In this document: in pieces, positions 1-64,000 of the stretch
Layout of the letters: every line of letters begins with the position of its first letter
Numbering within the stretch: the stretch's first letter is position 1
Assembly (NCBI GenBank): GCA_965203055.1
Contig: OZ241863.1
Span: 4,224,001-4,288,000, forward strand
Origin: Spirochaetia bacterium
Lineage (GTDB): Bacteria > Spirochaetota > Spirochaetia > SZUA-6 > Bin103
Length of the DNA stretch: 64,000 bases
Direction of reading: 5' to 3'
Notes under the pieces: generated by a model
Seen by the model: only the letters and a program-made list of their open reading frames with translations
Database searches by the model: none
Told to the model about the DNA's origin: nothing
Made by a program: the position numbers and the translations under genes

Positions 1-1052
1 GGGCTGAGCGCGACGGTGCGGAAGTTCTGGGCGCTGGTGAGCAGCACTCCCCAGCTCACCACCGGCGGCTTGAGCCCCAGGCCGATGAAGCTGAGCGCGG
101 TCTCGCCGAGGATCATGTTGGGCACCGCCAGGGTGAGGTGCACGATCAGGTAGCTCAGGAACGACGGCAGCAGATGGCGGCGGATCACCGCGCCGGCGCT
201 GGCGCCGCTCACCCGCGCCGCCACCACGAAGTCGCCGCCGCGCAGTTCCAGCAGCTTGCCGCGCACCACCCGCGCCAATCCGGTCCAGCCGAGAATCGAC
301 AGGATGATCGTGATCCCGAAGTACACCCGCAGCGCGGGCCACTTCGGCGGCAGCGCCGCGGTCAGGCCCATCCACAACGGCAGCGTCGGAATGCTGATCA
401 GAAACTCGATGACGCGCTGGATCACGGTGTCCACCGCCCCGCCCAGGTAGCCGGAGATGCCGCCGATCACCACCCCCAGCACGAAGCTGATGGTGACGCC
501 GAGCAGCCCCACGGACAGCGACACCCGCCCGGCGTAGAGCACCCGCGAGAACAGGTCGCGGCCCAGCTCGTCGGTCCCGAACAGATACAGCGTGGCGGGC
601 GGCAGCACGCCGAACAGGTGCAGGTCGGTGCGGATGAAGCCGAGGAACTTGTAGGGGTCGGTGCGCACGAAGAAGCGGATGCGGTGCGGGTCGCTGCGGT
701 TCTCGGTGTAGATGCGCAGCAGGGTCTCCGGGTCGCGGGTCCGATCCAGCGAGTAGACGAACGGTCCGATCAGCCGGCCGGCGTGGAACAGGCGCACCCG
801 TTGCGGGGGGGCGAGCAGGAACGCGGCGTCGCGGGTGGCTTTTTCATACGGGCTCAGGAAGCCGGCCACCGCGGTGGTCAGGTACAGGAACAGCAGCACC
901 CCGCCGCCGGCCAGGGCCATGCGGTGGCGGCGGAACTTGCGCCACATCAACTGCCACTGCGACGCGACGTAGTAGCGTTCCTCCTCGGCGGACTCCCGGG
1001 CCGAGGCGCCGCCGGCACCGCCTACGCCCGCAACGGGTTGCGCGCTGCTCAT
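1..1052 (-). CDS. ABC peptide/oligosaccharide transporter permease (OppC/DppC), truncated by window edge
   Basis: Manual minus-strand translation from ATG 1052 (ATGA overlap with upstream permease): SQWQLMWRKFRRH, FGTDELGRDLFSR, EAA-like DFVVAARVSGAS, GETALSFIGLG. Confidence 0.93.
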   Translation of the reverse strand, partial: MSSAQPVAGVGGAGGASARESAEEERYYVASQWQLMWRKFRRHRMALAGGGVLLFLYLTTAVAGFLSPYEKATRDAAFLLAPPQRVRLFHAGRLIGPFVYSLDRTRDPETLLRIYTENRSDPHRIRFFVRTDPYKFLGFIRTDLHLFGVLPPATLYLFGTDELGRDLFSRVLYAGRVSLSVGLLGVTISFVLGVVIGGISGYLGGAVDTVIQRVIEFLISIPTLPLWMGLTAALPPKWPALRVYFGITIILSILGWTGLARVVRGKLLELRGGDFVVAARVSGASAGAVIRRHLLPSFLSYLIVHLTLAVPNMILGETALSFIGLGLKPPVVSWGVLLTSAQNFRTVALS

Positions 1053-2050
1053 GCCGCGGCGCGCTCGAAGCGGATGCGCGGGTCCACCCACACCAGCGCC
1101 AGGTCGGAGAGAAAGGTGCCGAACACCGTCAGCGCGCCCAGGAACAGCACGGTGCTGCCGGCCAGGAAGGTGTCCTGGAACAGCAGCGCCTGCAGCAGCA
1201 TCGGCCCGGTGGTGGGCAGGTTGAGCACGATGGCGGTGATCGCCTCGCCGGAGACGATGGCCGGCAGCAGCCAGCCCACGGTGCTGATCAGCGGGTTGAT
1301 GGCGATGCGCACCGGGTAGCGGAACAGCAGCCGCCGCTCGCCGACCCCCTTGGCGCGCGCGGTGATCACGTACTGCCGGCCGAGCTCGTCCAGCAGCGTG
1401 CCGCGCATCACCCGGATCAGCCCCGCGGTGCCGGCGGTCCCGATCACCAGCAACGGTACCGGCAGGTGCTTCACGGCGTCCCACAGCTTCGCCCACGACC
1501 AGGGCGCCAGCCGGTACTCGGTCGAGAACAGCCCGCCAATGGAAACGTCGAAGTAGCGGAACCCGAGCCACATCAGCACCAGCGCCAGCGCGAAGTTGGG
1601 GGTGGCTAGCCCCATGAAGCCTATCCCGCTGAACAGGTGGTCGGCCCACGAGTATTGATGGGTGGCGGAGTAGATGCCGATCGGCACCGCGATCACGTAG
1701 GTCACCAGCAGGGTCAGGAACGAAATGAACATGGTCAGCGGCACCCGCTCGGCGAGCAGTTCCGCGGTGGGCTTGTTGAACGCGAACGAGCGCCCGAAGT
1801 CGCCGCGCAGCACGATCTTGCCGATCCAGGAGAAGTAGCGCGGCACCAGCGGCTGGTCCAGCCCGTACAGCCGCTTGAGGTTGGCGACCTCCGCCGCCTC
1901 CAGCTCCTCGCCGGTTTCCTGCACGATCCTGAGGATCATGGTGTCGACGAAGTCGCCCGGCGGGAGCTGGATCACCACGAACGCCACCACCGAGATCGCC
2001 CACAGCGAGACGATCATGTAGAGGGTACGGCGGAGAATGAGCTGCCCCAT
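1049..2050 (-). CDS. ABC transporter permease (OppB/DppB)
   Basis: IQLPPGD, RGDFGRSF, YVITARAKGVGE EAA loop, DPRIR C-terminus. Confidence 0.95.
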   Translation of the reverse strand: MGQLILRRTLYMIVSLWAISVVAFVVIQLPPGDFVDTMILRIVQETGEELEAAEVANLKRLYGLDQPLVPRYFSWIGKIVLRGDFGRSFAFNKPTAELLAERVPLTMFISFLTLLVTYVIAVPIGIYSATHQYSWADHLFSGIGFMGLATPNFALALVLMWLGFRYFDVSIGGLFSTEYRLAPWSWAKLWDAVKHLPVPLLVIGTAGTAGLIRVMRGTLLDELGRQYVITARAKGVGERRLLFRYPVRIAINPLISTVGWLLPAIVSGEAITAIVLNLPTTGPMLLQALLFQDTFLAGSTVLFLGALTVFGTFLSDLALVWVDPRIRFERAAA

Positions 2051-2062
2051 GCGGCGGTCTCT

Positions 2063-2113
2063 ACGGCCGCCGGGCCGCGCAACTCGCCGCGAGCTGCCGG
2101 TCCGGGCGGCCGT
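2063..2113. other. Long intercistronic stem-loop between solute-binding gene and permease
   Basis: ACGGCCGCC...GGCGGCCGT outer arms with further internal pairing; position typical of differential-stability hairpins. Confidence 0.55.
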
Positions 2114-2148
2114 TAATCATGCGCCGGCGCGGCTTGGCGCGCGCTCTC

Positions 2149-4212
2149 TCATTCCTGCGCCAGGTAGAACTGGGAGGGGTGCTGGGGGCCGGTCCAGGAG
2201 CCGATCGACCAGTCGTGGCCGCCCCGCTCCGGGAAGTTGCGCAGCTTGTTGCTGCGCGGCATCGGCAACGGCACCTCGCCGACCGTCCCGATTACCCACA
2301 GGTTGTCCGCCTGCGAGGCGAGGATCTCCTTGCCCAGGCCGATCTTCTCGTCGAGGTCGAGGGTCGCGGTCATCCGTTCCCAGCGGTCGAGGTTGCGCTT
2401 GACCTCGGCGGGCGGTTCGATGCCGCTCTCGCCGCCGGTCACGTACCACAGCGCCCACTGGTTGCCCCACGGGTTTTCCCAGCCCTGGCGCTGCGGGAGG
2501 AAGAACAGCGGCGACGCCGCGAACGCCTCCGAGCGGGCGTTGAACCCCGCCGAGCCGCCGTAGAGCTGCATCTGGTTGGTCGTGGAGCGCTCCTGACTCT
2601 GCTGGTAGGAGAAGCTCTTCATGGTCACTTCCATGCCGATCTCCTTCCACTGCTCCACCGCCAGCTCGTGAATCGGCAATACCGCGCTGCCGGTATCCAT
2701 GACCACCGAGAAGCGGTTGCCGTCGGGCAGCAGGCGCCACTCGCGGTTGGCGTCCCAGGTCAGCCCCAGCTCGTCGAGGAGCTGATTGGCGCGCGCCAGG
2801 TCGTGCTCGGCGTAGGCCTCGGCGAAGCGCGGCTCGAAGTAGATCGACTCCTTGATCAGCGTATGCTGCCGCGGCGTGCCCAGGCCCTGGAACACCACCT
2901 CGTTGATCTCGTCGCGGTCCAGCGCCAGCGACAGGGCGTGCGAAAAGCGGCTGTCGGAGAAGATTGGCAGCAGCACCGGATCGTCGACCGTGCGGTTGGC
3001 CTGGAACAGCGTCGCCGAGCCCTCCAGGCTGGGCCACAGCTCGACGGTATAGCCGCCCGCCTCCTCGTTCTGCTTCAGCAGCGGGTAGTCGCTCAGGGGC
3101 GCGTACCAGCCGATCGAGATGGTCATCTCGCCGGCGATGATCTTGCCGGCGAACACCTGCAGGTCCTGCAGCAGCTCGACGTTGATGCCATCCATGTAGG
3201 GTAGCTGATTACCCTCCACGTCGATCTTCCAGTAGTAGGGGTTGCGCTCCCAGCGCGCCAGGTCGGTGCCGATCTCGGCCAGCCGGTAGGCGGTGAGCAT
3301 GGGCCGTTCGGTATTGAACTTGGGCAGCTCGCTCCAGGAGTTGTTCAGGTCGCTGAAGTGTTGGACCCAGTTCTCGAAGCCCGCTTCCTTGGCCAGCGCC
3401 TCCGCCTTCTCCGCGCCCACGTAGGTGGGGTGAAACTGGCTGAAGTAGTGCTTGGCGTGCTTGATCGGCGTCACCCCGCGGTTGGGATGGGGCAGCCACT
3501 CGACCACCACCGGATAGGGCACGGCGAACGCAAACTGAAAGGTGTGGTCGTCGAGGAAGTTCATCTTCATCAGCTCGCCGCCGGGCTGCAGGAAGCGGGC
3601 CGGATTCGGGGTGAGCTCCTCGTTGAGGATGATGTCTTCATACCAGAACCGGATGTCGGCGGTGGTGAACGGTTCGCCGGTGGACCACTTGATGCCCTCG
3701 CGCAGCTTCACGGTGAGCACCCGGGCGTCGGCCGACAACTCATGGCCGGTGGCGACGTTGGGCGCCTGGGTCGAGAGGTCGCCGGCGATGCGGTTCAACT
3801 GTTCGATGCCGATCAGCAGGTGAGCGTCGCCCCAGTGGCCGGTGCCGTCGCGGCCCATGAAGGCGTAGCCGCCGTACTGGCCGATCTCCTGATAGGGCAC
3901 GACCACGTACGGGTCGTCGGGCAGGCGCTCCTCGACCGGCGGCAGGTCGCCGGCGGCCACCATCTCGGCCAGCATCGGCGCCTCGCCGAACGAGGTGATA
4001 GTGTTGCCGGTGGCCGCGGTGTAGTCGGCGACGTGGTTGTAGTAGCGGAGGTCGTTCCACTCATGGTCGAAGGTGGTGCGCTCCATCTCCATTTCCATGG
4101 CGCCCGCGGCGGCGCCGGTATCCGCCTCGCCGCCGGCGAACGCCGCGGCCGGAGCCAGCAGCGCCGCCGCCAGCGCTCCAAGCAATCGGTGGTGCAGTCT
4201 CAAACTCATCAA
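2149..4212 (-). CDS. ABC transporter substrate-binding protein, family 5
   Basis: Signal peptide ending AFAGGEA, LPPVEERLP, LREGIKWSTGEPFTTAD, ERNPYYWKID, NQLPY. Confidence 0.95.
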   Translation of the reverse strand: MMSLRLHHRLLGALAAALLAPAAAFAGGEADTGAAAGAMEMEMERTTFDHEWNDLRYYNHVADYTAATGNTITSFGEAPMLAEMVAAGDLPPVEERLPDDPYVVVPYQEIGQYGGYAFMGRDGTGHWGDAHLLIGIEQLNRIAGDLSTQAPNVATGHELSADARVLTVKLREGIKWSTGEPFTTADIRFWYEDIILNEELTPNPARFLQPGGELMKMNFLDDHTFQFAFAVPYPVVVEWLPHPNRGVTPIKHAKHYFSQFHPTYVGAEKAEALAKEAGFENWVQHFSDLNNSWSELPKFNTERPMLTAYRLAEIGTDLARWERNPYYWKIDVEGNQLPYMDGINVELLQDLQVFAGKIIAGEMTISIGWYAPLSDYPLLKQNEEAGGYTVELWPSLEGSATLFQANRTVDDPVLLPIFSDSRFSHALSLALDRDEINEVVFQGLGTPRQHTLIKESIYFEPRFAEAYAEHDLARANQLLDELGLTWDANREWRLLPDGNRFSVVMDTGSAVLPIHELAVEQWKEIGMEVTMKSFSYQQSQERSTTNQMQLYGGSAGFNARSEAFAASPLFFLPQRQGWENPWGNQWALWYVTGGESGIEPPAEVKRNLDRWERMTATLDLDEKIGLGKEILASQADNLWVIGTVGEVPLPMPRSNKLRNFPERGGHDWSIGSWTGPQHPSQFYLAQE

Positions 4213-4250
4213 GATTTCTGCTCTCCTTTCAAGGTAAGGTGTCGCCGGTC

Positions 4251-4279
4251 ACTATGTTACGCCCCCGCCCCGCCGTCAA
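4251..4279 (-). promoter_or_regulatory. Putative sigma70 promoter of ABC operon
   Basis: TTGACG-N17-CATAGT, then AAGGAG RBS. Confidence 0.5.
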
Positions 4280-4293
4280 GCGCGCGGCCTAGG

Positions 4294-4713
4294 CTAGGCG
4301 CCACCGCGTGAACACGCTGCGGTAACTGCCTCGTACACCAAGCGCGCATCGGCCCGGGCCTGCCGCGCATCCTCGCGCCGATAGAACTGACTTGGCGTGA
4401 GATCCTCGCTGCCGTAGAATGCGAGTTCGCGGTCTCGGCGCAGTGCCCGTGAGATACGCGTGAGCTCTCCCAGGCGCGGGAGCACGCCGGCCGGCAGGCG
4501 GTCCCTGTTGTCTTCGAGCACTCCCGCTACGTCATGAATCCGCGGCACTTCGATACGCGCGTGTCTCAGCAGCGCCTTGAGACAGAGCTCCACCACCTCC
4601 TGCGATTCGCGTACCACGTCCGCCCAGCTCTCCTCGTCCAGCAGCACGGCCAGGGCCTTGAGTCTGCTCCCGGCCCGCCGCAGATAGTCGGCTGCCAAGT
4701 CAGGATTGTGCAT
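4294..4713 (-). CDS. HEPN domain protein (putative toxin)
   Basis: 139 aa from MHNPDLAADY; VVRESQEVVELCLKALL, PRIHDV, RDRELAFYG; overlaps MNT gene. Confidence 0.88.
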   Translation of the reverse strand: MHNPDLAADYLRRAGSRLKALAVLLDEESWADVVRESQEVVELCLKALLRHARIEVPRIHDVAGVLEDNRDRLPAGVLPRLGELTRISRALRRDRELAFYGSEDLTPSQFYRREDARQARADARLVYEAVTAACSRGGA

Positions 4714-5311
4714 CGCAGTCCTGATAGGTCCAGTAGGGCTGGCCGTGAGCGTAGCGGCGCCTGATCGCGCCTTCCGCCATACGCTCCCGCGCGCTTCCGA
4801 GCCAACGGGCGAGGGCCCATGTTCGCTGCCACAGGATGGTGCCGTGCAGCGCCACTTCGAGCCACAGTGAGCCGCCGCCGGCGGCGGTTCCGGCGCGGTT
4901 GCCGGGCAGGTGAGCGAAGTGAGGATTGACGGACGAACCGAGCGCCCGAATCGCAGCATCATCGGCCACGGTCTCGTCCCATATCCGATACAGCGAACGG
5001 GTGACCGGAACTTTCTTGTCGACCACGATGAGCAGATCGACATCCGACCACGCACCCGCGTCGCCGCGCGCGCACGAGCCAAACAGCGCCACTGCCTCCA
5101 CGTGCAACCCGAATCCTGCAACGATCACGTCGGCGGCGGCCGTGCCGGACGAGGTCGGGGCCGGGGCGGGGGCGTGCATCGCCCGCTCCAATGCGGCGCG
5201 GCAGAATTCGTTCAGAGAACTGCCGGAACGGACGGCCTGGTCGCGCAGCTTGCGGTGCAGGTCAGGCGTAACCCGTAGCAGAAAACGACCGGACGGTACG
5301 CGCGTGTTCAT
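4700..5311 (-). CDS. HicB/Arc-like RHH domain fused to minimal nucleotidyltransferase (MNT)
   Basis: N-term SGRFLLRVTPDLHRKL...SLNEFC; C-term LFGSCARGD..SDVDLLIV (GS-x10-DxD). Confidence 0.88.
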   Translation of the reverse strand: MNTRVPSGRFLLRVTPDLHRKLRDQAVRSGSSLNEFCRAALERAMHAPAPAPTSSGTAAADVIVAGFGLHVEAVALFGSCARGDAGAWSDVDLLIVVDKKVPVTRSLYRIWDETVADDAAIRALGSSVNPHFAHLPGNRAGTAAGGGSLWLEVALHGTILWQRTWALARWLGSARERMAEGAIRRRYAHGQPYWTYQDCDAQS

Positions 5312-5345
5312 AGTACCATGGTACTATATGACTTGAACCAAGTCA
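5310..5345 (-). promoter_or_regulatory. Operator palindromes over the promoter/start of the MNT-HEPN operon
   Basis: Perfect 18-bp palindrome ATAGTACCATGGTACTAT (5310-5327) and IR TGACTTG-AAC-CAAGTCA (5329-5345). Confidence 0.7.
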
Positions 5346-5380
5346 CCGGGCCAAGGGCACGCCGGCCGAGCGTTCCGGCT

Positions 5381-6637
5381 TCAGGTGGCGGTAATGATCT
5401 CTGCCGGGGTGGCATAGCCGGCGGTGACGTGGGCGGCCAGCCACTCCGGCGGGTCGTTGCGGGGCAGGGTCAGGGCCGGTTCTCCCTTGCAGCTCAGGCG
5501 GTAGAGCAGGCGCGCGTCATTGATCGAGTCGATGTTCGCCTTGAGCAGCGGCGTGTTGTGCAGCGTCATGTAGTTGTCCCACAGCGTCACGTCGCCGGGC
5601 CGGTGCAGGTGGTCGTAGCGGAACTGCGGCTGCAGTACGTGCGCTTCCAACTCGTCGAGGAAGGCGCGCGACTCCGCGGCGCTCATGCCGTCGACCTCGA
5701 CCGGCGGCCGGACGCCGGGCCGGGAAGCCCAGATCGGGCTGTGCAGCGACTTGATCCCGGAGCGCGGGTTGGTGCGCACCAGCGGCGCCAGCCAGCCGGC
5801 GTCGCCGTCGTTCAGCCGGCGCCGGACCCGGACCTGTTCCAGCCGCGCTTGGCGCGCCGGCGGCAGCGCGGCGAACGCCGCGGCGGTGTCCGCGAACGCG
5901 GTCTCGCCATTCAACGGGAGCGCCTTGCGCAGCCGCATCAATTCCACCCCGGAGCCCTCGAAGTAGGGGGTTGCCGGCGCCGCGGCGAGGTCCGGCCGCG
6001 CCACCCAGGTGCCGCCGGGCGCGTCCCGCCGCCGCGGCAGGTGGTGGGCGAAAAACATCGATACGTAGATCGGCAGCGGTTCGTATTCGATGTCGGTATG
6101 CCAGGAACCGCCCAGGGAAGTAGTCGCGGCGGCGTGGCGCGCGGCGCCGTTGCCCCGGAAGTTGGCCACCACCAGCACCGCGGGCGACTCGTGCGGCAGG
6201 CACCGCAGCCGGCCGGGAAACGCCGCGTTCACCGCCGCCGCCGGCCGTTGGCGGAACGGCATCACCTCGATGGCGCCGTCGCTGGCGCCGTCGGACTGCG
6301 CCGGCTTGCCGCCGCGCAGGAAGTTGCTGGGATGCGGCACCGGCGCGCCCCAGTGATTGGCGAAGCGCTCGAAGTCGGCCAGCGAAAACGACTCCAGGTC
6401 CTGACCCGGAAGGCACACGATGCGGAACCGGCTCAGCGCGTCCAGCAGCAAGGCGACCTGCTCCGGCGCGAGCCGCGCCCGCAGATCGACCCCGAGCAGC
6501 CGCCGTCCGGCGCCGCCGGCGGCCAGCGGTCCCTCGCTGCGCGCCTGCGGCCCGAACAGCCGGCGCAGATCCCGGTCGAAGCGCCGCTGGTCCGGGCTCA
6601 TCGCCGGCTCCGGCGCAACGTTTGGTACGGTGTTCAT
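5381..6637 (-). CDS. TauD/TfdA family Fe(II)/2-oxoglutarate dioxygenase
   Basis: WHTD, GETAFAD, PLVRTNP, GDVTLWDNYMTLH; GGAGGG RBS before ATG 6637. Confidence 0.9.
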   Translation of the reverse strand: MNTVPNVAPEPAMSPDQRRFDRDLRRLFGPQARSEGPLAAGGAGRRLLGVDLRARLAPEQVALLLDALSRFRIVCLPGQDLESFSLADFERFANHWGAPVPHPSNFLRGGKPAQSDGASDGAIEVMPFRQRPAAAVNAAFPGRLRCLPHESPAVLVVANFRGNGAARHAAATTSLGGSWHTDIEYEPLPIYVSMFFAHHLPRRRDAPGGTWVARPDLAAAPATPYFEGSGVELMRLRKALPLNGETAFADTAAAFAALPPARQARLEQVRVRRRLNDGDAGWLAPLVRTNPRSGIKSLHSPIWASRPGVRPPVEVDGMSAAESRAFLDELEAHVLQPQFRYDHLHRPGDVTLWDNYMTLHNTPLLKANIDSINDARLLYRLSCKGEPALTLPRNDPPEWLAAHVTAGYATPAEIITAT

Positions 6638-6775
6638 GCTCCCTCCAGGTTGCGACAACCGTAGCGCCGCCGGCGCTACGCGGTCAAATTCGTTCCCCGG
6701 GCAGGCAGGCGCGGCGCGCGCTGCGCGACGCCGGCGCCGCGCGCGTGATAGGGTCCGGGCAGGAGCACCAAGAGA

Positions 6776-8542
6776 ATGGCCAGAGCGCGACCCAACTTCG
6801 TCTTCGTCCTCACCGACGACCAGGGCTACGGCGACCTGGGCTGCCACGGCAACAGTGTCATTCGCACCCCCAACCTGGACCGGTTTCACGGCGAGGCGGC
6901 GCGCTTCACCGACTTCCACGTCGGCACCACCTGCGCCCCGACGCGCGCCGGCCTGCTCACCGGTCATTTCTGCAACAGCGCCGGGGTGTGGCACACCATC
7001 GGCGGCCGCTCCCTGCTGCGGGAGGACGAGTGGACGCTGGCCGACGCCCTGCGCGGGGCGGGCTACCGGACCGCGCAGTTCGGCAAGTGGCACCTGGGCG
7101 ACAGCCAGCCGTTCCGCCCCCACGAGCGCGGCTTCGAGCACGCCGTCTACCACAACGGGGGCGGCATCGGCAACGTCGGCGATCCCTGGGGCAACGACTA
7201 CTTCGACGACACCTACTACGTGAACGGCGTCCCGCGCAAGTTCACCGGCTACTGCACCGACGTGTTCTTTGGCGAGGCCCTGCGCTTCATCGAAGAGCAT
7301 CGCGCGCAGCCGTTCTATTGCCATATCGCCACCAACGCCCCGCACGGCCCGCTCAACGTGGAGCCCCACTACGCGGCGAGCTACGCGGACTCCACCCCGC
7401 ACGAGGAGCGGGCGCGGTTCTACGGGATGATCACCAACATCGACGAGAACGTCGGGAGGTTGCTGCGGCGGTTGGACGAACTCGGACTGGCGGCCGACAC
7501 GATCGTGGTGTTCATGACCGACAACGGCACCGCCACCGGGGTGGAACCGGACGCGCAGGGCTTCCCGCGGGAGGGGCCCGGCAGCTTCAACGCCGGGATG
7601 CGCGGCAAGAAGGGTTCCCCCTACGAAGGGGGGCATCGCGTGCCGTTCTTCCTGCGCTACCCGGGCGGCGGCTTCGGCGGCGGCCGCGACGTGGAGCAGC
7701 TCACCAGCTACGTCGACTTCATGCCCACCATTCTGGATCTGTGCGGGGTTGCGCCGCCGGCGGAGCGTTCATTCCACGGCCGCAGCCTGGCGCCGCTGCT
7801 GCGCGGCGTGGATGACGGCACCTGGTCCGAGCGCACCATGGTGACCGACACGCAGCGCATCGCCCACCCCGCCAAGTGGCGCCTGAGCACGGTGATGCGC
7901 GGCCCGTGGCGCCTGGTGCACGGGCTGGAGTTGTACCACCTGGGACAGGATCCGGGCCAGCGGTGCGACGTTGCCGCCGACCATCCCGCGCTGGTGGCGG
8001 AGCTGCGCCGCGGCTACGAGGAGTGGTGGGAGCTGGTCTCCGAGCAGTTCGGGCGCGACGTGCCGATGGTGATCGGCGGCACCCCTGAGCCGGTGCGGCT
8101 TACCACTCACGACCTGCGCAACGAGGCCTGCAACGGCGCCTGGAACCAGCGCCAGGTGCGGGAGGGACACGTCGCCGGCGGCTATTGGGCGCTCGACGTG
8201 CGCCGCGCCGGCCGCTACCGCGTCGAGCTGCGGCGCTGGCCGGAGGAGGTCGGCTACGCCCTGGACGCCGGAATCGACGGCGACGACGTGGAGTGGCGCC
8301 GGGACGCCGTGCAGGAGCGCGACGCGCCGCACTACCGCGGCGGCGTGGCGCTGCCGATCGGCTGGGCGGTGCTCACGGTCGGCGGCCGGGACTATCACCT
8401 GGAGACCCCGTCGGGCGACGCCGCGGCGCGGTTCGAGGTGACCCTCCGGGCGGGCCCCACCCAGCTAGTCGCGGCCTTTCACGACCGGCAGGAGCGGACC
8501 ATCGCCTCCTACTACGTTACCGTCCGGCCGGCGGACGGCTGA
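6776..8542 (+). CDS. Arylsulfatase (Cys-type, S1 family)
   Basis: PNFVFVLTDDQGYGD, CAPTRAGLLTG, FGKWHLG, TDNG. Confidence 0.95.
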   Translation: MARARPNFVFVLTDDQGYGDLGCHGNSVIRTPNLDRFHGEAARFTDFHVGTTCAPTRAGLLTGHFCNSAGVWHTIGGRSLLREDEWTLADALRGAGYRTAQFGKWHLGDSQPFRPHERGFEHAVYHNGGGIGNVGDPWGNDYFDDTYYVNGVPRKFTGYCTDVFFGEALRFIEEHRAQPFYCHIATNAPHGPLNVEPHYAASYADSTPHEERARFYGMITNIDENVGRLLRRLDELGLAADTIVVFMTDNGTATGVEPDAQGFPREGPGSFNAGMRGKKGSPYEGGHRVPFFLRYPGGGFGGGRDVEQLTSYVDFMPTILDLCGVAPPAERSFHGRSLAPLLRGVDDGTWSERTMVTDTQRIAHPAKWRLSTVMRGPWRLVHGLELYHLGQDPGQRCDVAADHPALVAELRRGYEEWWELVSEQFGRDVPMVIGGTPEPVRLTTHDLRNEACNGAWNQRQVREGHVAGGYWALDVRRAGRYRVELRRWPEEVGYALDAGIDGDDVEWRRDAVQERDAPHYRGGVALPIGWAVLTVGGRDYHLETPSGDAAARFEVTLRAGPTQLVAAFHDRQERTIASYYVTVRPADG

Positions 8543-8626
8543 GCGCCGCCCGCAACGCCCGGAGCTGCGCCGCCGAGCAGCGCCGCGCTCTCCGGCAGAC
8601 CGCCCGGCGCCTACCGTGCGCCGGCG

Positions 8627-10666
8627 CTACTGCGCGTCGAACACCACCATGCCGTGGCCGTCGCGCAGGGTCACCCGCACGTGGGCGTAGCCGGCGCGGT
8701 ACTCCACCGGCAGGGCCGCGCCGTGCGGTTGCAGCGCTGCCCGGCGGGGCGCGGCCGGCAGCTTGACGGCGAGCCGCTGGTCGAGCAGCGGGACCGCATC
8801 CTCCACGATGTCCAGCCCCTGGGCGCGGCCGCGGGGCTGGTCGAACGACTCCGAGCGCCGCTCGCGGGCGAAGCACAGCAGGTGCACCACGGTGCGCGTC
8901 CCGGCCCGCACCACGCTGGTCTCCAGGAGCGACGGCGCCGCCGGCGCGCGCAGCAGCGGCGCCGGCAGCAGCAGGTCGATGCAGTTGCCCAGCAGCCGGC
9001 GGTGCGCCGGCACGGCGTGGCGCCCGTAGGTGCCCAGGATCGGCAGGGCGAAGGTAATCACCCGGCCGTTGCGCACCACCGCCGAGTAGGGCGAGACGTG
9101 CGCCGGCGGGGTATAGGAGTGGCCCGAGAAGCGCGCGAAGTGACGCTCGAAGTAGGGCTCCACCACGCCGACCAGCGGCTCCGCGGCGCCCGTCGGCCGG
9201 ATGCGCGGGCCGGACTCGTAGGTCACGTGGTCATACCTCGGATTACCGTCCGCCACGGCCGCGGCCAGGCGCAGAAAGGTGTGGGAAAAGGGACTGGGGC
9301 CGCAGCCGGTGACGCCCTGCTCCTCCAACACCGGCTCGCCCTGGGCGGTCAATCCCGCCCGGCCCGAGAGAATCAGCGCGCCGCCCTGCGCCAGGTAGCC
9401 GCGCAGCGCCGCGCGCAGGGTCTCGTCCACGGTGGTGGTCTCCGGCACCAGCACCAGCTCGTAGCGGTCGAGCGGGGCGTCCGGCGGCACCACGTCGAAC
9501 TGCTGCCGGAGCTGCTGCAGCGCGCGGGTAGCGCCCAGACCGGCGGCGCCGGGATCGTCGCCCAGCTCCGGGTCCACCAGCAGCGCGATCTGGCTGAGCA
9601 CGGCGCCGCCGGCAACGAACGGTTCGCACGCCTCGAGATGGGCGTACACCCCGCCGATCAGGTCGTATACCGCCGCCTGCGGGACCCCGCGCGGGTGCAG
9701 CAGATCGCCGATGCCGGCCGTCATGCCCTGGCTCAGCGCCTGGCAACACTCGTACTTCAGCGCCGCCGGCGGCTTGAGGCCGGCGTTGTCGCCCCAGCTC
9801 TTGAAGAAGCGCCCGGTGTGGGTCAGGGTCGGCAGGCCGAAGGGGCGGACGAAGCGCGCCACGTAGGGGAAGTAGGCGTAGCCCCAGCCGCCGGTGGGCA
9901 GCGCCTCGATCTCCACCCGGCGCAGGAACTGCTTCTCCACCTGCAGGTTGGTCTTGGGGCGCGAGTTGAACCAGATGCCGAAGTGGTCGGCGCCCGCGCC
10001 CGCGGTCTCCACCATGGCGCTGAAGCGGCGCATGTAGTCGAGCGCGACCTGCCGGGCGTAGCGCGCCCGGTGCTCGGCCAGGCGCGGGTCCAGGTTGCGC
10101 CGCGCCATCCCCTCCAGCGCCCACCTGGACACGCTCGGCTGATCCCAGCACATGTCGAGGAAGATGCCGTCCACCGGGCGGTAGAGGTCCAGGATCTCCT
10201 TGATCTGCTCCGCCAGGTACTCCTGGTAGGGACTCGACATGTCCAGCACCTGCCAGCCTGCGTGCAGCGCCGCGCCCTGGTCGCCGGGCCAGTCGCGCGG
10301 CAGGTGCTTGACCCGGCGGCCGTCGGGATCGATGGCCACCCACTCGGGATGCGTGTTGGCGGCGTACTCGTTGACCTGGCCGGAGATGTAGATGGGCGCG
10401 CGCAGGCCGGCGCGGCGCAGCGCCTCGATCTGGGAGCCGGTCAGGTCCAGGCCGGGGGGCAGGTTGGGGTGCCGGCAGGGATGGCCGGTGCGATAGTAGG
10501 CGTGCCCGTGATGGCAGGTGGCGAACACCGTGACGCTGTCCACGTGAGCATCCTTGAAGGTCTGCGCGAAGCGCTCGGCGGCGAAGTCCCGCGCCACGTC
10601 CGGGACCTCCGGTCCGGTGTGGAAGTCGAGGTGGACGGTGCGCAGCGGGAAGGAGAAGTCGGGCAT
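8627..10666 (-). CDS. Glycoside hydrolase, GHL6/GH151-like with beta-galactosidase trimerisation domain
   Basis: VHLDFHT, VDSVTVFATCHHG, DGIFLD, EALPTGGWGY, TGRFFKSWGD. Confidence 0.75.
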   Translation of the reverse strand: MPDFSFPLRTVHLDFHTGPEVPDVARDFAAERFAQTFKDAHVDSVTVFATCHHGHAYYRTGHPCRHPNLPPGLDLTGSQIEALRRAGLRAPIYISGQVNEYAANTHPEWVAIDPDGRRVKHLPRDWPGDQGAALHAGWQVLDMSSPYQEYLAEQIKEILDLYRPVDGIFLDMCWDQPSVSRWALEGMARRNLDPRLAEHRARYARQVALDYMRRFSAMVETAGAGADHFGIWFNSRPKTNLQVEKQFLRRVEIEALPTGGWGYAYFPYVARFVRPFGLPTLTHTGRFFKSWGDNAGLKPPAALKYECCQALSQGMTAGIGDLLHPRGVPQAAVYDLIGGVYAHLEACEPFVAGGAVLSQIALLVDPELGDDPGAAGLGATRALQQLRQQFDVVPPDAPLDRYELVLVPETTTVDETLRAALRGYLAQGGALILSGRAGLTAQGEPVLEEQGVTGCGPSPFSHTFLRLAAAVADGNPRYDHVTYESGPRIRPTGAAEPLVGVVEPYFERHFARFSGHSYTPPAHVSPYSAVVRNGRVITFALPILGTYGRHAVPAHRRLLGNCIDLLLPAPLLRAPAAPSLLETSVVRAGTRTVVHLLCFARERRSESFDQPRGRAQGLDIVEDAVPLLDQRLAVKLPAAPRRAALQPHGAALPVEYRAGYAHVRVTLRDGHGMVVFDAQ

Positions 10667-10750
10667 GGGCCGGAGCCTACCCGGCCGCGCGCGCGACCGG
10701 CAAGCGCTTCTCCGCGCTCCGGCGCCTCGTTCCTGCGCCGGCGCCGCGGC

Positions 10751-10781
10751 TTCAACCTGCGGCCCGCCGCCGCAGGTTGAA
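10751..10781. repeat. Perfect 13-bp inverted repeat in divergent intergenic region
   Basis: TTCAACCTGCGGC-CCGCC-GCCGCAGGTTGAA. Confidence 0.75.
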
Positions 10782-10863
10782 ACCGGAAAGGCGGTACCGG
10801 GGGGTCGGTTTTGCCGGCGCCGGGGTCGATGATCTGAATAGACCGCCCGTAGCCCGACCGTCC

Positions 10864-11868
10864 ATGACTGCCCAGTCTCGCATCATTCTCGCAATCTCGG
10901 TCCTTACCGGCGTCGTCCTCGCCGGCACCGCGGGGTTCATGGTGATCGAAGGGTGGACCTTCGGCGACAGTCTCTTCATGGCGGTGATCACCGTGTCCAC
11001 GGTAGGTTACGGCGAGGTGCAGCCGCTGTCCCCCGCCGGGCGCGTGGTTGCCGTGGGGGTCATCCTGCTCGCGGTGGCGGCCCTCGGCTACTCGGCGACC
11101 ACCATCGGCGCCTATCTGGCCGAGGGACACCTGCTGCACGACTTCAGGAGGAGGCGCATGCAACGCACGATTCGCGGGCTCGACGACCACTACATCATCT
11201 GCGGCGGCGGCCGGTTCGGCCGCGAGGTGGCGGCCGAGTTCAGCCGCTCGCGCGCCAGCTACGTGGTGGTGGATCTGGCCCCGGACGAGTGCGACATGGC
11301 CGGGTTCGCAGGCGCGGTGTTCGTGCCCGGAGACGCGGGCAACGATGACGTGCTGCGGGCGGCCCGCGTCGACTGCGCGCGCGGGCTGGTGGCCGCGCTG
11401 CCGGCGGACGACGCCAACCTGTTCGTGGTGCTGACCGCGCGCCAACTCAACCGCGAGCTGACCATCATCGCCCAGGCGATCGAGCAGCGCTCCATCGAGA
11501 AACTGCGGCTGGCCGGCGCCAATCAGGTGCTGTCACCCTACCGCATCGCCGGTCACAGCATGGCCTCGGCCCTGCTGCGCCCCACGGTGGTGGACTTCAT
11601 CGACGTGGCGCACCGCGAACGCGCCGGCTTGCAGATCGAGGAGGTGCTGGTGCCGGCGCAATCGCCGCTGATCGGCAGCTCGATCCGGGAGGCGAAGGTG
11701 AGCGACCGCACCGGCGCCACCGTGATGGCCATGCAGACCGCGTCCGGCGACTGGGTCAATACCTCCGAGTCAGCTACCCTGCTGACCACGCCGATCCGGG
11801 CGCGGAACGTGCTGATCGCGGTAGGCACCGACGACCAACTGAACGCCCTGCGCCGCCTGGTAGACTGA
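10864..11868 (+). CDS. Potassium channel with RCK (TrkA-N/TrkA-C) domains
   Basis: Two TM helices, TVGYG filter, GGGRFG nucleotide-binding motif. Confidence 0.93.
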   Translation: MTAQSRIILAISVLTGVVLAGTAGFMVIEGWTFGDSLFMAVITVSTVGYGEVQPLSPAGRVVAVGVILLAVAALGYSATTIGAYLAEGHLLHDFRRRRMQRTIRGLDDHYIICGGGRFGREVAAEFSRSRASYVVVDLAPDECDMAGFAGAVFVPGDAGNDDVLRAARVDCARGLVAALPADDANLFVVLTARQLNRELTIIAQAIEQRSIEKLRLAGANQVLSPYRIAGHSMASALLRPTVVDFIDVAHRERAGLQIEEVLVPAQSPLIGSSIREAKVSDRTGATVMAMQTASGDWVNTSESATLLTTPIRARNVLIAVGTDDQLNALRRLVD

Positions 11869-11880
11869 ATCCCCTGATCC

Positions 11881-11923
11881 GGAGGACGGAAACGGCGTCG
11901 GATGCAGGCCGCTTCCGTCCTCC
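11881..11923. terminator. Hairpin between convergent genes (probable bidirectional terminator)
   Basis: GGAGGACGGAA...TTCCGTCCTCC. Confidence 0.6.
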
Positions 11924-11930
11924 CAAGAGC

Positions 11931-13121
11931 CTACGCGGCGAGCATCCCGTGGGGGTCGATGACGAACTTCTTGGCCGCGCCGCGGTCGAAGTCCTGGTAG
12001 CCCTGCGGCCCCTCGTCCAGCGAAATCACCGTCACCCCGACGTTATCGGCCACGCTCACCTTGTCGTACAGGATCGCCTGCATGAGCTGGCGGTTGTAGC
12101 GCATCACCGGGCACTGGCCGGTGGTGAAGTGATGGGACTTGGCCCAGCCGAGACCGATGCGGATTCCGAGGTTGCCGATCTTGGCGTTGGCGTCGACGCC
12201 GCCGGGATCGCCGGTCACGTAGAGTCCCGGAATGCCGATGCCGCCGCCGGCGCGGGTCACTTCCATGACCGAGTTGAGCACCGTCGCCGGCTGCTCCACC
12301 ACCGCGTCCTTGCCGTGGCCGCGCGCTTCGAAGCCGACGCAGTCCACCGCCTGATCCACTTCCGGCTCGCCCACGATCTGTTCGATCTGCTCGCCCAGGG
12401 TGGCGTCCAGGCGCAAGTCCACGGTCTCGCAGCCGAAGCTGCGCGCCTGCTCCAGGCGCTCCGGGATCATGTCGCCGACGATCACCAGCGCGGCGCCCAG
12501 GAGCTGGCAGCCGGTGGCGCAGGCCAGGCCCACCGGGCCGCCGCCGGCCACGTAGACGATCGAACCGGGCCCCACGCCGGCGCTGCAGGCGCCGTGGAAT
12601 CCGGTGGGGAAGATGTCGGAGAGCAGCGTCAGGTCGCGGATCTTGGCCATGGTGACGTCGCGTTCCGGCAGCTTGAGCAGGTTGAAGTCGGCGTACGGCA
12701 CCATTACGTACTCCGCCTGGCCGCCGACCCAGCCGCCCATGTCCACGTAGCCGTAGGCGGCGCCGGGACGGGCGGGATTCACGTGCAGGCAGATGCCGGT
12801 CTTCCCCTCCTTGCAGTTGCGGCAGCGCCCGCAGGCAATGTTGAACGGCACCGACACGATGTCGCCCACCTCGATGAACTCGACGTCATGGCCCGCTTCG
12901 ATCACCTCGCCGGTGATCTCATGGCCCAGGATCAGGCCGGCGGGCGCGGTGGTGCGGCCGCGCACCATGTGCTGGTCGCTGCCGCAGATGTTGGTGGAGA
13001 CGATCTTGAGAATGACCCCATGGTCGCACTTGCGGTCTCCCAGCGCGAGCTCGGGATAGTCGATGGTCTGAATCTCCACGACCCCCGGCTTGACGTAGGC
13101 AAGCCCTCTGTTACCAGGCAT
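11931..13121 (-). CDS. fdhA: Glutathione-independent formaldehyde dehydrogenase
   Basis: TNICGSDQHMVRGRT, GHEITGE, CGRCRNC, LSDIFPTG, GQCPVMRY, KKFVIDPH. Confidence 0.93.
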   Translation of the reverse strand: MPGNRGLAYVKPGVVEIQTIDYPELALGDRKCDHGVILKIVSTNICGSDQHMVRGRTTAPAGLILGHEITGEVIEAGHDVEFIEVGDIVSVPFNIACGRCRNCKEGKTGICLHVNPARPGAAYGYVDMGGWVGGQAEYVMVPYADFNLLKLPERDVTMAKIRDLTLLSDIFPTGFHGACSAGVGPGSIVYVAGGGPVGLACATGCQLLGAALVIVGDMIPERLEQARSFGCETVDLRLDATLGEQIEQIVGEPEVDQAVDCVGFEARGHGKDAVVEQPATVLNSVMEVTRAGGGIGIPGLYVTGDPGGVDANAKIGNLGIRIGLGWAKSHHFTTGQCPVMRYNRQLMQAILYDKVSVADNVGVTVISLDEGPQGYQDFDRGAAKKFVIDPHGMLAA

Positions 13122-13227
13122 GTGTACCTCCCCTGGATGGTTTTGGCCGATGCTACCACCGGAACCGGCGGCGCGCCACACGGTGCGCCCGCAGCCCGCA
13201 GCCGGCCGCGCCGGACGAGGGGCGCCG

Positions 13228-13446
13228 TCAGCGCGCGGCGCCGGCGCCGGTCTCCTCTTCGGCTTCCTCTTCGTCGGCCTCATCTTCCACGTCCCCGGGA
13301 AGATTGAGGCCGCGGTACTCTGCGATCAGCGTCTCCGTGTCATGCTCCACCGGATTCGCTCTCCGTTCGCGCTTGCGTTCGCGCCGCTCGGCGCGCGCCA
13401 GTTCCCGGCGCCGCTTCTGCGCACTGTGCTTGGAGCGTCTTGCCAC
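13228..13446 (-). CDS. Small protein, basic N-terminus and acidic C-terminus
   Basis: GTG after AAGGGGG; ARRSKHSAQKRRRELARAERRERK...DEADEEEAEEE. Confidence 0.6.
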   Translation of the reverse strand: MARRSKHSAQKRRRELARAERRERKRERRANPVEHDTETLIAEYRGLNLPGDVEDEADEEEAEEETGAGAAR

Positions 13447-13779
13447 CTGTCCCCCTTCGGTAGGTCGGAGCCGCACGGCCTAGTCTGGCTCGCTTGGTAC
13501 GGGCAGATGCTCGCGGCGCCTTACTTCCTCTCAGTAGCAGCAAGAATACCATAGGTCCACTGCGTCCACAAGCGCAACCGGCAGGCAGGCGCACCGACGC
13601 GGCCCCGAACAGCCTCGGCAGCATGGAATTTCCTGGCAGGCAACCGAACCGGCGCCGACGATGACGCTCCACTACCCAACCTTCAAAGCGGATGGGCGGC
13701 GAGCCGCACGACCGGCTGGTGCTCCACTTGCACCGTTTGAGCAGATGGAGTCGGTCGTCACCGCCACGATCGGCCATAA

Positions 13780-14184
13780 TCACGACTCTGTGACGATCAC
13801 AAGTCCGCTAATATCCTCAAAGTGCCGGGGGTTATGTGTTACTAGAGGCATCTCATGGCGTACGGCACACGCTGCAATCCATGCATCGTTCGGGGAAATG
13901 GGACTTCCGTGCCCTTGTCGCTCCGCGACCAATCGGCCGTAGCAGCGCGCGATTCTGTCGTCATACGGAATGACATAAAATCTACGTAATAGACGCTCGA
14001 GAGCCTTCAGTTTGTCCTCGCTCCAGCGAGCCTTCTCAGCACCGAAATAGAGCTCACCAATAGTGATGAAAGCGACAGTCTGCAGTCTCCCCTGGAGGTG
14101 TCTTTCATACTTCATCGCGAGTGAGTGGCCTTTCATAATATACGATACGATGTTTGTGTCGAGGACCAATCGATCGGGTTTCAT
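13780..14184 (-). CDS. vapC: PIN domain ribonuclease (VapC-like toxin)
   Basis: VLDTNIVSY, TIGELYFG, NDAWIAACA, LVTHNPRHF. Confidence 0.93.
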   Translation of the reverse strand: MKPDRLVLDTNIVSYIMKGHSLAMKYERHLQGRLQTVAFITIGELYFGAEKARWSEDKLKALERLLRRFYVIPYDDRIARCYGRLVAERQGHGSPISPNDAWIAACAVRHEMPLVTHNPRHFEDISGLVIVTES

Positions 14185-14849
14185 GGATCCTCGTGCCCGT
14201 AATCAGAATGGCGCAGAGCGTCGATCTCCGCCTCAAAGTCGTCGCTTTCATCACCTGGCCACGTGCCGTAAAGCTCTCTAATGTCTGATAACGGCTCTAC
14301 GTTCTGTGAACGCAACAACGTATCCAGATCTGGAGAATCCCAGAACGAATAACCCATTTCGGCCGGTATCGAGTAGCCTGCTTGATCTTCTTTCGGAGTT
14401 CTTACCGTTGGATAGTCATCTATGTCAGAATCGTTGAGATTCCAGCTCCTTCGGAGCTGCTCTGCGCGATCGCTCTGCTTCCGGGCTTGCTGTTGATTTT
14501 CCGTCAGTACAGGTGCAGTCTTCAGTTGGGAGTATATTCGTTTCAAGTCGTCGTCACTGTAAGGTGTGGTGTCTCTGACCACCTCAAGTTGACGGGGATA
14601 GTCGGCGCGCCGACGCAGTAGCAAACGAGCAAAGATTACGAGTTCGTCACCGGCAATGGCATGCAGTCGCGCGATGAGTCGGAAGGGCCGGCCGACCTTT
14701 TTTTTGAGTACGGTGGCTGACAGAAAGTCGAAACCCGAAAGATTTTGGGCCGTTTCGATCTGCTCCTTTATCTTACTGAGTCGTGATTCAAGGCCAAGGC
14801 CCTGTGCCTCTGTTCTGCATTCGTCGGTGATATGTACGTAACGGGTCAC
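14181..14849 (-). CDS. 222-aa two-domain protein coupled to vapC (candidate antitoxin with extra N-terminal domain)
   Basis: AAGGAG then GTG 14849; ATGA overlap with vapC; acidic tail FWDSPDLDTL...GTWPGDESDDFEAEI. Confidence 0.7.
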   Translation of the reverse strand: MTRYVHITDECRTEAQGLGLESRLSKIKEQIETAQNLSGFDFLSATVLKKKVGRPFRLIARLHAIAGDELVIFARLLLRRRADYPRQLEVVRDTTPYSDDDLKRIYSQLKTAPVLTENQQQARKQSDRAEQLRRSWNLNDSDIDDYPTVRTPKEDQAGYSIPAEMGYSFWDSPDLDTLLRSQNVEPLSDIRELYGTWPGDESDDFEAEIDALRHSDYGHEDP

Positions 14850-14968
14850 GTATCGACTCCTTGGCTCAACGCCGCGCCTTGAACAGGGAACGGGCATCGT
14901 ACATCGTCAAGCAGTTGATCTAACAAACCATAGGGAGGACGTGCGCCGTGTGTCAAACGGCTCGGTAG

Positions 14969-15751
14969 TTAGTCGAAGAAGCCCTTGGGGGCGGCGGCGG
15001 CCTCCAGCTCGGCCACCTGCTGCGCCATCCAGGCGTCGTAGCCGCTGCGGTCGTGCACGGTAAAGAAGCCGCGCATGCGGTAGTGGCCCAGGCCGCAGAG
15101 CTGGGCGCAGGCGATCTCCCACTCGCCGGTCTCGGTAGCGGTAAAGCTCAAGGGGATGGTCATGCCGGGAATGGCGTCCTGCTTGACCCGCATTTCCGGG
15201 AGAAAGAAGCTGTGCACCACGTCGAAGCTCAGCAGCTCGATGCGGACCGCGGTGTCCACCGGCACGTGGAGCTGGTTTATCGTGGTGATGTCGTCCTTGG
15301 CGAACACGTCGTTGCGGTCCAGCCCCAGAGGGTTGACCTCGGCATCCACCAGGTCCACGGCGGTAGCGCCGAACACGCCGTCGGCGCCCGGGTAGTGGAT
15401 GTTCCAGGCGAATTGCTGGCCCACCACGCGGATGGTGAGCGCCTCGTCCGCGGGGACCGGATTGGCCACCTGCCGCGCCCACACCGGAACCGACAGGCCG
15501 AACAGCAACGCCACTTCGATGACCGCCACCGCGCCTTCGACGTAACGCGACAGATGGCTGTGGGTGCCGTGATAGTTGGCGCGCGGCTGCTTGCGCCGGC
15601 GGAACCGCACCAGGATGTAGCAGAAGAAGATCCCCCAGCCCACGAACAGCACCAGCATCAGCAGGTGCACCCAGCCGATCAGGGAGTCGACCTGCCCGGC
15701 GTGGGCGGAGGCCGCCGGCGGCAGCCCCAGGGAGCGTGCGAACTCGATCAT
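14969..15751 (-). CDS. coxB: Cytochrome c oxidase subunit II
   Basis: Two TMs, GQQFAW, DVVHSF, CuA motif CAQLCGLGHYRM. Confidence 0.95.
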   Translation of the reverse strand: MIEFARSLGLPPAASAHAGQVDSLIGWVHLLMLVLFVGWGIFFCYILVRFRRRKQPRANYHGTHSHLSRYVEGAVAVIEVALLFGLSVPVWARQVANPVPADEALTIRVVGQQFAWNIHYPGADGVFGATAVDLVDAEVNPLGLDRNDVFAKDDITTINQLHVPVDTAVRIELLSFDVVHSFFLPEMRVKQDAIPGMTIPLSFTATETGEWEIACAQLCGLGHYRMRGFFTVHDRSGYDAWMAQQVAELEAAAAPKGFFD

Positions 15752-15752
15752 C

Positions 15753-16064
15753 TCAAGGTGCCTCCGTAGCCTGGCCGTGCAGCCGCCGCACGTGCAGCCG
15801 CCGCGCCCGCCGGCGCGCGGCGATCAGGAACGCGCCCATGCCGGCGAACACCAGGCCCACCATCGCCAGCAGCAGCAGGATTCCGGCCTGCAGCCCCTGC
15901 ATCGCCGCCGGCTCCGCGGCGCCGAAGCAGACCGCGCAGGCCGCGGCCGGCGGCGCCGCCAGCACGCTCAGCAGCCACCCCGCCGCGCCCGCGGCCGGCA
16001 ACGCCGCCAGGCGGCGCGCGCCGCGGCGCGTCAGGCGCGCCTCCCTGCCGCGGCGGTCGCCCAT
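15753..16064 (-). CDS. Small exported/membrane protein with CxxC in cox operon
   Basis: Signal-like region, ACAVCFG, one TM; packed tightly in the operon. Confidence 0.7.
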   Translation of the reverse strand: MGDRRGREARLTRRGARRLAALPAAGAAGWLLSVLAAPPAAACAVCFGAAEPAAMQGLQAGILLLLAMVGLVFAGMGAFLIAARRRARRLHVRRLHGQATEAP

Positions 16065-16265
16065 TCAACGCACCTCCCGGAGGGCGGCCAGTACGCGCCG
16101 CTCCAGCGCCAGCACGCCGAGCAGGGCCAGCGCGGCGCCGGTACCGCCGGCGATGGCCAGCACCGGGTCGCGGTTGGCGAAATGGGCGAAGCACCACACC
16201 GACAGGAACGCCAGCCCCGCGCAGGCGCAGGCGATGAACACCACGTGGACCACCTTCAACGACAT
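16065..16265 (-). CDS. Small 2-TM membrane protein in cox operon
   Basis: MSLKVVHVVFI; two hydrophobic segments. Confidence 0.7.
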   Translation of the reverse strand: MSLKVVHVVFIACACAGLAFLSVWCFAHFANRDPVLAIAGGTGAALALLGVLALERRVLAALREVR

Positions 16266-16326
16266 CCGCGCCCCCGCCGGCCGCCGGCCGCTCCGGCCAC
16301 CCGGACCAGCTTCCGCGCCGGGCGCG

Positions 16327-16371
16327 CCTCACCGGAGATCACCTCACCGGGGATCACCTCACTGGAGATCA
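16327..16371. repeat. 3 x 15-bp tandem repeat overlapping subunit IV stop codon
   Basis: CCTCACCGGAGATCA CCTCACCGGGGATCA CCTCACTGGAGATCA. Confidence 0.85.
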
Positions 16372-16740
16372 ATGGTGTTCCTCCGGCGCCGGCGCCGCGC
16401 CCGCGGCCCGCTCGCTGGCGAAGGTGTCGAAGTAGCCGAACACGAACAGCGCGATCATCACCACGAAGAACACCGCGGAGAAGATCAGCACCTTGAACAC
16501 AAAGGGGAACTTGTCGGAGAACAGGTGCATGAAGATGCCCGCCACCAGCGTCCCCTTGAGACTGGCCACTATCAGGGCCACGATCACGCCGGCCGTCACC
16601 GGCAAGTCCAGCCGGCTCACCGCCACCGTCACCACCGTCAGCAGCAGCAGCGACACGAATACCACGAAGTAGCTGCGCACCTCCCGGTGGACGTGTTCGG
16701 CCGTATGCTCCGCGTTCATGTTGCCCCCCGCCGCGCTCAT
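16369..16740 (-). CDS. Cytochrome c oxidase subunit IV family protein
   Basis: YFVVFVSLLLLTVVTV, VASLKGTLVAGIFMHL. Confidence 0.88.
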   Translation of the reverse strand: MSAAGGNMNAEHTAEHVHREVRSYFVVFVSLLLLTVVTVAVSRLDLPVTAGVIVALIVASLKGTLVAGIFMHLFSDKFPFVFKVLIFSAVFFVVMIALFVFGYFDTFASERAAGAAPAPEEHH

Positions 16741-16757
16741 CTATGATTGTCGCCCCG

Positions 16758-17360
16758 TCACAGGAGATACAGCACCGGAAACAGGAAGATCCATACCAGG
16801 TCTACGAAGTGCCAGTAGAGCCCCGCCACTTCGATGCGGTTGGCCATCTTGTCCGGGTTCTCGCGGTAGATGGCGGGCGCCGAGAACAGGTGGTAGGCGT
16901 TGACCGCGACGCCGAACAGGATGTGCAGCCCGTGGATCCCGGTCAGCGCAAAGTAGATGGCGAAGAAGGTGCTGGTGGCGGGGTAACGGCCGTGGGAGAA
17001 CTCCTCGCCGTACTCGAAGCCCTTGATCACCAGAAACGCGACCGCCAGCAGGATGGTCAGGCCGAAGTACACCTGGAACGCGCCGAAGCGCCGCAGCTTG
17101 AGCGACGCCCAGGCCATCACCATGGTAAGCGAGGAGCTGATCAGGACCGCGGTGTTGATGGTGGCCAGGGTGACGTTGAGGTAGTCGGCGCCGTAGGGCC
17201 AGCTCCCGGCCAGGCCGCCCGCGCCGATGCGCAGCAGGATGTAGGTGGAGAAGAAGGCGCCGAAGAACAGTACTTCGGAGGCCAGGAACAGCCAGATGCC
17301 GAGCTTGGCGTTGTAGACCCCGGTAACCGGATGGTCGTGTTGATCGTAGGGTATTTCCAT
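16758..17360 (-). CDS. coxC: Cytochrome c oxidase subunit III
   Basis: MEIPY start; KLGIWLFLASE, TGIHGLH, GLYWHFVDLVWIFLFP. Confidence 0.95.
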   Translation of the reverse strand: MEIPYDQHDHPVTGVYNAKLGIWLFLASEVLFFGAFFSTYILLRIGAGGLAGSWPYGADYLNVTLATINTAVLISSSLTMVMAWASLKLRRFGAFQVYFGLTILLAVAFLVIKGFEYGEEFSHGRYPATSTFFAIYFALTGIHGLHILFGVAVNAYHLFSAPAIYRENPDKMANRIEVAGLYWHFVDLVWIFLFPVLYLL

Positions 17361-17368
17361 CCGTCGCT

Positions 17369-19153
17369 CTACGCCCTCTTCAAGTGCTGCGGCGAGAAGT
17401 CGCGGCGCGCCTTCGGCACGCTGTACTCGTAGGGGCCGCGGTACACTTCCACCGGCTGCGGAAAGTTGCCGTGGCCGAGCGGCGGCGAGCTGGTGGCCCA
17501 CTCCAGGGTAGTGCCCTGCCACGGGTTGTCGTCCACCCGTTCGCCGCGCTTCAGGCTGACGCAGAAGTTGACGATGAACACCACCTGCGCCAGCGCCAGC
17601 CCCCATGAGGAGTAGGTGATGAGCTGGTTGATCCAGAGCACCTCCTGGGCGTGGGCGTAGGTGGCGCCGCCGTCGTAGAGGCGCCGCGACACGCCGGCCA
17701 TGCCGAGCACGAACATCGGCGTGAAGGTGCCGAACATGAACACCAGCGTGGGCCAGAAGTGCCACCGCCCGAGGGTGTCGTCGAGACGCCGGCCGGTGAC
17801 CTTCGGATACCAGTGGTAGACGCCGGCGAACAGCGCCATCAGCGTCCCCGGCGCCACCACGAAGTGGAAGTGGCCGATCACGTAGTAGGTGTCGTGCAGG
17901 TGGATGTCCGCCACCGCCAGCCCCAGCGGCAGACCGGTGAGGCCGCCGATCCCGAACATGGGAATGAACGCCAGGGCGAACAGCATCGGCGTGGTGAAGC
18001 GGATCGACCCGCCCCACAGCGACATGATCATCACCGTGAGGATGATGATCGACGGCACCGAGATGATCATGGTGGTGAGCTGGAAGAAGGTGCTGATGGC
18101 GGTGCCCATGCCGGTGAGGAACATGTGATGCGCCCACACCAGGAACGACATGACGCCGAGGAACAGCACCGAGTAGACCAGCACGCGGTAGCCGTACAGC
18201 GGCTTGCGGGAGTTGTTGGCCAGGATCTCGCAGACGATGCCCATCGCCGGCAGGATCAGCACGTACACCTCGGGATGGGCCAGGAACCAGAACAGGTGCT
18301 GCCATAGCAGGGCGCTGCCGCCGCCGCTCCCGGGGTAGGCTTCGCCGCTCACCACCAGCCCCGAGGGCATGAAGAAGCTGGTGCCGGCCACGCGGTCCAG
18401 GAGCTGCATGAAGCCGGCCACCTCCAGCGGCGGGAACGCGAGCAGCAACAGCAGGCTGGTGACCAACTGCGCCCACACCAGGAACGGCATGCGCATGAAC
18501 TGCAGGCCGGGCGCGCGGAGTTGGACGATGGTGGTGATGATGTTGACCGAACCAAGCAGCGAGGAATTGATCAGCAGCACCATCCCCAGCAGCCACCAGG
18601 TCTGGCCGGCGGTCTCGATTACCGCCAGCGGCGGATAGGAGGTCCAGCCCGACTTGGCGGCGCCGCCGGGCACGAAGAAGCTGATCAGCATCACCACTCC
18701 GCCGGCGAAGTAGAGCCAGTAGCTGGCGGCGTTCAGCTTCGGAAACGCCATGTCCGGCGCCCCCACCTGCAGCGGGACCAGATAGTTGCCGAAGGCGCCC
18801 ACCGCCAGCGGCACCACCCCCAGGAACACCATGATGGTGCCGTGCATGGCGCCGAGCTGGTTGTAGAACTCCGGCAGCATGATGCCTTCCGGCATGCGGG
18901 CGGCGCCGAACCACCCGCCGATCAGCGGCAGCGCCTGCTCCGGGAACGCGAGCTGCCAGCGCATCAGCAGAATGAACCCGAAGCCGAGCAGCAGGAACAC
19001 CATGGCGGTGATGCCGTACTGGATGCCGATGACCTTGTGATCGACGGAGAAGACGTACTTGCGGATGAAACTCTCCGGCGGGCTGTGGCCGGCGCCGCTG
19101 TGGCCGGCGGCGCCGTGGCCGTGGGCCGCCGGGGGGTGTTCTACCTTGCCCAT
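17369..19153 (-). CDS. coxA: Cytochrome c oxidase subunit I (A1 type)
   Basis: DHKVIG, HGTIM, FWFLAHPEVY, WAHHM, HDTYYVIGHFH. Confidence 0.97.
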   Translation of the reverse strand: MGKVEHPPAAHGHGAAGHSGAGHSPPESFIRKYVFSVDHKVIGIQYGITAMVFLLLGFGFILLMRWQLAFPEQALPLIGGWFGAARMPEGIMLPEFYNQLGAMHGTIMVFLGVVPLAVGAFGNYLVPLQVGAPDMAFPKLNAASYWLYFAGGVVMLISFFVPGGAAKSGWTSYPPLAVIETAGQTWWLLGMVLLINSSLLGSVNIITTIVQLRAPGLQFMRMPFLVWAQLVTSLLLLLAFPPLEVAGFMQLLDRVAGTSFFMPSGLVVSGEAYPGSGGGSALLWQHLFWFLAHPEVYVLILPAMGIVCEILANNSRKPLYGYRVLVYSVLFLGVMSFLVWAHHMFLTGMGTAISTFFQLTTMIISVPSIIILTVMIMSLWGGSIRFTTPMLFALAFIPMFGIGGLTGLPLGLAVADIHLHDTYYVIGHFHFVVAPGTLMALFAGVYHWYPKVTGRRLDDTLGRWHFWPTLVFMFGTFTPMFVLGMAGVSRRLYDGGATYAHAQEVLWINQLITYSSWGLALAQVVFIVNFCVSLKRGERVDDNPWQGTTLEWATSSPPLGHGNFPQPVEVYRGPYEYSVPKARRDFSPQHLKRA

Positions 19154-19254
19154 TGCGCACCCGCCCGTTGCTCGCTGGTCACCTGTTCAGCCCCCCTCTC
19201 CCGGTCTCTCTTGGTCGATCAGCTCCCGCTCGGCTCCCATTCGGCTCGCTCCGC

Positions 19255-20163
19255 TCAGCTCGAAGGGACCTCCATCACGGTATCCACCGTGGCCTGCTCG
19301 CCCGCCGCCACCGTCACCGTGTGGGTCTGCGCCGGCAGCCGCTCATGCCAGATCTCCAACTCGTAGGTGCCGGCCGGCAGGTTGCCGATGGTGAAGGCGC
19401 CGTCAGCGCCGGTGACCGCGAAGTAGGGGTGATCGAACACCGCCGCCCAGGCGTTCATCCAGGGGTGCACGTCGCACTTGATCGCGAACGGAGTCGGCTC
19501 CGCCTTGTCGAACACCTTCTCCAGCTCGGTGCGGAATTGGGGCATCGCCTCGTTGAACTCGGCGTTGACCTTGGAGAAGGCATGCACGTTGTGCAGCGTG
19601 CCGTCAGGATTGAGGATCTTCAGGGTCTGGCCGACGCGGAGCGCGAACACGTGCGGGTTGTACTGGCAGCCGCCCTGATCGAACTCCACTGCCTCGCCGG
19701 GAGCTTCATGCTCCATGGCCGGCAGGCCGCCCTTGATCTGCACCAGCACGTTGGCGATGCGCTGCCCCTCGCCGAGCACCAGCACCTGGCGCCGCCTGGG
19801 GTTTTCCTTGCTCAGCTCCTCGCACACCGGATCGGCGGCCATGTCCAGCACCGCCATTTCCGGCGCCTCGCCGTTGAAGGTCACCGTGCCGCTGATCGAA
19901 GCGTTGTTGGCGTCGGCGGCGGCCGGCGCTGCCGGCTGCTGCGCGGCGTTCGGACTGTCGGGGGCCGGCTCGCCCGCGCTGCCATCCCCGCCGCCTCCGT
20001 CGTCACCGCCGCCGCAGGCGGCCAGCGCCAGCGCCAAGCCCAGGCCGGCGAGGAGCAGCCGGCTGCGCGGCGCGCGGCGCGGGGATGAGGGAAAGCGGCT
20101 CAGAGCGCTGCCGGGCCTGAAGCCGGCAAGCCTGAGGTCGGCAAACGCGGTCCTGTCGAACAT
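19255..20163 (-). CDS. Lipoprotein with cupredoxin-like and carboxypeptidase-regulatory-like domains
   Basis: Lipobox LAAC, DQGGCQYNPHV, LHNVH, KCDVHPWM, HPYFAVT; AGGAGG RBS. Confidence 0.85.
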   Translation of the reverse strand: MFDRTAFADLRLAGFRPGSALSRFPSSPRRAPRSRLLLAGLGLALALAACGGGDDGGGGDGSAGEPAPDSPNAAQQPAAPAAADANNASISGTVTFNGEAPEMAVLDMAADPVCEELSKENPRRRQVLVLGEGQRIANVLVQIKGGLPAMEHEAPGEAVEFDQGGCQYNPHVFALRVGQTLKILNPDGTLHNVHAFSKVNAEFNEAMPQFRTELEKVFDKAEPTPFAIKCDVHPWMNAWAAVFDHPYFAVTGADGAFTIGNLPAGTYELEIWHERLPAQTHTVTVAAGEQATVDTVMEVPSS

Positions 20164-20399
20164 GGTCGGCGGGCCTCCTGAAGGGTATCGAATCGGGTGT
20201 GACAAAAGCCGCATGGGCACTGAATCGGCCGCAGTGTAACCGGTAGACGTAGAAATCCGGCTCAGCAAGAAGCTACGTCACCCCCCCGCCCACTGTCAAC
20301 ACACCCGCGGCAACAAGACAACCATCGCCGCGGGCCGGTCGATAAGGAGGCCCTGTCCCAACGGCGACTGGCAGCAGCGGCCGCCGAGCCCGCCCGCCT

Positions 20400-21227
20400 T
20401 CAGGACGCTGGCCGGAGCACGAGGTACGGCGGGTTGGTCTCTTCCCAACGTCGGATCTCGTCGAGCAGCGTCGTACCCTCCAATCCTCCGGCAGCGCGGA
20501 GCACGCGCGCGATGCCCGATACCCCGACACTCGATGGCAAGTCACCCAGAACGTTCCTGAGCCCGATCCGGAGAACCTCCAACACGTCATGTCCTCGTAC
20601 CTGCCGCCACGGTTGCACCTTCGGCAGCCGGCCAATGCAGCGTTCCAATTCGTCCTCCAAACCAGCCGCCGCCGCACGAATCAGCCCCTCACGGTCCACC
20701 TGCCACGTGCCTTCATCCAGGAACCTCGGAATCCGTATCTTCTCCGAGCAGAGATTCAGACCGCATGCGTGCGCCCACCTGAGCTGCCCGAAAACGCTTG
20801 CTCGACGCAACAGCGCGGTCGGTACGTCGCTACCTTCTCGTGCCTCGAAGGCGTCGATCTTCGTCCATGTTCCGAACTCGGCCAACACTTTGTCGAACAC
20901 CGGAGCCTGACATAGCAGAAAGCACTCAAGATCATGGGGCGCCACGGCCACCAGATTGCTCGATCCCAGGCTCTTCCCGATCAAGCAATCGTAATCCTCA
21001 TCGACGATGCCCAGCACCCCGCCGACATCCCCATCAAGCCGTTGAACGGCCGCCATGACGTTCGGCTTACCTTCGCCGTCGACCAGCGTACAAGCGGAAT
21101 GTTTTTGCGGCCTCCAGAATCGAGCGTCGTCGGAACCCTCGACTATCAGGACCGAACAGTCGTTCGCCTGCCGTTCCATCTTGACTTCAGTTACGATGAT
21201 GCCCGGATTCTTGTGTCCTGTCGGCAC
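20400..21227 (-). CDS. DUF4435/TOPRIM-like nuclease (PARIS AriB-like partner)
   Basis: LIVEGSDD, GKPNV, GIVDEDYD, HDLECFL, RGHD; directly after ABC ATPase. Confidence 0.8.
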   Translation of the reverse strand: MPTGHKNPGIIVTEVKMERQANDCSVLIVEGSDDARFWRPQKHSACTLVDGEGKPNVMAAVQRLDGDVGGVLGIVDEDYDCLIGKSLGSSNLVAVAPHDLECFLLCQAPVFDKVLAEFGTWTKIDAFEAREGSDVPTALLRRASVFGQLRWAHACGLNLCSEKIRIPRFLDEGTWQVDREGLIRAAAAGLEDELERCIGRLPKVQPWRQVRGHDVLEVLRIGLRNVLGDLPSSVGVSGIARVLRAAGGLEGTTLLDEIRRWEETNPPYLVLRPAS

Positions 21228-22568
21228 TCAGTCCGAGCCTCCGAGCCCGATCATCAGATCCGCCCTGTCGCCGATGATGTACGGTGAATGCGTCGCAATC
21301 AACGTATCGAAGTTGGACAGTTTTACGATCTCCAGGAGATCCGGAAGAAACTTCTTTTGCCACGCTACGTGCAGCGACAGTTCCGGTTCATCGATCAAGA
21401 CGATGGTATTTGAAGGCACATTGAACAGAAGATCGTAGTACAGGACGAGTTCGTGCTGCTCGCCGGACGAGAGGCAGTCCAACTCCAGCAGTTGATTGTC
21501 GTCAGTCACCGCGACAAGACCGTGCTCCCGATCCATGCGGATCTTCTTATTTCGAAAATTATAGTTCATCTTTTCCAGAAGAAGGCGTGAGCGGTCCTTC
21601 AAGGCATCCAGCTTCGCCAGTTTTGCCGTCGTATCATGCACGTACAACGTCATCACGCGCGCCTGCGGGGAATCGATGTCCTCCAGCATTCCGACGGGAA
21701 TCGGACTCGCCTGCGTTTCTTCCAGAATACCGAGATTTTTCAGTTCATCCGTTTTCTTTTTGATATCTGATATGTGGCATACGAGTTCGTCAACAGTCAT
21801 CTCTTCTTTCGCAGTAATCAAACGATGGAGAAAGGACTGATCCAGTGTCTGCGATTGTCGCCCATAATCGGCCATGGTATCAGCAAGGCGAGTTCTGAAT
21901 TCATGACCATATTCGACTACCGTGGAAACCAACGCGCTGGCGCCAGATTGCCAATAGCGACGACGTGGTGGTCGATCTCGATGACCTTCTCCGAACTGGA
22001 ACAATCTTTGCTCCTCGATCAGATGAGTGTTCACAGCCTTGAGGAAACTCTGAAACCAGATCGGTGTTCTGGGGCTGTCCCCTTCGGCGTTTGATTGTGA
22101 GAAAAGATCTCCATATCGGGAGATGACTTCCGGTGACATAAGCAGCTCTCCGTCGCGGGTATCTATCCAAGCATCCGGAATGGTTGGATGATGCTGCAGA
22201 TGGCCGATGGATGCGGCGATACGTTCTGCTTCGGTTCTCAGACGGACCTGTGCCGAATGTTCTTCTTTGCCGTTCTCGTACACCTTCAACGTAGCCGCGT
22301 TGCCGTCTGTCGGGGACTTATGGAGTGCTATCGCGCTTCCGTCATGAAATCCAATGGCAAGGCGGGAAAATGGAATTCGCTCAAAGTACGAAAGACGGGC
22401 ATTGAGCAACGCATCGATCATTCGCAGAATGACGGTCTTCCCGCTACCGTTGGGCCCGTGCAGCAGCGTTACGCGGTCGTCCAGCTTGAGATCGATGCGA
22501 TGATCGTAGACGTTGAAGAGCCGATCGACCTCGATTCGTTCGAGCCTTCGGAATTCGGGTTTGCTCAT
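21228..22568 (-). CDS. ABC-type ATPase (AAA_15/AAA_21)
   Basis: Walker A GPNGSGKT, LSSGEQ, LIDEPELSLH, ATHSP; lower GC than neighbours. Confidence 0.92.
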   Translation of the reverse strand: MSKPEFRRLERIEVDRLFNVYDHRIDLKLDDRVTLLHGPNGSGKTVILRMIDALLNARLSYFERIPFSRLAIGFHDGSAIALHKSPTDGNAATLKVYENGKEEHSAQVRLRTEAERIAASIGHLQHHPTIPDAWIDTRDGELLMSPEVISRYGDLFSQSNAEGDSPRTPIWFQSFLKAVNTHLIEEQRLFQFGEGHRDRPPRRRYWQSGASALVSTVVEYGHEFRTRLADTMADYGRQSQTLDQSFLHRLITAKEEMTVDELVCHISDIKKKTDELKNLGILEETQASPIPVGMLEDIDSPQARVMTLYVHDTTAKLAKLDALKDRSRLLLEKMNYNFRNKKIRMDREHGLVAVTDDNQLLELDCLSSGEQHELVLYYDLLFNVPSNTIVLIDEPELSLHVAWQKKFLPDLLEIVKLSNFDTLIATHSPYIIGDRADLMIGLGGSD

Positions 22569-22583
22569 GATTTCTCACTCAGG

Positions 22584-22611
22584 ATAATAGAAGAGGGCGT
22601 GTGGTTGTCAA
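22584..22611 (-). promoter_or_regulatory. Sigma70 promoter of ATPase-DUF4435 pair
   Basis: TTGACA-N16-TATTAT. Confidence 0.65.
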
Positions 22612-22644
22612 ATGCGCGCGTTCAGACGTCGCGCCGGACGGCGC

Positions 22645-23088
22645 TCAGTGCCGGCGGAGGCGTTCCGCGCGCCGCTTTTCGAAGCCTTCCGCCATGTGGT
22701 GGCGGAACGGCAGGACGCGTTCTGGCACCGGCACGCCGCGGAACTCGGCGCGGCACAGGTAGCACACCGCCATCAGCGGCACGCGCCGGTAGATCAGCAG
22801 ATCGACCAGCGCCAGCACCATCAGGCTGACGCCGTAGGTGAACGGCACCAGGAGGGCGCCCACCACCACCAAGCCGATGCCGATAGCCCGCGGGAACGCC
22901 TTCTGGCGAAAGAAGCGGCTGCAGTCGCAGACCGGACATTGCTCCAGGCGGACCGCGGCCTCGCCGATCGGGTAGCGGCGCCCGCAGGAAGGGCATTGCA
23001 GGGCGTCCTGCCGCGGGCCGCCGGCCAAGCCGCGGCCGCCGGCCAAGGCCGCGCCGCAGGCGGCGCACTGCGCCCGTATTTCAAGCAC
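22645..23088 (-). CDS. Zinc-ribbon membrane protein
   Basis: Four CxxC pairs and two TM helices. Confidence 0.75.
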   Translation of the reverse strand: MLEIRAQCAACGAALAGGRGLAGGPRQDALQCPSCGRRYPIGEAAVRLEQCPVCDCSRFFRQKAFPRAIGIGLVVVGALLVPFTYGVSLMVLALVDLLIYRRVPLMAVCYLCRAEFRGVPVPERVLPFRHHMAEGFEKRRAERLRRH

Positions 23089-23253
23089 CGCGCTGCAAGC
23101 GCCGCGCCGCGCGCCGCCGGGGAGCGCCGCTCGGCCCCGGTTGGTCGCCGCGCCGGGCGCGGGCGGAAGCGCCGCGGCGGCCCGCGAAGTTCCGCCCGGC
23201 GCGGGCCGCGGGCGGCAGCCGCTCGCGCCGGCGGCCGCGAACGCTGGCCGGCG

Positions 23254-24075
23254 TCACAGCACGACCCCGTAGCGGAGCAGGAAGAAGCGGTAGGAGAAGT
23301 CGCCGATGATGGCCGCCACCACCACCACGTAGAGGATGCCGGTAGCGGCCTGGGTGGACTTGGCGCGCAGCGTGCGCTGCACCAGCCAGATCGCCGCCAG
23401 CGGAAACAGCGTGCCGAAGAACACCGCCGCCGCCAGCAGAAACCCGTCCAGCGTCGCGACGAAGGCGTACAACGGCAACGGCAGCCCCTGGTAGGGCACG
23501 CTCTGAGTGGCGAAGGCGGCGCCGTTCCAGACCAGACGCAGCGCCAGCAGTACGCCGTATACGGTCACCGCCCGCGCCAGGATGGCGATCGGCAGCCGGG
23601 TGACGTTCAGGTACCAGTGGCCGAGCACCATGGTGTACAGCGCCAGGCCCAGGGTCAGGCCGCCAAGCAGGGTGACCGCGACTGCCCCGGCCGGCGCCGC
23701 GCCCGCCGGCGTGCGCGCCACCGTGGCCGCCGCGGTCACCACCAATCCCAGCAGCGAAGGCAGCGTGACCAGCGCCAGGCTCGGCCGCGGCCGCTCCCAC
23801 TGGCTCCAGGTTACGGCCAGCAGGCCCGCCAGCCAGAGCGCCGCCAGCACGGCCAGCCCGGCGCCCCGCAACGGCAGCAGGCGCGCCGCCGCCGGTTCGC
23901 TGCCCGGCGCCGCGAACAACAGCGCGCACAGACCCAGGCTGAGGATGAAGCAACTCACGCCCAGGTTGAAACGGTAGAAGCCGCGGTCGATGGCGGCGTT
24001 GGCGTTGGACCAGAAGCACAGCGGATAGGCCGCCGCGAAGGCCAGAAAACCGCTCAGGGAGAGCTCAGTCAGCAT
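23254..24075 (-). CDS. Polytopic membrane protein with MVLGHWYL motif
   Basis: About 8 hydrophobic segments; TMVLGHWYLN, STQAATGILY. Confidence 0.8.
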   Translation of the reverse strand: MLTELSLSGFLAFAAAYPLCFWSNANAAIDRGFYRFNLGVSCFILSLGLCALLFAAPGSEPAAARLLPLRGAGLAVLAALWLAGLLAVTWSQWERPRPSLALVTLPSLLGLVVTAAATVARTPAGAAPAGAVAVTLLGGLTLGLALYTMVLGHWYLNVTRLPIAILARAVTVYGVLLALRLVWNGAAFATQSVPYQGLPLPLYAFVATLDGFLLAAAVFFGTLFPLAAIWLVQRTLRAKSTQAATGILYVVVVAAIIGDFSYRFFLLRYGVVL

Positions 24076-24192
24076 CGTCGATTGGCGGCCCCGGGGCCGT
24101 CCGCTCCATCCTCTCCATCGGCCCCGCCGGCGTCAACGCCGCGTCCCGCCCGCCCCGTCCCGCCGCGCGCTGCGGGCGCGATTGCCGGCCGG

Positions 24193-24792
24193 TCACTCCG
24201 GCGCGGCGCCGCCGGTCACCAGCGTGCCGGTCACGGGCGCCGCGAACCGGATCGTCTTGCTGCGGACATCCACCTCCAGGCCGTGGCCGCGCACCTCCGA
24301 GCCGTCGTCCCGCGACACCTCCACGACCTGCTCCGCGTCCGAGCTGAGCCGGCGCCGTTCATCGTCCCAGCGCAGGGCCGCGGCGTGCAGCAATACGCCC
24401 TGCGACTCGGAGCGCAAGCGGACCGCCCCGGCCACTTCGGCATCCTCGCTGGCGGTATGATACCGGGCGAAGTCGGCGCTGCCGGTGGTGACGGGTTCGC
24501 CGGCCCGGTCATACTCGGTATAGCGCACGTCGCGCAGCTCGGTGACGCCCCGGCGGGGGAAGTTCTGCACTTGGCGCGCACGGATTTCCGCCACCACCCG
24601 CCCGTTGCGCACTACCGTGTGGGTGACCTCGGAAAGCTCGGTTTCCGGCACCTCGTCGAGGAGCTCCTCGGGCGTTGCGCCGCCTGCCGCGTAGTCGAAG
24701 CTGCACGCCGCGGCAAATAATGCGGTGGCAGCGATCAGAAGGCCGGTTCGCGTGCGCCCGGATTTCGTCCGTCCGTCCGGCGGGTGCGCCAT
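24193..24792 (-). CDS. lptC: LPS export protein LptC (spirochaete-like)
   Basis: AACSFDY lipoprotein-like N-terminus; beta-jellyroll pattern with LRWDDERRRL, DGSEVRGHG. Confidence 0.7.
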   Translation of the reverse strand: MAHPPDGRTKSGRTRTGLLIAATALFAAACSFDYAAGGATPEELLDEVPETELSEVTHTVVRNGRVVAEIRARQVQNFPRRGVTELRDVRYTEYDRAGEPVTTGSADFARYHTASEDAEVAGAVRLRSESQGVLLHAAALRWDDERRRLSSDAEQVVEVSRDDGSEVRGHGLEVDVRSKTIRFAAPVTGTLVTGGAAPE

Positions 24793-24795
24793 GGG

Positions 24796-27348
24796 CTACC
24801 GCTTCAGCCGCGTGTCCTCGGGATCGAACAGGGACGTGGCGGCGGCCGCGGTCACCGGGAAGGGCTCGTTCATGTACAGCACCTGCAGCCGCGTGCCGGG
24901 CGCCGCGTGCTCGGGCGGCAGGTAGGCGAACAGCAGGTACTTGCCCACCGACGGCCCCATGCCGGCGGAGGTGACGCGCGCCTCGCGGCCGTGCGCGTCG
25001 ACGATGCGCGCGCCGTCCGCGGTCAGGAGCGGCTCGTTGCCGCCGGTGGGGAAGCGTTCGATCCCGGCCGCGGCGGTGTGGTCGTCCATGGTCAGCGCGC
25101 GCAGCCGCGCGGCCGGCTTCGCGGCGCGCGCCCGCAGGTAGGCCTGCTTGCCGATGAACGCATCCCGCTTCACGCGCGGGCGGGCCAGGCCGGCCTCCAC
25201 CGGCGAGTATTCGGCGGTCAGGTCGGAGCCCATCAGCAGGTAGCCCTTCTCCATGCGCGCGGTGGTGCCGTAGACGCCGATCCCGACCGGGCGCGCGTCG
25301 AACGGGCGCCCCGCCTGCCGGATGGCGTCCCACAGGCGCACGCCGTACTCGGTCGCGGTGGTGATCTCGAAGCCGCTCTCGCCCACGTAGGAGATGCGCA
25401 GCATGGTCACCGGGACCCCGTCGATGAGCGCCGCGCGCACCGTCCCGTAGGGGAACTCCGCCTGCGAGAGGCCGGTGTCGGCGATGCCGGCGAGCAGCGC
25501 GCAGGCGTCCGGCCCCCATACCCCGATGGTGCACAGCGCCGAGGAGCGGTCCTCGAACTGCACCGAGCCGTCGCCCGGCAGATGGCGCCGGAACCACACC
25601 GCGTCGCGCGCGCCGTCGAAGGCGCCGGTCACCACGCGGAAGCGGTCATCGGCCAGCCGCTGGATGGTGAGGTCGGCGCGGATGCCGCCCTCCGGCGTCA
25701 GCAGCGGCGTGTAGATCGAGCTGCCGGGCGGGCGGTCGCACTTGTTGACCGCCAGCCGTTCCAGGTAGGGCACCACGCCCGGACCGGACAGGTCGAAGAT
25801 CTGAAACGCGCTCAGGTCGACGATGCCGGCCTTCTCGCGCAGGTGCAGGTGCTCGCCGTCGATGATCGGCGACCACCAGCGCCGGTCCCACTCGTGCGGG
25901 CGGTCGGGGATGGCGTAGCGCTCCACCAGGTCGGCGTTCGACGCGTACCACTGCGGCCGCTCCCAGCCGCGCGCGTCGTAGTACTCGGCGCCCAGGGCGG
26001 TGGTGCGGTCGTGGAACGGGGCGCGCTTCATGCCGCGCGCCGATGCCCACTGCTCGCGCGGGTGGACGATGCCGTAGGTCTTGTTGAAGTGCTCGTTGCA
26101 GCGGTCGCGGACGTGGCGCTCGGTACGCTCGTGGGGATAGAAGCGGGTGATGTCCGAGCCGTGCGGATCGCACAGGCGCGGGTAGCCGTAGGTGATCCAC
26201 TCCGCGATCAGCCGCGCGGTGCCGGGGCCTTCCTTGATCCACACCGCGGCCGCCGACCACAGCCGCTCCACCTCGGCCGTCTCGCCCAGCACCTGCTGCG
26301 CGTCCGGGGTGAGCGACAGCAGGCCGTTGACCGCGTACCCGATCTCGGAGCCGGCCAGCAGCCCGCCCATGATCTCGCGCGCGTGACCGAGCTGAGGCGC
26401 GAAGTCGCCGCCGGTGAACGGCAGCTCGGTGGGGGACCGCTCCGCCTCGGCGAGCGAGGGGATGTCGTCCGGGCGCACCAGGATCGGGCGGTGCGCGTAG
26501 GAGCCGACCTCCATCGCCGCGTGGCTCTGCCGCTCGTACATGAAGACGTCCATGTCGCGCACGATCGGGTAGCCGATTTCGCTGCCGGTCTCGCGCAGCA
26601 GGTCGATCGGCCCCAGGTCGGCCATCTGGTGCACCGCCGCGGTGAGCGGAATGCTGGCGCCGGCCATGGCCGCCACGCGCGGGCTCCACACCCCGCAGGC
26701 GATCACCACCTGCTCCGCGGCGATGGTGCCGCGGTCGGTCGCCACGGCGCGGATGCGGGGCCGGCGAAACGGCCCGCGCTCCACCTCCAGCCCGGTGACC
26801 TCGGTGTCGTCGAGCACCGTGAGCACGCCCTTGGCCAGCGCCCGTTCGCGCATGATGGTGCCGGCGCGCACCGAGTCGACCACCGAAACGGCCGGCATGT
26901 AGAAGCCGCCCGCGATCACGGCGGCGTTCACGAACGGGATGCGGGCGGCCACCTCCTGCGGGGTGAGCAGGTACGCCTCGATGCCCCAGGAGCGGGCCGA
27001 GGTCATGCGCCGCCGCAGCTCCTCCATGCGCGCCTCGGTGCGCGCCACCTCCACCCCGCCGCAGGTGGTGTTGACCCCCAGCTCCTCATACTGGCGCTGG
27101 CTCTCCAGCGTCAGCATCGCGATTTCGCGGTTGTGATCGGTGGGGAAGATGAAGTTGGAGGCGTGGCCGGTGGAGCCGCCGGGGTTGGGCAGCGGCCCCT
27201 TGTCGATCAGCACCAGCTCGTCCCAGCCCAGCTCCGCCAAGTGCGCCACCAGGCAGTTGCCGACGATGCCGGCGCCGATCACCGCAATCCTGGCCCGCGC
27301 CGGCGCCGCCCCCGAACCGGATTTCGTGTGCCGTTCCATGGCTGCCAT
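24796..27348 (-). CDS. FAD-dependent oxidoreductase with GcvT domain (dimethylglycine/sarcosine dehydrogenase or oxidase family)
   Basis: IGAGIVG, GGSTGHA, GWERP, RISYVGESGFE, RMEKGY. Confidence 0.92.
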   Translation of the reverse strand: MAAMERHTKSGSGAAPARARIAVIGAGIVGNCLVAHLAELGWDELVLIDKGPLPNPGGSTGHASNFIFPTDHNREIAMLTLESQRQYEELGVNTTCGGVEVARTEARMEELRRRMTSARSWGIEAYLLTPQEVAARIPFVNAAVIAGGFYMPAVSVVDSVRAGTIMRERALAKGVLTVLDDTEVTGLEVERGPFRRPRIRAVATDRGTIAAEQVVIACGVWSPRVAAMAGASIPLTAAVHQMADLGPIDLLRETGSEIGYPIVRDMDVFMYERQSHAAMEVGSYAHRPILVRPDDIPSLAEAERSPTELPFTGGDFAPQLGHAREIMGGLLAGSEIGYAVNGLLSLTPDAQQVLGETAEVERLWSAAAVWIKEGPGTARLIAEWITYGYPRLCDPHGSDITRFYPHERTERHVRDRCNEHFNKTYGIVHPREQWASARGMKRAPFHDRTTALGAEYYDARGWERPQWYASNADLVERYAIPDRPHEWDRRWWSPIIDGEHLHLREKAGIVDLSAFQIFDLSGPGVVPYLERLAVNKCDRPPGSSIYTPLLTPEGGIRADLTIQRLADDRFRVVTGAFDGARDAVWFRRHLPGDGSVQFEDRSSALCTIGVWGPDACALLAGIADTGLSQAEFPYGTVRAALIDGVPVTMLRISYVGESGFEITTATEYGVRLWDAIRQAGRPFDARPVGIGVYGTTARMEKGYLLMGSDLTAEYSPVEAGLARPRVKRDAFIGKQAYLRARAAKPAARLRALTMDDHTAAAGIERFPTGGNEPLLTADGARIVDAHGREARVTSAGMGPSVGKYLLFAYLPPEHAAPGTRLQVLYMNEPFPVTAAAATSLFDPEDTRLKR

Positions 27349-27371
27349 TGGCGGCCGTTCGCCGCGCCGCG

Positions 27372-27467
27372 TCAAGCCGGCGCGCGCGAGCGGTGAAGGT
27401 CGATCTCGTCGATCAGCACGATCGCCTCGCGGGCGCACGGCTTGGCCTGAAGCAGCGGCGGCGCCAT
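27372..27467 (-). pseudogene. Chimeric relic: Rpn N-terminus fused to ABC-ATPase Walker B fragment
   Basis: MAPPLLQAKPCAREAIVLIDEIDLHRSRAPA*, behind a copy of the Rpn leader. Confidence 0.6.
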
Positions 27468-27542
27468 CTATGACCACTACAACGGCGCGGCATAAGCGGT
27501 GCTTGTCCGGCGCGCCGTGCTCGCGGTGGAAACGCGCCGGTA

Positions 27543-27875
27543 CTATTGGCGGGGCTCGGTCTGTTCCGTGCCGTTGGCGGAGTCGCCTTTGAGGGCGCGG
27601 TAGGTCAGCTCGTCGATGCCGGTGGCGGACTGGATCGCCGGCCACCCGAATCCCGCCCGCAGGAACCCTTCGATGGCCTCCATCAGGCCCTCCTGGCGGC
27701 CTTCCAGCCGGCCCTCCTGACGCCCCTCCTGACGCCCTTCCTGACGCCCCTCCTGACGCCCCTCCTGACGCCCCTCTTGACGCCCTTCCTGGCGGCCTTG
27801 CAGTCGGCCTTCCTGCCGGCCCTCCTGCCGGCCCTCCCGGCGGCCTTGTTGCTTGATTTCCTCGACGTAGTTCAT
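27543..27875 (-). CDS. Putative in-frame RpnS antitoxin (110 aa)
   Basis: Internal GGAAGGAGACGTGATG: SD plus ATG just before repeat tail. Confidence 0.65.
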   Translation of the reverse strand: MNYVEEIKQQGRREGRQEGRQEGRLQGRQEGRQEGRQEGRQEGRQEGRQEGRQEGRLEGRQEGLMEAIEGFLRAGFGWPAIQSATGIDELTYRALKGDSANGTEQTEPRQ

Positions 27876-28634
27876 CACGTCTCCTTCCGGTCCCGGTACT
27901 CGTCGCTGCATTTCCTCGGCAAACCGCCCGCGCAACGGCTCCTCTTGGGTCGCCAGCACGTACCACACGAACATGCGCACCTGCTCCCGGCCCCCGCGGC
28001 GCGCCAGTTCGGCCAGCAGCGGCAACGCCCGCGCCAACGCCGGCCATGCCACCGTCGCGCGGTAGGCCAGCATGATGAGCTGCGCCAGCCGCCCCTTCAA
28101 CGTGCCCCGCACCGCCTCCGGCGCGGTCTCCGAATGGTCGATCAGCAGGTGCTCGAAGCGCGGCAGCCACCGCCACCCGCGCACCTCACGGGGGAACAAC
28201 TCCGAGAACTCGACGGCGTGACGCCAGCGGCCCTTCCCCAGATAGAACACCATCGGGACGATCGGGCGCAACATGGTCTCCGCAGGAAAGCGGCGCCGGT
28301 CGCGTTCCCAGATCCGGCAGCAGTATTGCAGCAGCCGCAGGCGCATCCAGCGGTCACGGCGCCGGACCGTGGACTGATGCTCCAGCAGCACGTACAGCCA
28401 GGCCGGCGCGCCGCCGGTGTGGCGGCGGATGGAGTACAGCAGATCGGACTCGGTGGCGCGCAGGTCGGGGGCGACGAAGGCGCTGTTCTCGGCGGAGAGG
28501 GTGGACCACTGCAAGCCGTTGGCGACGGCCGGCGGCAGATGGGCGCGCAGCAGGCCGATCGCCTCGGCGGGTTCGCCGAACACGGCGCGGAACAGGTTGT
28601 CGTGCGGCTGCGCCGCCAAGTCCTGCTTCGCCAT
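27543..28634 (-). CDS. Rpn family PD-(D/E)XK nuclease (Transposase_31), copy 1
   Basis: PHDNLFR, SDLLYS, LLEHQS, PMVFY; C-terminal RQEG repeats. Confidence 0.93.
   Translation of the reverse strand: MAKQDLAAQPHDNLFRAVFGEPAEAIGLLRAHLPPAVANGLQWSTLSAENSAFVAPDLRATESDLLYSIRRHTGGAPAWLYVLLEHQSTVRRRDRWMRLRLLQYCCRIWERDRRRFPAETMLRPIVPMVFYLGKGRWRHAVEFSELFPREVRGWRWLPRFEHLLIDHSETAPEAVRGTLKGRLAQLIMLAYRATVAWPALARALPLLAELARRGGREQVRMFVWYVLATQEEPLRGRFAEEMQRRVPGPEGDVMNYVEEIKQQGRREGRQEGRQEGRLQGRQEGRQEGRQEGRQEGRQEGRQEGRQEGRLEGRQEGLMEAIEGFLRAGFGWPAIQSATGIDELTYRALKGDSANGTEQTEPRQ
27688..27846 (-). repeat. 12-bp tandem repeat, about 13 RQEG units
   Basis: CCTCCTGACGCC-type units. Confidence 0.9.
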
Positions 28635-28742
28635 TGGCTTCAGACCGGTTCCCGGCTGCCGGCGGGGCGCGGCCGGCGCCGTGCCCTGGGAGCAGTCGCG
28701 TTCGAGCCGCCGCGGCGGTGGAGGGCGGCGGTCGCCGCGGGA

Positions 28743-28798
28743 CCGGCGAACACCAAGCGGATCAGACAATCGTGGGGATGATGCAGGGGTGGTGTCAT
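28743..28798 (-). pseudogene. Truncated Rpn 5' fragment
   Basis: AGGAGAGA-ATG, MTPPLHHPHDCLIRLVFA matches start of Rpn copy 2. Confidence 0.75.
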
Positions 28799-28895
28799 TC
28801 TCTCCTCTGCCCCCTGCAACGGCGCGGCGTCCACGGTGCTTTTGATTGACGGCGCGGGCCGCGCTCACGGGTAGACGCGCCCGGACGGCGGAAGG

Positions 28896-29129
28896 TCAGC
28901 GCGGCGCGGTCTGCTCGGTGCCGTTGGGGGCGTCGCGTTTGAGGGTGCGGTAGGTGTGCTCGTCGATGCCGGTGGCGGATTGGATCACCGGCCACTTGAT
29001 CCCGGCCCGCAGGAGCCCGTCGATGGTCTCCAGCCGGCCTTCCTGGCGGCCTTCCAGCCGGCCTTCTTGTCGGCCCTCCTGCCGGCCCTTCAACTCGCCT
29101 TCCCGGCGCAGAATCTCGCCACAGGTCAT
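28896..29129 (-). CDS. Putative in-frame RpnS antitoxin (77 aa)
   Basis: Internal GAGAGGTGATCTGATG: SD plus ATG. Confidence 0.65.
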   Translation of the reverse strand: MTCGEILRREGELKGRQEGRQEGRLEGRQEGRLETIDGLLRAGIKWPVIQSATGIDEHTYRTLKRDAPNGTEQTAPR

Positions 29130-29882
29130 CAGATCACCTCTCAGTTTCGGCGCCCGGCGCCGCAGCACCTCACCCAGCGCTTGCAGCGTGTCCGCCGGCC
29201 CGGTCTTCAGAATATACGACATGAACGCCTGGTAGTAATCCACCCCGCCGCGCACCGGCTCCCGCTGCAACGCCTCCAGCAGCGGCGCAATCCGCTGCCG
29301 CGCTTCCTCCAGGGGCCGCTTGAAGGTGTGCATCATCGCGAGTTGCAGCAACTGCCCGAGCAGTTCCCCGGCCACGGCCGCCGGCGCGATCCGGGTCTGG
29401 TCGAGCAGCAGTGGGTGGAAGTGGGGCACCCAGGGCTGGCCGCGCAGCGCCGGTGGGAAGGAGTCGGCCAGTTCGATGGCGTAGGTCCAGTGGCGCTTGC
29501 CCTGGTAGAACACCAGCGGCAGCACGGGGCGCAGGTACCGCGCTTTGGGGTGGGCGCGGCGGTCGTTCTCCCAGATGCGGCAGCAGTAGCGCAGCAGGCG
29601 TAGCGTGATCCAGCGATCCGGGCGGGACTGATGTTCGAACAGCAGGTAGAGCCACTGCCGCGGGGCGGCGGCGGCGGTGCGCACTTCGAACAGCAGGTCG
29701 GAGACGGAGTCGCGCAGTTCCTGGTCGATGAAGGAGCCTGGGGCGCGGCGCAGGGAGGACCAGAGCAAGCCGCGCTGGTGGGACTCCGGCAGGCGCGCGC
29801 GGAGGAAGGCGGCGGTCTCCCGTGGGTCGGCGAACACCAGGCGGAACAGGTGATCGTGGGGCTGATGCAGGGGCGGTGCCAT
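28896..29882 (-). CDS. Rpn family PD-(D/E)XK nuclease, copy 2
   Basis: PHDHLFR, SDLLFE, LFEHQS, PLVFYQG; RQEG repeats. Confidence 0.93.
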   Translation of the reverse strand: MAPPLHQPHDHLFRLVFADPRETAAFLRARLPESHQRGLLWSSLRRAPGSFIDQELRDSVSDLLFEVRTAAAAPRQWLYLLFEHQSRPDRWITLRLLRYCCRIWENDRRAHPKARYLRPVLPLVFYQGKRHWTYAIELADSFPPALRGQPWVPHFHPLLLDQTRIAPAAVAGELLGQLLQLAMMHTFKRPLEEARQRIAPLLEALQREPVRGGVDYYQAFMSYILKTGPADTLQALGEVLRRRAPKLRGDLMTCGEILRREGELKGRQEGRQEGRLEGRQEGRLETIDGLLRAGIKWPVIQSATGIDEHTYRTLKRDAPNGTEQTAPR

Positions 29883-30114
29883 ACGGTGTCATTCTCTCCT
29901 CTGCCCCTACAACGGCGCGGCGTCAGCGGTGCTTTTGGCGGCGCGGAGCGAAGTGCAGGCCCTGATTAAGCAGCTCTCCCAGCTCCCAGCTCCCAGCCGC
30001 CAAGCCTCCCGCCGCGCCCTGTTGCCGTAGGCGAACGAACGACACGAACGACTGCGAGGCTGCCGCGTCGGCGCGCGGTGTGCTAAGCTGGCCGGCGTCT
30101 GGAGGCGTGGTCGT

Positions 30115-31002
30115 ATGGCAAGTTCAATCAGCGCTCCGCCGGCGCCGGCGGCAGCGATAGACTACCCCAGTTCGGACGGCAAGCCGATGGCGGAAAGCGA
30201 GTCGCAACTGATACCTCTCACGTACGCCGTTAGCTGCCTCCGGCACTACTTCCGCAACCGCCCGGAGGCGTTCGCCTCCGGCAACCTGCTGATCTACTAC
30301 GAGGAAGGGACGTGGGCGAGGGTGGCGCCGGACGTGTTCGTGGTGTTCGGGTCGCGCAATCGGAAAGAAGAACGCGCGTCGTATCGTCTGTGGGAGGAGG
30401 AGAAGGCGCCGGACTTCGTGCTGGAGATCACGTCGCCGGCGACGTGGCGGGCCGATCAGGACAGGAAGCGGGAGTTGTATCGCCGGCTGGGGGTGGGGGA
30501 GTACTGGCAGTACGATCCGACGCTGAAGTACCTGCGGCCGCCGCTGCAGGGGTTGGAGTTGGTGGAAGGAGAGTACGAGCCGCTGCCGCGGCGGGAGTTG
30601 GCGGACGGGACGTTGGCGGCGCGGAGCGAAGTGCTGGGACTGGAGTTGCGGGTGGCAGGCCGGCGGCTGAGGTTCTACGATCCGCAGACGGGGAAGGAGC
30701 TGCCGGACTTGGCGGAGACCGACGAACAACGCCGGGAGGCGGAGTCTCGCGCAGAGCAGGAAGCGGCCGCCCGCCGCCGGGAAGCGGCCGCCCGCCGCCG
30801 GGAAGCGGCCGCCCGCCAGGCCGCAGAGACCCGCGTCCAACAGGAGGCCGCCGCCCGCCGCCGGGAGGCCGCCGCCCGCCAGGCCGCAGAAACCCGCGCC
30901 CACCAGGAGGCGGCCGCCCGCCAACAGGAAGCCGCCGCCCGCCAAGCCGCAGAAGCGCGTCTGGCCGAACTCGAGGCCCTGCTACGCCGCAAATCCGACT
31001 GA
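30115..31002 (+). CDS. Uma2 family endonuclease with EAAAR coiled-coil tail
   Basis: YPSSDGKPMAES, APDVFVV, PDFVLEITS, EYWQYDP. Confidence 0.93.
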   Translation: MASSISAPPAPAAAIDYPSSDGKPMAESESQLIPLTYAVSCLRHYFRNRPEAFASGNLLIYYEEGTWARVAPDVFVVFGSRNRKEERASYRLWEEEKAPDFVLEITSPATWRADQDRKRELYRRLGVGEYWQYDPTLKYLRPPLQGLELVEGEYEPLPRRELADGTLAARSEVLGLELRVAGRRLRFYDPQTGKELPDLAETDEQRREAESRAEQEAAARRREAAARRREAAARQAAETRVQQEAAARRREAAARQAAETRAHQEAAARQQEAAARQAAEARLAELEALLRRKSD

Positions 31003-31114
31003 CGCCTCCTGCCTCTTGGAAGTGCGCCCGCCCCGCGCCCCCCGCGCCCTGTGCCGCCCACCCGTGCCCCGCGCCCTGCGCCGCCCGCGCCCCGCGCCCC
31101 GCCCCACCGCGCGC

Positions 31115-31143
31115 TTGACCGTCTCAAGGCCGTGTCGTAAAGT
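31115..31143 (+). promoter_or_regulatory. Sigma70-like promoter with no convincing CDS downstream
   Basis: TTGACC-N17-TAAAGT. Confidence 0.55.
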
Positions 31144-31149
31144 GCCGAT

Positions 31150-31267
31150 AACGGTCCTATGAGGACCAAGCCGCGGTCCTGCGACCGCGGGAGCACGAAC
31201 GCATCGGAACGGATGAGGACTTGGAGCACTGACACCACCGGCAGCGGCGCCCCAGCGCGCCGCCGGT
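31150..31267 (+). ncRNA. Candidate structured small RNA
   Basis: Hairpins GGTCCT-ATG-AGGACC and CCGCGGTC-CTGC-GACCGCGG plus a 3' GC hairpin, right after the promoter. Confidence 0.3.
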
Positions 31268-31482
31268 CTCGCAGCCCCCGTCCGTCCCGGCGGCCGCGGC
31301 CCCGGCTGCGAACCATCCGGCGGCCCGCCGCCGTCAGCCGCGCCGCGGCGCTCGCTCTCTCAGGGGATGAATCCGCCGCCCGCCGCCGGCGCCCGCCGTC
31401 CGAGCGGGCGCCCGGCCCGGCCCCGTGCCGCGCTGCCGCGCCCGGCGCCGGCGGCCGGGGCCAAGAAACCGGCGCGGAGGTG

Positions 31483-31511
31483 TTGACCCTGCGGGAGCGG
31501 CGTGCTAAGTT
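31483..31511 (+). promoter_or_regulatory. Putative promoter of surface lipoprotein gene
   Basis: TTGACC-N17-TAAGTT with extended TG. Confidence 0.5.
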
Positions 31512-31758
31512 GCACCCGGTGAGAAGCGCCGTTCCGCGGCGTGGGCACGCGGGAGGGGTCAACGGAGCGTTGTTGCCGCAGCGCTCGATCTGCTATCTTG
31601 CATATGTGAACCGGCACCCAGGTAGCCGGCAGGAGGTATATGGGGTCCATGCTCAATCGTGAATGGCGCGGCGCCTCGTGAGCGCCGCTACAGACTCGAG
31701 GGGCGTGGGGTTCCCTGCGCCGCAAACCAAACCGTTCAAGGAGCGGAAGGAGAACAAC

Positions 31759-33204
31759 ATGATAATTGCACGTGCGGCAAAGGGAGCCGCACTCCTTTTG
31801 ATGATTTTCGGCGTTGTGGCGTTGATCGGCTGCCCGGCTGGCGTCACGGGTAAAACCGGACCGCAAGGAACGCAGGGACCCAAGGGTGACGCCGGTGCCG
31901 CTGGTGCCGATGGTCAGCCGGGACCGGCCGCCCTCCAGGTCGTGGGTGACGCGAGTGAGCGCTACGCCATCTTGATCAACAACGGCGGCACCGATGCCGC
32001 TCCCGCGGTCGGTGACGTGACGAAGCCGGCCACCTCCGCGGACGTCACGGAACTCTTCATCGGCGGCGTGGCGCCGATCACGTACGCCATCTCCACGGCA
32101 GCGGCCGGCGGCCCGTTCACGGCGTCGATCAAGGACAACGCGATCGTCGTCGGCAAGCGGACGGGGGCTGCCGGTAACCTCGTAGACCCCGGCTCCTACA
32201 CCACGGGCACCACGCTGGCCGTCAGGGCTACCGACGCCAACGGGGCGACCGTTACCAAGCTGGTAGCGATCCGGGCCAACCGGAAGCCTATTGCCTTTCG
32301 AGGTGAAACTGACGTTCAGAGAAATGTCGTAGTGGGGACGCAGTCGGAGACGTACGGTACCGGCGCCACCGCGAAGAAGGCCAGGAACGTGGTACACATC
32401 CTGGATATCAAGTCCTGGAGCGGGCCTGCCGCCGCCCCGGCAACTCCCGTCGGATTATTCAATGACGACGGAACGGACACCGGCGACAATAAGGATGAGG
32501 ACCTTCGAGATCACGTCATAGAGATCACCAAGATGACCCGCGGTGGCGCCAATGACCCGAAGAAGGCCGCCGAGCACATTCAGGCTGAGATCACCGCAGG
32601 CGCGAACGGTTTAGCCACAAATGGTCTCAAGATCACGGGGCTGAAGTCCACCTGGGATTCATCCCTGGATCCTGACGCCCACACGCCGGTCGTTGTCGAG
32701 CTCACCGCTACGGACCCAGGTGGAATGAAGCAGACCAACACGATACAGGTTTACGTCGATGGCGCCCCCCAGGTGGGAGCGACGCCGCCGCCCCCGGTTC
32801 ACTCCAAGAAGGCAACCGGTACCGCGCAGATCCTGATCCGTGATCTGGACAGCTTCTACAAGGATCCTGAAAAGGCGAGCGGGGCGGGCCTCGATGTCCC
32901 GGTCGCCGACGTCTCGGCGGAACCGAGCCAGCTTGCCGCTGTGACAATCGATAGCGGTAACTTGTCGGCGACGCCTAACAATCCAGGCAAGGTCACCATC
33001 ACCTACCTCATAGAGAGTGATGAGGTCGGCTTGCCGCAACAAGGCCCCGCAGGAAGCCTCAGGACCCTCGCATTAAGCTATCTGGGTAGTACCGGTTCCC
33101 AGGGATCTATCGACCGTGACGGAGATGGGGCACCCGACACCGCCGCCGCAGGCGTCTTTGATCAGTATATCCAGGGGACCGTAACGCTCAACGTCACCCC
33201 GTAA
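31759..33204 (+). CDS. Surface lipoprotein with short collagen-like repeat and Ig/cadherin-like domains
   Basis: AAGGAG RBS; lipobox LIGC; GKTGPQGTQGPKGDAGAAGADGQPGPA; VRATDANG and LTATDPGG motifs. Confidence 0.85.
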   Translation: MIIARAAKGAALLLMIFGVVALIGCPAGVTGKTGPQGTQGPKGDAGAAGADGQPGPAALQVVGDASERYAILINNGGTDAAPAVGDVTKPATSADVTELFIGGVAPITYAISTAAAGGPFTASIKDNAIVVGKRTGAAGNLVDPGSYTTGTTLAVRATDANGATVTKLVAIRANRKPIAFRGETDVQRNVVVGTQSETYGTGATAKKARNVVHILDIKSWSGPAAAPATPVGLFNDDGTDTGDNKDEDLRDHVIEITKMTRGGANDPKKAAEHIQAEITAGANGLATNGLKITGLKSTWDSSLDPDAHTPVVVELTATDPGGMKQTNTIQVYVDGAPQVGATPPPPVHSKKATGTAQILIRDLDSFYKDPEKASGAGLDVPVADVSAEPSQLAAVTIDSGNLSATPNNPGKVTITYLIESDEVGLPQQGPAGSLRTLALSYLGSTGSQGSIDRDGDGAPDTAAAGVFDQYIQGTVTLNVTP

Positions 33205-33249
33205 CCCCGAAGGCGGCGTAGCTCACGCTACCCCGCATCGCCCAAAGAC

Positions 33250-33285
33250 AAGCCCGCCGGCCCGCAACGGTCCGGCGGGCTTTTT
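33250..33285 (+). terminator. Rho-independent terminator
   Basis: AAGCCCGCCGG...CCGGCGGGC-TTTTT. Confidence 0.9.
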
Positions 33286-33295
33286 CACGCCCCCA

Positions 33296-33870
33296 CGAAG
33301 GAGGAGGCAAAAGGCCCCGTGGAAGGGATATGCCGCGGCTGGATCGCCTCGATACCATTGAGCGCGGATTGGGATTGCTTAGCAACGCCCATTGGAGCGT
33401 AAAAGGCGTTTGCCGTCGCCGTAGACAAGCATGAGACCCTCGAAAACGACCCTGTTGAGTACGCATTTGAGGAGATGTGCAACCGTTTCAACCTTTTTCT
33501 CGCGCGGTTGCATCGCGACGGAGACACGCAACGTGGGTTGATCGTGATAGACAAGTGGAGCTATGAAGATGCGCTGCAAAAACTGGCGCGACGCTTCCGC
33601 GAAGACGGAACCAGATGGGGCCAGCTACGCAATCTTGCTGAAGTTCCCCTGTTCGTAGATTCCACTGCGTCCCGGCTGATTCAGATAGCAGACCTTCTGG
33701 CCTGGGCAGTCTGGAGACGATACGAGTTCAAAGATACGCGCTACTTCGACCGGATTGTCGGTCGCTTCGATAAAGATGGAGGCGTACTTCACGGTCTGGT
33801 GCACCACAAGAGTCCCGCGGACGAATGCCATTGCCCCGCCTGTCTATCGAGATCGATCCGAAGAACCTGA
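33296..33870 (+). pseudogene. DUF3800 family protein, 5'-truncated and frameshifted
   Basis: DPVEYAFEEMCNRF, EVPLFVDS, SRLIQIADLLAW; upstream part is in other frames and the N-terminal DES motif is missing. Confidence 0.75.
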
Positions 33871-34050
33871 CACTCGCTGGCTCGACGCAGGCGCCCTCTG
33901 CTGGATTGTCGCTCGGTTCTCATCCTGATTGTCGCGCTACAGGTACTCCTGCCGCCAGTTCGCGCGTCACTACCGTGCCTGAAGCGTGCGCTTGACCGAT
34001 GGCCGCGCGATCAGATATGGTCGGCCCCACTGGATGGAGGTCGGTGCTCG

Positions 34051-35187
34051 ATGATAAAGAAGATACGCATCGAAAATTACAAGTGCCTCGTCAATTTCGA
34101 CCTGGAGCTTGACGAGTTGTCCCTCTTGCTCGGGCTGAACGGAGTTGGCAAGACCGCGGTGCTCGATGTCGTATTCGCACTGCGCCGCCTGCTCTCCGGC
34201 GACGCGCGGTTCACCGATGCGGACGTGTTCCCGACCCGGACTCTGACCGGCTGGCAGAGTCGTGATCTACAGGTGTTCGAGCTCCGGGTGCTGCTGGCGG
34301 CGGAGACGTTCACCTACCTGCTCGAAGTGGAACATCAGCGGGAGACCCGCTTGGCGCGGATCGGCCGCGAACGGCTGGACGTGGACGGAACGACGTTGTT
34401 CGAGTGCGTTCAAAACCAAGTCCAGCTCTATGACGACGATCCGGACGACAGAGAGGTAAAGAAAGGACCAACTTTTACTACCGATTGGAGAGAATCGGCC
34501 CTGGCTCGCGTCGTCCCTGTGTCCCATAATCAACGCCTTACCCGCTTCCTGGATTATATGAGGAACATACTCGTCTGCGACATCCAACCTCGGGGGATGA
34601 AGACCGAGGCGGCAGCCGAGAGTCCGTTGCTGGACCGGGACGCCGGCAACTTCGCCGATTGGTTCCGGCACATGCTCCCGGAACATCCGGAGCTGATTTC
34701 CGATTTGAATAATGAGCTCACCGAGGTAATCGGGGGCGGGTTCAGCAGAATGTGGCTGAAGAAGGTGAGCGATGAGGTTCGTGCCCTGATGGTCGATCAG
34801 ATAGGCGCCAAATCCGGTGTCAAGTATGATTTGCGAATCGATGAGATGTCCGACGGCCAGCGCGCCCTGATGGTCTTGTACGGTCTGATCCACTTGACCC
34901 GAGGCCAGGGCTACACGCTGCTGATCGATGAACCTGAGAACTACGTTGCTCTTCGGGAAATCCAGCCTTGGCTGATGAGCCTCGAGGACGCCTGCGGAGA
35001 TACCCTGCCACAGGTAGTGATAGCCTCCCATCATCCTGAGCTGATCGACCACCTGGGAAGGGAGAACGGCATTCTTCTGCAACGCGGAACGTCGGACGAG
35101 ATAACGGCGCGCCGACTCGATACCCGCGAAACCGAGGGCGGTGTGGAGCTCTCCGAGCTGTTCGCGCGAGGGTGGGAAGCTGAGTAG
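34051..35187 (+). CDS. ABC-type ATPase (AAA_21)
   Basis: IRIENYKC, GLNGVGKT, MSDGQR, LIDEPEN, ASHHP. Confidence 0.92.
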   Translation: MIKKIRIENYKCLVNFDLELDELSLLLGLNGVGKTAVLDVVFALRRLLSGDARFTDADVFPTRTLTGWQSRDLQVFELRVLLAAETFTYLLEVEHQRETRLARIGRERLDVDGTTLFECVQNQVQLYDDDPDDREVKKGPTFTTDWRESALARVVPVSHNQRLTRFLDYMRNILVCDIQPRGMKTEAAAESPLLDRDAGNFADWFRHMLPEHPELISDLNNELTEVIGGGFSRMWLKKVSDEVRALMVDQIGAKSGVKYDLRIDEMSDGQRALMVLYGLIHLTRGQGYTLLIDEPENYVALREIQPWLMSLEDACGDTLPQVVIASHHPELIDHLGRENGILLQRGTSDEITARRLDTRETEGGVELSELFARGWEAE

Positions 35188-35734
35188 AAGAAAGTCGCAA
35201 ATAGTGCTGCTGTGTGAAGACAAGCAGCAATCGACGTTCGTCTACCGCTTCCTTATCGAGATGGGATGGAGAAAGGATCAGATTCGAATACGGTCCGCCA
35301 AACCAGGGAAGGGCTCTGCGGAAGAGTTTGTACGAAACCGTTTCCCCAAGGAGCTCAACGAACACCGGGCTCGCCCTAGTCTTTCGCGGGCTCTGATGGT
35401 GATGATGGACGGCGACAACCGCGGGATTAACGGCCGCATGGCTGAACTTGCCGGCGAGTGCACGAAAGCCGAAACGAGCCCCAGAACTCAGAAAGAACAG
35501 GATGTTCTCGTATTCATACCCACTTGGCGCATCGAAACCTGGTTGGCCTATCTGGACGGCGAAGCAGTCGACGAAGCGAAGCGAGATTACCCTCGTTTGC
35601 GACGGCCGAGAGATTGCGCTCGGCACGTGGACACTCTCGTCGAGATGTGTCGTGATAAGGCGCTTCGGAAGCCGGCGCCGGCGTCTCTGGCTGCCGCCTG
35701 CCACGAATACCGCCGCTGGCCCGATTCCGCTTGA
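35180..35734 (+). CDS. TOPRIM-like partner protein (DUF4276/RloB-like)
   Basis: IVLLCED, MVMMDGD, IETW; overlaps ATPase stop; start uncertain (CTG 35180 or GTG 35141). Confidence 0.75.
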   Translation: MSRRKSQIVLLCEDKQQSTFVYRFLIEMGWRKDQIRIRSAKPGKGSAEEFVRNRFPKELNEHRARPSLSRALMVMMDGDNRGINGRMAELAGECTKAETSPRTQKEQDVLVFIPTWRIETWLAYLDGEAVDEAKRDYPRLRRPRDCARHVDTLVEMCRDKALRKPAPASLAAACHEYRRWPDSA

Positions 35735-35974
35735 ATCGCCCGATGCGGGCGTGACGGCCGGGAGACCAAGCTCGAAAGACGATCGGCGAAAGGCGACGGT
35801 AGGGTCCGAGGAACAGCGCCCGCGCGGGCGCGCCGCGCGCGGCCTCCCGCTTCGTCGCAGGAGCATGGAGAGGAGCGAAGGCCGGCTTGAAGACCGCGCT
35901 CAGAGATCGAATCGCGACCGAGCGTCACCGAGCGGGTAAAGGTAGGTGATCCATCAAGGGCGGATCGAAGGACG

Positions 35975-36311
35975 GCGGACCGAAGGATGAAACCGACGGT
36001 CTCCTCTACGTCTTCGCGACGACGCGGGATTGCGTCAAACCGTGCAGCTGCGCCTACTGTTTCCTCGCATCAGAGCGCAGTCAGGAGCCTTCCTCGTTTC
36101 GGCGCACGATGGTAGGTTCGATTTCGAGTGCAAGGATAAGAATAGCCGGTACCGAGCGGACAAATATGACGTGCCTTACAACTACTACCGATTGACGGTG
36201 AAGGCCGAATGCAAGGAATCGATTCTGAAAGAACTGGAGTCTCTGAACATCTCGAGGGAGACTCTGTTCCCGGGGCTGGAATCATCCGCCAAGGCGATCG
36301 TCGATGCCTAG
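35975..36311 (+). pseudogene. FRG-domain protein fragment 1 (internal deletion, C-terminus kept)
   Basis: DGLLYVFATTRD joined to PRIRAQSGAFL...KESILKELESLNISRETLFPGLE. Confidence 0.7.
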
Positions 36312-36314
36312 TAA

Positions 36315-36640
36315 GCTCGGTCCGGCAGGTGCTGCGGCGGATCATCGGCTTGCTGCCACTTGCCGCGCCGGCTGCTGAGCAGAGATGACCGCCCTGTTCG
36401 GCGGCCGCCTTCGCCAACGCGCGCCGCGTCACTGCCGATCACCTGCAGATGATGGCGCCGTGCCGTCGTATGAAGCAGGATCACCACGCACGATCCTCTC
36501 AGCGGGCGCCTCGCCTCGTTGCCCCCGCACGGCCGCCGCAACCTGAAGGGGCATGGCGCGCCATCGACCTGACCGTCCGGCCCTGAGTCTTGCCCGGCCG
36601 CGCGCGCCGCGGTATGGTGAATGAGGAGGCACGGACCCCT
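36315..36640 (+). repeat. ~300-bp promoter/RBS module, copy A
   Basis: Aligns with 38298, 39048 and 40089; ends TTGCCC-N17-TATGGT..GAGGAGG. Confidence 0.9.
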
Positions 36641-36829
36641 TGGCAGCGCAGCACGACGCGGCATGATGCGCGTCCAGCCGTTCATCAGCACCGACTGATC
36701 AAAGCATCCTGCCCTTCTCGCACAGGTCCCGCGGCGGCGGTACTCTTGCCGCCAGTTCGCGCGTCACTGCCTTGCCTGTCGCGCCGCCGCGCCGCGTGCT
36801 ATGCTGCGCAGCGTCTGGAGGCGTGGTCG

Positions 36830-37522
36830 ATGGCAAGTTCACTCAGCGCTCCGCTGGCGGCGCCGGTAGCGGTAGAATACCCCAGTTCCGACGGCAAGCC
36901 GATGGCTGAAAGCGATTCCCAACGGATACCTCTGACGTACGCCGTCGACCGGCTCCGGTACCACTTCCGCAACCACGCCGACGTGTACGCCTCCGGCAAC
37001 CTGCTGATCTACTACGAGAAGGGGAGTCCGGGCGCGAGGGTGGCGCCGGACGTGTTCGTGGTGTTCGGTGTCCCCAATGTCGAGCGCTCGTCGTACCGGC
37101 TGTGGGAGGAGGGGAAGGGACCCGACTTCGTGCTGGAGATCACGTCGCGGGCGACGTGGCGGGAAGATCAGACCAAGAAGCGGGAGTTGTATCGGCGGCT
37201 GGGGGTACGGGAGTACTGGCAGTACGATCCGACGCGGGACTACCTGAAGCCGCCGCTGCAGGGGTTGGAGTTGGTGGGGGAAGATTACGAGCGGCTGCCA
37301 AGCCGGGATTTGGCGGACGGCACCCTGGCGCTGCGGAGCGAAGTGCTGGGATTGGAGTTGCGTCTGGCCGGCCGGCGGCTGCGGTTCCACGATCCGCAGA
37401 CCGGAGAGGACCTGCCGGACTTGGCGGAGACCGAAGACCGACGCCGTGAGGCGGAGGCTCGCGCGGAGGCGGCCGAAGCGCGCTTGGCCGAACTCGAGGC
37501 TCTTCAGCGACAATCAAGATGA
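36830..37522 (+). CDS. Uma2 family endonuclease, paralogue of 30115 with short tail
   Basis: Same leader GCGTCTGGAGGCGTGGTCG and same motifs. Confidence 0.93.
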   Translation: MASSLSAPLAAPVAVEYPSSDGKPMAESDSQRIPLTYAVDRLRYHFRNHADVYASGNLLIYYEKGSPGARVAPDVFVVFGVPNVERSSYRLWEEGKGPDFVLEITSRATWREDQTKKRELYRRLGVREYWQYDPTRDYLKPPLQGLELVGEDYERLPSRDLADGTLALRSEVLGLELRLAGRRLRFHDPQTGEDLPDLAETEDRRREAEARAEAAEARLAELEALQRQSR

Positions 37523-37829
37523 GAATCCACTGCGAACGTCGACCGAACGCCACCGAGCGGGTGACGGTCAAGTGATCCATCAAGAGGGCCGCCCCGGAGT
37601 ACGGTCACGATCACCCCTCCGTAACCCCGCAGGCGGCATAGCTCACGCCACCCCGCATCGCCCAAGACAAGCCGCCATACGCCCCGGCCGATTTTAGTGT
37701 CCCGCAAGAGCGCAGGGAGGCATACATGAAGAAGCCGGAGTACCCGCGGGCGTGGCAGAGAGCCACTACCGCCGCCGAATGTCACACGCTTGAATCGCCC
37801 TCGATGTGGTCGGCCAGAAGGACGGCGAG

Positions 37830-38275
37830 ATGTTTGACGTCGGCTTGTTCTTCGCTTGTAACGATTCGAAGCACGATTCGAAGAACGGTTGCCTCTACGT
37901 GTTCGCGACGACGCGCGATCGCGTCAAACCCTACGACAGCGACGCCGTGAGCATCGTCGCCAACTTCGCTCGACTCCGTAGAAACGAACAAGAGGAGATT
38001 CTGACAGAAACGGAGCAGTTTCTGGACGAACGACGCGCCTTCGTCCGTTCTTCTCACGGCTACCGTATCATGCGCAGGAGCGATGTCAGAGGAGAAGTCG
38101 GTGTCTACTCCTGGCGCTGTCGTATGGATTCCCTGCGCCGGGAGATGGGCCGTCTCCATACCTTCATCAGGCAGGAAAAGCCATACTTCGTCGAGGGTCT
38201 GATCGATCCGAGAGACCTGTTCCGCATCTTCATCGTGCAGCCTCGCCGGCTGTTTCCTCGCCTCAGAGCGCCAAT
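37830..38275 (+). pseudogene. FRG-domain protein fragment 2 (central part)
   Basis: GLFFAC, GCLYVFATTRDRVKPYDSDAVSIVANFARL, IRQEKPYF, FPRLRA then truncated. Confidence 0.7.
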
Positions 38276-38297
38276 GCGCGCCGAAGAGAACGAGTGC

Positions 38298-38614
38298 GCT
38301 CGGTCGGCAGGTGCTGCGGCTGATCGTCGGCCTAGTGCCACACCACCGCGCCGACTGCCGAGCAGAGCTGACCGCCTTGTTTCGGCGGCGGCCTTCGCCA
38401 ACGCGCGCCGCGTCACTGCCGATCACCTGCATGGCGCCGTGCCGTCCGATGAAGCAGGACCACCACGCACGATCCTCTCAGCCGGCGCCTCGCCTCGTTG
38501 CCCCCGCACGGCCGCCGCAACGTGAAGGGCCATCGCGCGCCATCGACCTGACCGGCCCTGAGTCTTGCCCGGTCGCGCGCGCCGCGGTATGGTGAGTGAG
38601 GAGGCACGGACCCC
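38298..38614 (+). repeat. ~300-bp promoter/RBS module, copy B
   Basis: As copy A. Confidence 0.9.
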
Positions 38615-39040
38615 ATGGCGCTCACCGATACTGACCTGCAAGTCGTGGTCGAGCATGTCAAGCGCATGCTGCCGGCCATGCTGATCGAGACCGCACCCCT
38701 CAGCCATCTTCAGGGTGACGCATCCGCAACAGCGCCCGGCAACTACGCCGAGGAGCACTTGGCGCGGTTCGAAGAACGCACGGCGCAGGAGTTCAAGGCC
38801 CTCCGCGAGTTGATGCAAGCGGGCTTCGCGGCGGTGGACAAGCGTTTCGAGGACATGAACAAGCGTTTCGAGGACATGAACAAACGCTTCGAGGAGATGA
38901 ACGCCAACATCGACAAGCGCTTCGCGGCGGTGGACAAACGCTTCGAGGACATGAACAAACGCTTCACCGCGATCCAGTGGATGGGCACCGTGGCGTTCGT
39001 GGTCCTCGGCGTCATCATCTCGGTCGTCGGGCTCTCGTGA
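38615..39040 (+). CDS. Tail-anchored coiled-coil repeat protein (Bdr/DUF1640-like), 141 aa
   Basis: KRFEDMN heptads, C-terminal TM QWMGTVAFVVLGVIISVV. Confidence 0.85.
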   Translation: MALTDTDLQVVVEHVKRMLPAMLIETAPLSHLQGDASATAPGNYAEEHLARFEERTAQEFKALRELMQAGFAAVDKRFEDMNKRFEDMNKRFEEMNANIDKRFAAVDKRFEDMNKRFTAIQWMGTVAFVVLGVIISVVGLS

Positions 39041-39047
39041 CCAGCAC

Positions 39048-39326
39048 CTGAGCAGAGCTGACCGCCCTGTTTCGACGGCCGCGCCCGCCAACGCGCGCCG
39101 TGTCACTGCCGATCACCTGCGGATCATGGCGCCGTGCCGTCAGACGAAGCAGGACCATCACAAGCACGATCCTCTCGGCCGGCGCCTCGCCTCGTTGCCC
39201 CCGCACGGCCGCCGCAACGTGAAGGGCCATCGCGCGCCATCGACCTGACCGACCGGCGACCGGCCGGCGCTTGAGCCTTGCCCGGTCGCGCGCGCCGCGG
39301 TATGGTGGCCGAGGCGCGGATAACCC
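39048..39326 (+). repeat. Promoter module copy C (5'-shortened, RBS altered)
   Basis: As copy A; promoter retained. Confidence 0.9.
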
Positions 39327-39467
39327 ATGGGCGGATCGGCCACCACCCTGCGGGTGTACGTCTGTTTCCAAGGCGATAGCCTGAAGGCTGGTCTCGTCAC
39401 CGGGCATCGGCAGAGAGACGGTTGAACCGGCACCACCCAATACCAGCCGGCAACCGGGGGGCACACC

Positions 39468-39950
39468 ATGGCGGTAATCGACTGGGTAGCGGTAGGAACC
39501 CCCATAGTGGCGATGGTGGGAATGTTCGGCATGATGCTGAAGGTCCTCGGTTCGCTGAACAAGAGGTTCGACGACATGAACAAGAGGTTCGACGACATGA
39601 ACAATAGATTCGACGACATAAACAGGAGATTCGACGACCTGAAGGACTCTCTGAACAAGAGGATCGATGATCTGGCCACCGGCTTGAACAAGAGGATCGA
39701 CGATCTGGCCGCCAGCTTGAACAAGAGGATCGACGATCTGGCCGCCGAGGTGAAAGACATGCACCAAGAGGTCCGTTCGATAGACAAGCGGATGGTTCAT
39801 CTTGAAGGAAGGATGGACAGTCTGGAAGGGCGTCAGAGCAGGGAGCCGGGAGCGATGAGGCCGGTGCCGGTATCTGGTGTGGAGAGACCACTCACCCCAC
39901 CGCCCCCTTGGCAGCAGGAGGAAGCGGAGACAGGCGCAGCAGCCCGGTAG
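39468..39950 (+). CDS. N-anchored coiled-coil repeat protein, 160 aa
   Basis: N-terminal TM; NKRFDDM heptads and LNKRIDDLAAS 11-mers. Confidence 0.85.
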   Translation: MAVIDWVAVGTPIVAMVGMFGMMLKVLGSLNKRFDDMNKRFDDMNNRFDDINRRFDDLKDSLNKRIDDLATGLNKRIDDLAASLNKRIDDLAAEVKDMHQEVRSIDKRMVHLEGRMDSLEGRQSREPGAMRPVPVSGVERPLTPPPPWQQEEAETGAAAR

Positions 39951-40088
39951 TATCGCCTGCTGCTGGCGCACGTGGCGGAGCGCATGAACCGCAAGAAACG
40001 GGAAAGCACAATTGCCCTGCCATCTCGCCGAACGGAACAAGAAAATCGGATCTACTGACGACTCCATGAAGTGACGTATTCCCCGTAA

Positions 40089-40382
40089 GTGCTGCGGCCG
40101 ATCATCGACTTGCTGCCACGGCACCTCGTCGAGCTGACCGCCCTGTCGGCGGCCGGCGTTCGCCAACGCGCACCGCGTTCCTGGCGATCACCTGCAGATC
40201 ATGGCGCCGTGCGTCGGATGAAGCAGGACCACCACGCACGATCCTCTCGGCCGGCGCCTCGCCTCGTTGCGCCCGCACGGCCGCCGCAACCTGAAGGGCA
40301 TGGCGCGCCATCGACCTGACCGGCCCTGAGTCTTGCCCGGTCGCGCGCGCCGCGGTATGGTGAGTGAGGAGGCACGGACCCC
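40089..40382 (+). repeat. Promoter/RBS module copy D
   Basis: As copy A. Confidence 0.9.
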
Positions 40383-40904
40383 ATGGCGCTCACCGATACT
40401 GACCTGCAAGTCGTGGTCGAGCATGTCAAGCGCATGCTGCCGGCCATGCTGATCGAGACCGCACCCCGCAGCCATCTTCAGGGTGACGCATCCGCAACAG
40501 CGCCCGGCAACTACGCCGAGGAGCACTTGGCGCGGTTCGAAGAACGCACGGCGCAGGAGTTCAAGGCCCTCCGCGAGTTGATGCAAGCGGGCTTCGCGGC
40601 GGTGGACAAGCGTTTCGAGGACATGAACAAGCGTTTCGAGGACATGAACAAACGCTTCGAGGACATGAACAAACGCTTCGAGGAGATGAACGCCAACATC
40701 GACAAGCGCTTCGCGGCGGTGGACAAACGCTTCGAGGACATGAACAAACGCTTCGAGGAGATGAACGCCAACATCGACAAGCGCTTCGCGGCGGTGAACA
40801 AACGCTTCGAGGACATGAACAAACGCTTCACCGCGATCCAGTGGATGGGCACCGTGGCGTTCGTGGTCCTCGGCGTCATCATCTCGGTCGTCGGGCTCTC
40901 GTGA
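40383..40904 (+). CDS. Tail-anchored coiled-coil repeat protein (Bdr/DUF1640-like), 173 aa
   Basis: Near-identical to 38615 plus 32 extra repeat residues. Confidence 0.85.
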   Translation: MALTDTDLQVVVEHVKRMLPAMLIETAPRSHLQGDASATAPGNYAEEHLARFEERTAQEFKALRELMQAGFAAVDKRFEDMNKRFEDMNKRFEDMNKRFEEMNANIDKRFAAVDKRFEDMNKRFEEMNANIDKRFAAVNKRFEDMNKRFTAIQWMGTVAFVVLGVIISVVGLS

Positions 40905-40948
40905 CCAGCACCCGAGCAGAGCTGACCGCCCTGTTTCGACGGCCGCGC
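40905..40948 (+). repeat. Partial module copy E
   Basis: CCAGCACCCGAGCAGAGCTGACCGCCCTGTTTCGACGGCCGCGC matches 39041-39084. Confidence 0.85.
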
Positions 40949-41029
40949 CTGTCCGCCGGGTGAACCCGCTCGCCGCGGGAACGGCGCATACTTGACGGCG
41001 GCGGCGGAGCGGTCCAATCTGAAGCAGGC

Positions 41030-41596
41030 ATGAGTGAGCAACCCAACGTGACCGGTGAGACGCTGCGCGAAGCGCAGTTCGAGCGCGGCGTCGGCAGCTA
41101 CGTCCGCTGGATGGGGTCGGCCTTCCTGGCCGTCTCCGTCGTCGGCATCGTGTTCATTCCGATCTGGCTCCTGATCAGCCTGTGGTACGTGCCGGCCTAC
41201 GTCCAGCGGCTGTCCGCCCGGCTGACCACGCACGCGTTGGAGGTCAAGAAGGGCGTACTCTTCCGCTCGGAGGCGACCATCCCGCTCAATCGAATCACCG
41301 ACCTCCGCCTGTACGACGGACCGCTCATGCGCGCCCTCAGGTTGCGCGGGCTGAAGGTGGAGACCGCCGGACAATCAAGCGAAAACTCCAGCGAGGGCAA
41401 GCTGGTCGGGGTGACCGCGGTGGTCGAGTTCCGCAATGCGGTCCTGCTCCAACGGCAGACATCGGTGGACGGCGAACAGCCCGCCGGCGCCCCCCGCCAG
41501 GTGGAGGGCGCTACCGGCGCTGCCGACGCGACCGAGCTGCTGGCCGAGATCCGCGACATCCTGGCGCGCATGGAAAGGCAACGGGCGCGCTCGTAG
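41030..41596 (+). CDS. Bacterial PH-domain (bPH_2) membrane protein
   Basis: 2 TM, KKGVLFRSEATIPLNRITD, GPLMR, KVETAG. Confidence 0.85.
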   Translation: MSEQPNVTGETLREAQFERGVGSYVRWMGSAFLAVSVVGIVFIPIWLLISLWYVPAYVQRLSARLTTHALEVKKGVLFRSEATIPLNRITDLRLYDGPLMRALRLRGLKVETAGQSSENSSEGKLVGVTAVVEFRNAVLLQRQTSVDGEQPAGAPRQVEGATGAADATELLAEIRDILARMERQRARS

Positions 41597-41629
41597 CGCT
41601 GACCCGCTCCCGCCGCCGGCGCCGCTCCG

Positions 41630-43243
41630 CTACAACATCCAGACGGCCACCGCGCGCCCATCCCGCCGGCGCTCGTCCGGCGCGGCCGCGCGCTCGCGTT
41701 CGACCGGGCGCCGGTCGCGCGGCCGCCGGTCGAACACCACCAGATGCCCCTCCGCGGCGCCGCACTGCGCCATGTAGCCCAGGGTCTGCTCGACGCCGCG
41801 CTCGACGGTAGCGGCGAGGGTCTGCCGGTCGGTGCCGCGCAGCACCTTGCACTCGATCACGTAACGCTCCCACAGGTCGGACGGCTGGCCCGGCTGCCGC
41901 GGCCACAGCACCAGCAGGTCGGTCCGGCCGCGGCCCAATCCGTATTCGCGCTCGATCCGGCCGCCGCCGTTCACGATGCGCTGCAGATACGCCTGCAGGA
42001 TCAACTGCGGCGCCGCCTCGCGGTACTCCTCGAAGCGCCCCAGCCAGTGCCCTGCGTGCTCCCCGTAGAAGGTACGGAACGCCCGCAGCAGCTTCGCAAG
42101 GTCCAGCCGCCCGGCGCCGTCCACGTACCACGCCGCCTGCTGGTCCAGGCTGCTTTGCAGGACGTAGCCCAGTTCCCGCGGCACCACTTCCGCGTAGATC
42201 GGGTTGGCCACGCGCGGCGGGGCGCCGCCGTCGATCAGGCCCAGGTCACGGACGTAGTCGAGATCGCGCGCCTGGTAATGCGCCTCGCCGCCGCTCAGGA
42301 GCGGCTCCACGACGCGCCGCACGCGCTCCTCCTCCAGCTTGTGCGCCAACTGGTCCAGATGCGTCCGGCGCGCCAGGATCAGCTCCTCGCGCGCGGCGTA
42401 GATGGCATCCTGATCGATGGTGCGCGCGCGGTCGCGCCCCGCCTTGTTGTCGAAGCACGCCTCGGCGCACAGCGCGTTCACCAGCCACGGCTGGCCCCGG
42501 GTCTGGGTCCAGACCGCGGCCAGCGCCGCCGGCGTGAAGCGCTGGCCGGTCTGCTCGGTGTGCTGCGCCAGCAGCGCGCGCGTCTGCGCCGCGGTGAAGT
42601 CGCCCAGGCGCACCGACTTGGCGGCGATGTTGAACGGGCTGCCGCCGGCCACCGCCTCGCCGGCGCTGGAGCGGATGCGGTAGTCGCGCAGGTCGCGGAC
42701 CCCGCTCAGCACGATGCTCTGCGGGAAGCCTGCGGGACGTTGCTCGTAGCCGGCGCGGAGCTGGCGCAGCACCGACAACAGGGTGTCGCCCGCCAGCGAG
42801 TCGATCTCGTCCACCAGCAGCACCAGCGGCGTGGGATCGGCCAGGCACCACTCGACCAGCAACTCCTGCAGCGCGGCGTCGGGGCCCGACTGCTCCAGGA
42901 TGCCGGGCCAGACGCGGCGCGGAACGTCGTCGCCCAACAGCCGGGCGCGCGAGGCCACGCTGCTGAGGATGGCGCGCATGGCGCGCGCGGTATCGTCGCG
43001 CGCTACCTGGCCGACCTCGACGTTGACGTCTACGCAGCGGTAGTTCCCGGCCGCGCCGCTGTTGAGCAGATCGCGCAGCGCGATCAGGGCCGACGTCTTG
43101 CCGGTCTGGCGCGGCGCGCGCAGCACGAAGTATTGCCCGGCGCGAATCATGTCCAGCAGTTCCTCGGCGTCCAACCGTTCCAGCGGCGGAATCGCGTAGT
43201 GGTCCTGCGGGCGCACGGGGCCGGCCGTGTTGAAGCGGCGCAT
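41630..43243 (-). CDS. AAA-family ATPase with C-terminal PD-(D/E)XK nuclease
   Basis: FNTAGP, APRQTGKT, LLVDEID, SPFNI, REYGLGRGRTDL, IECK. Confidence 0.9.
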   Translation of the reverse strand: MRRFNTAGPVRPQDHYAIPPLERLDAEELLDMIRAGQYFVLRAPRQTGKTSALIALRDLLNSGAAGNYRCVDVNVEVGQVARDDTARAMRAILSSVASRARLLGDDVPRRVWPGILEQSGPDAALQELLVEWCLADPTPLVLLVDEIDSLAGDTLLSVLRQLRAGYEQRPAGFPQSIVLSGVRDLRDYRIRSSAGEAVAGGSPFNIAAKSVRLGDFTAAQTRALLAQHTEQTGQRFTPAALAAVWTQTRGQPWLVNALCAEACFDNKAGRDRARTIDQDAIYAAREELILARRTHLDQLAHKLEEERVRRVVEPLLSGGEAHYQARDLDYVRDLGLIDGGAPPRVANPIYAEVVPRELGYVLQSSLDQQAAWYVDGAGRLDLAKLLRAFRTFYGEHAGHWLGRFEEYREAAPQLILQAYLQRIVNGGGRIEREYGLGRGRTDLLVLWPRQPGQPSDLWERYVIECKVLRGTDRQTLAATVERGVEQTLGYMAQCGAAEGHLVVFDRRPRDRRPVERERAAAPDERRRDGRAVAVWML

Positions 43244-43267
43244 GGTACGCGCGGTCCGCCGGCGGCG

Positions 43268-44125
43268 CTACTTCAGGCCGGGGCCGGCGCGGTTGCTCCA
43301 TGAGACCGGCTCGGCCGCACCGGCGTAGACCGGCAGCAAGTGGCCGGTGACGGCGCGGGTTTGCTCCGCCCAGCGGCGCCAGTCGGGCAGATCGGTGACG
43401 TGGTTGGCGATCAGCGCCTGCAGCTCCTCCGGGAGGTCGTCGTAGGCGGGCCAGTACCAGATCGTGAGCACGGTGCGGCGCTCGCCCGACCGGTTGGCGT
43501 GAGCGGAATGGAGCAGGCGCGCGTCGCCGACCACCACGTCGCCCGCGCGCACCGGCACGTCCACCTCGCCGGGCGCCGGCTGCAGGGCCGGATGCTCCAG
43601 GTTGGCTGCGGTGCCCACCTCATCCGACTCGTGCGCGTTGCGCGGCAGGTCGTGCAGCGGATGGCGCTTCAGATGCGATCCCGGAATCACCCGCAGACAG
43701 CCGTTGGCGCGCGCGGTATCGACCAGATAGTACATCAGGAAGTATTGCTGCGGGCGGTCGGTGTAGCTGATCGGATGGTTCCACAGCACCCCGTCCTGGT
43801 GCCAGTAGAGCGGCGGGGCGTGCGGCGGTTTGCTGATCAGGAACCCGCTCCACAGCCGGGGCCGCTCGAACCCCAGGGCGGCGAATACCGCCAGCGCGCG
43901 CGGGTCGGCGAGCAGCTCGGCAAACGCCGGATGGGGAAACTTCCAGTAGGCAATGATGCAGCCCTGGGCGCGGTGCCGCGCGAAGTGCTCCGGGTCTTCC
44001 TGGGCGATGGTCCACTCGCTCATGGCGTTCAGCTTCGCCACGGTGGCGGCATCCAACACGTTCTCGAAGATGCAGAACCCGTCGCGTATCAACTGCTCCC
44101 GCTTTTCCTGCTCCCGGACCGGCAT
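43268..44125 (-). CDS. Phytanoyl-CoA dioxygenase (PhyH) family
   Basis: YWHQD, NGCLRVIPGSH, LLHSAHAN; GGAGG RBS. Confidence 0.92.
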   Translation of the reverse strand: MPVREQEKREQLIRDGFCIFENVLDAATVAKLNAMSEWTIAQEDPEHFARHRAQGCIIAYWKFPHPAFAELLADPRALAVFAALGFERPRLWSGFLISKPPHAPPLYWHQDGVLWNHPISYTDRPQQYFLMYYLVDTARANGCLRVIPGSHLKRHPLHDLPRNAHESDEVGTAANLEHPALQPAPGEVDVPVRAGDVVVGDARLLHSAHANRSGERRTVLTIWYWPAYDDLPEELQALIANHVTDLPDWRRWAEQTRAVTGHLLPVYAGAAEPVSWSNRAGPGLK

Positions 44126-44253
44126 CGACGTTCCTCCTCCCGGAGCGGCTGACCGCATGGCGTCGGCCAAGCCCCGAGCGCGGCCCCTATTGTAGCGCCC
44201 CGCCATCCGCGGGTCAGCCATGGGTTGCGTTTCGCCGGCCTTGCCCCTTGGCG

Positions 44254-45429
44254 TCAGGTGATGATGGCGCCCGCCCACAGCCGCTCCAGGAACTGTTCCC
44301 AGGGCAGGATCAGGATGCCGTCGGGCGTGCGGCGGGGAGCGTCGGCGGTGCAGACCACGGCGGCCAGAGCGGGCCGGTGCTCCTCCGCGTACGCGCGGAG
44401 GCCCCGGAGCTCGCGCGGCCCGGGGTTGGCGCCGCCCTTGACCTCGAGCGCGACTTCACCTTCGCCGAGCACGAAGTCGCATTCCAGGCCCGACTTGGTG
44501 CGCCAGAAGCGCACCGGATAATCGCACTCCCGGTAGCTGCGGCAGGCAAGCAACTCCATGAGCACCAAGTGTTCCAGCGCGCGGCCGAAGTCGGGACCCG
44601 CAGCCCGTTCGACCCGGCGCCCGGCCAGGTAACCGGCGACGCCGACGTCGAACAGGTAGAACTTCGGCGCCCGGTTGATGACCGCGCGCGTCCGGCGGCT
44701 GCGGAACGGCTCCAGGAAGACGCCGAGCAGGGTATCGACGAGAATCTGAAAGTATTCCCGCACGGTCTTGGAATCGACGCCGCAGTCGCGAGCCACGCTG
44801 CTGAAGTTGAGCAGCTCCCCGTGACAGAACGGCAGCGCGTCGAAGAACCGCGAGAACGCCGCCACGTTGCGCGTCAGCCCTTCGTCGAATACTTCCTCCT
44901 TGAGGTAGTCGTCGACGTAGCCGGAGAGCGCGCGCCGGTTCTGAGCCGCGTCGTAGTGTTGCGGGACCAGGCCGCGATTGAGCGCGCGCAGCAGGTCGAA
45001 CGCCGGAATCTCCGGCCACGTCAGGGGATGCAGCCGGAAGCGCCAGGCGCGGCCGCCGAGCAGGTTGGCGCGCCCGCGCTTCAACTTGCGGGCGCTGGAG
45101 CCGCACAGCACGAAGCTCAGGCCGGCGTCTTCGATCAGACGATGCACCTCGTCGAGCAGGGGCGGCACTTTCTGCACCTCGTCGATGATGATCGGTTCGG
45201 CCCGGACCGCGGCGGAGAGAGCGCGCACGCGGTCGGCGAGGCTCCACGGCGCCCGCGTGAACTCCAGCAGCAACCGGGTATCGAGCAGGTCGAAGCGGGC
45301 GGAACGCGGGAACAGGCGCCGCAGCAGGGTCGACTTGCCGGTCTTGCGCGGCCCCCACAGGAACGCCGACTGGCCGCGCGGCAGCGTCAGGTCGAGGGTG
45401 CGGCGGTATGGCGCCAATTCGTCACTCAT
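44254..45429 (-). CDS. AAA_14 ATPase with DUF4143 domain
   Basis: GPRKTGKS, IDEVQK, CGSSAR, PKFYLFDVG, FWRTKSGLECDF, EVK. Confidence 0.92.
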   Translation of the reverse strand: MSDELAPYRRTLDLTLPRGQSAFLWGPRKTGKSTLLRRLFPRSARFDLLDTRLLLEFTRAPWSLADRVRALSAAVRAEPIIIDEVQKVPPLLDEVHRLIEDAGLSFVLCGSSARKLKRGRANLLGGRAWRFRLHPLTWPEIPAFDLLRALNRGLVPQHYDAAQNRRALSGYVDDYLKEEVFDEGLTRNVAAFSRFFDALPFCHGELLNFSSVARDCGVDSKTVREYFQILVDTLLGVFLEPFRSRRTRAVINRAPKFYLFDVGVAGYLAGRRVERAAGPDFGRALEHLVLMELLACRSYRECDYPVRFWRTKSGLECDFVLGEGEVALEVKGGANPGPRELRGLRAYAEEHRPALAAVVCTADAPRRTPDGILILPWEQFLERLWAGAIIT

Positions 45430-45448
45430 TCCGAACAGGTCTGACTCA

Positions 45449-45466
45449 TTCGGAATATATTCCGAA
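45449..45466. promoter_or_regulatory. Perfect 18-bp palindrome upstream of AAA_14-DUF4143
   Basis: TTCGGAATATATTCCGAA, with related half-sites near 45429 and 45488. Confidence 0.7.
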
Positions 45467-45608
45467 CTGGACGGATCGTCGAGGGTCCCGGAATATAGGT
45501 CCCGGCGCGGATGCGGCCTTCCCGCCACGCCGGCCTCACCGGCCTCATCCGGCAAGGTTGCCGCGCCCGACGGGTTTCATCTACGCTCGGCGCGATCCTG
45601 GAGGAACC

Positions 45609-47843
45609 ATGAGCAACACGGACACCGCATACCGGGTATTGGGCACGCGTCCCGTGCGTCACGACGGCGTAGACAAGGTAACCGGCCGCGCCAACTACGG
45701 CGCCGACTTCAGCCTGCCGGGCATGCTGCACGGCAAGATCCTGCGCAGTCCGCATGCCCACGCCCGCATCCGCTCGATCGACGCCGGCGCCGCGCAGGCG
45801 CTGGACGGGGTGTTCGCGGTGGTGACGGGCGATGACTTTCCGGCCGGCGCCGGGAGTCCGGCCGAGGTGATCATGTGCCGCGGCCACGTACGCTATCAGG
45901 GCCACGCCGTGGCCGCGGTGGCGGCGGCCACCCCTGCCATCGCCGACCAGGCGCTCGATCTGATCAAGGTGGACTACGAAGTCCTGCCCCACGTCACCGA
46001 CGTCATGGAAGCGGCGCGCGGCACGGTGATCATCGATCCCGAGCTGCGCACCGACGGCGACGAGGCGGCGCCGCTCTCCAACATCTCCAACACCGACCTG
46101 TTCGACGCCGGCGACGTGGCGGGCGGGTTCCGGGCCGCGGACGTGATCATCGAGCAGGAGTTCGACAGCGCCACCATCCACCAGGGCTACATCGAGCCGC
46201 ACGCCTGCGTTGCCCGCCGCACCGAGGAGGGTCAGATCCTGCTGTGGGTCTCCAGCCAGGGCCACTTCGCCATCCGCGACCTGACCGCGGCGCAGCTCGG
46301 CATCGGTCCGTCGCAGATCAAGACGATTCCCGCCGAGATCGGCGGCGGCTTCGGCGGCAAGACCACGGTCTACCTGGAGCCGGTGGCGATCCGGCTGGCC
46401 GAGAAGTCGGGCCGGCCGGTGAAGATGGTGATGTCGCGCGCCGAGGTGTTCACCTCCAGCGGCCCCGCCCCCGGCAGCCACATCCGCCTCAAGATGGGCG
46501 CGACCCGGGAGGGTCGCATCACCGCGGTGGACGCCGATCTGTGGTACGAGTCAGGCAGCTTTCCCGGGCCGCTTATGGGACTGGGGATGATGTGCCTCAC
46601 CGCTCCCTACGAGATCGAGCACTACCGCATCAAGGGCTACAACGTGCTGGTCAACAAGCCCTTCATGCGTCCCTACCGCGCGCCGCTGGCGCCCAACGCC
46701 GCGCACGCCACCGAGACCGTGATCGACGAAATCTGCGAGCGGATCGGAATGGACCCGATCGAATTCCGCCTCAAGAACGCCGCCCGGAAGGGAACCAAGG
46801 CCGCCTACGGCCCGGTCTACCCCGAAATCGGGATGGTGGCGACGTTGGAGGCCGCCAAGGCGCACCCCCATTACCGCGCGCCGCTGGGCCCCAACCAGGG
46901 CCGCGGCGTGGCCTCCGGGTTCTGGATGAACATCGGCGGCGACGCCACCGCCAACATCTCGGTGCTGCCCGACGGGCAGGTGTCGCTGATCACCGGGCGG
47001 CCCGACATCGGCGGTTCCCGCGCCGCCCAGGCGATGGTGCTGGCCGAGGAGCTGGGCATCCCGGTGGACCAGGTCAACCCCTCGATCGGCGATTCCGACA
47101 GCGTCGGCATGAACGGCATCTCGGAGGGCAGCAGCACCGCCTACGCCAGCAGCATGGCGATCCACGAGGCCGCCGCCAAGCTGATCGACGAGCTGCGCGA
47201 CCGCGCCGCGCTGGAGTGGGAAGTCGACAAGGAGCAGGTCACCTGGCGGGAGGGCGCGGCCCACCTGAACGGCGCCGGCAACGGCGCCAGGGAGTCGCTG
47301 TCGCTGCGCGCGCTGGCGGAAAGCTCCTCGCAGACCGGCGGGCCGCTGGGCGCCGAGGCGGCGGTCAACGCGCGCTTCGCGGCGCCGGCGTTCGGCACCC
47401 ACATCTGCGACGTGGAGGTGGACCGGGAGACCGGCAAGGTGGACGTGGTCCGCTACACCGTGTGCCAGGACGCGGGGCGGGCGCTGCACAAGAGCTACGT
47501 GGAAGGGCAGCTCCAGGGCGGTGCCGCGCAGGGCATCGGCTGGGCGCTGAACGAGGGCTACTTCTACGACGAGCAGGGCGTGATGGACAACGCGGGGTTC
47601 CTCGACTACCGCATGCCGGTGGCCATCGACCTGCCGATGATCGAGCCGGTGGTGGTCGAAGTGCCCAACCCCAAGCATCCCTACGGCGTGCGCGGGGTCG
47701 GGGAAAACGCGATCGTGGCGCCGCTGGCGGCGGTGGCCAACGCCATCCACGCCGCCGCCGGGGTGCGCCTGCGGCAGGTGCCGATGTCCCCGCCGCGGGT
47801 GCTGGAGGCGATCCTCGCCCGGCAGCAGGCCAACGGCTCGTAA
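45609..47843 (+). CDS. Xanthine dehydrogenase family molybdopterin-binding large subunit
   Basis: KVTGRANY, LRSPHAHARI, GYIEPH, IGGGFGGK, GQLQGG, RGVGE. Confidence 0.93.
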   Translation: MSNTDTAYRVLGTRPVRHDGVDKVTGRANYGADFSLPGMLHGKILRSPHAHARIRSIDAGAAQALDGVFAVVTGDDFPAGAGSPAEVIMCRGHVRYQGHAVAAVAAATPAIADQALDLIKVDYEVLPHVTDVMEAARGTVIIDPELRTDGDEAAPLSNISNTDLFDAGDVAGGFRAADVIIEQEFDSATIHQGYIEPHACVARRTEEGQILLWVSSQGHFAIRDLTAAQLGIGPSQIKTIPAEIGGGFGGKTTVYLEPVAIRLAEKSGRPVKMVMSRAEVFTSSGPAPGSHIRLKMGATREGRITAVDADLWYESGSFPGPLMGLGMMCLTAPYEIEHYRIKGYNVLVNKPFMRPYRAPLAPNAAHATETVIDEICERIGMDPIEFRLKNAARKGTKAAYGPVYPEIGMVATLEAAKAHPHYRAPLGPNQGRGVASGFWMNIGGDATANISVLPDGQVSLITGRPDIGGSRAAQAMVLAEELGIPVDQVNPSIGDSDSVGMNGISEGSSTAYASSMAIHEAAAKLIDELRDRAALEWEVDKEQVTWREGAAHLNGAGNGARESLSLRALAESSSQTGGPLGAEAAVNARFAAPAFGTHICDVEVDRETGKVDVVRYTVCQDAGRALHKSYVEGQLQGGAAQGIGWALNEGYFYDEQGVMDNAGFLDYRMPVAIDLPMIEPVVVEVPNPKHPYGVRGVGENAIVAPLAAVANAIHAAAGVRLRQVPMSPPRVLEAILARQQANGS

Positions 47844-47847
47844 CCGC

Positions 47848-48741
47848 TTGCCGCGCGACACGCACGAGGCGCCGTTGGAACCGGGCGGCGCCGCCCGGCG
47901 GGGCGCGCGCGGCCGGCAGCGGGAGGGCGCTTCCTTCCCGGCGCCGCCGGCCAAGGTCCGACTGCCGGCGAGCTATGCCGCCGCCGTCAGCGAGATCAAG
48001 CGGCGCATCGGCACGCAGCGCCTGGGCGTGGTGCTGGCCGCAAACGAGGCGCTGGTGTTGTTGTACTGGGACGTTGGGCGGGCGATCCTGGAGCGGCAGC
48101 AGCGCTCGGGCTGGGGCGCCAGGATCATCGACCGCCTGTCCCACGACCTGCGCGCCGCCTTCCCGGAGATGCGCGGGCTGTCCGCCCGCAACCTGAAATA
48201 CATGCGCGCCTTCGCCGCCGCGTGGCCCGACCGCTCAATTGTGCAACAGGCTGCTGCACAAATTCCGTGGTCCCACAACGTGATCCTGCTGAACAAGCTC
48301 AAGGACGCCCGCACCCGTCTCTGGTACGCCCGCAAGGCGCGCGAGCAGGGCTGGAGCCGCAACGTGCTGGCCATGCAAATCGACGCGAGACTGCACGAGC
48401 GGGAGGGCATGGCGGTCACCAACTTCGCCGCCACCCTGCCGCCGGGCGACTCCGACCTGGCGGCGCAGGTGTTCAAGGACCCGTACCTGTTCGACTTCCT
48501 GGGCACCGCCGCCCCGCGCACCGAGCGGGAGATCGAACAGGCCCTGGTCGATCACCTGCAGTCGTTCCTGTTGGAACTGGGCGCGGGATTCGCGTTCGTC
48601 GGCCGCCAGGTCCTGCTGGAGGTGGGAGACCGCGACTACTACGCGGGAGACGCGCCTGGTGGACTCGCTGCCGCAGGAGCTGCGGGGCAGCCTGCCGACC
48701 ATCGAAGAGATCGAAGCGGAGCTGAACGGCCCGGAACATGA
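47848..48741 (+). pseudogene. DUF1016/YhcG nuclease with internal deletion
   Basis: LYWDVG, SARNLKYM, KDPYLFDFL, LLELGAGFAFVGRQ, then at ~48645 jumps to out-of-frame C-terminus LPQELRGSLPTIEEIEAEL. Confidence 0.85.
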
Positions 48742-48784
48742 ATGATGCGGCCTGGGATGTCTGCACTCCCGATCGACAAAGGCC

Positions 48785-49110
48785 GCATGTTCCTCCCAAG
48801 CTAGCCTACGAGCAAGACTCTATTGAGCTGCTAAAGGTGTATTTGGCGTTCGCAGAAGAATTCGAAATCCGCCCACCATACTACGTGTTTCTGTCATTCC
48901 TTGGGGTCAGAGGATGCGAATTTGGCGTTAAGAAAGCCCTCTAAACATGCTCATATCCTAGAGGAAGATATGCTGATTCTTCCGGAAGTCGTTATTCAGG
49001 ACCGCGATGAACAGCCACACCAAGCCCTGAGGAAGGCATTTTGACATGGTATGGAACTCTTTTGGGTTCATAGGATCACGGAACTACGACGATAGCGGAA
49101 CTGGAAGTCT
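48785..49110 (+). pseudogene. Relic of C-terminal part of an AlbA/Schlafen-type protein
   Basis: PPYYVFLSFLGVRG, LILPEVVI, FDMVWNSFGFIGSRNYD across shifted frames; family call from memory. Confidence 0.5.
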
Positions 49111-49312
49111 GGCTAGCACGAGAGAGCTATGGCCGCGGCACCCGTCCACCACCGAGATTAGCGACCACTCATTCACCGCCGAGCAGACGGTGGATCGTCC
49201 ATCCATGGCTCCGGGGCGCATTTCCAAAATGTAGGTTAAGTTAAGCGTCAGGCCGCTTGGTGGCCAAGCCCAAATTCCTAGTGTGAAGATGACGTTTCTC
49301 GGCGATCTTGAA

Positions 49313-50698
49313 TCACCGGTCTACGCGTTCGGCAACGGGGCTGAACGGAACCGGCGCCTGGCGATCCTCGCCGGGGCGGCCGAATCCGGCGCCGACATGG
49401 CGGTAGCGGTGATGGGCGGCGCACAGCAGCCTGAGATTGTTCGGCTCGGCGGCGCCGCCGCAGGCATACGGCACGACGTGATCGATCTGCAGCAGGTGTT
49501 GGGAGCCGCAGCGGCGCCCGCTGGTGCGGTCCACGTAGCGGCAGCGGCCCCGGTCGCGCCGCCAGACCTCGCGCTTGACCGCCGCCGGGATGGCGCGGCC
49601 GGTCACGCCGGTCTTCGCTGCCGAAGTCCGAGTCCGCGGCGGCGCAGCCGGCTGCGCGCACGCCGTCGCAGCCTGCCGGCCGAGGCGCCGCGTCTTCGGC
49701 GCCGAAGTTGCGTCGCACGCCGGCTTCGCTGCCGAAGTGTCCGGGCGGTCAGCGGCTTCGTCTCCCGGCTGCGCCGCCGCCTGAGCCGATACTTTCGCCG
49801 CCGAAGGAGCGGCGCTGTCCGCGCTGGCCTCCTGCTTCGCTGCCGAGGCAGCGAAGCGAGCCGAGGCCGGCTGCGTCTTCGGCGCCGAAGTTTGCTCGGC
49901 GCCTTTGGCCGGCGCGGCGCGCCGCCCGCTCGGCGGACGGGCCGGGTCGTGGCGGTCGAGCCCTTCCCGCACCAGCCGCGCCATGAGCTGCCCCAACGTC
50001 AGGTGCGGGTCGACGTGGGACAGGAGGCCCTTGAGCCGCTCCAAGCCGCGCCGGCACTCATCGTCGATCACCGCCTTGAGTTCCCAGCGCCCGCCGCCCA
50101 GGGGCCGCACCCGATCCGCCGGCGCCGCCAGCTCCGGGTCCACCTCGGCCAGCATCTGCATCACCTCCCGGCTGCTCTTGCCGGACGCCTGCTCCACCAA
50201 CTCCCGCCGCGCCTCCGAGTCCAGCACCGGCGCGGCCGCCGGCTTCCGCTCCGCCGGCCGCAGCGGCGCGGCGCCCTCCTGCGACTGAGCGGCAGCCCCG
50301 AACCCGGTCCCGCCCGGCGCGCTACGCGCCGCGCGCTCCTTCTTGCGCTCCTGCCGGTCGAACGCGTGCTGCAACTGCGCCGCCGCGTTCAGCGTCATCG
50401 AGCCATTCTGCAGGCGCTCGCGGACGCCGTCGACGTCCGCGCAGAGCCGCATCGCCTTGATGCGCCGCCACGCTGCGGCGTCGCTGTAACCCAGTTCGCG
50501 CACCGCGTAATCGAACAGACTCGAGAACCCGCGGCGCAAGTATAGGCGGCGCTTCTGGATCTCGCGCAGGTGGTCGATCACGACCACTTCGAGATGGTGT
50601 TCGATGCCGGAAAGTTCCTTGGTCCGCTCCAGCAGATGGTCGTCTGAGAGGGCGGATACGGTAGTGGTGACGGCCTCGTCGGAAGCATGTTGGTTCAT
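49313..50698 (-). CDS. HNH endonuclease with DUF222-like N-terminal region
   Basis: LSDDHLL, GFSSLFDY, LGYS..AAWRRI; RAIPAAVKREVWRRDRGRC, IDHVVP..GG..NNLRLLCAAHH. Confidence 0.92.
   Translation of the reverse strand: MNQHASDEAVTTTVSALSDDHLLERTKELSGIEHHLEVVVIDHLREIQKRRLYLRRGFSSLFDYAVRELGYSDAAAWRRIKAMRLCADVDGVRERLQNGSMTLNAAAQLQHAFDRQERKKERAARSAPGGTGFGAAAQSQEGAAPLRPAERKPAAAPVLDSEARRELVEQASGKSSREVMQMLAEVDPELAAPADRVRPLGGGRWELKAVIDDECRRGLERLKGLLSHVDPHLTLGQLMARLVREGLDRHDPARPPSGRRAAPAKGAEQTSAPKTQPASARFAASAAKQEASADSAAPSAAKVSAQAAAQPGDEAADRPDTSAAKPACDATSAPKTRRLGRQAATACAQPAAPPRTRTSAAKTGVTGRAIPAAVKREVWRRDRGRCRYVDRTSGRRCGSQHLLQIDHVVPYACGGAAEPNNLRLLCAAHHRYRHVGAGFGRPGEDRQAPVPFSPVAERVDR
49613..49890. repeat. 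Six dispersed 14-bp palindromes CTTCG-N4-CGAAG in HNH linker
   Basis: Starts 49613, 49694, 49724, 49793, 49835, 49877; each encodes xSA(A/P)K. Confidence 0.85.
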
Positions 50699-50704
50699 GA
50701 CATA

Positions 50705-50733
50705 AGTATAATCATGGAAACTACTTGAGTCAA
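50705..50733 (-). promoter_or_regulatory. Near-consensus sigma70 promoter giving a leaderless HNH mRNA
   Basis: TTGACT-N17-TATACT-N6-ATG, no SD. Confidence 0.75.
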
Positions 50734-50808
50734 TTTTTCGGGCCGGAATATGCCACCTGCCGGCGTGACTCGGCGGCGCATTTCCAAGCGGTTTGACCAA
50801 TGACTCCT

Positions 50809-50827
50809 TACTCTTATTTTAAGAGTA
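50809..50827. promoter_or_regulatory. Operator palindrome upstream of membrane protein-wHTH operon
   Basis: TACTCTTA-TTT-TAAGAGTA. Confidence 0.7.
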
Positions 50828-50860
50828 TACGGTATTCGAGAGCAATAGGAGGGTAGCGAG

Positions 50861-51433
50861 ATGACCAATACCGACAGTCTCCGGGAAGACATCGCGTACG
50901 TGCGGGCGGCGGCCGAACGGGCGGACACCGGCACCATCCCGTCAATCTGTCTGCTGTGGGCGGTGATCGGGCTCTGCGGGGGCGTACTGGCCGACTTCGC
51001 CGCCGACTCCCGCTGGGTGGGCCGGTTCTGGCTGGCGGCGGCGCCGGCCGGTACGTGCCTCTCCCTGTGGCTCGGCTTCCGCGCCGGCCGTCGGGACGGT
51101 CAAGCAAGTCGCCGCACCGGCGTGCGCTGGGGCCTGCACTGGTTGGCGTTCATGGCCGCCGGGGCGCTCGGCGCCGCCCTGGTGGCGGCGGGGCACCTGC
51201 AGTGGTCCGGGTTCGGCTCGCTCGTCGCGCTGTTCCTGGCCCTGAACTACGCCCACGCGGGCTTCTACCTGGACCGCCGGCTGCTGCCAGTCGCCGGCGT
51301 GCTCGGTACCTGCTATCTGGTGACGTTGTTCGTGCCGGGGTATCAGTGGACGCTGGCCGGCGTGCTCATGGCCGCGGCGCTCGTCTGGCAGGCGATCCTT
51401 GGTGCGCGCCAGCGCGATGCCCGCCGATCCTGA
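50861..51433 (+). CDS. Six-TM hypothetical membrane protein
   Basis: AGGAGG RBS; LREDIAYVR then about 6 hydrophobic segments. Confidence 0.85.
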   Translation: MTNTDSLREDIAYVRAAAERADTGTIPSICLLWAVIGLCGGVLADFAADSRWVGRFWLAAAPAGTCLSLWLGFRAGRRDGQASRRTGVRWGLHWLAFMAAGALGAALVAAGHLQWSGFGSLVALFLALNYAHAGFYLDRRLLPVAGVLGTCYLVTLFVPGYQWTLAGVLMAAALVWQAILGARQRDARRS

Positions 51434-51740
51434 CATTCCGGGACTGGAGGAGCTGGCGGCGCTGAACGGGCTCCTGCAACATCGGGTTCGATTGGCGATT
51501 TGCGTTCTGCTTTCGAAGCACGACGCGATGTCGTTCAGCCGTCTGAAGCAGGTCCTCGAAGAGAAGGACGGCAGCCTCGGTACGCACCTGCGCAAGCTGG
51601 AAGACGCCGGTTACCTGACGATTGACAAGACCTACCGCGACCGGCGGCCGGTGACTTGGTATCAGTTGACCGCCGCCGGCCAGCAGCGATTGGAGCGGCA
51701 CATCGAAAATCTGATGCGTCTGATCGGGCGCGCCCGGTAA
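51417..51740 (+). CDS. Winged-helix regulator (MarR/ArsR-like HTH_34)
   Basis: HRVRLAIC, SFSRLK, DGSLGTHLRKLEDAGY, TWYQLTAAG. Confidence 0.9.
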   Translation: MPADPDIPGLEELAALNGLLQHRVRLAICVLLSKHDAMSFSRLKQVLEEKDGSLGTHLRKLEDAGYLTIDKTYRDRRPVTWYQLTAAGQQRLERHIENLMRLIGRAR

Positions 51741-51763
51741 CGGCGGGAGGCTCCGAAGGCCGC

Positions 51764-53305
51764 TTACAGGTAGTTGAGGGTGGGGAGCTCGGCGGCGCGG
51801 CGGGGGTTGAACTTGCGGTCGCGGTTGACCGGGTTGTGGTAGCGCAGGACGCGCTGGGGGCCGGCGGCCTCCGGCAGGCGCAGCACGGTGGTCGGGCGGG
51901 TGGTGGTGACCAGCCAGTCGATCAACTCGGCGCGCAGCTCCTCCACCGCGGCGCGGTGCTGCGGCAGCAGGGCCAGGTTCTCCTGCTCCCACGGGTCGGC
52001 CTCCAGGTCGTACAGCTCGGCGAAGCCGCGCTCCTCCCACTCCGCGCCGAAGCGGGCGAACATGCCGGCCGGGTAGTGCACGTAGCGGTAGCGGCCCTTG
52101 CGCACGCTCTTGCTGAACGCGAACTCGGTCACCGCGACGCGGCGCACGGCGCCGCTCCCGCCGCGCAGCAGGTGGCCCAGGTCGTGGCCGTCGCCGGTCT
52201 CCATGGCGTCCACTCCGGCCAGGGCGCAGGCGGTGGCGGCGAAGTCGACGCTCTCCACCAGCTCGCCGGCCACGTGACCGGCGGGAAAGCGGCCCGGCCA
52301 GCGCCAGATGAACGGCACCCGGGTAATGGCGTCGGAGCAGATCCCCGGCGCCTTCTCCATGATCCCGAACTCGGCGGCGTAATCGCCGTGGTCGGACGAA
52401 TAGACCACGATGGTGTCGTCCGCCAACCCGGCGTCATCCAGGAACTGCAGAAACTCGCCCACCGCATGATCGACGTGGCTCACGTTGCCCAGGTAGCCGT
52501 GCAGCTTGCGCCGGCGCCCGGCGGCGAAGGTCCGCGGCTCGAACAACTGCCAGTCGCCGGTGCGCCAGCGCCGCACCGCGGCCTGGAAGTGCGGCGCCTT
52601 GCCGTGCAGGTCGTGGTCGGCGTTGGGCGGCAGGGTGAGGGCCTCCTGGTCATAGAGGTCCCAGAACCGCTGCGCCGGCGTGTAGCACTGGTGCGGCTTG
52701 GGGAAGTTGGCCTGCAGGAAGAACGGGCGCCCGGCGTCCGCGCAGCGGCGCATGAAGTCGATGCCGGCGCGCGTCAGGTAGCCTTCCTGTCCATCCTCGT
52801 AGCTCACCTTGCTCGGGCGCGCGTCGCAGGTCTGGCGGCCGGCGGCGCCGAACTCCCGCATCGCGCCGTGATCCTCCAGCTCGGTGAGGCCGCGTTCGGC
52901 CAGGTAGTCGGCGTACTCCGCCGAACGCCCGCCGATGCTGCTGCCGCAGGTCTCCAGGAAGTAGTCCACGTCATCCTCGACCCAGTACTCCGGGCAGTGG
53001 ATCTTGCCGACGGCGCCGGTGCGGTAGCCGTAGCGGCGCAGATGCCCGAACAGAGTGGGCAGGCCGCCGGGATTGGGACCGCTCAGGCCGTAGTAGCCGT
53101 GGTTGTGGCAGTACTGGCCCGACAGCCAGCAGGTGCGGCTCGGGGTGCAGATCGGGTTCTGGGTAATGGCGTTGTCGAACCGCACCCCCTGCGCGGCGAG
53201 GCGGTCCAGATGCGGCGTGCGCGCCTCGGGGTGGCCCTTGTGCCCCAGCGCCTTGGCGTGATGCTGGTCGGAGAACAGCAACAGAATGTTGGGACGGCTG
53301 CTCAT
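51764..53305 (-). CDS. Sulfatase (Cys-type)
   Basis: PNILLLFSDQH, CTPSR, VGKIH, SSDHGD. Confidence 0.95.
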   Translation of the reverse strand: MSSRPNILLLFSDQHHAKALGHKGHPEARTPHLDRLAAQGVRFDNAITQNPICTPSRTCWLSGQYCHNHGYYGLSGPNPGGLPTLFGHLRRYGYRTGAVGKIHCPEYWVEDDVDYFLETCGSSIGGRSAEYADYLAERGLTELEDHGAMREFGAAGRQTCDARPSKVSYEDGQEGYLTRAGIDFMRRCADAGRPFFLQANFPKPHQCYTPAQRFWDLYDQEALTLPPNADHDLHGKAPHFQAAVRRWRTGDWQLFEPRTFAAGRRRKLHGYLGNVSHVDHAVGEFLQFLDDAGLADDTIVVYSSDHGDYAAEFGIMEKAPGICSDAITRVPFIWRWPGRFPAGHVAGELVESVDFAATACALAGVDAMETGDGHDLGHLLRGGSGAVRRVAVTEFAFSKSVRKGRYRYVHYPAGMFARFGAEWEERGFAELYDLEADPWEQENLALLPQHRAAVEELRAELIDWLVTTTRPTTVLRLPEAAGPQRVLRYHNPVNRDRKFNPRRAAELPTLNYL

Positions 53306-53309
53306 CGCT

Positions 53310-54356
53310 TCAACCGTTGGGGTTGATATGTACCTTGATCGAGTGGGTGGACTTGTCAAGGGCGGCGCCGAACGCGTCGTGCACCGCGGCCAGCGGAAAG
53401 CGCTGCGTAATCAGCGAGCGGGCCGCGGCGGCCTGTTCGGCCACCATCTCCATGGCGATCTGATAGTCCGCGCGGCCGTTGCTCGCCGAGTAGGTCATGG
53501 AGCCGACGAGTTCCACTTCGCGCGCCGCCAGCCGCAGCGGATCGATGGCGACGGTGGGCACCGTGAACACCCCCAGCAGCAGCAGCCGGCCCTTGGGCCG
53601 CACCGCCAGTTGCGCCTGCAGCAGGGTGTCGCCGCGCCCGCCGACCGTCTCCACCGCCACGTCCACCACCCGCTGCGCGGCCAGCTCCTCCAGCCGCTCG
53701 CGGCCGGCGGGGTCGTCGGCCAGCACCTCATCGGCGCCAAGGCGGCGCGCCGCCTCCTGCTGGTGCGGATGGCGGGCGGTGATCAGCGTGTGGGCGCCGC
53801 CGGCCTTGGCGGCGATCAGCGCCGTGAGGCCGATGGTGCCGGCGCCGATGATGAGCACGGTCTCGCGGGCTCGCAGGTTGACCTTGGCGTAGCCGTGCAC
53901 CGAACAGGCCAGCGGCTCGGCCAGGGCGATTACCTCGCCGTCGGCGCCGGCGGGCGCCCGGTAGGCGGTGCGCGCCGGAACCGTCATCAACTCGCTCATG
54001 CCGCCGCCCGCGTTCTCCCCGACCAGGCCGCGTTCGGTGCAGACGTGGTAGTTGCCGGTCAGGCAGAAGCCGCAGGAGCCGCAGCTCAGCAGCGGTTCGA
54101 TGCCGACCAGGTCGCCCTCGCGCACGTGGCGCACCCCGGCGCCGGCCGCGGCCACGGTGCCGGCCACTTCGTGACCGGGGGCGATTCCCGGCATCGCCTC
54201 GAACTCGCCGCGGTAGAAGTGCAGGTCGGAGCCGCAGATCCCGGCGCTGGCGACCGCGACCTGAACCTCACCGGGCCCCGGGTCGCTCGCCTCCGTCTCC
54301 ACCAGAGCCAGCTTGCGCTGCTCGGTCCAGCGCACCGACTTCATCAGGCGCGCCAT
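53310..54356 (-). CDS. Zn-dependent alcohol/polyol dehydrogenase
   Basis: GICGSDLH, GHE, CGSCGFC, GAGTIG. Confidence 0.93.
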   Translation of the reverse strand: MARLMKSVRWTEQRKLALVETEASDPGPGEVQVAVASAGICGSDLHFYRGEFEAMPGIAPGHEVAGTVAAAGAGVRHVREGDLVGIEPLLSCGSCGFCLTGNYHVCTERGLVGENAGGGMSELMTVPARTAYRAPAGADGEVIALAEPLACSVHGYAKVNLRARETVLIIGAGTIGLTALIAAKAGGAHTLITARHPHQQEAARRLGADEVLADDPAGRERLEELAAQRVVDVAVETVGGRGDTLLQAQLAVRPKGRLLLLGVFTVPTVAIDPLRLAAREVELVGSMTYSASNGRADYQIAMEMVAEQAAAARSLITQRFPLAAVHDAFGAALDKSTHSIKVHINPNG

Positions 54357-54357
54357 T

Positions 54358-55356
54358 TCAGATGCCCACCACCATCGGGTAGTCCTCGTAGGTGGGACAC
54401 TTCTCGGCGGCGAAGATGCGATCGATTTCGGCCCGCTCCCCGGCGCTCAACTGCCACTCGGCGGCGGCCACGTTCTCGGCCAGCTCGCGGGCAGTGCGCA
54501 TGCCCACCAGCGCCACCGACACCGCCGGATGGCCCAGCACCCAGGCGATGGCCAACTGCGGCAGCGACCGCCCGGCGCGCGCCGCCAGGTCCGCCAGGCG
54601 CCGGCCGACGCGCAACGCGCGGTCGAAGTCGGCGGGGCGAAACAGCGGCAGCCAGAACGCGTTGTGGTGGCGCCGCCAGTCGCCTTCCTCGAAGGTGTGG
54701 CCGGGCCGGAAGGCCCCGGTCAGCAGGCCGAACGCCAGCGTGCCGTAGGCCATGAAGCCGATGCCGTGCTCGCGGCAATAGGGCAGGATCGCCTTCTGCA
54801 TGCGCCGGTCGAACAGATGGTAGCCGACCTGATTCACCGCCAGGTCGGTGTAGCGGCGGCAGTAGTCCATCATCTCCACGTTGAAGTTGGACACGCCGCC
54901 GTAGCGGATCTTGCCGTCCGCCTTCAGCTTCTCGAACGCCCGCATCGGTTCGTCGAGCGGAGTGCCGTAATCGGGCCAGTGGATCAGCATCAGATCGATC
55001 ACCTCGGTGCCGAGCCGGCGCAGGCAGCCCTCGGTGCGCTCGATGATGTACTCGTAGCGCGAACAACGGCCCAGGATGCGGCGCTCCGCGTCGTCGAAGG
55101 TGAAGCCGGTCTTGGTGACCAGGATCACCTCCTTGCGCCGCTCGCCGAGCGCCTTGCCGAGGATCTCTTCCGAGTAGAAGGGGCCGTAGACCTCCGCGGT
55201 ATCGAACAGGTTGATGCCATGGTCGATCGCCGAGCGCACCGCGCGCGACGCTTCGGCCACGTCGATCGAGCCGTACATGGTGGTGCTCATCTCCCAGGTG
55301 CCGAAGCCGATCGGGGAGGTCATGAGGTCGGTGTTGCCGAGGCGCCGTCGTGTCAT
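54358..55356 (-). CDS. Aldo/keto reductase
   Basis: IGFGTW, FDTAEVYG, TKTG, IHWPD, GVSNF. Confidence 0.95.
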   Translation of the reverse strand: MTRRRLGNTDLMTSPIGFGTWEMSTTMYGSIDVAEASRAVRSAIDHGINLFDTAEVYGPFYSEEILGKALGERRKEVILVTKTGFTFDDAERRILGRCSRYEYIIERTEGCLRRLGTEVIDLMLIHWPDYGTPLDEPMRAFEKLKADGKIRYGGVSNFNVEMMDYCRRYTDLAVNQVGYHLFDRRMQKAILPYCREHGIGFMAYGTLAFGLLTGAFRPGHTFEEGDWRRHHNAFWLPLFRPADFDRALRVGRRLADLAARAGRSLPQLAIAWVLGHPAVSVALVGMRTARELAENVAAAEWQLSAGERAEIDRIFAAEKCPTYEDYPMVVGI

Positions 55357-55447
55357 AGCCGCCCCACCTTACCGGCATCGCCGCCAAGCGGAAAGCCGGG
55401 GTGAAGTGAGTGAGCAAGGACGTGAGCGGACGGCATCTTCCGGCAGG

Positions 55448-56011
55448 TCAGGGTCCCTCGAGCAGCCGCCGCACCGAGCAGCGCAGTTCGGGAAACGCGA
55501 GCGGAGTCAGCTCCCCGCCGGCGGCGGTCATGATCCGGCGATAGCGATAATCGGTCCCGTCGGGGTTGCGGAACACGACGAGCCGCGACTGCTGCAGATC
55601 GACCACCCAATACTCCGGCACCTGCGACTGCGCGTAGAGGCGCCGCTTCTCCTCCAGGTCCTTGGCCAGGCTGGAATCGGAAAACTCGATCAGCCAGAAG
55701 ATGTCGCCGGGGTAGGGATGATGAGCGAGGTACTCGCGACCGAGTGGCCGCACCACGGCGATGTCCGGCTCCGGCTCGGAGTCGTACCCGGGCAGGGTAA
55801 TCGGGTGGGCCGGCCGCACCACGGCCTGCCCGCCCACCAGCCGGATCAGATACTCGCCGGCCTCGGTCATCAGGTAGGCGTGAGTCATTCGCTCAGGCGA
55901 CATCTCGACGATTTCCCCGCTCAGCAGCTCTACCGGCCGATCGTCGAGCATGCCGCTCGCGACCATGCGGTGGTAATCCTCCAGCGTCCATTTGGCAAGG
56001 GTCACGCTCAC
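55448..56011 (-). CDS. Uma2 family endonuclease
   Basis: WTLEDYHRM, VELLSGEI, EPEPD, IEFSDSS, EYWVVD. Confidence 0.92.
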   Translation of the reverse strand: MSVTLAKWTLEDYHRMVASGMLDDRPVELLSGEIVEMSPERMTHAYLMTEAGEYLIRLVGGQAVVRPAHPITLPGYDSEPEPDIAVVRPLGREYLAHHPYPGDIFWLIEFSDSSLAKDLEEKRRLYAQSQVPEYWVVDLQQSRLVVFRNPDGTDYRYRRIMTAAGGELTPLAFPELRCSVRRLLEGP

Positions 56012-56138
56012 GCCGCCGCTCCGTTCGTCGAAAGACGCTACCCCGCGGCCGTCCATCTGTCCACTCAGGCGCTAGCGGCGCGGCGGCGCGCGGGCGGCTT
56101 GACAGCGGCGCCGCGCTGAGGACTAGGGTAACGCAATC

Positions 56139-57116
56139 ATGGCGGAAGACACGCGACTGTTCGTAGGGACCGTAGGGGAGGGGCTGTACGTCAGCGACGA
56201 CGGCGGCGGCACCTTCAAGCGCAGGGCCGGCAACGGCTTGTACATCGAAGGCGAGGTGCGGGCGCTGGCGGCGCACCCGCGCAACCCGCGCCGCGTCTAT
56301 GCCGGCACCAACGCCGGCGTGTGCCGCTCCGACGACGGCGGCGACACCTGGCAGCGGCTGCCCAGCGCCATGGACGACATGGTGGTGTGGGCGCTGCTGG
56401 TGCTGCCGGGCGCGCCGGATACGATCTTCGCCGGGACGCGGCCGGCGGGCGTGTTCCGCTCCACCGACGGCGGCGACACCTGGCACGACGCGCAGCTCGG
56501 CGCGCAGGTCGAGTGCGCGGTGATCGAATACAACCGCATCACCACCATCATCGCCGATCCGATTGCGCCGCGTTGCGTCTGGGTGGGGGTGGAGATCGAC
56601 GGCTGCTGGCGCAGTAATGACGCCGGCGACACCTGGAGCCGGCACGCCGACGGGCTCTCCTCGCTCGACGTGCACGGCCTGGTGGTGGTGCCCGAGAACG
56701 GCTCCCGCAGGCTGGTCGCGGCGACCAACAACGGCGTCAACGTCAGCGCCGACGAGGGCGCCAGTTGGCAGCGCCAGGAGCTGGGCGCGGTCACCTCCTG
56801 GAACTACTTCCGCGGCATCCGGCAGCACGCCGGGCAGCCCGAAACCCTGTTCCTCGGCAACGGCGACGGCCCGCCCGGATTCGCCGGCGCGGCGTTGCGT
56901 TCGCGCGACGGCGGCCGGAGCTGGGAGCGCATGGAGCTGCCGGCGCAACCCAACTCCACCATCTGGGACTACGCCACCCATGCCGCCGACCCGGAGCTGA
57001 TCTACGCCTACAGTTGCTCCGGCGAACTGTACCGTTCCGCCGACGCCGGCAGCCGCTGGGACAAGATAGGCCGCGAGTTCGGAGAGATCCGCGCGCTGCT
57101 GTGGACGCCGGCATAG
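56139..57116 (+). CDS. Asp-box (BNR) beta-propeller protein, apparently cytoplasmic
   Basis: Seven SxDxGxTW repeats; no signal peptide. Confidence 0.88.
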   Translation: MAEDTRLFVGTVGEGLYVSDDGGGTFKRRAGNGLYIEGEVRALAAHPRNPRRVYAGTNAGVCRSDDGGDTWQRLPSAMDDMVVWALLVLPGAPDTIFAGTRPAGVFRSTDGGDTWHDAQLGAQVECAVIEYNRITTIIADPIAPRCVWVGVEIDGCWRSNDAGDTWSRHADGLSSLDVHGLVVVPENGSRRLVAATNNGVNVSADEGASWQRQELGAVTSWNYFRGIRQHAGQPETLFLGNGDGPPGFAGAALRSRDGGRSWERMELPAQPNSTIWDYATHAADPELIYAYSCSGELYRSADAGSRWDKIGREFGEIRALLWTPA

Positions 57117-57155
57117 ACCGCGGCGGATTCGCCCGGTAGAGTGTCCGTAGCGCCC

Positions 57156-57449
57156 ATGGCAGCGAACGATGCTCCCCAGCCCCGGCAGCGGCTGCTGTAC
57201 GTGCATGCCCAGACCCCCAGCATCCTGTCGCCGGTGCTGGAGATGACCATCTACGAGCCGGTGGCCGGCTTCACGGTGGAGTTGACGGCGGAGGAACCGG
57301 CCGCTCCCTACGCCACCGTGCATGAGGCGGTAGTGGACGGCTGGCAGATCGTGCAGTTCCCGCTGCACCAGGCCGTCTATGACGACGATGAGATCGACAT
57401 GGTGGGATATGAATTCATCCTGCAGAAGATGGAGGTAGTGGAACCATGA
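57156..57449 (+). CDS. Small hypothetical protein coupled to PhyH
   Basis: RQRLLYVH...DGWQIVQFP..YEFILQKME; ATGA overlap. Confidence 0.75.
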   Translation: MAANDAPQPRQRLLYVHAQTPSILSPVLEMTIYEPVAGFTVELTAEEPAAPYATVHEAVVDGWQIVQFPLHQAVYDDDEIDMVGYEFILQKMEVVEP

Positions 57450-58282
57450 GTACGGCAGTCATGGAGGTCGAGACCGCGCCCGCAGCCGGGCAGGAGCCGC
57501 CGGCCGAGCATCTGCTCGACGACCTGCAGGTGGTCGACTTCATCGTCAACGGCTACCACCTCGTGGAGCCGGACCTGCGCCCCGGTCTGAACGAAACGAT
57601 CGCCGCCCGGCTGGATGCGCTGCAGCGCAACCCCGGCGACGCCATCTGCGACGAGGTGCCGGAGCTGCGCGAGGTGCTCGACCATCCCGCGGTGCGCGGC
57701 GCGCTGGTCAGCCTGGCCGGCCGCAACTACGAGGTGATGTTCCACCGCCACTGGCACTGCAAGGAGCCGCGCACCCGCTACATGCACTGGCATCAGGACG
57801 GCAAGAACCGGCGCAACGCCGCCCTCGACCGCTTCCTCGGCCTGTACTACCCGGCCGACGTCACCGCCGACATGGGGCCGACCATCATCGTACCGGCTAC
57901 CCAGTACCGCAACGCCCCCACCGACCGCATGCGCACCTACGGCAACATCCGCGGCCAGGTGCCGCTGGTGGTCAAGGCCGGCACCTTCGCCGTCACCCAC
58001 TACGACCTGTGGCACGGCACCGCCGCCAACCGTTCCGGCCGGCGCCGCCACATGGTCAAGTTCCTGTTCGCGCGCACCGGGGACAACGAGGGCGCCACCT
58101 GGAAACACGATCCGCAGTGCATGAACGCGTTGCGCGACTGGAACCTGCGGGAGCAGGCGCCGGACCCCTTCAACCGGCTCTCCTTCGCCAACCCGCTGAA
58201 CGTGTCGCAGAGCGATTCCTACAAGGAGCGCGCCATTCGCCGCGAAGTATGGGAGCAGCTCACCGGGGAGCCGCTCCGGTAG
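57446..58282 (+). CDS. PhyH-family dioxygenase
   Basis: HWHQD, MGPTIIVP, DLWHG, R-HMVKF. Confidence 0.85.
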   Translation: MSTAVMEVETAPAAGQEPPAEHLLDDLQVVDFIVNGYHLVEPDLRPGLNETIAARLDALQRNPGDAICDEVPELREVLDHPAVRGALVSLAGRNYEVMFHRHWHCKEPRTRYMHWHQDGKNRRNAALDRFLGLYYPADVTADMGPTIIVPATQYRNAPTDRMRTYGNIRGQVPLVVKAGTFAVTHYDLWHGTAANRSGRRRHMVKFLFARTGDNEGATWKHDPQCMNALRDWNLREQAPDPFNRLSFANPLNVSQSDSYKERAIRREVWEQLTGEPLR

Positions 58283-58318
58283 CCGGCTGCCGGAGCCGGG
58301 CCGGCGGCCGGCGGCCGC

Positions 58319-59716
58319 CTACGCGGTGTCGCCGACCTCCACCCGCAGGCGCTCCAGCTCGGCGGTCAGTTCCGCCCGCACCGCGGCGTAGGCGGGGTCG
58401 TCGTAGACGTTGACCAGTTCCTGCGGATCGCGCACCAGATCGAACAGCTCCCACTCCGGCGGCGTCGGCTCCCCGACCGCCCCCGCGGCGTCGAGCGGAT
58501 CGCCGTAGTAGTAGATCAGCTTGTGCGTCTCGGTGCGCACCCCGTAGTGGGCGGCGACGTTGAAGTGCGCGCCGTGCATCCAGTAGCGGTAGTACATCGA
58601 AGTACGCCAGTCGCTCACCGCGGCGCCCTGCAGCAGCGGGCGCAGGCTGCGGCCCGGCAGCTCCTCGGGAATCGCCGCGCCGGCCAGATCGAGCACGGTG
58701 GGCGCAAAGTCGACGTTGAGCACCATGTGGTCGTCGACCAGGCCCGGCTGCGTGACCCCCGGCCCGCGCATCAGCAGCGGGATGCGGATCGACTCCTCGT
58801 ACATGAAGCGCTTGTCGAAGTAGCCGTGGTCGCCCAGGAAGAAGCCGTGGTCGGAGGTGTAGACCACCAGCGTGTCGCCGGCCAGTCCGGCTTCGTCGAG
58901 ATAGCTCAGCAGGCGGCCCAGGTTGTCGTCCACCGAGGCGACGCAGCGCAGGTAGCCTTTGATGAACGACTGATAGTTCCAGCGCAACAGCTCGTCACCG
59001 CTCAATCCGGGCGGCGCCGGCTCCGGTACGTGGTTGCGGCTCATGGACGCCACCTTCTGGGTGGAGCGCGCCGCCGCGGCGGCGCGGTTGCGGTAGTCGT
59101 CGCGCAGGGTCGGCGGTTCGGGCAGGTCGCGGCCGGCGAACATCTCGGCGTGGGCGGCGTCGGCGGTGAACGGGTCATGCGGCGCCTTGTTGCCGAGGTA
59201 GAGGAAGAAGGGCCGCTCCGGGTCGCGCCCGCGCAGCCAGTCCAGCGCCAGGTCGGCCAATACGTCGGTGACGTAGCCGCGCCGCGTCACCGTGCCGCCG
59301 GGCTCGTGGAACTCCGGGTCCACGTACTTGCCCTGCACGGGAAGCACGCTCCAGTGATCGAAGCCCGCCGGGTCGCTGGCGCCGCCGTGACCGAGGTGCC
59401 ATTTGCCGAGGGCGGCGGTCTGGTAGCCGGCGTCGCGCAGCATCATGCCCAGGGTGCGCTCGCGGGTATGGTCGATGACGTCGCTCAAGGTGCGGATGCC
59501 GGTGGTGTGGCTGTACTTGCCGGTGAGCACGGTGGCCCGCGCCGGCGTGCAGATGGCGTTGGTGCAGAAGCAGCGGTCGAAGCGCGCCCCCTCGGCGGCC
59601 AGGCGGTCCAGGTTCGGCGTGGCCACCAGGCTGGGGCCGTAGCCGGAGATCGCCGCCGGCGCATGGTCGTCGGCGATGACGAACAGGATGTTGGGCTGAC
59701 GGTGGGTTCGTGCCAT
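58319..59716 (-). CDS. Sulfatase (Cys-type, N-acetylglucosamine-6-sulfatase-like)
   Basis: PNILFVIADDH, CTPAR, GKWHLG, TSDHGFFLGDHG, DKRFMYEES. Confidence 0.95.
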   Translation of the reverse strand: MARTHRQPNILFVIADDHAPAAISGYGPSLVATPNLDRLAAEGARFDRCFCTNAICTPARATVLTGKYSHTTGIRTLSDVIDHTRERTLGMMLRDAGYQTAALGKWHLGHGGASDPAGFDHWSVLPVQGKYVDPEFHEPGGTVTRRGYVTDVLADLALDWLRGRDPERPFFLYLGNKAPHDPFTADAAHAEMFAGRDLPEPPTLRDDYRNRAAAAARSTQKVASMSRNHVPEPAPPGLSGDELLRWNYQSFIKGYLRCVASVDDNLGRLLSYLDEAGLAGDTLVVYTSDHGFFLGDHGYFDKRFMYEESIRIPLLMRGPGVTQPGLVDDHMVLNVDFAPTVLDLAGAAIPEELPGRSLRPLLQGAAVSDWRTSMYYRYWMHGAHFNVAAHYGVRTETHKLIYYYGDPLDAAGAVGEPTPPEWELFDLVRDPQELVNVYDDPAYAAVRAELTAELERLRVEVGDTA

Positions 59717-59836
59717 GGCGCCATCATCAACCACACCGGCGGCTATGACCAGATGCCTCCCGGCCCGCCCGCCCGCCCGGCGAGATGGTTGACCGTCCGG
59801 GCTGCCCGCGGATAGGTTGGCCGGGAGGCGAAGCGG

Positions 59837-60547
59837 ATGCAGCCGCTACGGATAGCAACGGTAGAGGACCTGGTCCACGTTTTGGACGAGCACCCGCACT
59901 GGCTGGAGGCGGTGCGGTCGCGGCTGCTCACGCGCGAGTTGCTTGAGCTTCCGCAGAAGCTGGCGGAGTTCGCGGCCGACACCGAGCGCCGATTCGAGAC
60001 GCTGGAGCGCCGACTCGAAGCTCTGGAGCGCCGATTCGAGGCGCTGGAGCGCCGACTCGAAGCTCTGGAGCGCCGATTCGACGCGCTGGAGCGCCAACTC
60101 GACCAGCTCCGCACCGACGTTGCTCCCCTCAAGGCCGCCCACGCCAGGAACGAGGCCCGGCACGAAGCCGATCTGATGGCGGAAGAGCAGGGTCTCACGC
60201 TCGTCCATACCCTCGACCGGGAAGAGATTCGGGACCTGGTACGATCCTCCGACACCGACGGCATCTCCAAGCACGAGCTGCGCAGTTTTCGCTTGGCGGA
60301 CATCGTGCTGCGCGCAACCGATAGTGCGGGAGCGGAGTGCTACCTGGCGGTGGAGGTCTCCTACACCGCCAACGGCCGCGACACCTCTCGGGCACAGCGC
60401 AACGCGCGCTTCCTGACCCGCTTTACCGGCCGGCGCGCGTATGCCGTGGTGGCCGGTCTGCGGTTCGACGAGCGTATTCGCCGCAGCGTGGAGTCAGGCG
60501 CGATAGCGTGGTATCAACTGGACCCTGAAGCCCTGGAAGTGGACTGA
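59837..60547 (+). CDS. Coiled-coil repeat plus PD-(D/E)XK-like domain protein
   Basis: ERRFEAL 21-bp repeats; ADIV...AVEVS..DTSRA. Confidence 0.8.
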   Translation: MQPLRIATVEDLVHVLDEHPHWLEAVRSRLLTRELLELPQKLAEFAADTERRFETLERRLEALERRFEALERRLEALERRFDALERQLDQLRTDVAPLKAAHARNEARHEADLMAEEQGLTLVHTLDREEIRDLVRSSDTDGISKHELRSFRLADIVLRATDSAGAECYLAVEVSYTANGRDTSRAQRNARFLTRFTGRRAYAVVAGLRFDERIRRSVESGAIAWYQLDPEALEVD

Positions 60548-60555
60548 CTTCGACT

Positions 60556-61281
60556 ATGGCCACCCAAACCCGGACCAACGGCTCGGCAGCCGGCGCGGTC
60601 GCGCCGGCGCGCCGCCGTATCATTCCATTCGAGAACGGCGACCGCCTCCCGCGCGGGGAGTTCGAACGGCGCTACCTTGCCCGGCCCGACGTCAAGAAGG
60701 CGGAACTGGTCGAAGGAGTGGTCCTCATGCCGTCCCCGGTGCGCGCCACCCATAGCGAGAAGCATGGCGATCTGTTGGGCTGGCTCCGGTTCTACAGCGC
60801 GTCGACCCCCGGCGTCTCGGTGCTCGACAATGCCACCGTGCGGCTGGATCTCGACAACGAACCCCAGCCCGACGCACTGCTGCGTATCGAGTCGGAGACC
60901 ATCGGCCGCTCACGCATCGACGCCGACGACTACGTGGCGGGGCCGCCGGAGCTGGTCGCGGAGGTGGCGGCAAGCAGCGCCGCGTACGACCTGCATGACA
61001 AGCTGCGCGCCTACCGCCGCAACGGCGTGCCGGAATACCTCGTCTGGAGAGTCTACGAGCGCGAGTTCGACTGGTTCGTGCTGACCGACGGCGAATACCG
61101 GCCGCTGGCGCCGGACGCCGCCGGGGTCCTCCACAGCCGGACCTTCCCCGGTCTGCGCCTGGCCCGGCGCGCGCTCCTCGACGGCGACTTCACCGCGGTA
61201 CTCGCCGAACTGAACCGGGGTCTCGACACGGCGGAACACGCCGCCTTCACCGCCAAACTCAAAGCGCCCCGCTCCCGGTGA
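60556..61281 (+). CDS. Uma2 family endonuclease
   Basis: ENGDRL, AELVEG, EPQPD, AEVAASS, EYLVW. Confidence 0.92.
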   Translation: MATQTRTNGSAAGAVAPARRRIIPFENGDRLPRGEFERRYLARPDVKKAELVEGVVLMPSPVRATHSEKHGDLLGWLRFYSASTPGVSVLDNATVRLDLDNEPQPDALLRIESETIGRSRIDADDYVAGPPELVAEVAASSAAYDLHDKLRAYRRNGVPEYLVWRVYEREFDWFVLTDGEYRPLAPDAAGVLHSRTFPGLRLARRALLDGDFTAVLAELNRGLDTAEHAAFTAKLKAPRSR

Positions 61282-61568
61282 CCGGCTCGGTTCCGGTGAA
61301 GTACGCTGGCGGCCGGGTAGCGGCAAGCCCGACGCCGGCGACTCGCTCGCGTCTCACCCGCGCACGCACGTTCTGAACGCCCCCCAGGTGGCCGCATGAT
61401 CGGGGCTGCGCGCGTTCTACTGCAGATCCCGCGAAGTGGCTAACTGACGGCGAAATTTAGCTTAGTTCCTTTTCCTTCTTGCCCACGACCTTCCAGTCAG
61501 GTTCACGTACCGATCAGCAAGCGTATCGACAGAGAGTAACGTAACGCCTCCGTTATTTCGAGTTCTCC

Positions 61569-62454
61569 TTAAAGTTTCCTCGCAACCACGAATACACCGC
61601 TTGTCGACAAGTCACTGTCTCGCATGCCGACGAATCTCCTCGATAGCTCGCTCCTGTGAATAGCCGATACCGTAGATGTCGCGATCTGTGTCTTTACGGT
61701 GAAGCCGTATTCGCGCAACAGATCCATATGGGTCGAGCACGGTTCTCGGTTGATCAAGTACGGTCTTCTACCGCGGACTATCTGCCACAATAGGTCGCTA
61801 CATGCCCAGTGACCATTCCATGCCTCACTCAGCCCATGAGATCTGAAATCGATACGCGGTCGGAAGGTCGTCTACATGCTCCAGCACGGCCTGCGAATAG
61901 ATCAGGTCAACCGACTTTTCTTGTATCACAGCGGGGTCTGACCACGGCGCTCGATAGGTAATCATCCGACCTCCGACTATCGCATCTCTTATTCGTTTTA
62001 CCCGTCGCTCGTCCAGTGCCTTGTTGAGGAGTTCGTCATGGAGTATCGACGACGGGAAGTCATAATTTTCGAGCAACGGAAAGACTCCCGGAAGCTCATG
62101 ATCGTTTGGGATTCTCGATCGTAGTCGGAATAACTCAACCAACTCGTCAAATACTCGCATATTCTCGTCGACACTGACTTTGTTCACAGCATCAAGGCCA
62201 TAATATCTAGCACATCCCGAAAGCAAGGCGGCTAAGCCGCAGCCGATCGAAGCGCCGGGTCCTAACTCTGCGACCGTCTCCGGAATCCCGTTCAATCCGC
62301 AATTCTTCGCGTGAATCAGGTGCCGTAACCACACTGCGTAAGAATATCTCGCCGATTCTGTTCCACCAACACCACCTTTTCTGAGTGCATCTCGGATGTG
62401 TCCGACGAATGGCAGGAACGTACATAGCCCGTAGACTATCGACTTCGTATTCAC
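61569..62454 (-). pseudogene. SAM-dependent methyltransferase with internal deletion/frameshift
   Basis: GTG start after AAGGAG; ELGPG, DLIYSQAVLEHV, then shift at ~61853 to IDFRSHG..WNGHW; low GC. Confidence 0.8.
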
Positions 62455-62713
62455 TGTAAGATACTCCTTGAGGTGGTCCCGGTTGATTAGATTAGACAGT
62501 CCGAGGGGTAGGTTAAGGTGTATCCCGTCGGTTGTCAACGACCCCTCCCTCTGCACCCTCTGCAACCCTCTGCAAATCAGGCGGCGGTAAACCGGGGGTG
62601 GGGTCCGGGGCGGGGGTAGCTGTCCCTGTGGATATGTGGACAACTCCCGCTCCGCGGTGCGCAGCCACTCGCTCCGTTCCCGGTGCTTGCAGTTTGCACC
62701 CCTCCCCATCTCG

Positions 62714-63415
62714 CTACGCCACCTGCCCGGCCGGCGCCGCCACGCCGCAGTACGCCTCCGCCGGCGTCCGCCCGTCCAGCGCCGAGTGGGGGCGTACCTC
62801 GTTGTAGAACTCCATCCACTCCGCGATCACGCGCTGCGCCGCGAAGCCGTCCGCCAACTCGTGCAGGTACACCGCCTCATACTTCACAGCGCTCCTGCGC
62901 CTGTGCCAACGCCAGCAGGCAGAACTCGCTGTCCAGCGTATTCGCCAGTTCCCAGGCCAGCACCCGCCGACTCGCCCAGTCCATCACCGCCACCAAGTAC
63001 AGGTACCCGTCCTGCACCGGGATATAGGTGATGTCTGCGCACCACACCTGATTCGGTCGCGTAATGGTAAGCCCTCTCAACAGATACGGATACACTTGAT
63101 GGTCCGGGTTCGGCACCGTGGTGCGCGGCTTGCGGTAGATCGCCTCCAACCCCAGCAGCCGCATCAGCCGTCGCACCCGGTGGCGCCCCGCCGTTACCCC
63201 TTCCCGCGCCAGATGCCGGGCCAGCTGCCGACTGCCGTAGAACGGGTACTTCAGGTACAACTCGTCGATGCGGCGCATCAAGCTGAGCGTCGCCGCGCTG
63301 GCTCCGCGCGGTCGGTAGTACAGGGCCGAGCGGCATACGCCGAGCAGCCCGCACTGCCGACTCAAGCTGAGACTCGAATGCTCGCGGTCAACTATCAGCC
63401 GTCGTTGCTCCGGGC
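62714..63415 (-). pseudogene. IS3 orfB (DDE integrase) lacking central catalytic region
   Basis: YGSRQ, NQVWCADITYI, then at ~62888 jumps to out-of-frame VKYE..YNEVRPHSAL. Confidence 0.88.
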
Positions 63416-63700
63416 TCAGCGATCGAGCCCGCGCGCTAAAAAATCGCGCTCCACGGTCAACTCGCCGATCTTGGCATGGAGGTCATGGATGAGCGCCTCC
63501 TGCTCGGTGGGGCCGCGCTTGGCGGTCGCGGCGAACAGTTCTTCGAGCCCGGTCTGGGCTTGCCGCTTCCAGACGCTGACCTGATTTGGATGAACTTGGT
63601 GCTTGGCAGCGATCGCCTGGATCGTGCGGTCCCCGCGGAACGCCTCCAGCGCCACCCTGGCTTTGAACTGTGCTGTGAATCGGCGTCGTTTCGTCGCCAT
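63416..63700 (-). CDS. IS3 orfA (HTH) with -1 frameshift signal
   Basis: RRRFTAQFKARVALEA, KIGELTVERDFL; T-TTT-TTA (63437-63443) followed by GGGCTC..GAGCCC hairpin. Confidence 0.92.
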   Translation of the reverse strand: MATKRRRFTAQFKARVALEAFRGDRTIQAIAAKHQVHPNQVSVWKRQAQTGLEELFAATAKRGPTEQEALIHDLHAKIGELTVERDFLARGLDR

Positions 63701-64000
63701 CCCCTTGGCCCTCCTCATGGCCTGGAATACACCTTAACCTCCTGTCCAATTTTCCGTGACCACCTCACCATTCCTCGCCGGATTGAAGTGGCGAAGCAGG
63801 ATACAACCCAACCAGCTACTGGCTCATTTCTGAGATCAAGCGCCACATTCGCTACTACGGTGGCGAGCATCCTTGTGAGATTCGCTATCATCGCCCCATA
63901 ATCCTGGGTCCGTTATGTTAAGGGGTAGGCTCTGGCTCCGGTTGTGATGGCCATGGAAGTTAAGCTAAGCCGCAAGCCCTTACGCAGCGACCGAGTTGAC

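Follow-up and report, generated by a model that had tools for sequence, protein, structure and literature searches.

Our analyses show that an HNH nuclease gene, the only gene of a many-copy repeat element, carries in the DNA of its predicted disordered linker an array of interrupted palindromes, with the core TTCG-N4-CGAA extended in most units to CTTCG-N4-CGAAG, all of them lying in frame. The arms of these units are very probably under nucleotide-level constraint, and the codons used by divergent relatives indicate that they are held by selection on nucleotides, not on the peptide. Such a palindrome in a selfish many-copy nuclease gene probably does more than code for protein: it would act as a signal in DNA or RNA, most likely as a site to which a protein binds.

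In the 64-kb window (the whole stretch of DNA analysed), six in-frame CTTCG-N4-CGAAG units are found at 49613-49890, four of them exact and two with one mismatch (Table 1). The exact motif CTTCGNNNNCGAAG occurs four times in the window (at 49613, 49694, 49724, and 49877), every time within the array, against a mean of 0.15 in shuffled sequences, with at least four occurrences reached in 0 of 100 shuffles; a one-mismatch search adds the two other units, at 49793 (TTTCG...) and 49835 (...CGAGG). The initial annotation had described six palindromes of this kind, two of them perfect, and the exact counts and the one-mismatch search agree with it: the units of the window copy are spaced by 81, 30, 69, 42, and 42 nt, and two of them, at 49694 and 49877, are self-complementary over their full length (CTTCGGCGCCGAAG). 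These same two, units 1 and 5, have a 23-nt stretch in common with 96% identity. The arm mismatch of unit 3 lies in its last codon, which is AAG in 28 of 30 paralogues and AAA in the window copy, and unit 2 overlaps a perfect 11-nt inverted repeat (49834-49844/49847-49857). The sequence between units is unrelated and the units encode xSA(A/P)K in a disordered linker, again as first described: direct-repeat families in the linker are all centred on units, with no others, the spacers are mutually unrelated and TRF finds no tandem repeats in the linker, while the six translations on the minus (coding) strand read TSAPK, ASAAK, PSAAK, TSAAK, TSAPK, and TSAAK and the model predicts disorder at residues 258-368 (pLDDT 30-40).

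Table 1. Features of the HNH element in the window, with positions in window coordinates.
Feature	Position	Strand	Basis or details
Copy of the ~1.6-kb repeat element with HNH gene	49213..50797	-	blastn against own genome
HNH gene	49313..50698	-	ORF list and translation; ATG 50698 (MNQHASDE...), stop 49313-49315, 461 aa
Promoter-like TTGACT-17 nt-TATACT	50705..50733	-	Sequence; ends 7 nt before ATG
13-nt direct repeat TTGGAAATGCGCC, 5' copy	50775..50787	-	Sequence
13-nt direct repeat TTGGAAATGCGCC, 3' copy	49215..49227	-	Sequence
N-terminal region, candidate reader of units	49949..50665	-	Residues 12-250; AF2 models and VIA-align neighbours
Beta-alpha-alpha (ribbon-helix-helix-like) module	49949-50113	-	Residues 196-250; AF2 model
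Predicted disordered linker with six units	49601..49954	-	Residues about 249-366; low pLDDT
Unit 1	49877..49890	-	ACT TCG GCG CCG AAG (TSAPK); 14-mer fully self-complementary
Unit 2	49835..49848	-	GCC TCG GCA GCG AAG (ASAAK); one arm mismatch; within 11-nt inverted repeat 49834-49857
Unit 3	49793..49806	-	CCT TCG GCG GCG AAA (PSAAK); arm mismatch is AAA
Unit 4	49724..49737	-	ACT TCG GCA GCG AAG (TSAAK)
Unit 5	49694..49707	-	ACT TCG GCG CCG AAG (TSAPK); fully self-complementary
Unit 6	49613..49626	-	ACT TCG GCA GCG AAG (TSAAK)
HNH nuclease motif	49400..49513	-	Pfam PF01844

The element is a dispersed repeat, with 30 near-full copies plus fragments in the 4.56-Mb genome: blastn against the own genome yields 66 HSPs, 30 of them longer than 1300 nt, 88-94% identical, and ending at the same places, near 49213 and 50797. 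It is present in 20 of the 23 genomes searched within the family of the host. The protein family of the element counts at least 2140 members, and that of its N-terminal region more than 11,000 representatives. Its gene starts at a conserved ATG ~7 nt past the -10 box, and TATACTTAT..ATG is retained in divergent family members; the sequence suggests a leaderless-type mRNA transcribed from this promoter-like box. Pfam PF01844 matches with 27.4 bits against a cut-off of 21.4 (P0001 residues 430-467), PHROGs HNH families match the HNH region with E-values down to 1.3e-9, and all matches in the PADLOC and PHROGs searches are confined to the HNH motif. Of the Cys pair and the D-H...N...H-H catalytic residues, C386, C397, D406, and H407 are invariant across 19 family members and N421 nearly so. 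An identity as IscB was rejected (NCBIfam IscB, 21.9 bits against a cut-off of 175), and an Rfam scan of 47500-52500 returned just two sub-threshold microRNA chance matches.

Around the units, the spacers are free to drift, and the linker gains and loses length in modules of 42 and 81 nt. Within the linker, paralogues are equally diverse at the three codon positions (0.11, 0.086, and 0.093 for positions 1, 2, and 3), so the spacers look neutral; they are common to, and conserved among, the 30 paralogous copies. Copies contain from 2 to 8 core units at a module spacing of 42 or 81 nt, 22 linker architectures occur among 40 copies, and in three partial copies the HSP ends reveal deletions that run from unit to unit. 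Across copies the distance between units tracks module size (81 nt in 31 cases, 42 nt in 8), with no helical phasing of the units. Subfamilies L043-L046 and L050 have zero units and are still multi-copy, so the array is dispensable. Invertible cassettes were also considered and rejected: no spacer was found inverted in any copy, the only minus-strand matches being one 16-nt self-complementary stretch.

The exact motif occurs 254 times in the genome, 215 of them in element copies, which make up 1.4% of it, and composition-matched palindromes occur 0-11 times. The 39 motifs outside element copies are mostly ordinary F-x-x-E codings in another frame, a distribution on which genome-wide repeats of the REP/MITE type were rejected.

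The peptide [T/P/A]-S-[A/P]-[A/P]-K might itself be what is conserved, for instance because it is modified or contacts DNA as part of a basic tail, its identical codons coming merely from the descent of units from one ancestral module. In agreement with this, Ser and Lys hardly vary, Ala or Pro occupies the third position in most units, PA is preferred to PP (36 to 5), and 138 of 144 exact occurrences are in frame 1. We nevertheless consider this reading quite unlikely, and the codon counts largely refute it in its peptide-only form. These counts define units by the peptide alone (x-S-x-x-K) in divergent homologues. Homologues of 50-60% identity with unrelated spacers keep the palindrome arms, and 123 of 151 units have a T at the end of the codon preceding Ser, although T-ending codons are rare here. 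By contrast, four-fold sites of the folded domains are just 55-61% identical, and those ending in T in the window copy survive in just 8 of 35 comparisons (Fisher p=8e-11, a test in which kin are not independent); all unit counts come from related sequences, so that p-values overstate the case. Within units, Thr is encoded by ACT in 36 of 38 cases (59/509 elsewhere in the same genes), Ser by TCG in 60 of 63 (225/675), and the fourth codon is NCG in 54 of 58 (1683/3235). Positions 1 and 4 swap amino acids freely, yet only among T/P/A/S and A/P/S/T, respectively, which are exactly the NCT and NCG codon sets. Other genes of the genome never encode [TPAS]-S-x-x-K as a palindrome (0/139), and just 10% of their NCN codons that precede TCG have T as the last letter. 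The initial annotation had argued that the peptide does not require palindromy and that the constraint may lie at the DNA or RNA level, a proposal that these data bear out. Homologues that keep the peptide while losing the palindrome through synonymous changes were sought, and the opposite was found, given the T before Ser and the restriction of residues to NCT and NCG codons.

Rates among paralogues, estimated by parsimony on a tree built from domain columns, point in the same direction. Arms accumulate 0.45 steps per site, compared with 0.96 for loops, 1.63 for spacers, and 0.83 for domains, and at third positions the values are 0.58 for arms, 1.53 for spacers, and 1.37 for domains. Conservation stops at the arm edges, and the two half-sites are coupled, 97 of 144 CTTCG pentamers having CGAAG exactly 9 nt downstream while other offsets are rare. 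Covariation of the arms is uninformative because the Ser and Lys codons fix them; the sole association seen concerns the centre pair (G..C 68, C..G 36, G..G 65, C..C 5), which avoidance of Pro-Pro could equally explain.

A mutational process could, in principle, produce part of this pattern. The units might be self-maintaining quasi-palindromes without function for the element, in which template switching corrects one arm against the other and repeat slippage duplicates or deletes modules, so that units are renewed while the Ser and Lys codons pin the arms. The unit-to-unit deletions and the numerous linker architectures fit this scenario, as does a GG-to-TT double change, present in 2 of 30 copies including that of the window, which turns a 9-of-11 match into the perfect 11-nt repeat at 49834-49857 and thereby bears the signature of templated mutation. 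Arms are also depleted of single-copy changes (ratio 0.54), an observation that counts against reading the units as DNA sites, as a mutational process could do likewise. However, the deficit is stronger for shared variants (ratio 0.28), which points to selection in propagating lineages; at 5 bp the arms offer very little length for efficient template switching, and correction alone would not hold a rare T against GC pressure in 81% of units in copies 50-60% identical. We thus regard purely self-maintaining palindromes as improbable.

The reading that we favour, though at somewhat less than an even chance, is that the array consists of putative DNA sites for a dimeric (two-fold symmetric) protein, each unit acting as a double-stranded site. 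The likeliest reader would be the N-terminal DNA-binding region (ribbon-helix-helix plus helix-turn-helix) of the element's own protein, encoded immediately upstream, an attribution that we hold as possible but doubtful. Binding to the array would tether the nuclease to its own copy or dampen its transcription. The AF2 models predict a helical part with helix-turn-helix-like motifs, weakly similar to ParB/KorB, and a ribbon-helix-helix-like module with strands at 197-201 and 204-207 and helices at 213-226 and 235-249. Ribbon-helix-helix proteins are obligate dimers that read short repeated sub-sites. Residues 202-256 align to DNA-binding domains of this class in 22 of the 50 structural neighbours listed; TraM (3omy_B) aligns with the predicted module over 48/50 residues (Z 6.1, rmsd 2.5), a Z that is low in absolute terms, although the domain is small, and 2rbf_A (Z 4.8) and 2bnw_A (Z 4.1) are further neighbours at low Z. 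In the N-terminal model, residues 32-189 align to the DNA-binding domains of ParB, KorB, Spo0J, and VirB (Z 4.3-5.7), and the full-length model has ParB, KorB, Spo0J, VirB, and SopB neighbours (Z 4.8-6.6). The middling helix-turn-helix matches of ParB/KorB type include 6s6h_B (Z 6.6, rmsd 3.1, 97 residues aligned), 8qa8_A (Z 6.6), 1r71_A (Z 6.0), and 1vz0_A (Z 5.3). Foldseek gave no significant match for either model.

The putative DNA-reading motifs AAWRRIKAMRL and GRWELKAVID are near-invariant in unit-bearing copies. AAWRR-type copies, 37 among those listed, have 2-8 core (TTCG-N4-CGAA) units each, whereas a clade with AAGRRIG../GRYELK instead of AAWRRIKAMRL/GRWELK has 0-2 exact motifs per copy (10 copies). 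It is suggestive only that the reading heads track the presence of units, as this is one evolutionary split and the two count definitions differ.

Several observations count against DNA sites as the explanation. The structural matches are middling, with Z below 8 and Foldseek E-values above 1; the spacing of units follows modules and not the DNA helical repeat; and unit-less subfamilies persist. Neither the promoter nor the ends of the element, the places to look for an operator or a transposition site, have a copy of the motif. Upstream of the -35 box lies a look-alike with two mismatches that is not conserved, and most of the 11 exact motifs found outside ORFs belong to fragments of adjacent element copies. 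A more specific version, which we think improbable, is that of a translated landing pad: the DNA coding for the part of the protein right after the N-terminal DNA-binding module would contain the sites that this module binds. With transcription and translation coupled, the emerging N-terminus would be caught by the gene copy that encodes it while the HNH part was still to be made, so that the selfish nuclease would act in cis or silence itself. If this were true, the disordered linker would exist mainly as DNA, its peptide being a by-product.

Alternatively, the units might act in the mRNA, either as short hairpins (5-bp stem, 4-nt loop) or through long-range duplexes between self-complementary units, slowing ribosomes, affecting mRNA stability, or marking cleavage sites that separate the N-terminal part from the nuclease, which might limit how much full-length nuclease is made. 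The linker RNA folds better than shuffled sequences (z -3.6 on the sense strand), units 1 and 5 form a 14-bp duplex and unit 2 a 10-bp hairpin in the minimum-free-energy fold, and the conservation of complementary arms at the nucleotide level fits RNA as well as DNA. Yet single hairpins are weak, and the 14-bp duplex needs two GCGC-centred units whereas position 9 of unit 1 is G, not C, in 12 of 30 paralogues. Moreover, the antisense strand folds equally well (z -3.8), as expected of any palindrome, degenerate units do not prefer G-U-compatible changes, and the arms are fixed family-wide with no covariation, a test that the coding constraint limits. A role in the mRNA seems unlikely to us, although folding beyond shuffles on both strands suits it as well as it suits DNA sites and was counted against the latter.

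The interrupted layout also recalls the sites of type II restriction enzymes, and the element's HNH nuclease might itself recognize or cut the units, with breaks in the linker leading to gene conversion among copies or starting the copying of the element. Within-genome copies are homogeneous (~90% identity), and PADLOC gives a type II restriction-enzyme match on the HNH region (E 0.004). This match is weak and covers the generic HNH motif only; being cut at five or six sites would come at a high cost to every copy, and no protective methylase is linked to the element. We consider self-cleavage very unlikely.

The array represents a clean natural case of a second, non-protein code inside a coding sequence. 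Rare codons preserve the arms of its 14-nt palindrome in copies that have only half of their residues in common, while the linker on either side is free to drift. Annotators are thereby cautioned that strong DNA-level selection can act on a disordered linker. Should the units bind the protein of the element itself, they would reveal how an HNH element with a single gene controls or targets itself.

Among known systems, CRISPR arrays have, like this one, short palindromic repeats parted by unrelated sequence, but the units studied here are translated in frame and their spacers are common to paralogues. The initial annotation had seen a repeat-spacer-like layout and possible insertion scars; these suggestions did not survive, as the units are only 14 nt long and within an ORF, and the whole element has no match in phage and plasmid collections. 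A CRISPR array, which requires non-coding repeats of ~23-50 nt and unique spacers, was rejected on the same features. Rickettsia palindromic elements are in-frame insertions of ~100-150 bp scattered over many unrelated genes. Both cases illustrate that palindromic DNA can be tolerated inside reading frames, although the 14-nt units are much shorter and essentially confined to one gene family. In the literature covered, which left most subscription journals outside its scope, we found no palindromes in HNH linkers and no mobile element combining ribbon-helix-helix and HNH domains. With ribbon-helix-helix repressors and accessory proteins (TraM, omega, CopG/Arc type) the protein would share its predicted beta-alpha-alpha module, but here the module is part of a 461-aa nuclease fusion and its putative sites lie in its own coding sequence, not in a promoter.

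In the sopC locus of the F plasmid, a 43-bp repeat occurs 12 times, and SopB, a protein of the ParB family, binds the 16-bp inverted repeat that each copy contains (PMC3177203). Both arrays consist of tandem modules of ~42-43 bp with one short inverted repeat each, and ParB, KorB, and SopB domains are among the best structural neighbours of the model at residues 32-189. In contrast with sopC, the HNH array lies within a translated ORF, its 14-bp palindrome has a free 4-bp centre, its spacers have diverged, and its protein, whose binding of the units is putative, ends in an HNH nuclease. Another comparison is offered by REP13E12/HNH endonuclease/DUF222, listed as a repetitive element (PMC10589994, citing Gordon et al. 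1999). Like the element described here, the REP13E12/DUF222-HNH genes of Mycobacterium tuberculosis are multi-copy and combine a helical N-terminal region with a C-terminal HNH. The window protein differs from them in lacking Pfam DUF222 (PF02720), no Pfam family being found on residues 1-256 at E<=10; no linker palindromes are known to us in REP13E12. Two of 20 distant relatives match DUF222 with 22.4 and 21.2 bits, below the cut-off of 24.4, which suggests a remote relationship only. The reasoning applied here to palindrome arms and codons could be extended to these remotely similar repeats of mycobacteria.

The exact pattern CTTCGNNNNCGAAG occurs four times in the window, and allowing one mismatch adds two more units in the same stretch; shuffled windows contain on average 0.15 exact patterns, and none of 100 reaches four. 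The coding (minus) strand of one open reading frame, the HNH gene, carries all six units; each reads (N)CT TCG NNN NCG AAG, and their peptides are TSAPK, ASAAK, PSAAK, TSAAK, TSAPK and TSAAK. The spacings of 81, 30, 69, 42 and 42 nt agree with those of the initial annotation, and two of the six units are fully self-complementary, as it had stated. Its description of the intervening sequence as unrelated is likewise borne out, because the disordered linker that holds the units has no direct repeats other than these and Tandem Repeats Finder detects no tandem repeat there. One spacer, between units 5 and 6, also contains a perfect 16-nt palindrome, with a related piece in another spacer; Ala/Pro-rich, GC-rich coding sequence readily yields palindromes of this sort, so that findings of this type call for caution.

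Features of the HNH element and its unit array
Feature	Window position	Strand	Remarks
Repeat element, ~1.6 kb	49213-50797		HNH gene is its sole gene
HNH gene, open reading frame	ATG 50698 to stop 49313	-	ORF list and translation
HNH motif	near C-terminus of HNH protein		Pfam PF01844, 27.4 bits (cut-off 21.4)
Units, exact pattern	starts 49613, 49694, 49724, 49877	-	
Units, one mismatch	starts 49793, 49835	-	
Perfect 11-nt inverted repeat	49834-49857		
Perfect 16-nt palindrome GCGCAGCCGGCTGCGC	49642-49657		spacer between units 5 and 6
Exact 13-nt direct repeat TTGGAAATGCGCC (gene sense)	49215-49227 and 50775-50787		both ends of the window copy
Near-consensus promoter TTGACT-17 nt-TATACT	50696-50733	-	ends 7 nt before ATG
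Interrupted palindrome CTTGG-N3-CCAAG	49253-49265	-	directly past the stop codon

The element is a high-copy repeat: in its own genome (4.56 Mb), 30 copies exceed 1300 nt, at 88-94% identity, and with about 35 fragments they account for 1.4% of the sequence. The element family is present, frequently by the dozen, in 20 of the 23 other genomes searched from the same taxonomic family, and in none of 17 genomes from other families of the order. Copies in a genome assigned to a different genus (e.g. G011:C1:1002482-1003912) are 90-92% identical to the window copy and those in genomes of its own genus only 48-59%, hinting that this subfamily was recently transferred from one lineage to another. Contigs of sequencing runs labelled as sponge or marine metagenome also contain parts of the element; the highest shares of its sampled words, 0.48 and 0.43, occur in runs of coded organisms, sponge-metagenome runs reach 0.36, and none of the runs listed is an RNA run. 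Pfam gives no match for the N-terminal 256 residues of the protein, whose family comprises 11,313 representative proteins at E<=0.001. Since 15 of 20 distant members scanned match HNH and two have a sub-threshold DUF222 match, the closest named kin appears to be the DUF222-HNH (REP13E12) group, although the HNH protein itself falls outside that group by Pfam. REP13E12 is described in PMC10589994 as a repeated element in M. tuberculosis.

The direct repeat at the element ends is not a simple target-site duplication, because in most other copies the repeated sequence runs 40-350 nt further upstream of the 5' repeat, with 5' ends in discrete classes and a constant 3' end. In about 18 copies this upstream extension is a mosaic of repeated fragments (e.g. 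L004 1124-1500, a locus of the same genome), one piece of which reads ...NNNEGTKIYNRFHDLYETDPRIIELRELHSAMDRA and is presumably similar to the C-terminal portion of type IIG/BREX-type DNA methyltransferases. The close proximity of the promoter to the start codon suggests a leaderless mRNA, and TATACTTAT..ATG is retained in family members only 50-60% identical. Near the 3' end, the CTTGG-N3-CCAAG palindrome, also present in the consensus of copies, could be a terminator-like hairpin or another site.

Comparison of the 30 paralogues indicates that the units are conserved as nucleotides. Diversity is 0.030 in the arms, 0.062 in the loops, 0.097 in the spacers and 0.063 in the folded domains, and the spacers look neutral because their three codon positions vary equally. 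On a parsimony tree built from domain columns, the steps per site are 0.45, 0.96, 1.63 and 0.83, respectively. The deficit of arm variants is stronger for those shared by several copies (ratio 0.28) than for those in a single copy (0.54), a pattern that selection in propagating lineages would give. The initial annotation had proposed examining synonymous sites in paralogues, and third positions in arms are indeed 2.4-2.6 times less variable than elsewhere (Mann-Whitney p about 0.03); unit counts from related sequences make such p-values overstate the case, yet the contrast of the arms with diverged spacers and domain third positions is large.

One rival reading, in which the units are an inherited peptide motif, is largely excluded by codon usage. 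We compared 50 further loci from 14 other genomes, with units defined by the peptide x-S-x-x-K alone. In the first divergent set (22 copies, 63 units), set against the rest of the same genes, codon 1 is NCT in 49/59 (291/3235 in the remainder), Thr is ACT in 36/38 (59/509), Ser is TCG in 60/63 (225/675) and codon 4 is NCG in 54/58 (1683/3235). At position 1 the residues T, P, A and S alternate but are invariably encoded by NCT, and at position 4 A, P, S and T are invariably encoded by NCG; even where Asp, Val or Ile occupies position 1, its codon is mostly T-ending (GAT 7 vs GAC 2, GTT 4 vs GTG 4, ATT 3). In copies 53-63% identical to the window protein, 123 of 151 units keep a T-ending codon 1 and 82 have perfect arms. 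At the same divergence, four-fold sites of conserved domain residues are 55-61% identical (36% expected by composition), and the T-ending four-fold sites of the window copy are kept in 8 of 35 comparisons. The peptide thus does not dictate the palindrome, as the initial annotation had argued, and the divergent homologues do not show palindromy lost by synonymous change where the peptide is kept. In a position table of 200 distinct units, conservation is bounded by the arm edges (5' arm C 0.79, T 0.83, then T, C, G 0.95; 3' arm C 0.93, G 0.93, then A, A, G 0.92) and the flanks are uninformative; among 34 distinct linkers, CGAAG lies exactly 9 nt downstream of 97/144 CTTCG pentamers, other offsets being rare. 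This shows a nucleotide-level constraint on two complementary 5-nt arms at a fixed distance of 4 nt. Separately, residue 37 of the window gene (Thr, stop-to-stop frame), in an N-terminal TTTV stretch, is ACT in 5/5 comparable divergent homologues and is a possible further site of synonymous constraint.

The codons involved are partly rare: in long ORFs with GC3 >=0.8, the share of ACT among Thr codons is 3.3%, that of TCG among Ser codons 30%, of GCG among Ala codons 47%, of CCG among Pro codons 67% and of AAG among Lys codons 94%. The palindrome encodes none of the 139 [TPAS]-S-x-x-K peptides in 1810 other long ORFs, where NCN before TCG is T-ending in 280/2781. Our searches showed that the units are restricted to a single element family: of the 254 exact motifs in the genome, 215 lie within element copies; the 39 outside are mostly ordinary Phe-x-x-Glu codings in another frame, and palindromes with permuted arms occur 0-11 times.

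Comparison of copies also showed that the array turns over by whole modules. Copies have 2-8 units, most often spaced by 81 nt (31 cases, modules of 27 residues) or by 42 nt (8 cases, modules of 14 residues), and 40 copies in the genome have 22 linker architectures, with lengths divisible by three in 36. The junctions of unit-to-unit deletions in three partial copies (4150814-4152291, 473037-473882 and 3066056-3066569) fall on two units each (1/3, 5/6 and 1/5), so that the units also serve as short homologies in deletion. In two of 30 copies, including the window copy, a GG-to-TT double change has made perfect an 11-nt inverted repeat that otherwise matches at 9 of 11 positions, and looks like a templated quasi-palindrome mutation; self-maintaining quasi-palindromes are accordingly one rival explanation of the units, and inverted spacers were found in none of the copies. 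The array is lineage-specific and dispensable, since subfamilies L043-L046 and L050 have no units and only 30 of the N-terminal family's 149 best representatives have at least two motif peptides, more distant ones having none.

We infer that a two-fold symmetric protein recognises the units as sites in double-stranded DNA, and the nearest candidate binder is the N-terminal region of the element's own protein. AlphaFold2 models built with family alignments have confident helical domains (residues 12-126 and 160-250), a disordered linker (258-368, pLDDT 30-40) and a moderately confident HNH domain, for whose nuclease the units might alternatively be self-cleavage sites. Foldseek found no significant match for these models; exhaustive VIA-align searches recovered two recurring neighbour groups. 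Residues 32-189 align with the DNA-binding domains of ParB (6s6h_B, Z 6.6, rmsd 3.1, 97 residues) and KorB (8qa8_A, Z 6.6; 1r71_A, Z 6.0), with those of Spo0J, VirB and SopB also among the neighbours, and residues 202-256, a strand followed by two helices, give ribbon-helix-helix alignments in 22 of 50 rows, including TraM (3omy_B, Z 6.1, 48/50 residues), PutA (2rbf_A) and omega (2bnw_A); these Z values are middling and, as VIA-align warns, can reflect common helical arrangements, so that the resemblances are a lead rather than proof. Proteins of both fold types act as dimers on short DNA sites that are inverted or repeated. The likely DNA-reading motifs AAWRRIKAMRL, GKS[ST]R and GRWELKAVID are almost invariant in unit-bearing copies, and the sole clade in which they are altered (AAGRRIG.., GRYELK), a single evolutionary split that counts as one observation, has 0-2 exact palindrome motifs per copy. 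Such binding might hold the nuclease at its own copy or prevent its transcription. Against a role as DNA sites, no motif copies lie at the promoter or element ends, the spacings do not follow the DNA helical repeat, and unit-less subfamilies are still multi-copy. A rival role, as mRNA structure, would agree with the folding of the linker, which on both strands is more stable than that of shuffled sequence (z -3.6 and -3.8).

Sites that act in cis within coding DNA are already known, as are inverted-repeat arrays. For a palindrome array kept through rare codons within the disordered linker of a single-gene, high-copy HNH element, we found no description in the literature searched, which covered few subscription journals. 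Among known layouts, sopC of the F plasmid comes closest, described as 12 repeats that are each 43 bp long and contain a 16-bp inverted repeat to which SopB binds (PMC3177203); unlike sopC, the array studied here is translated, and its binding by a protein is putative.
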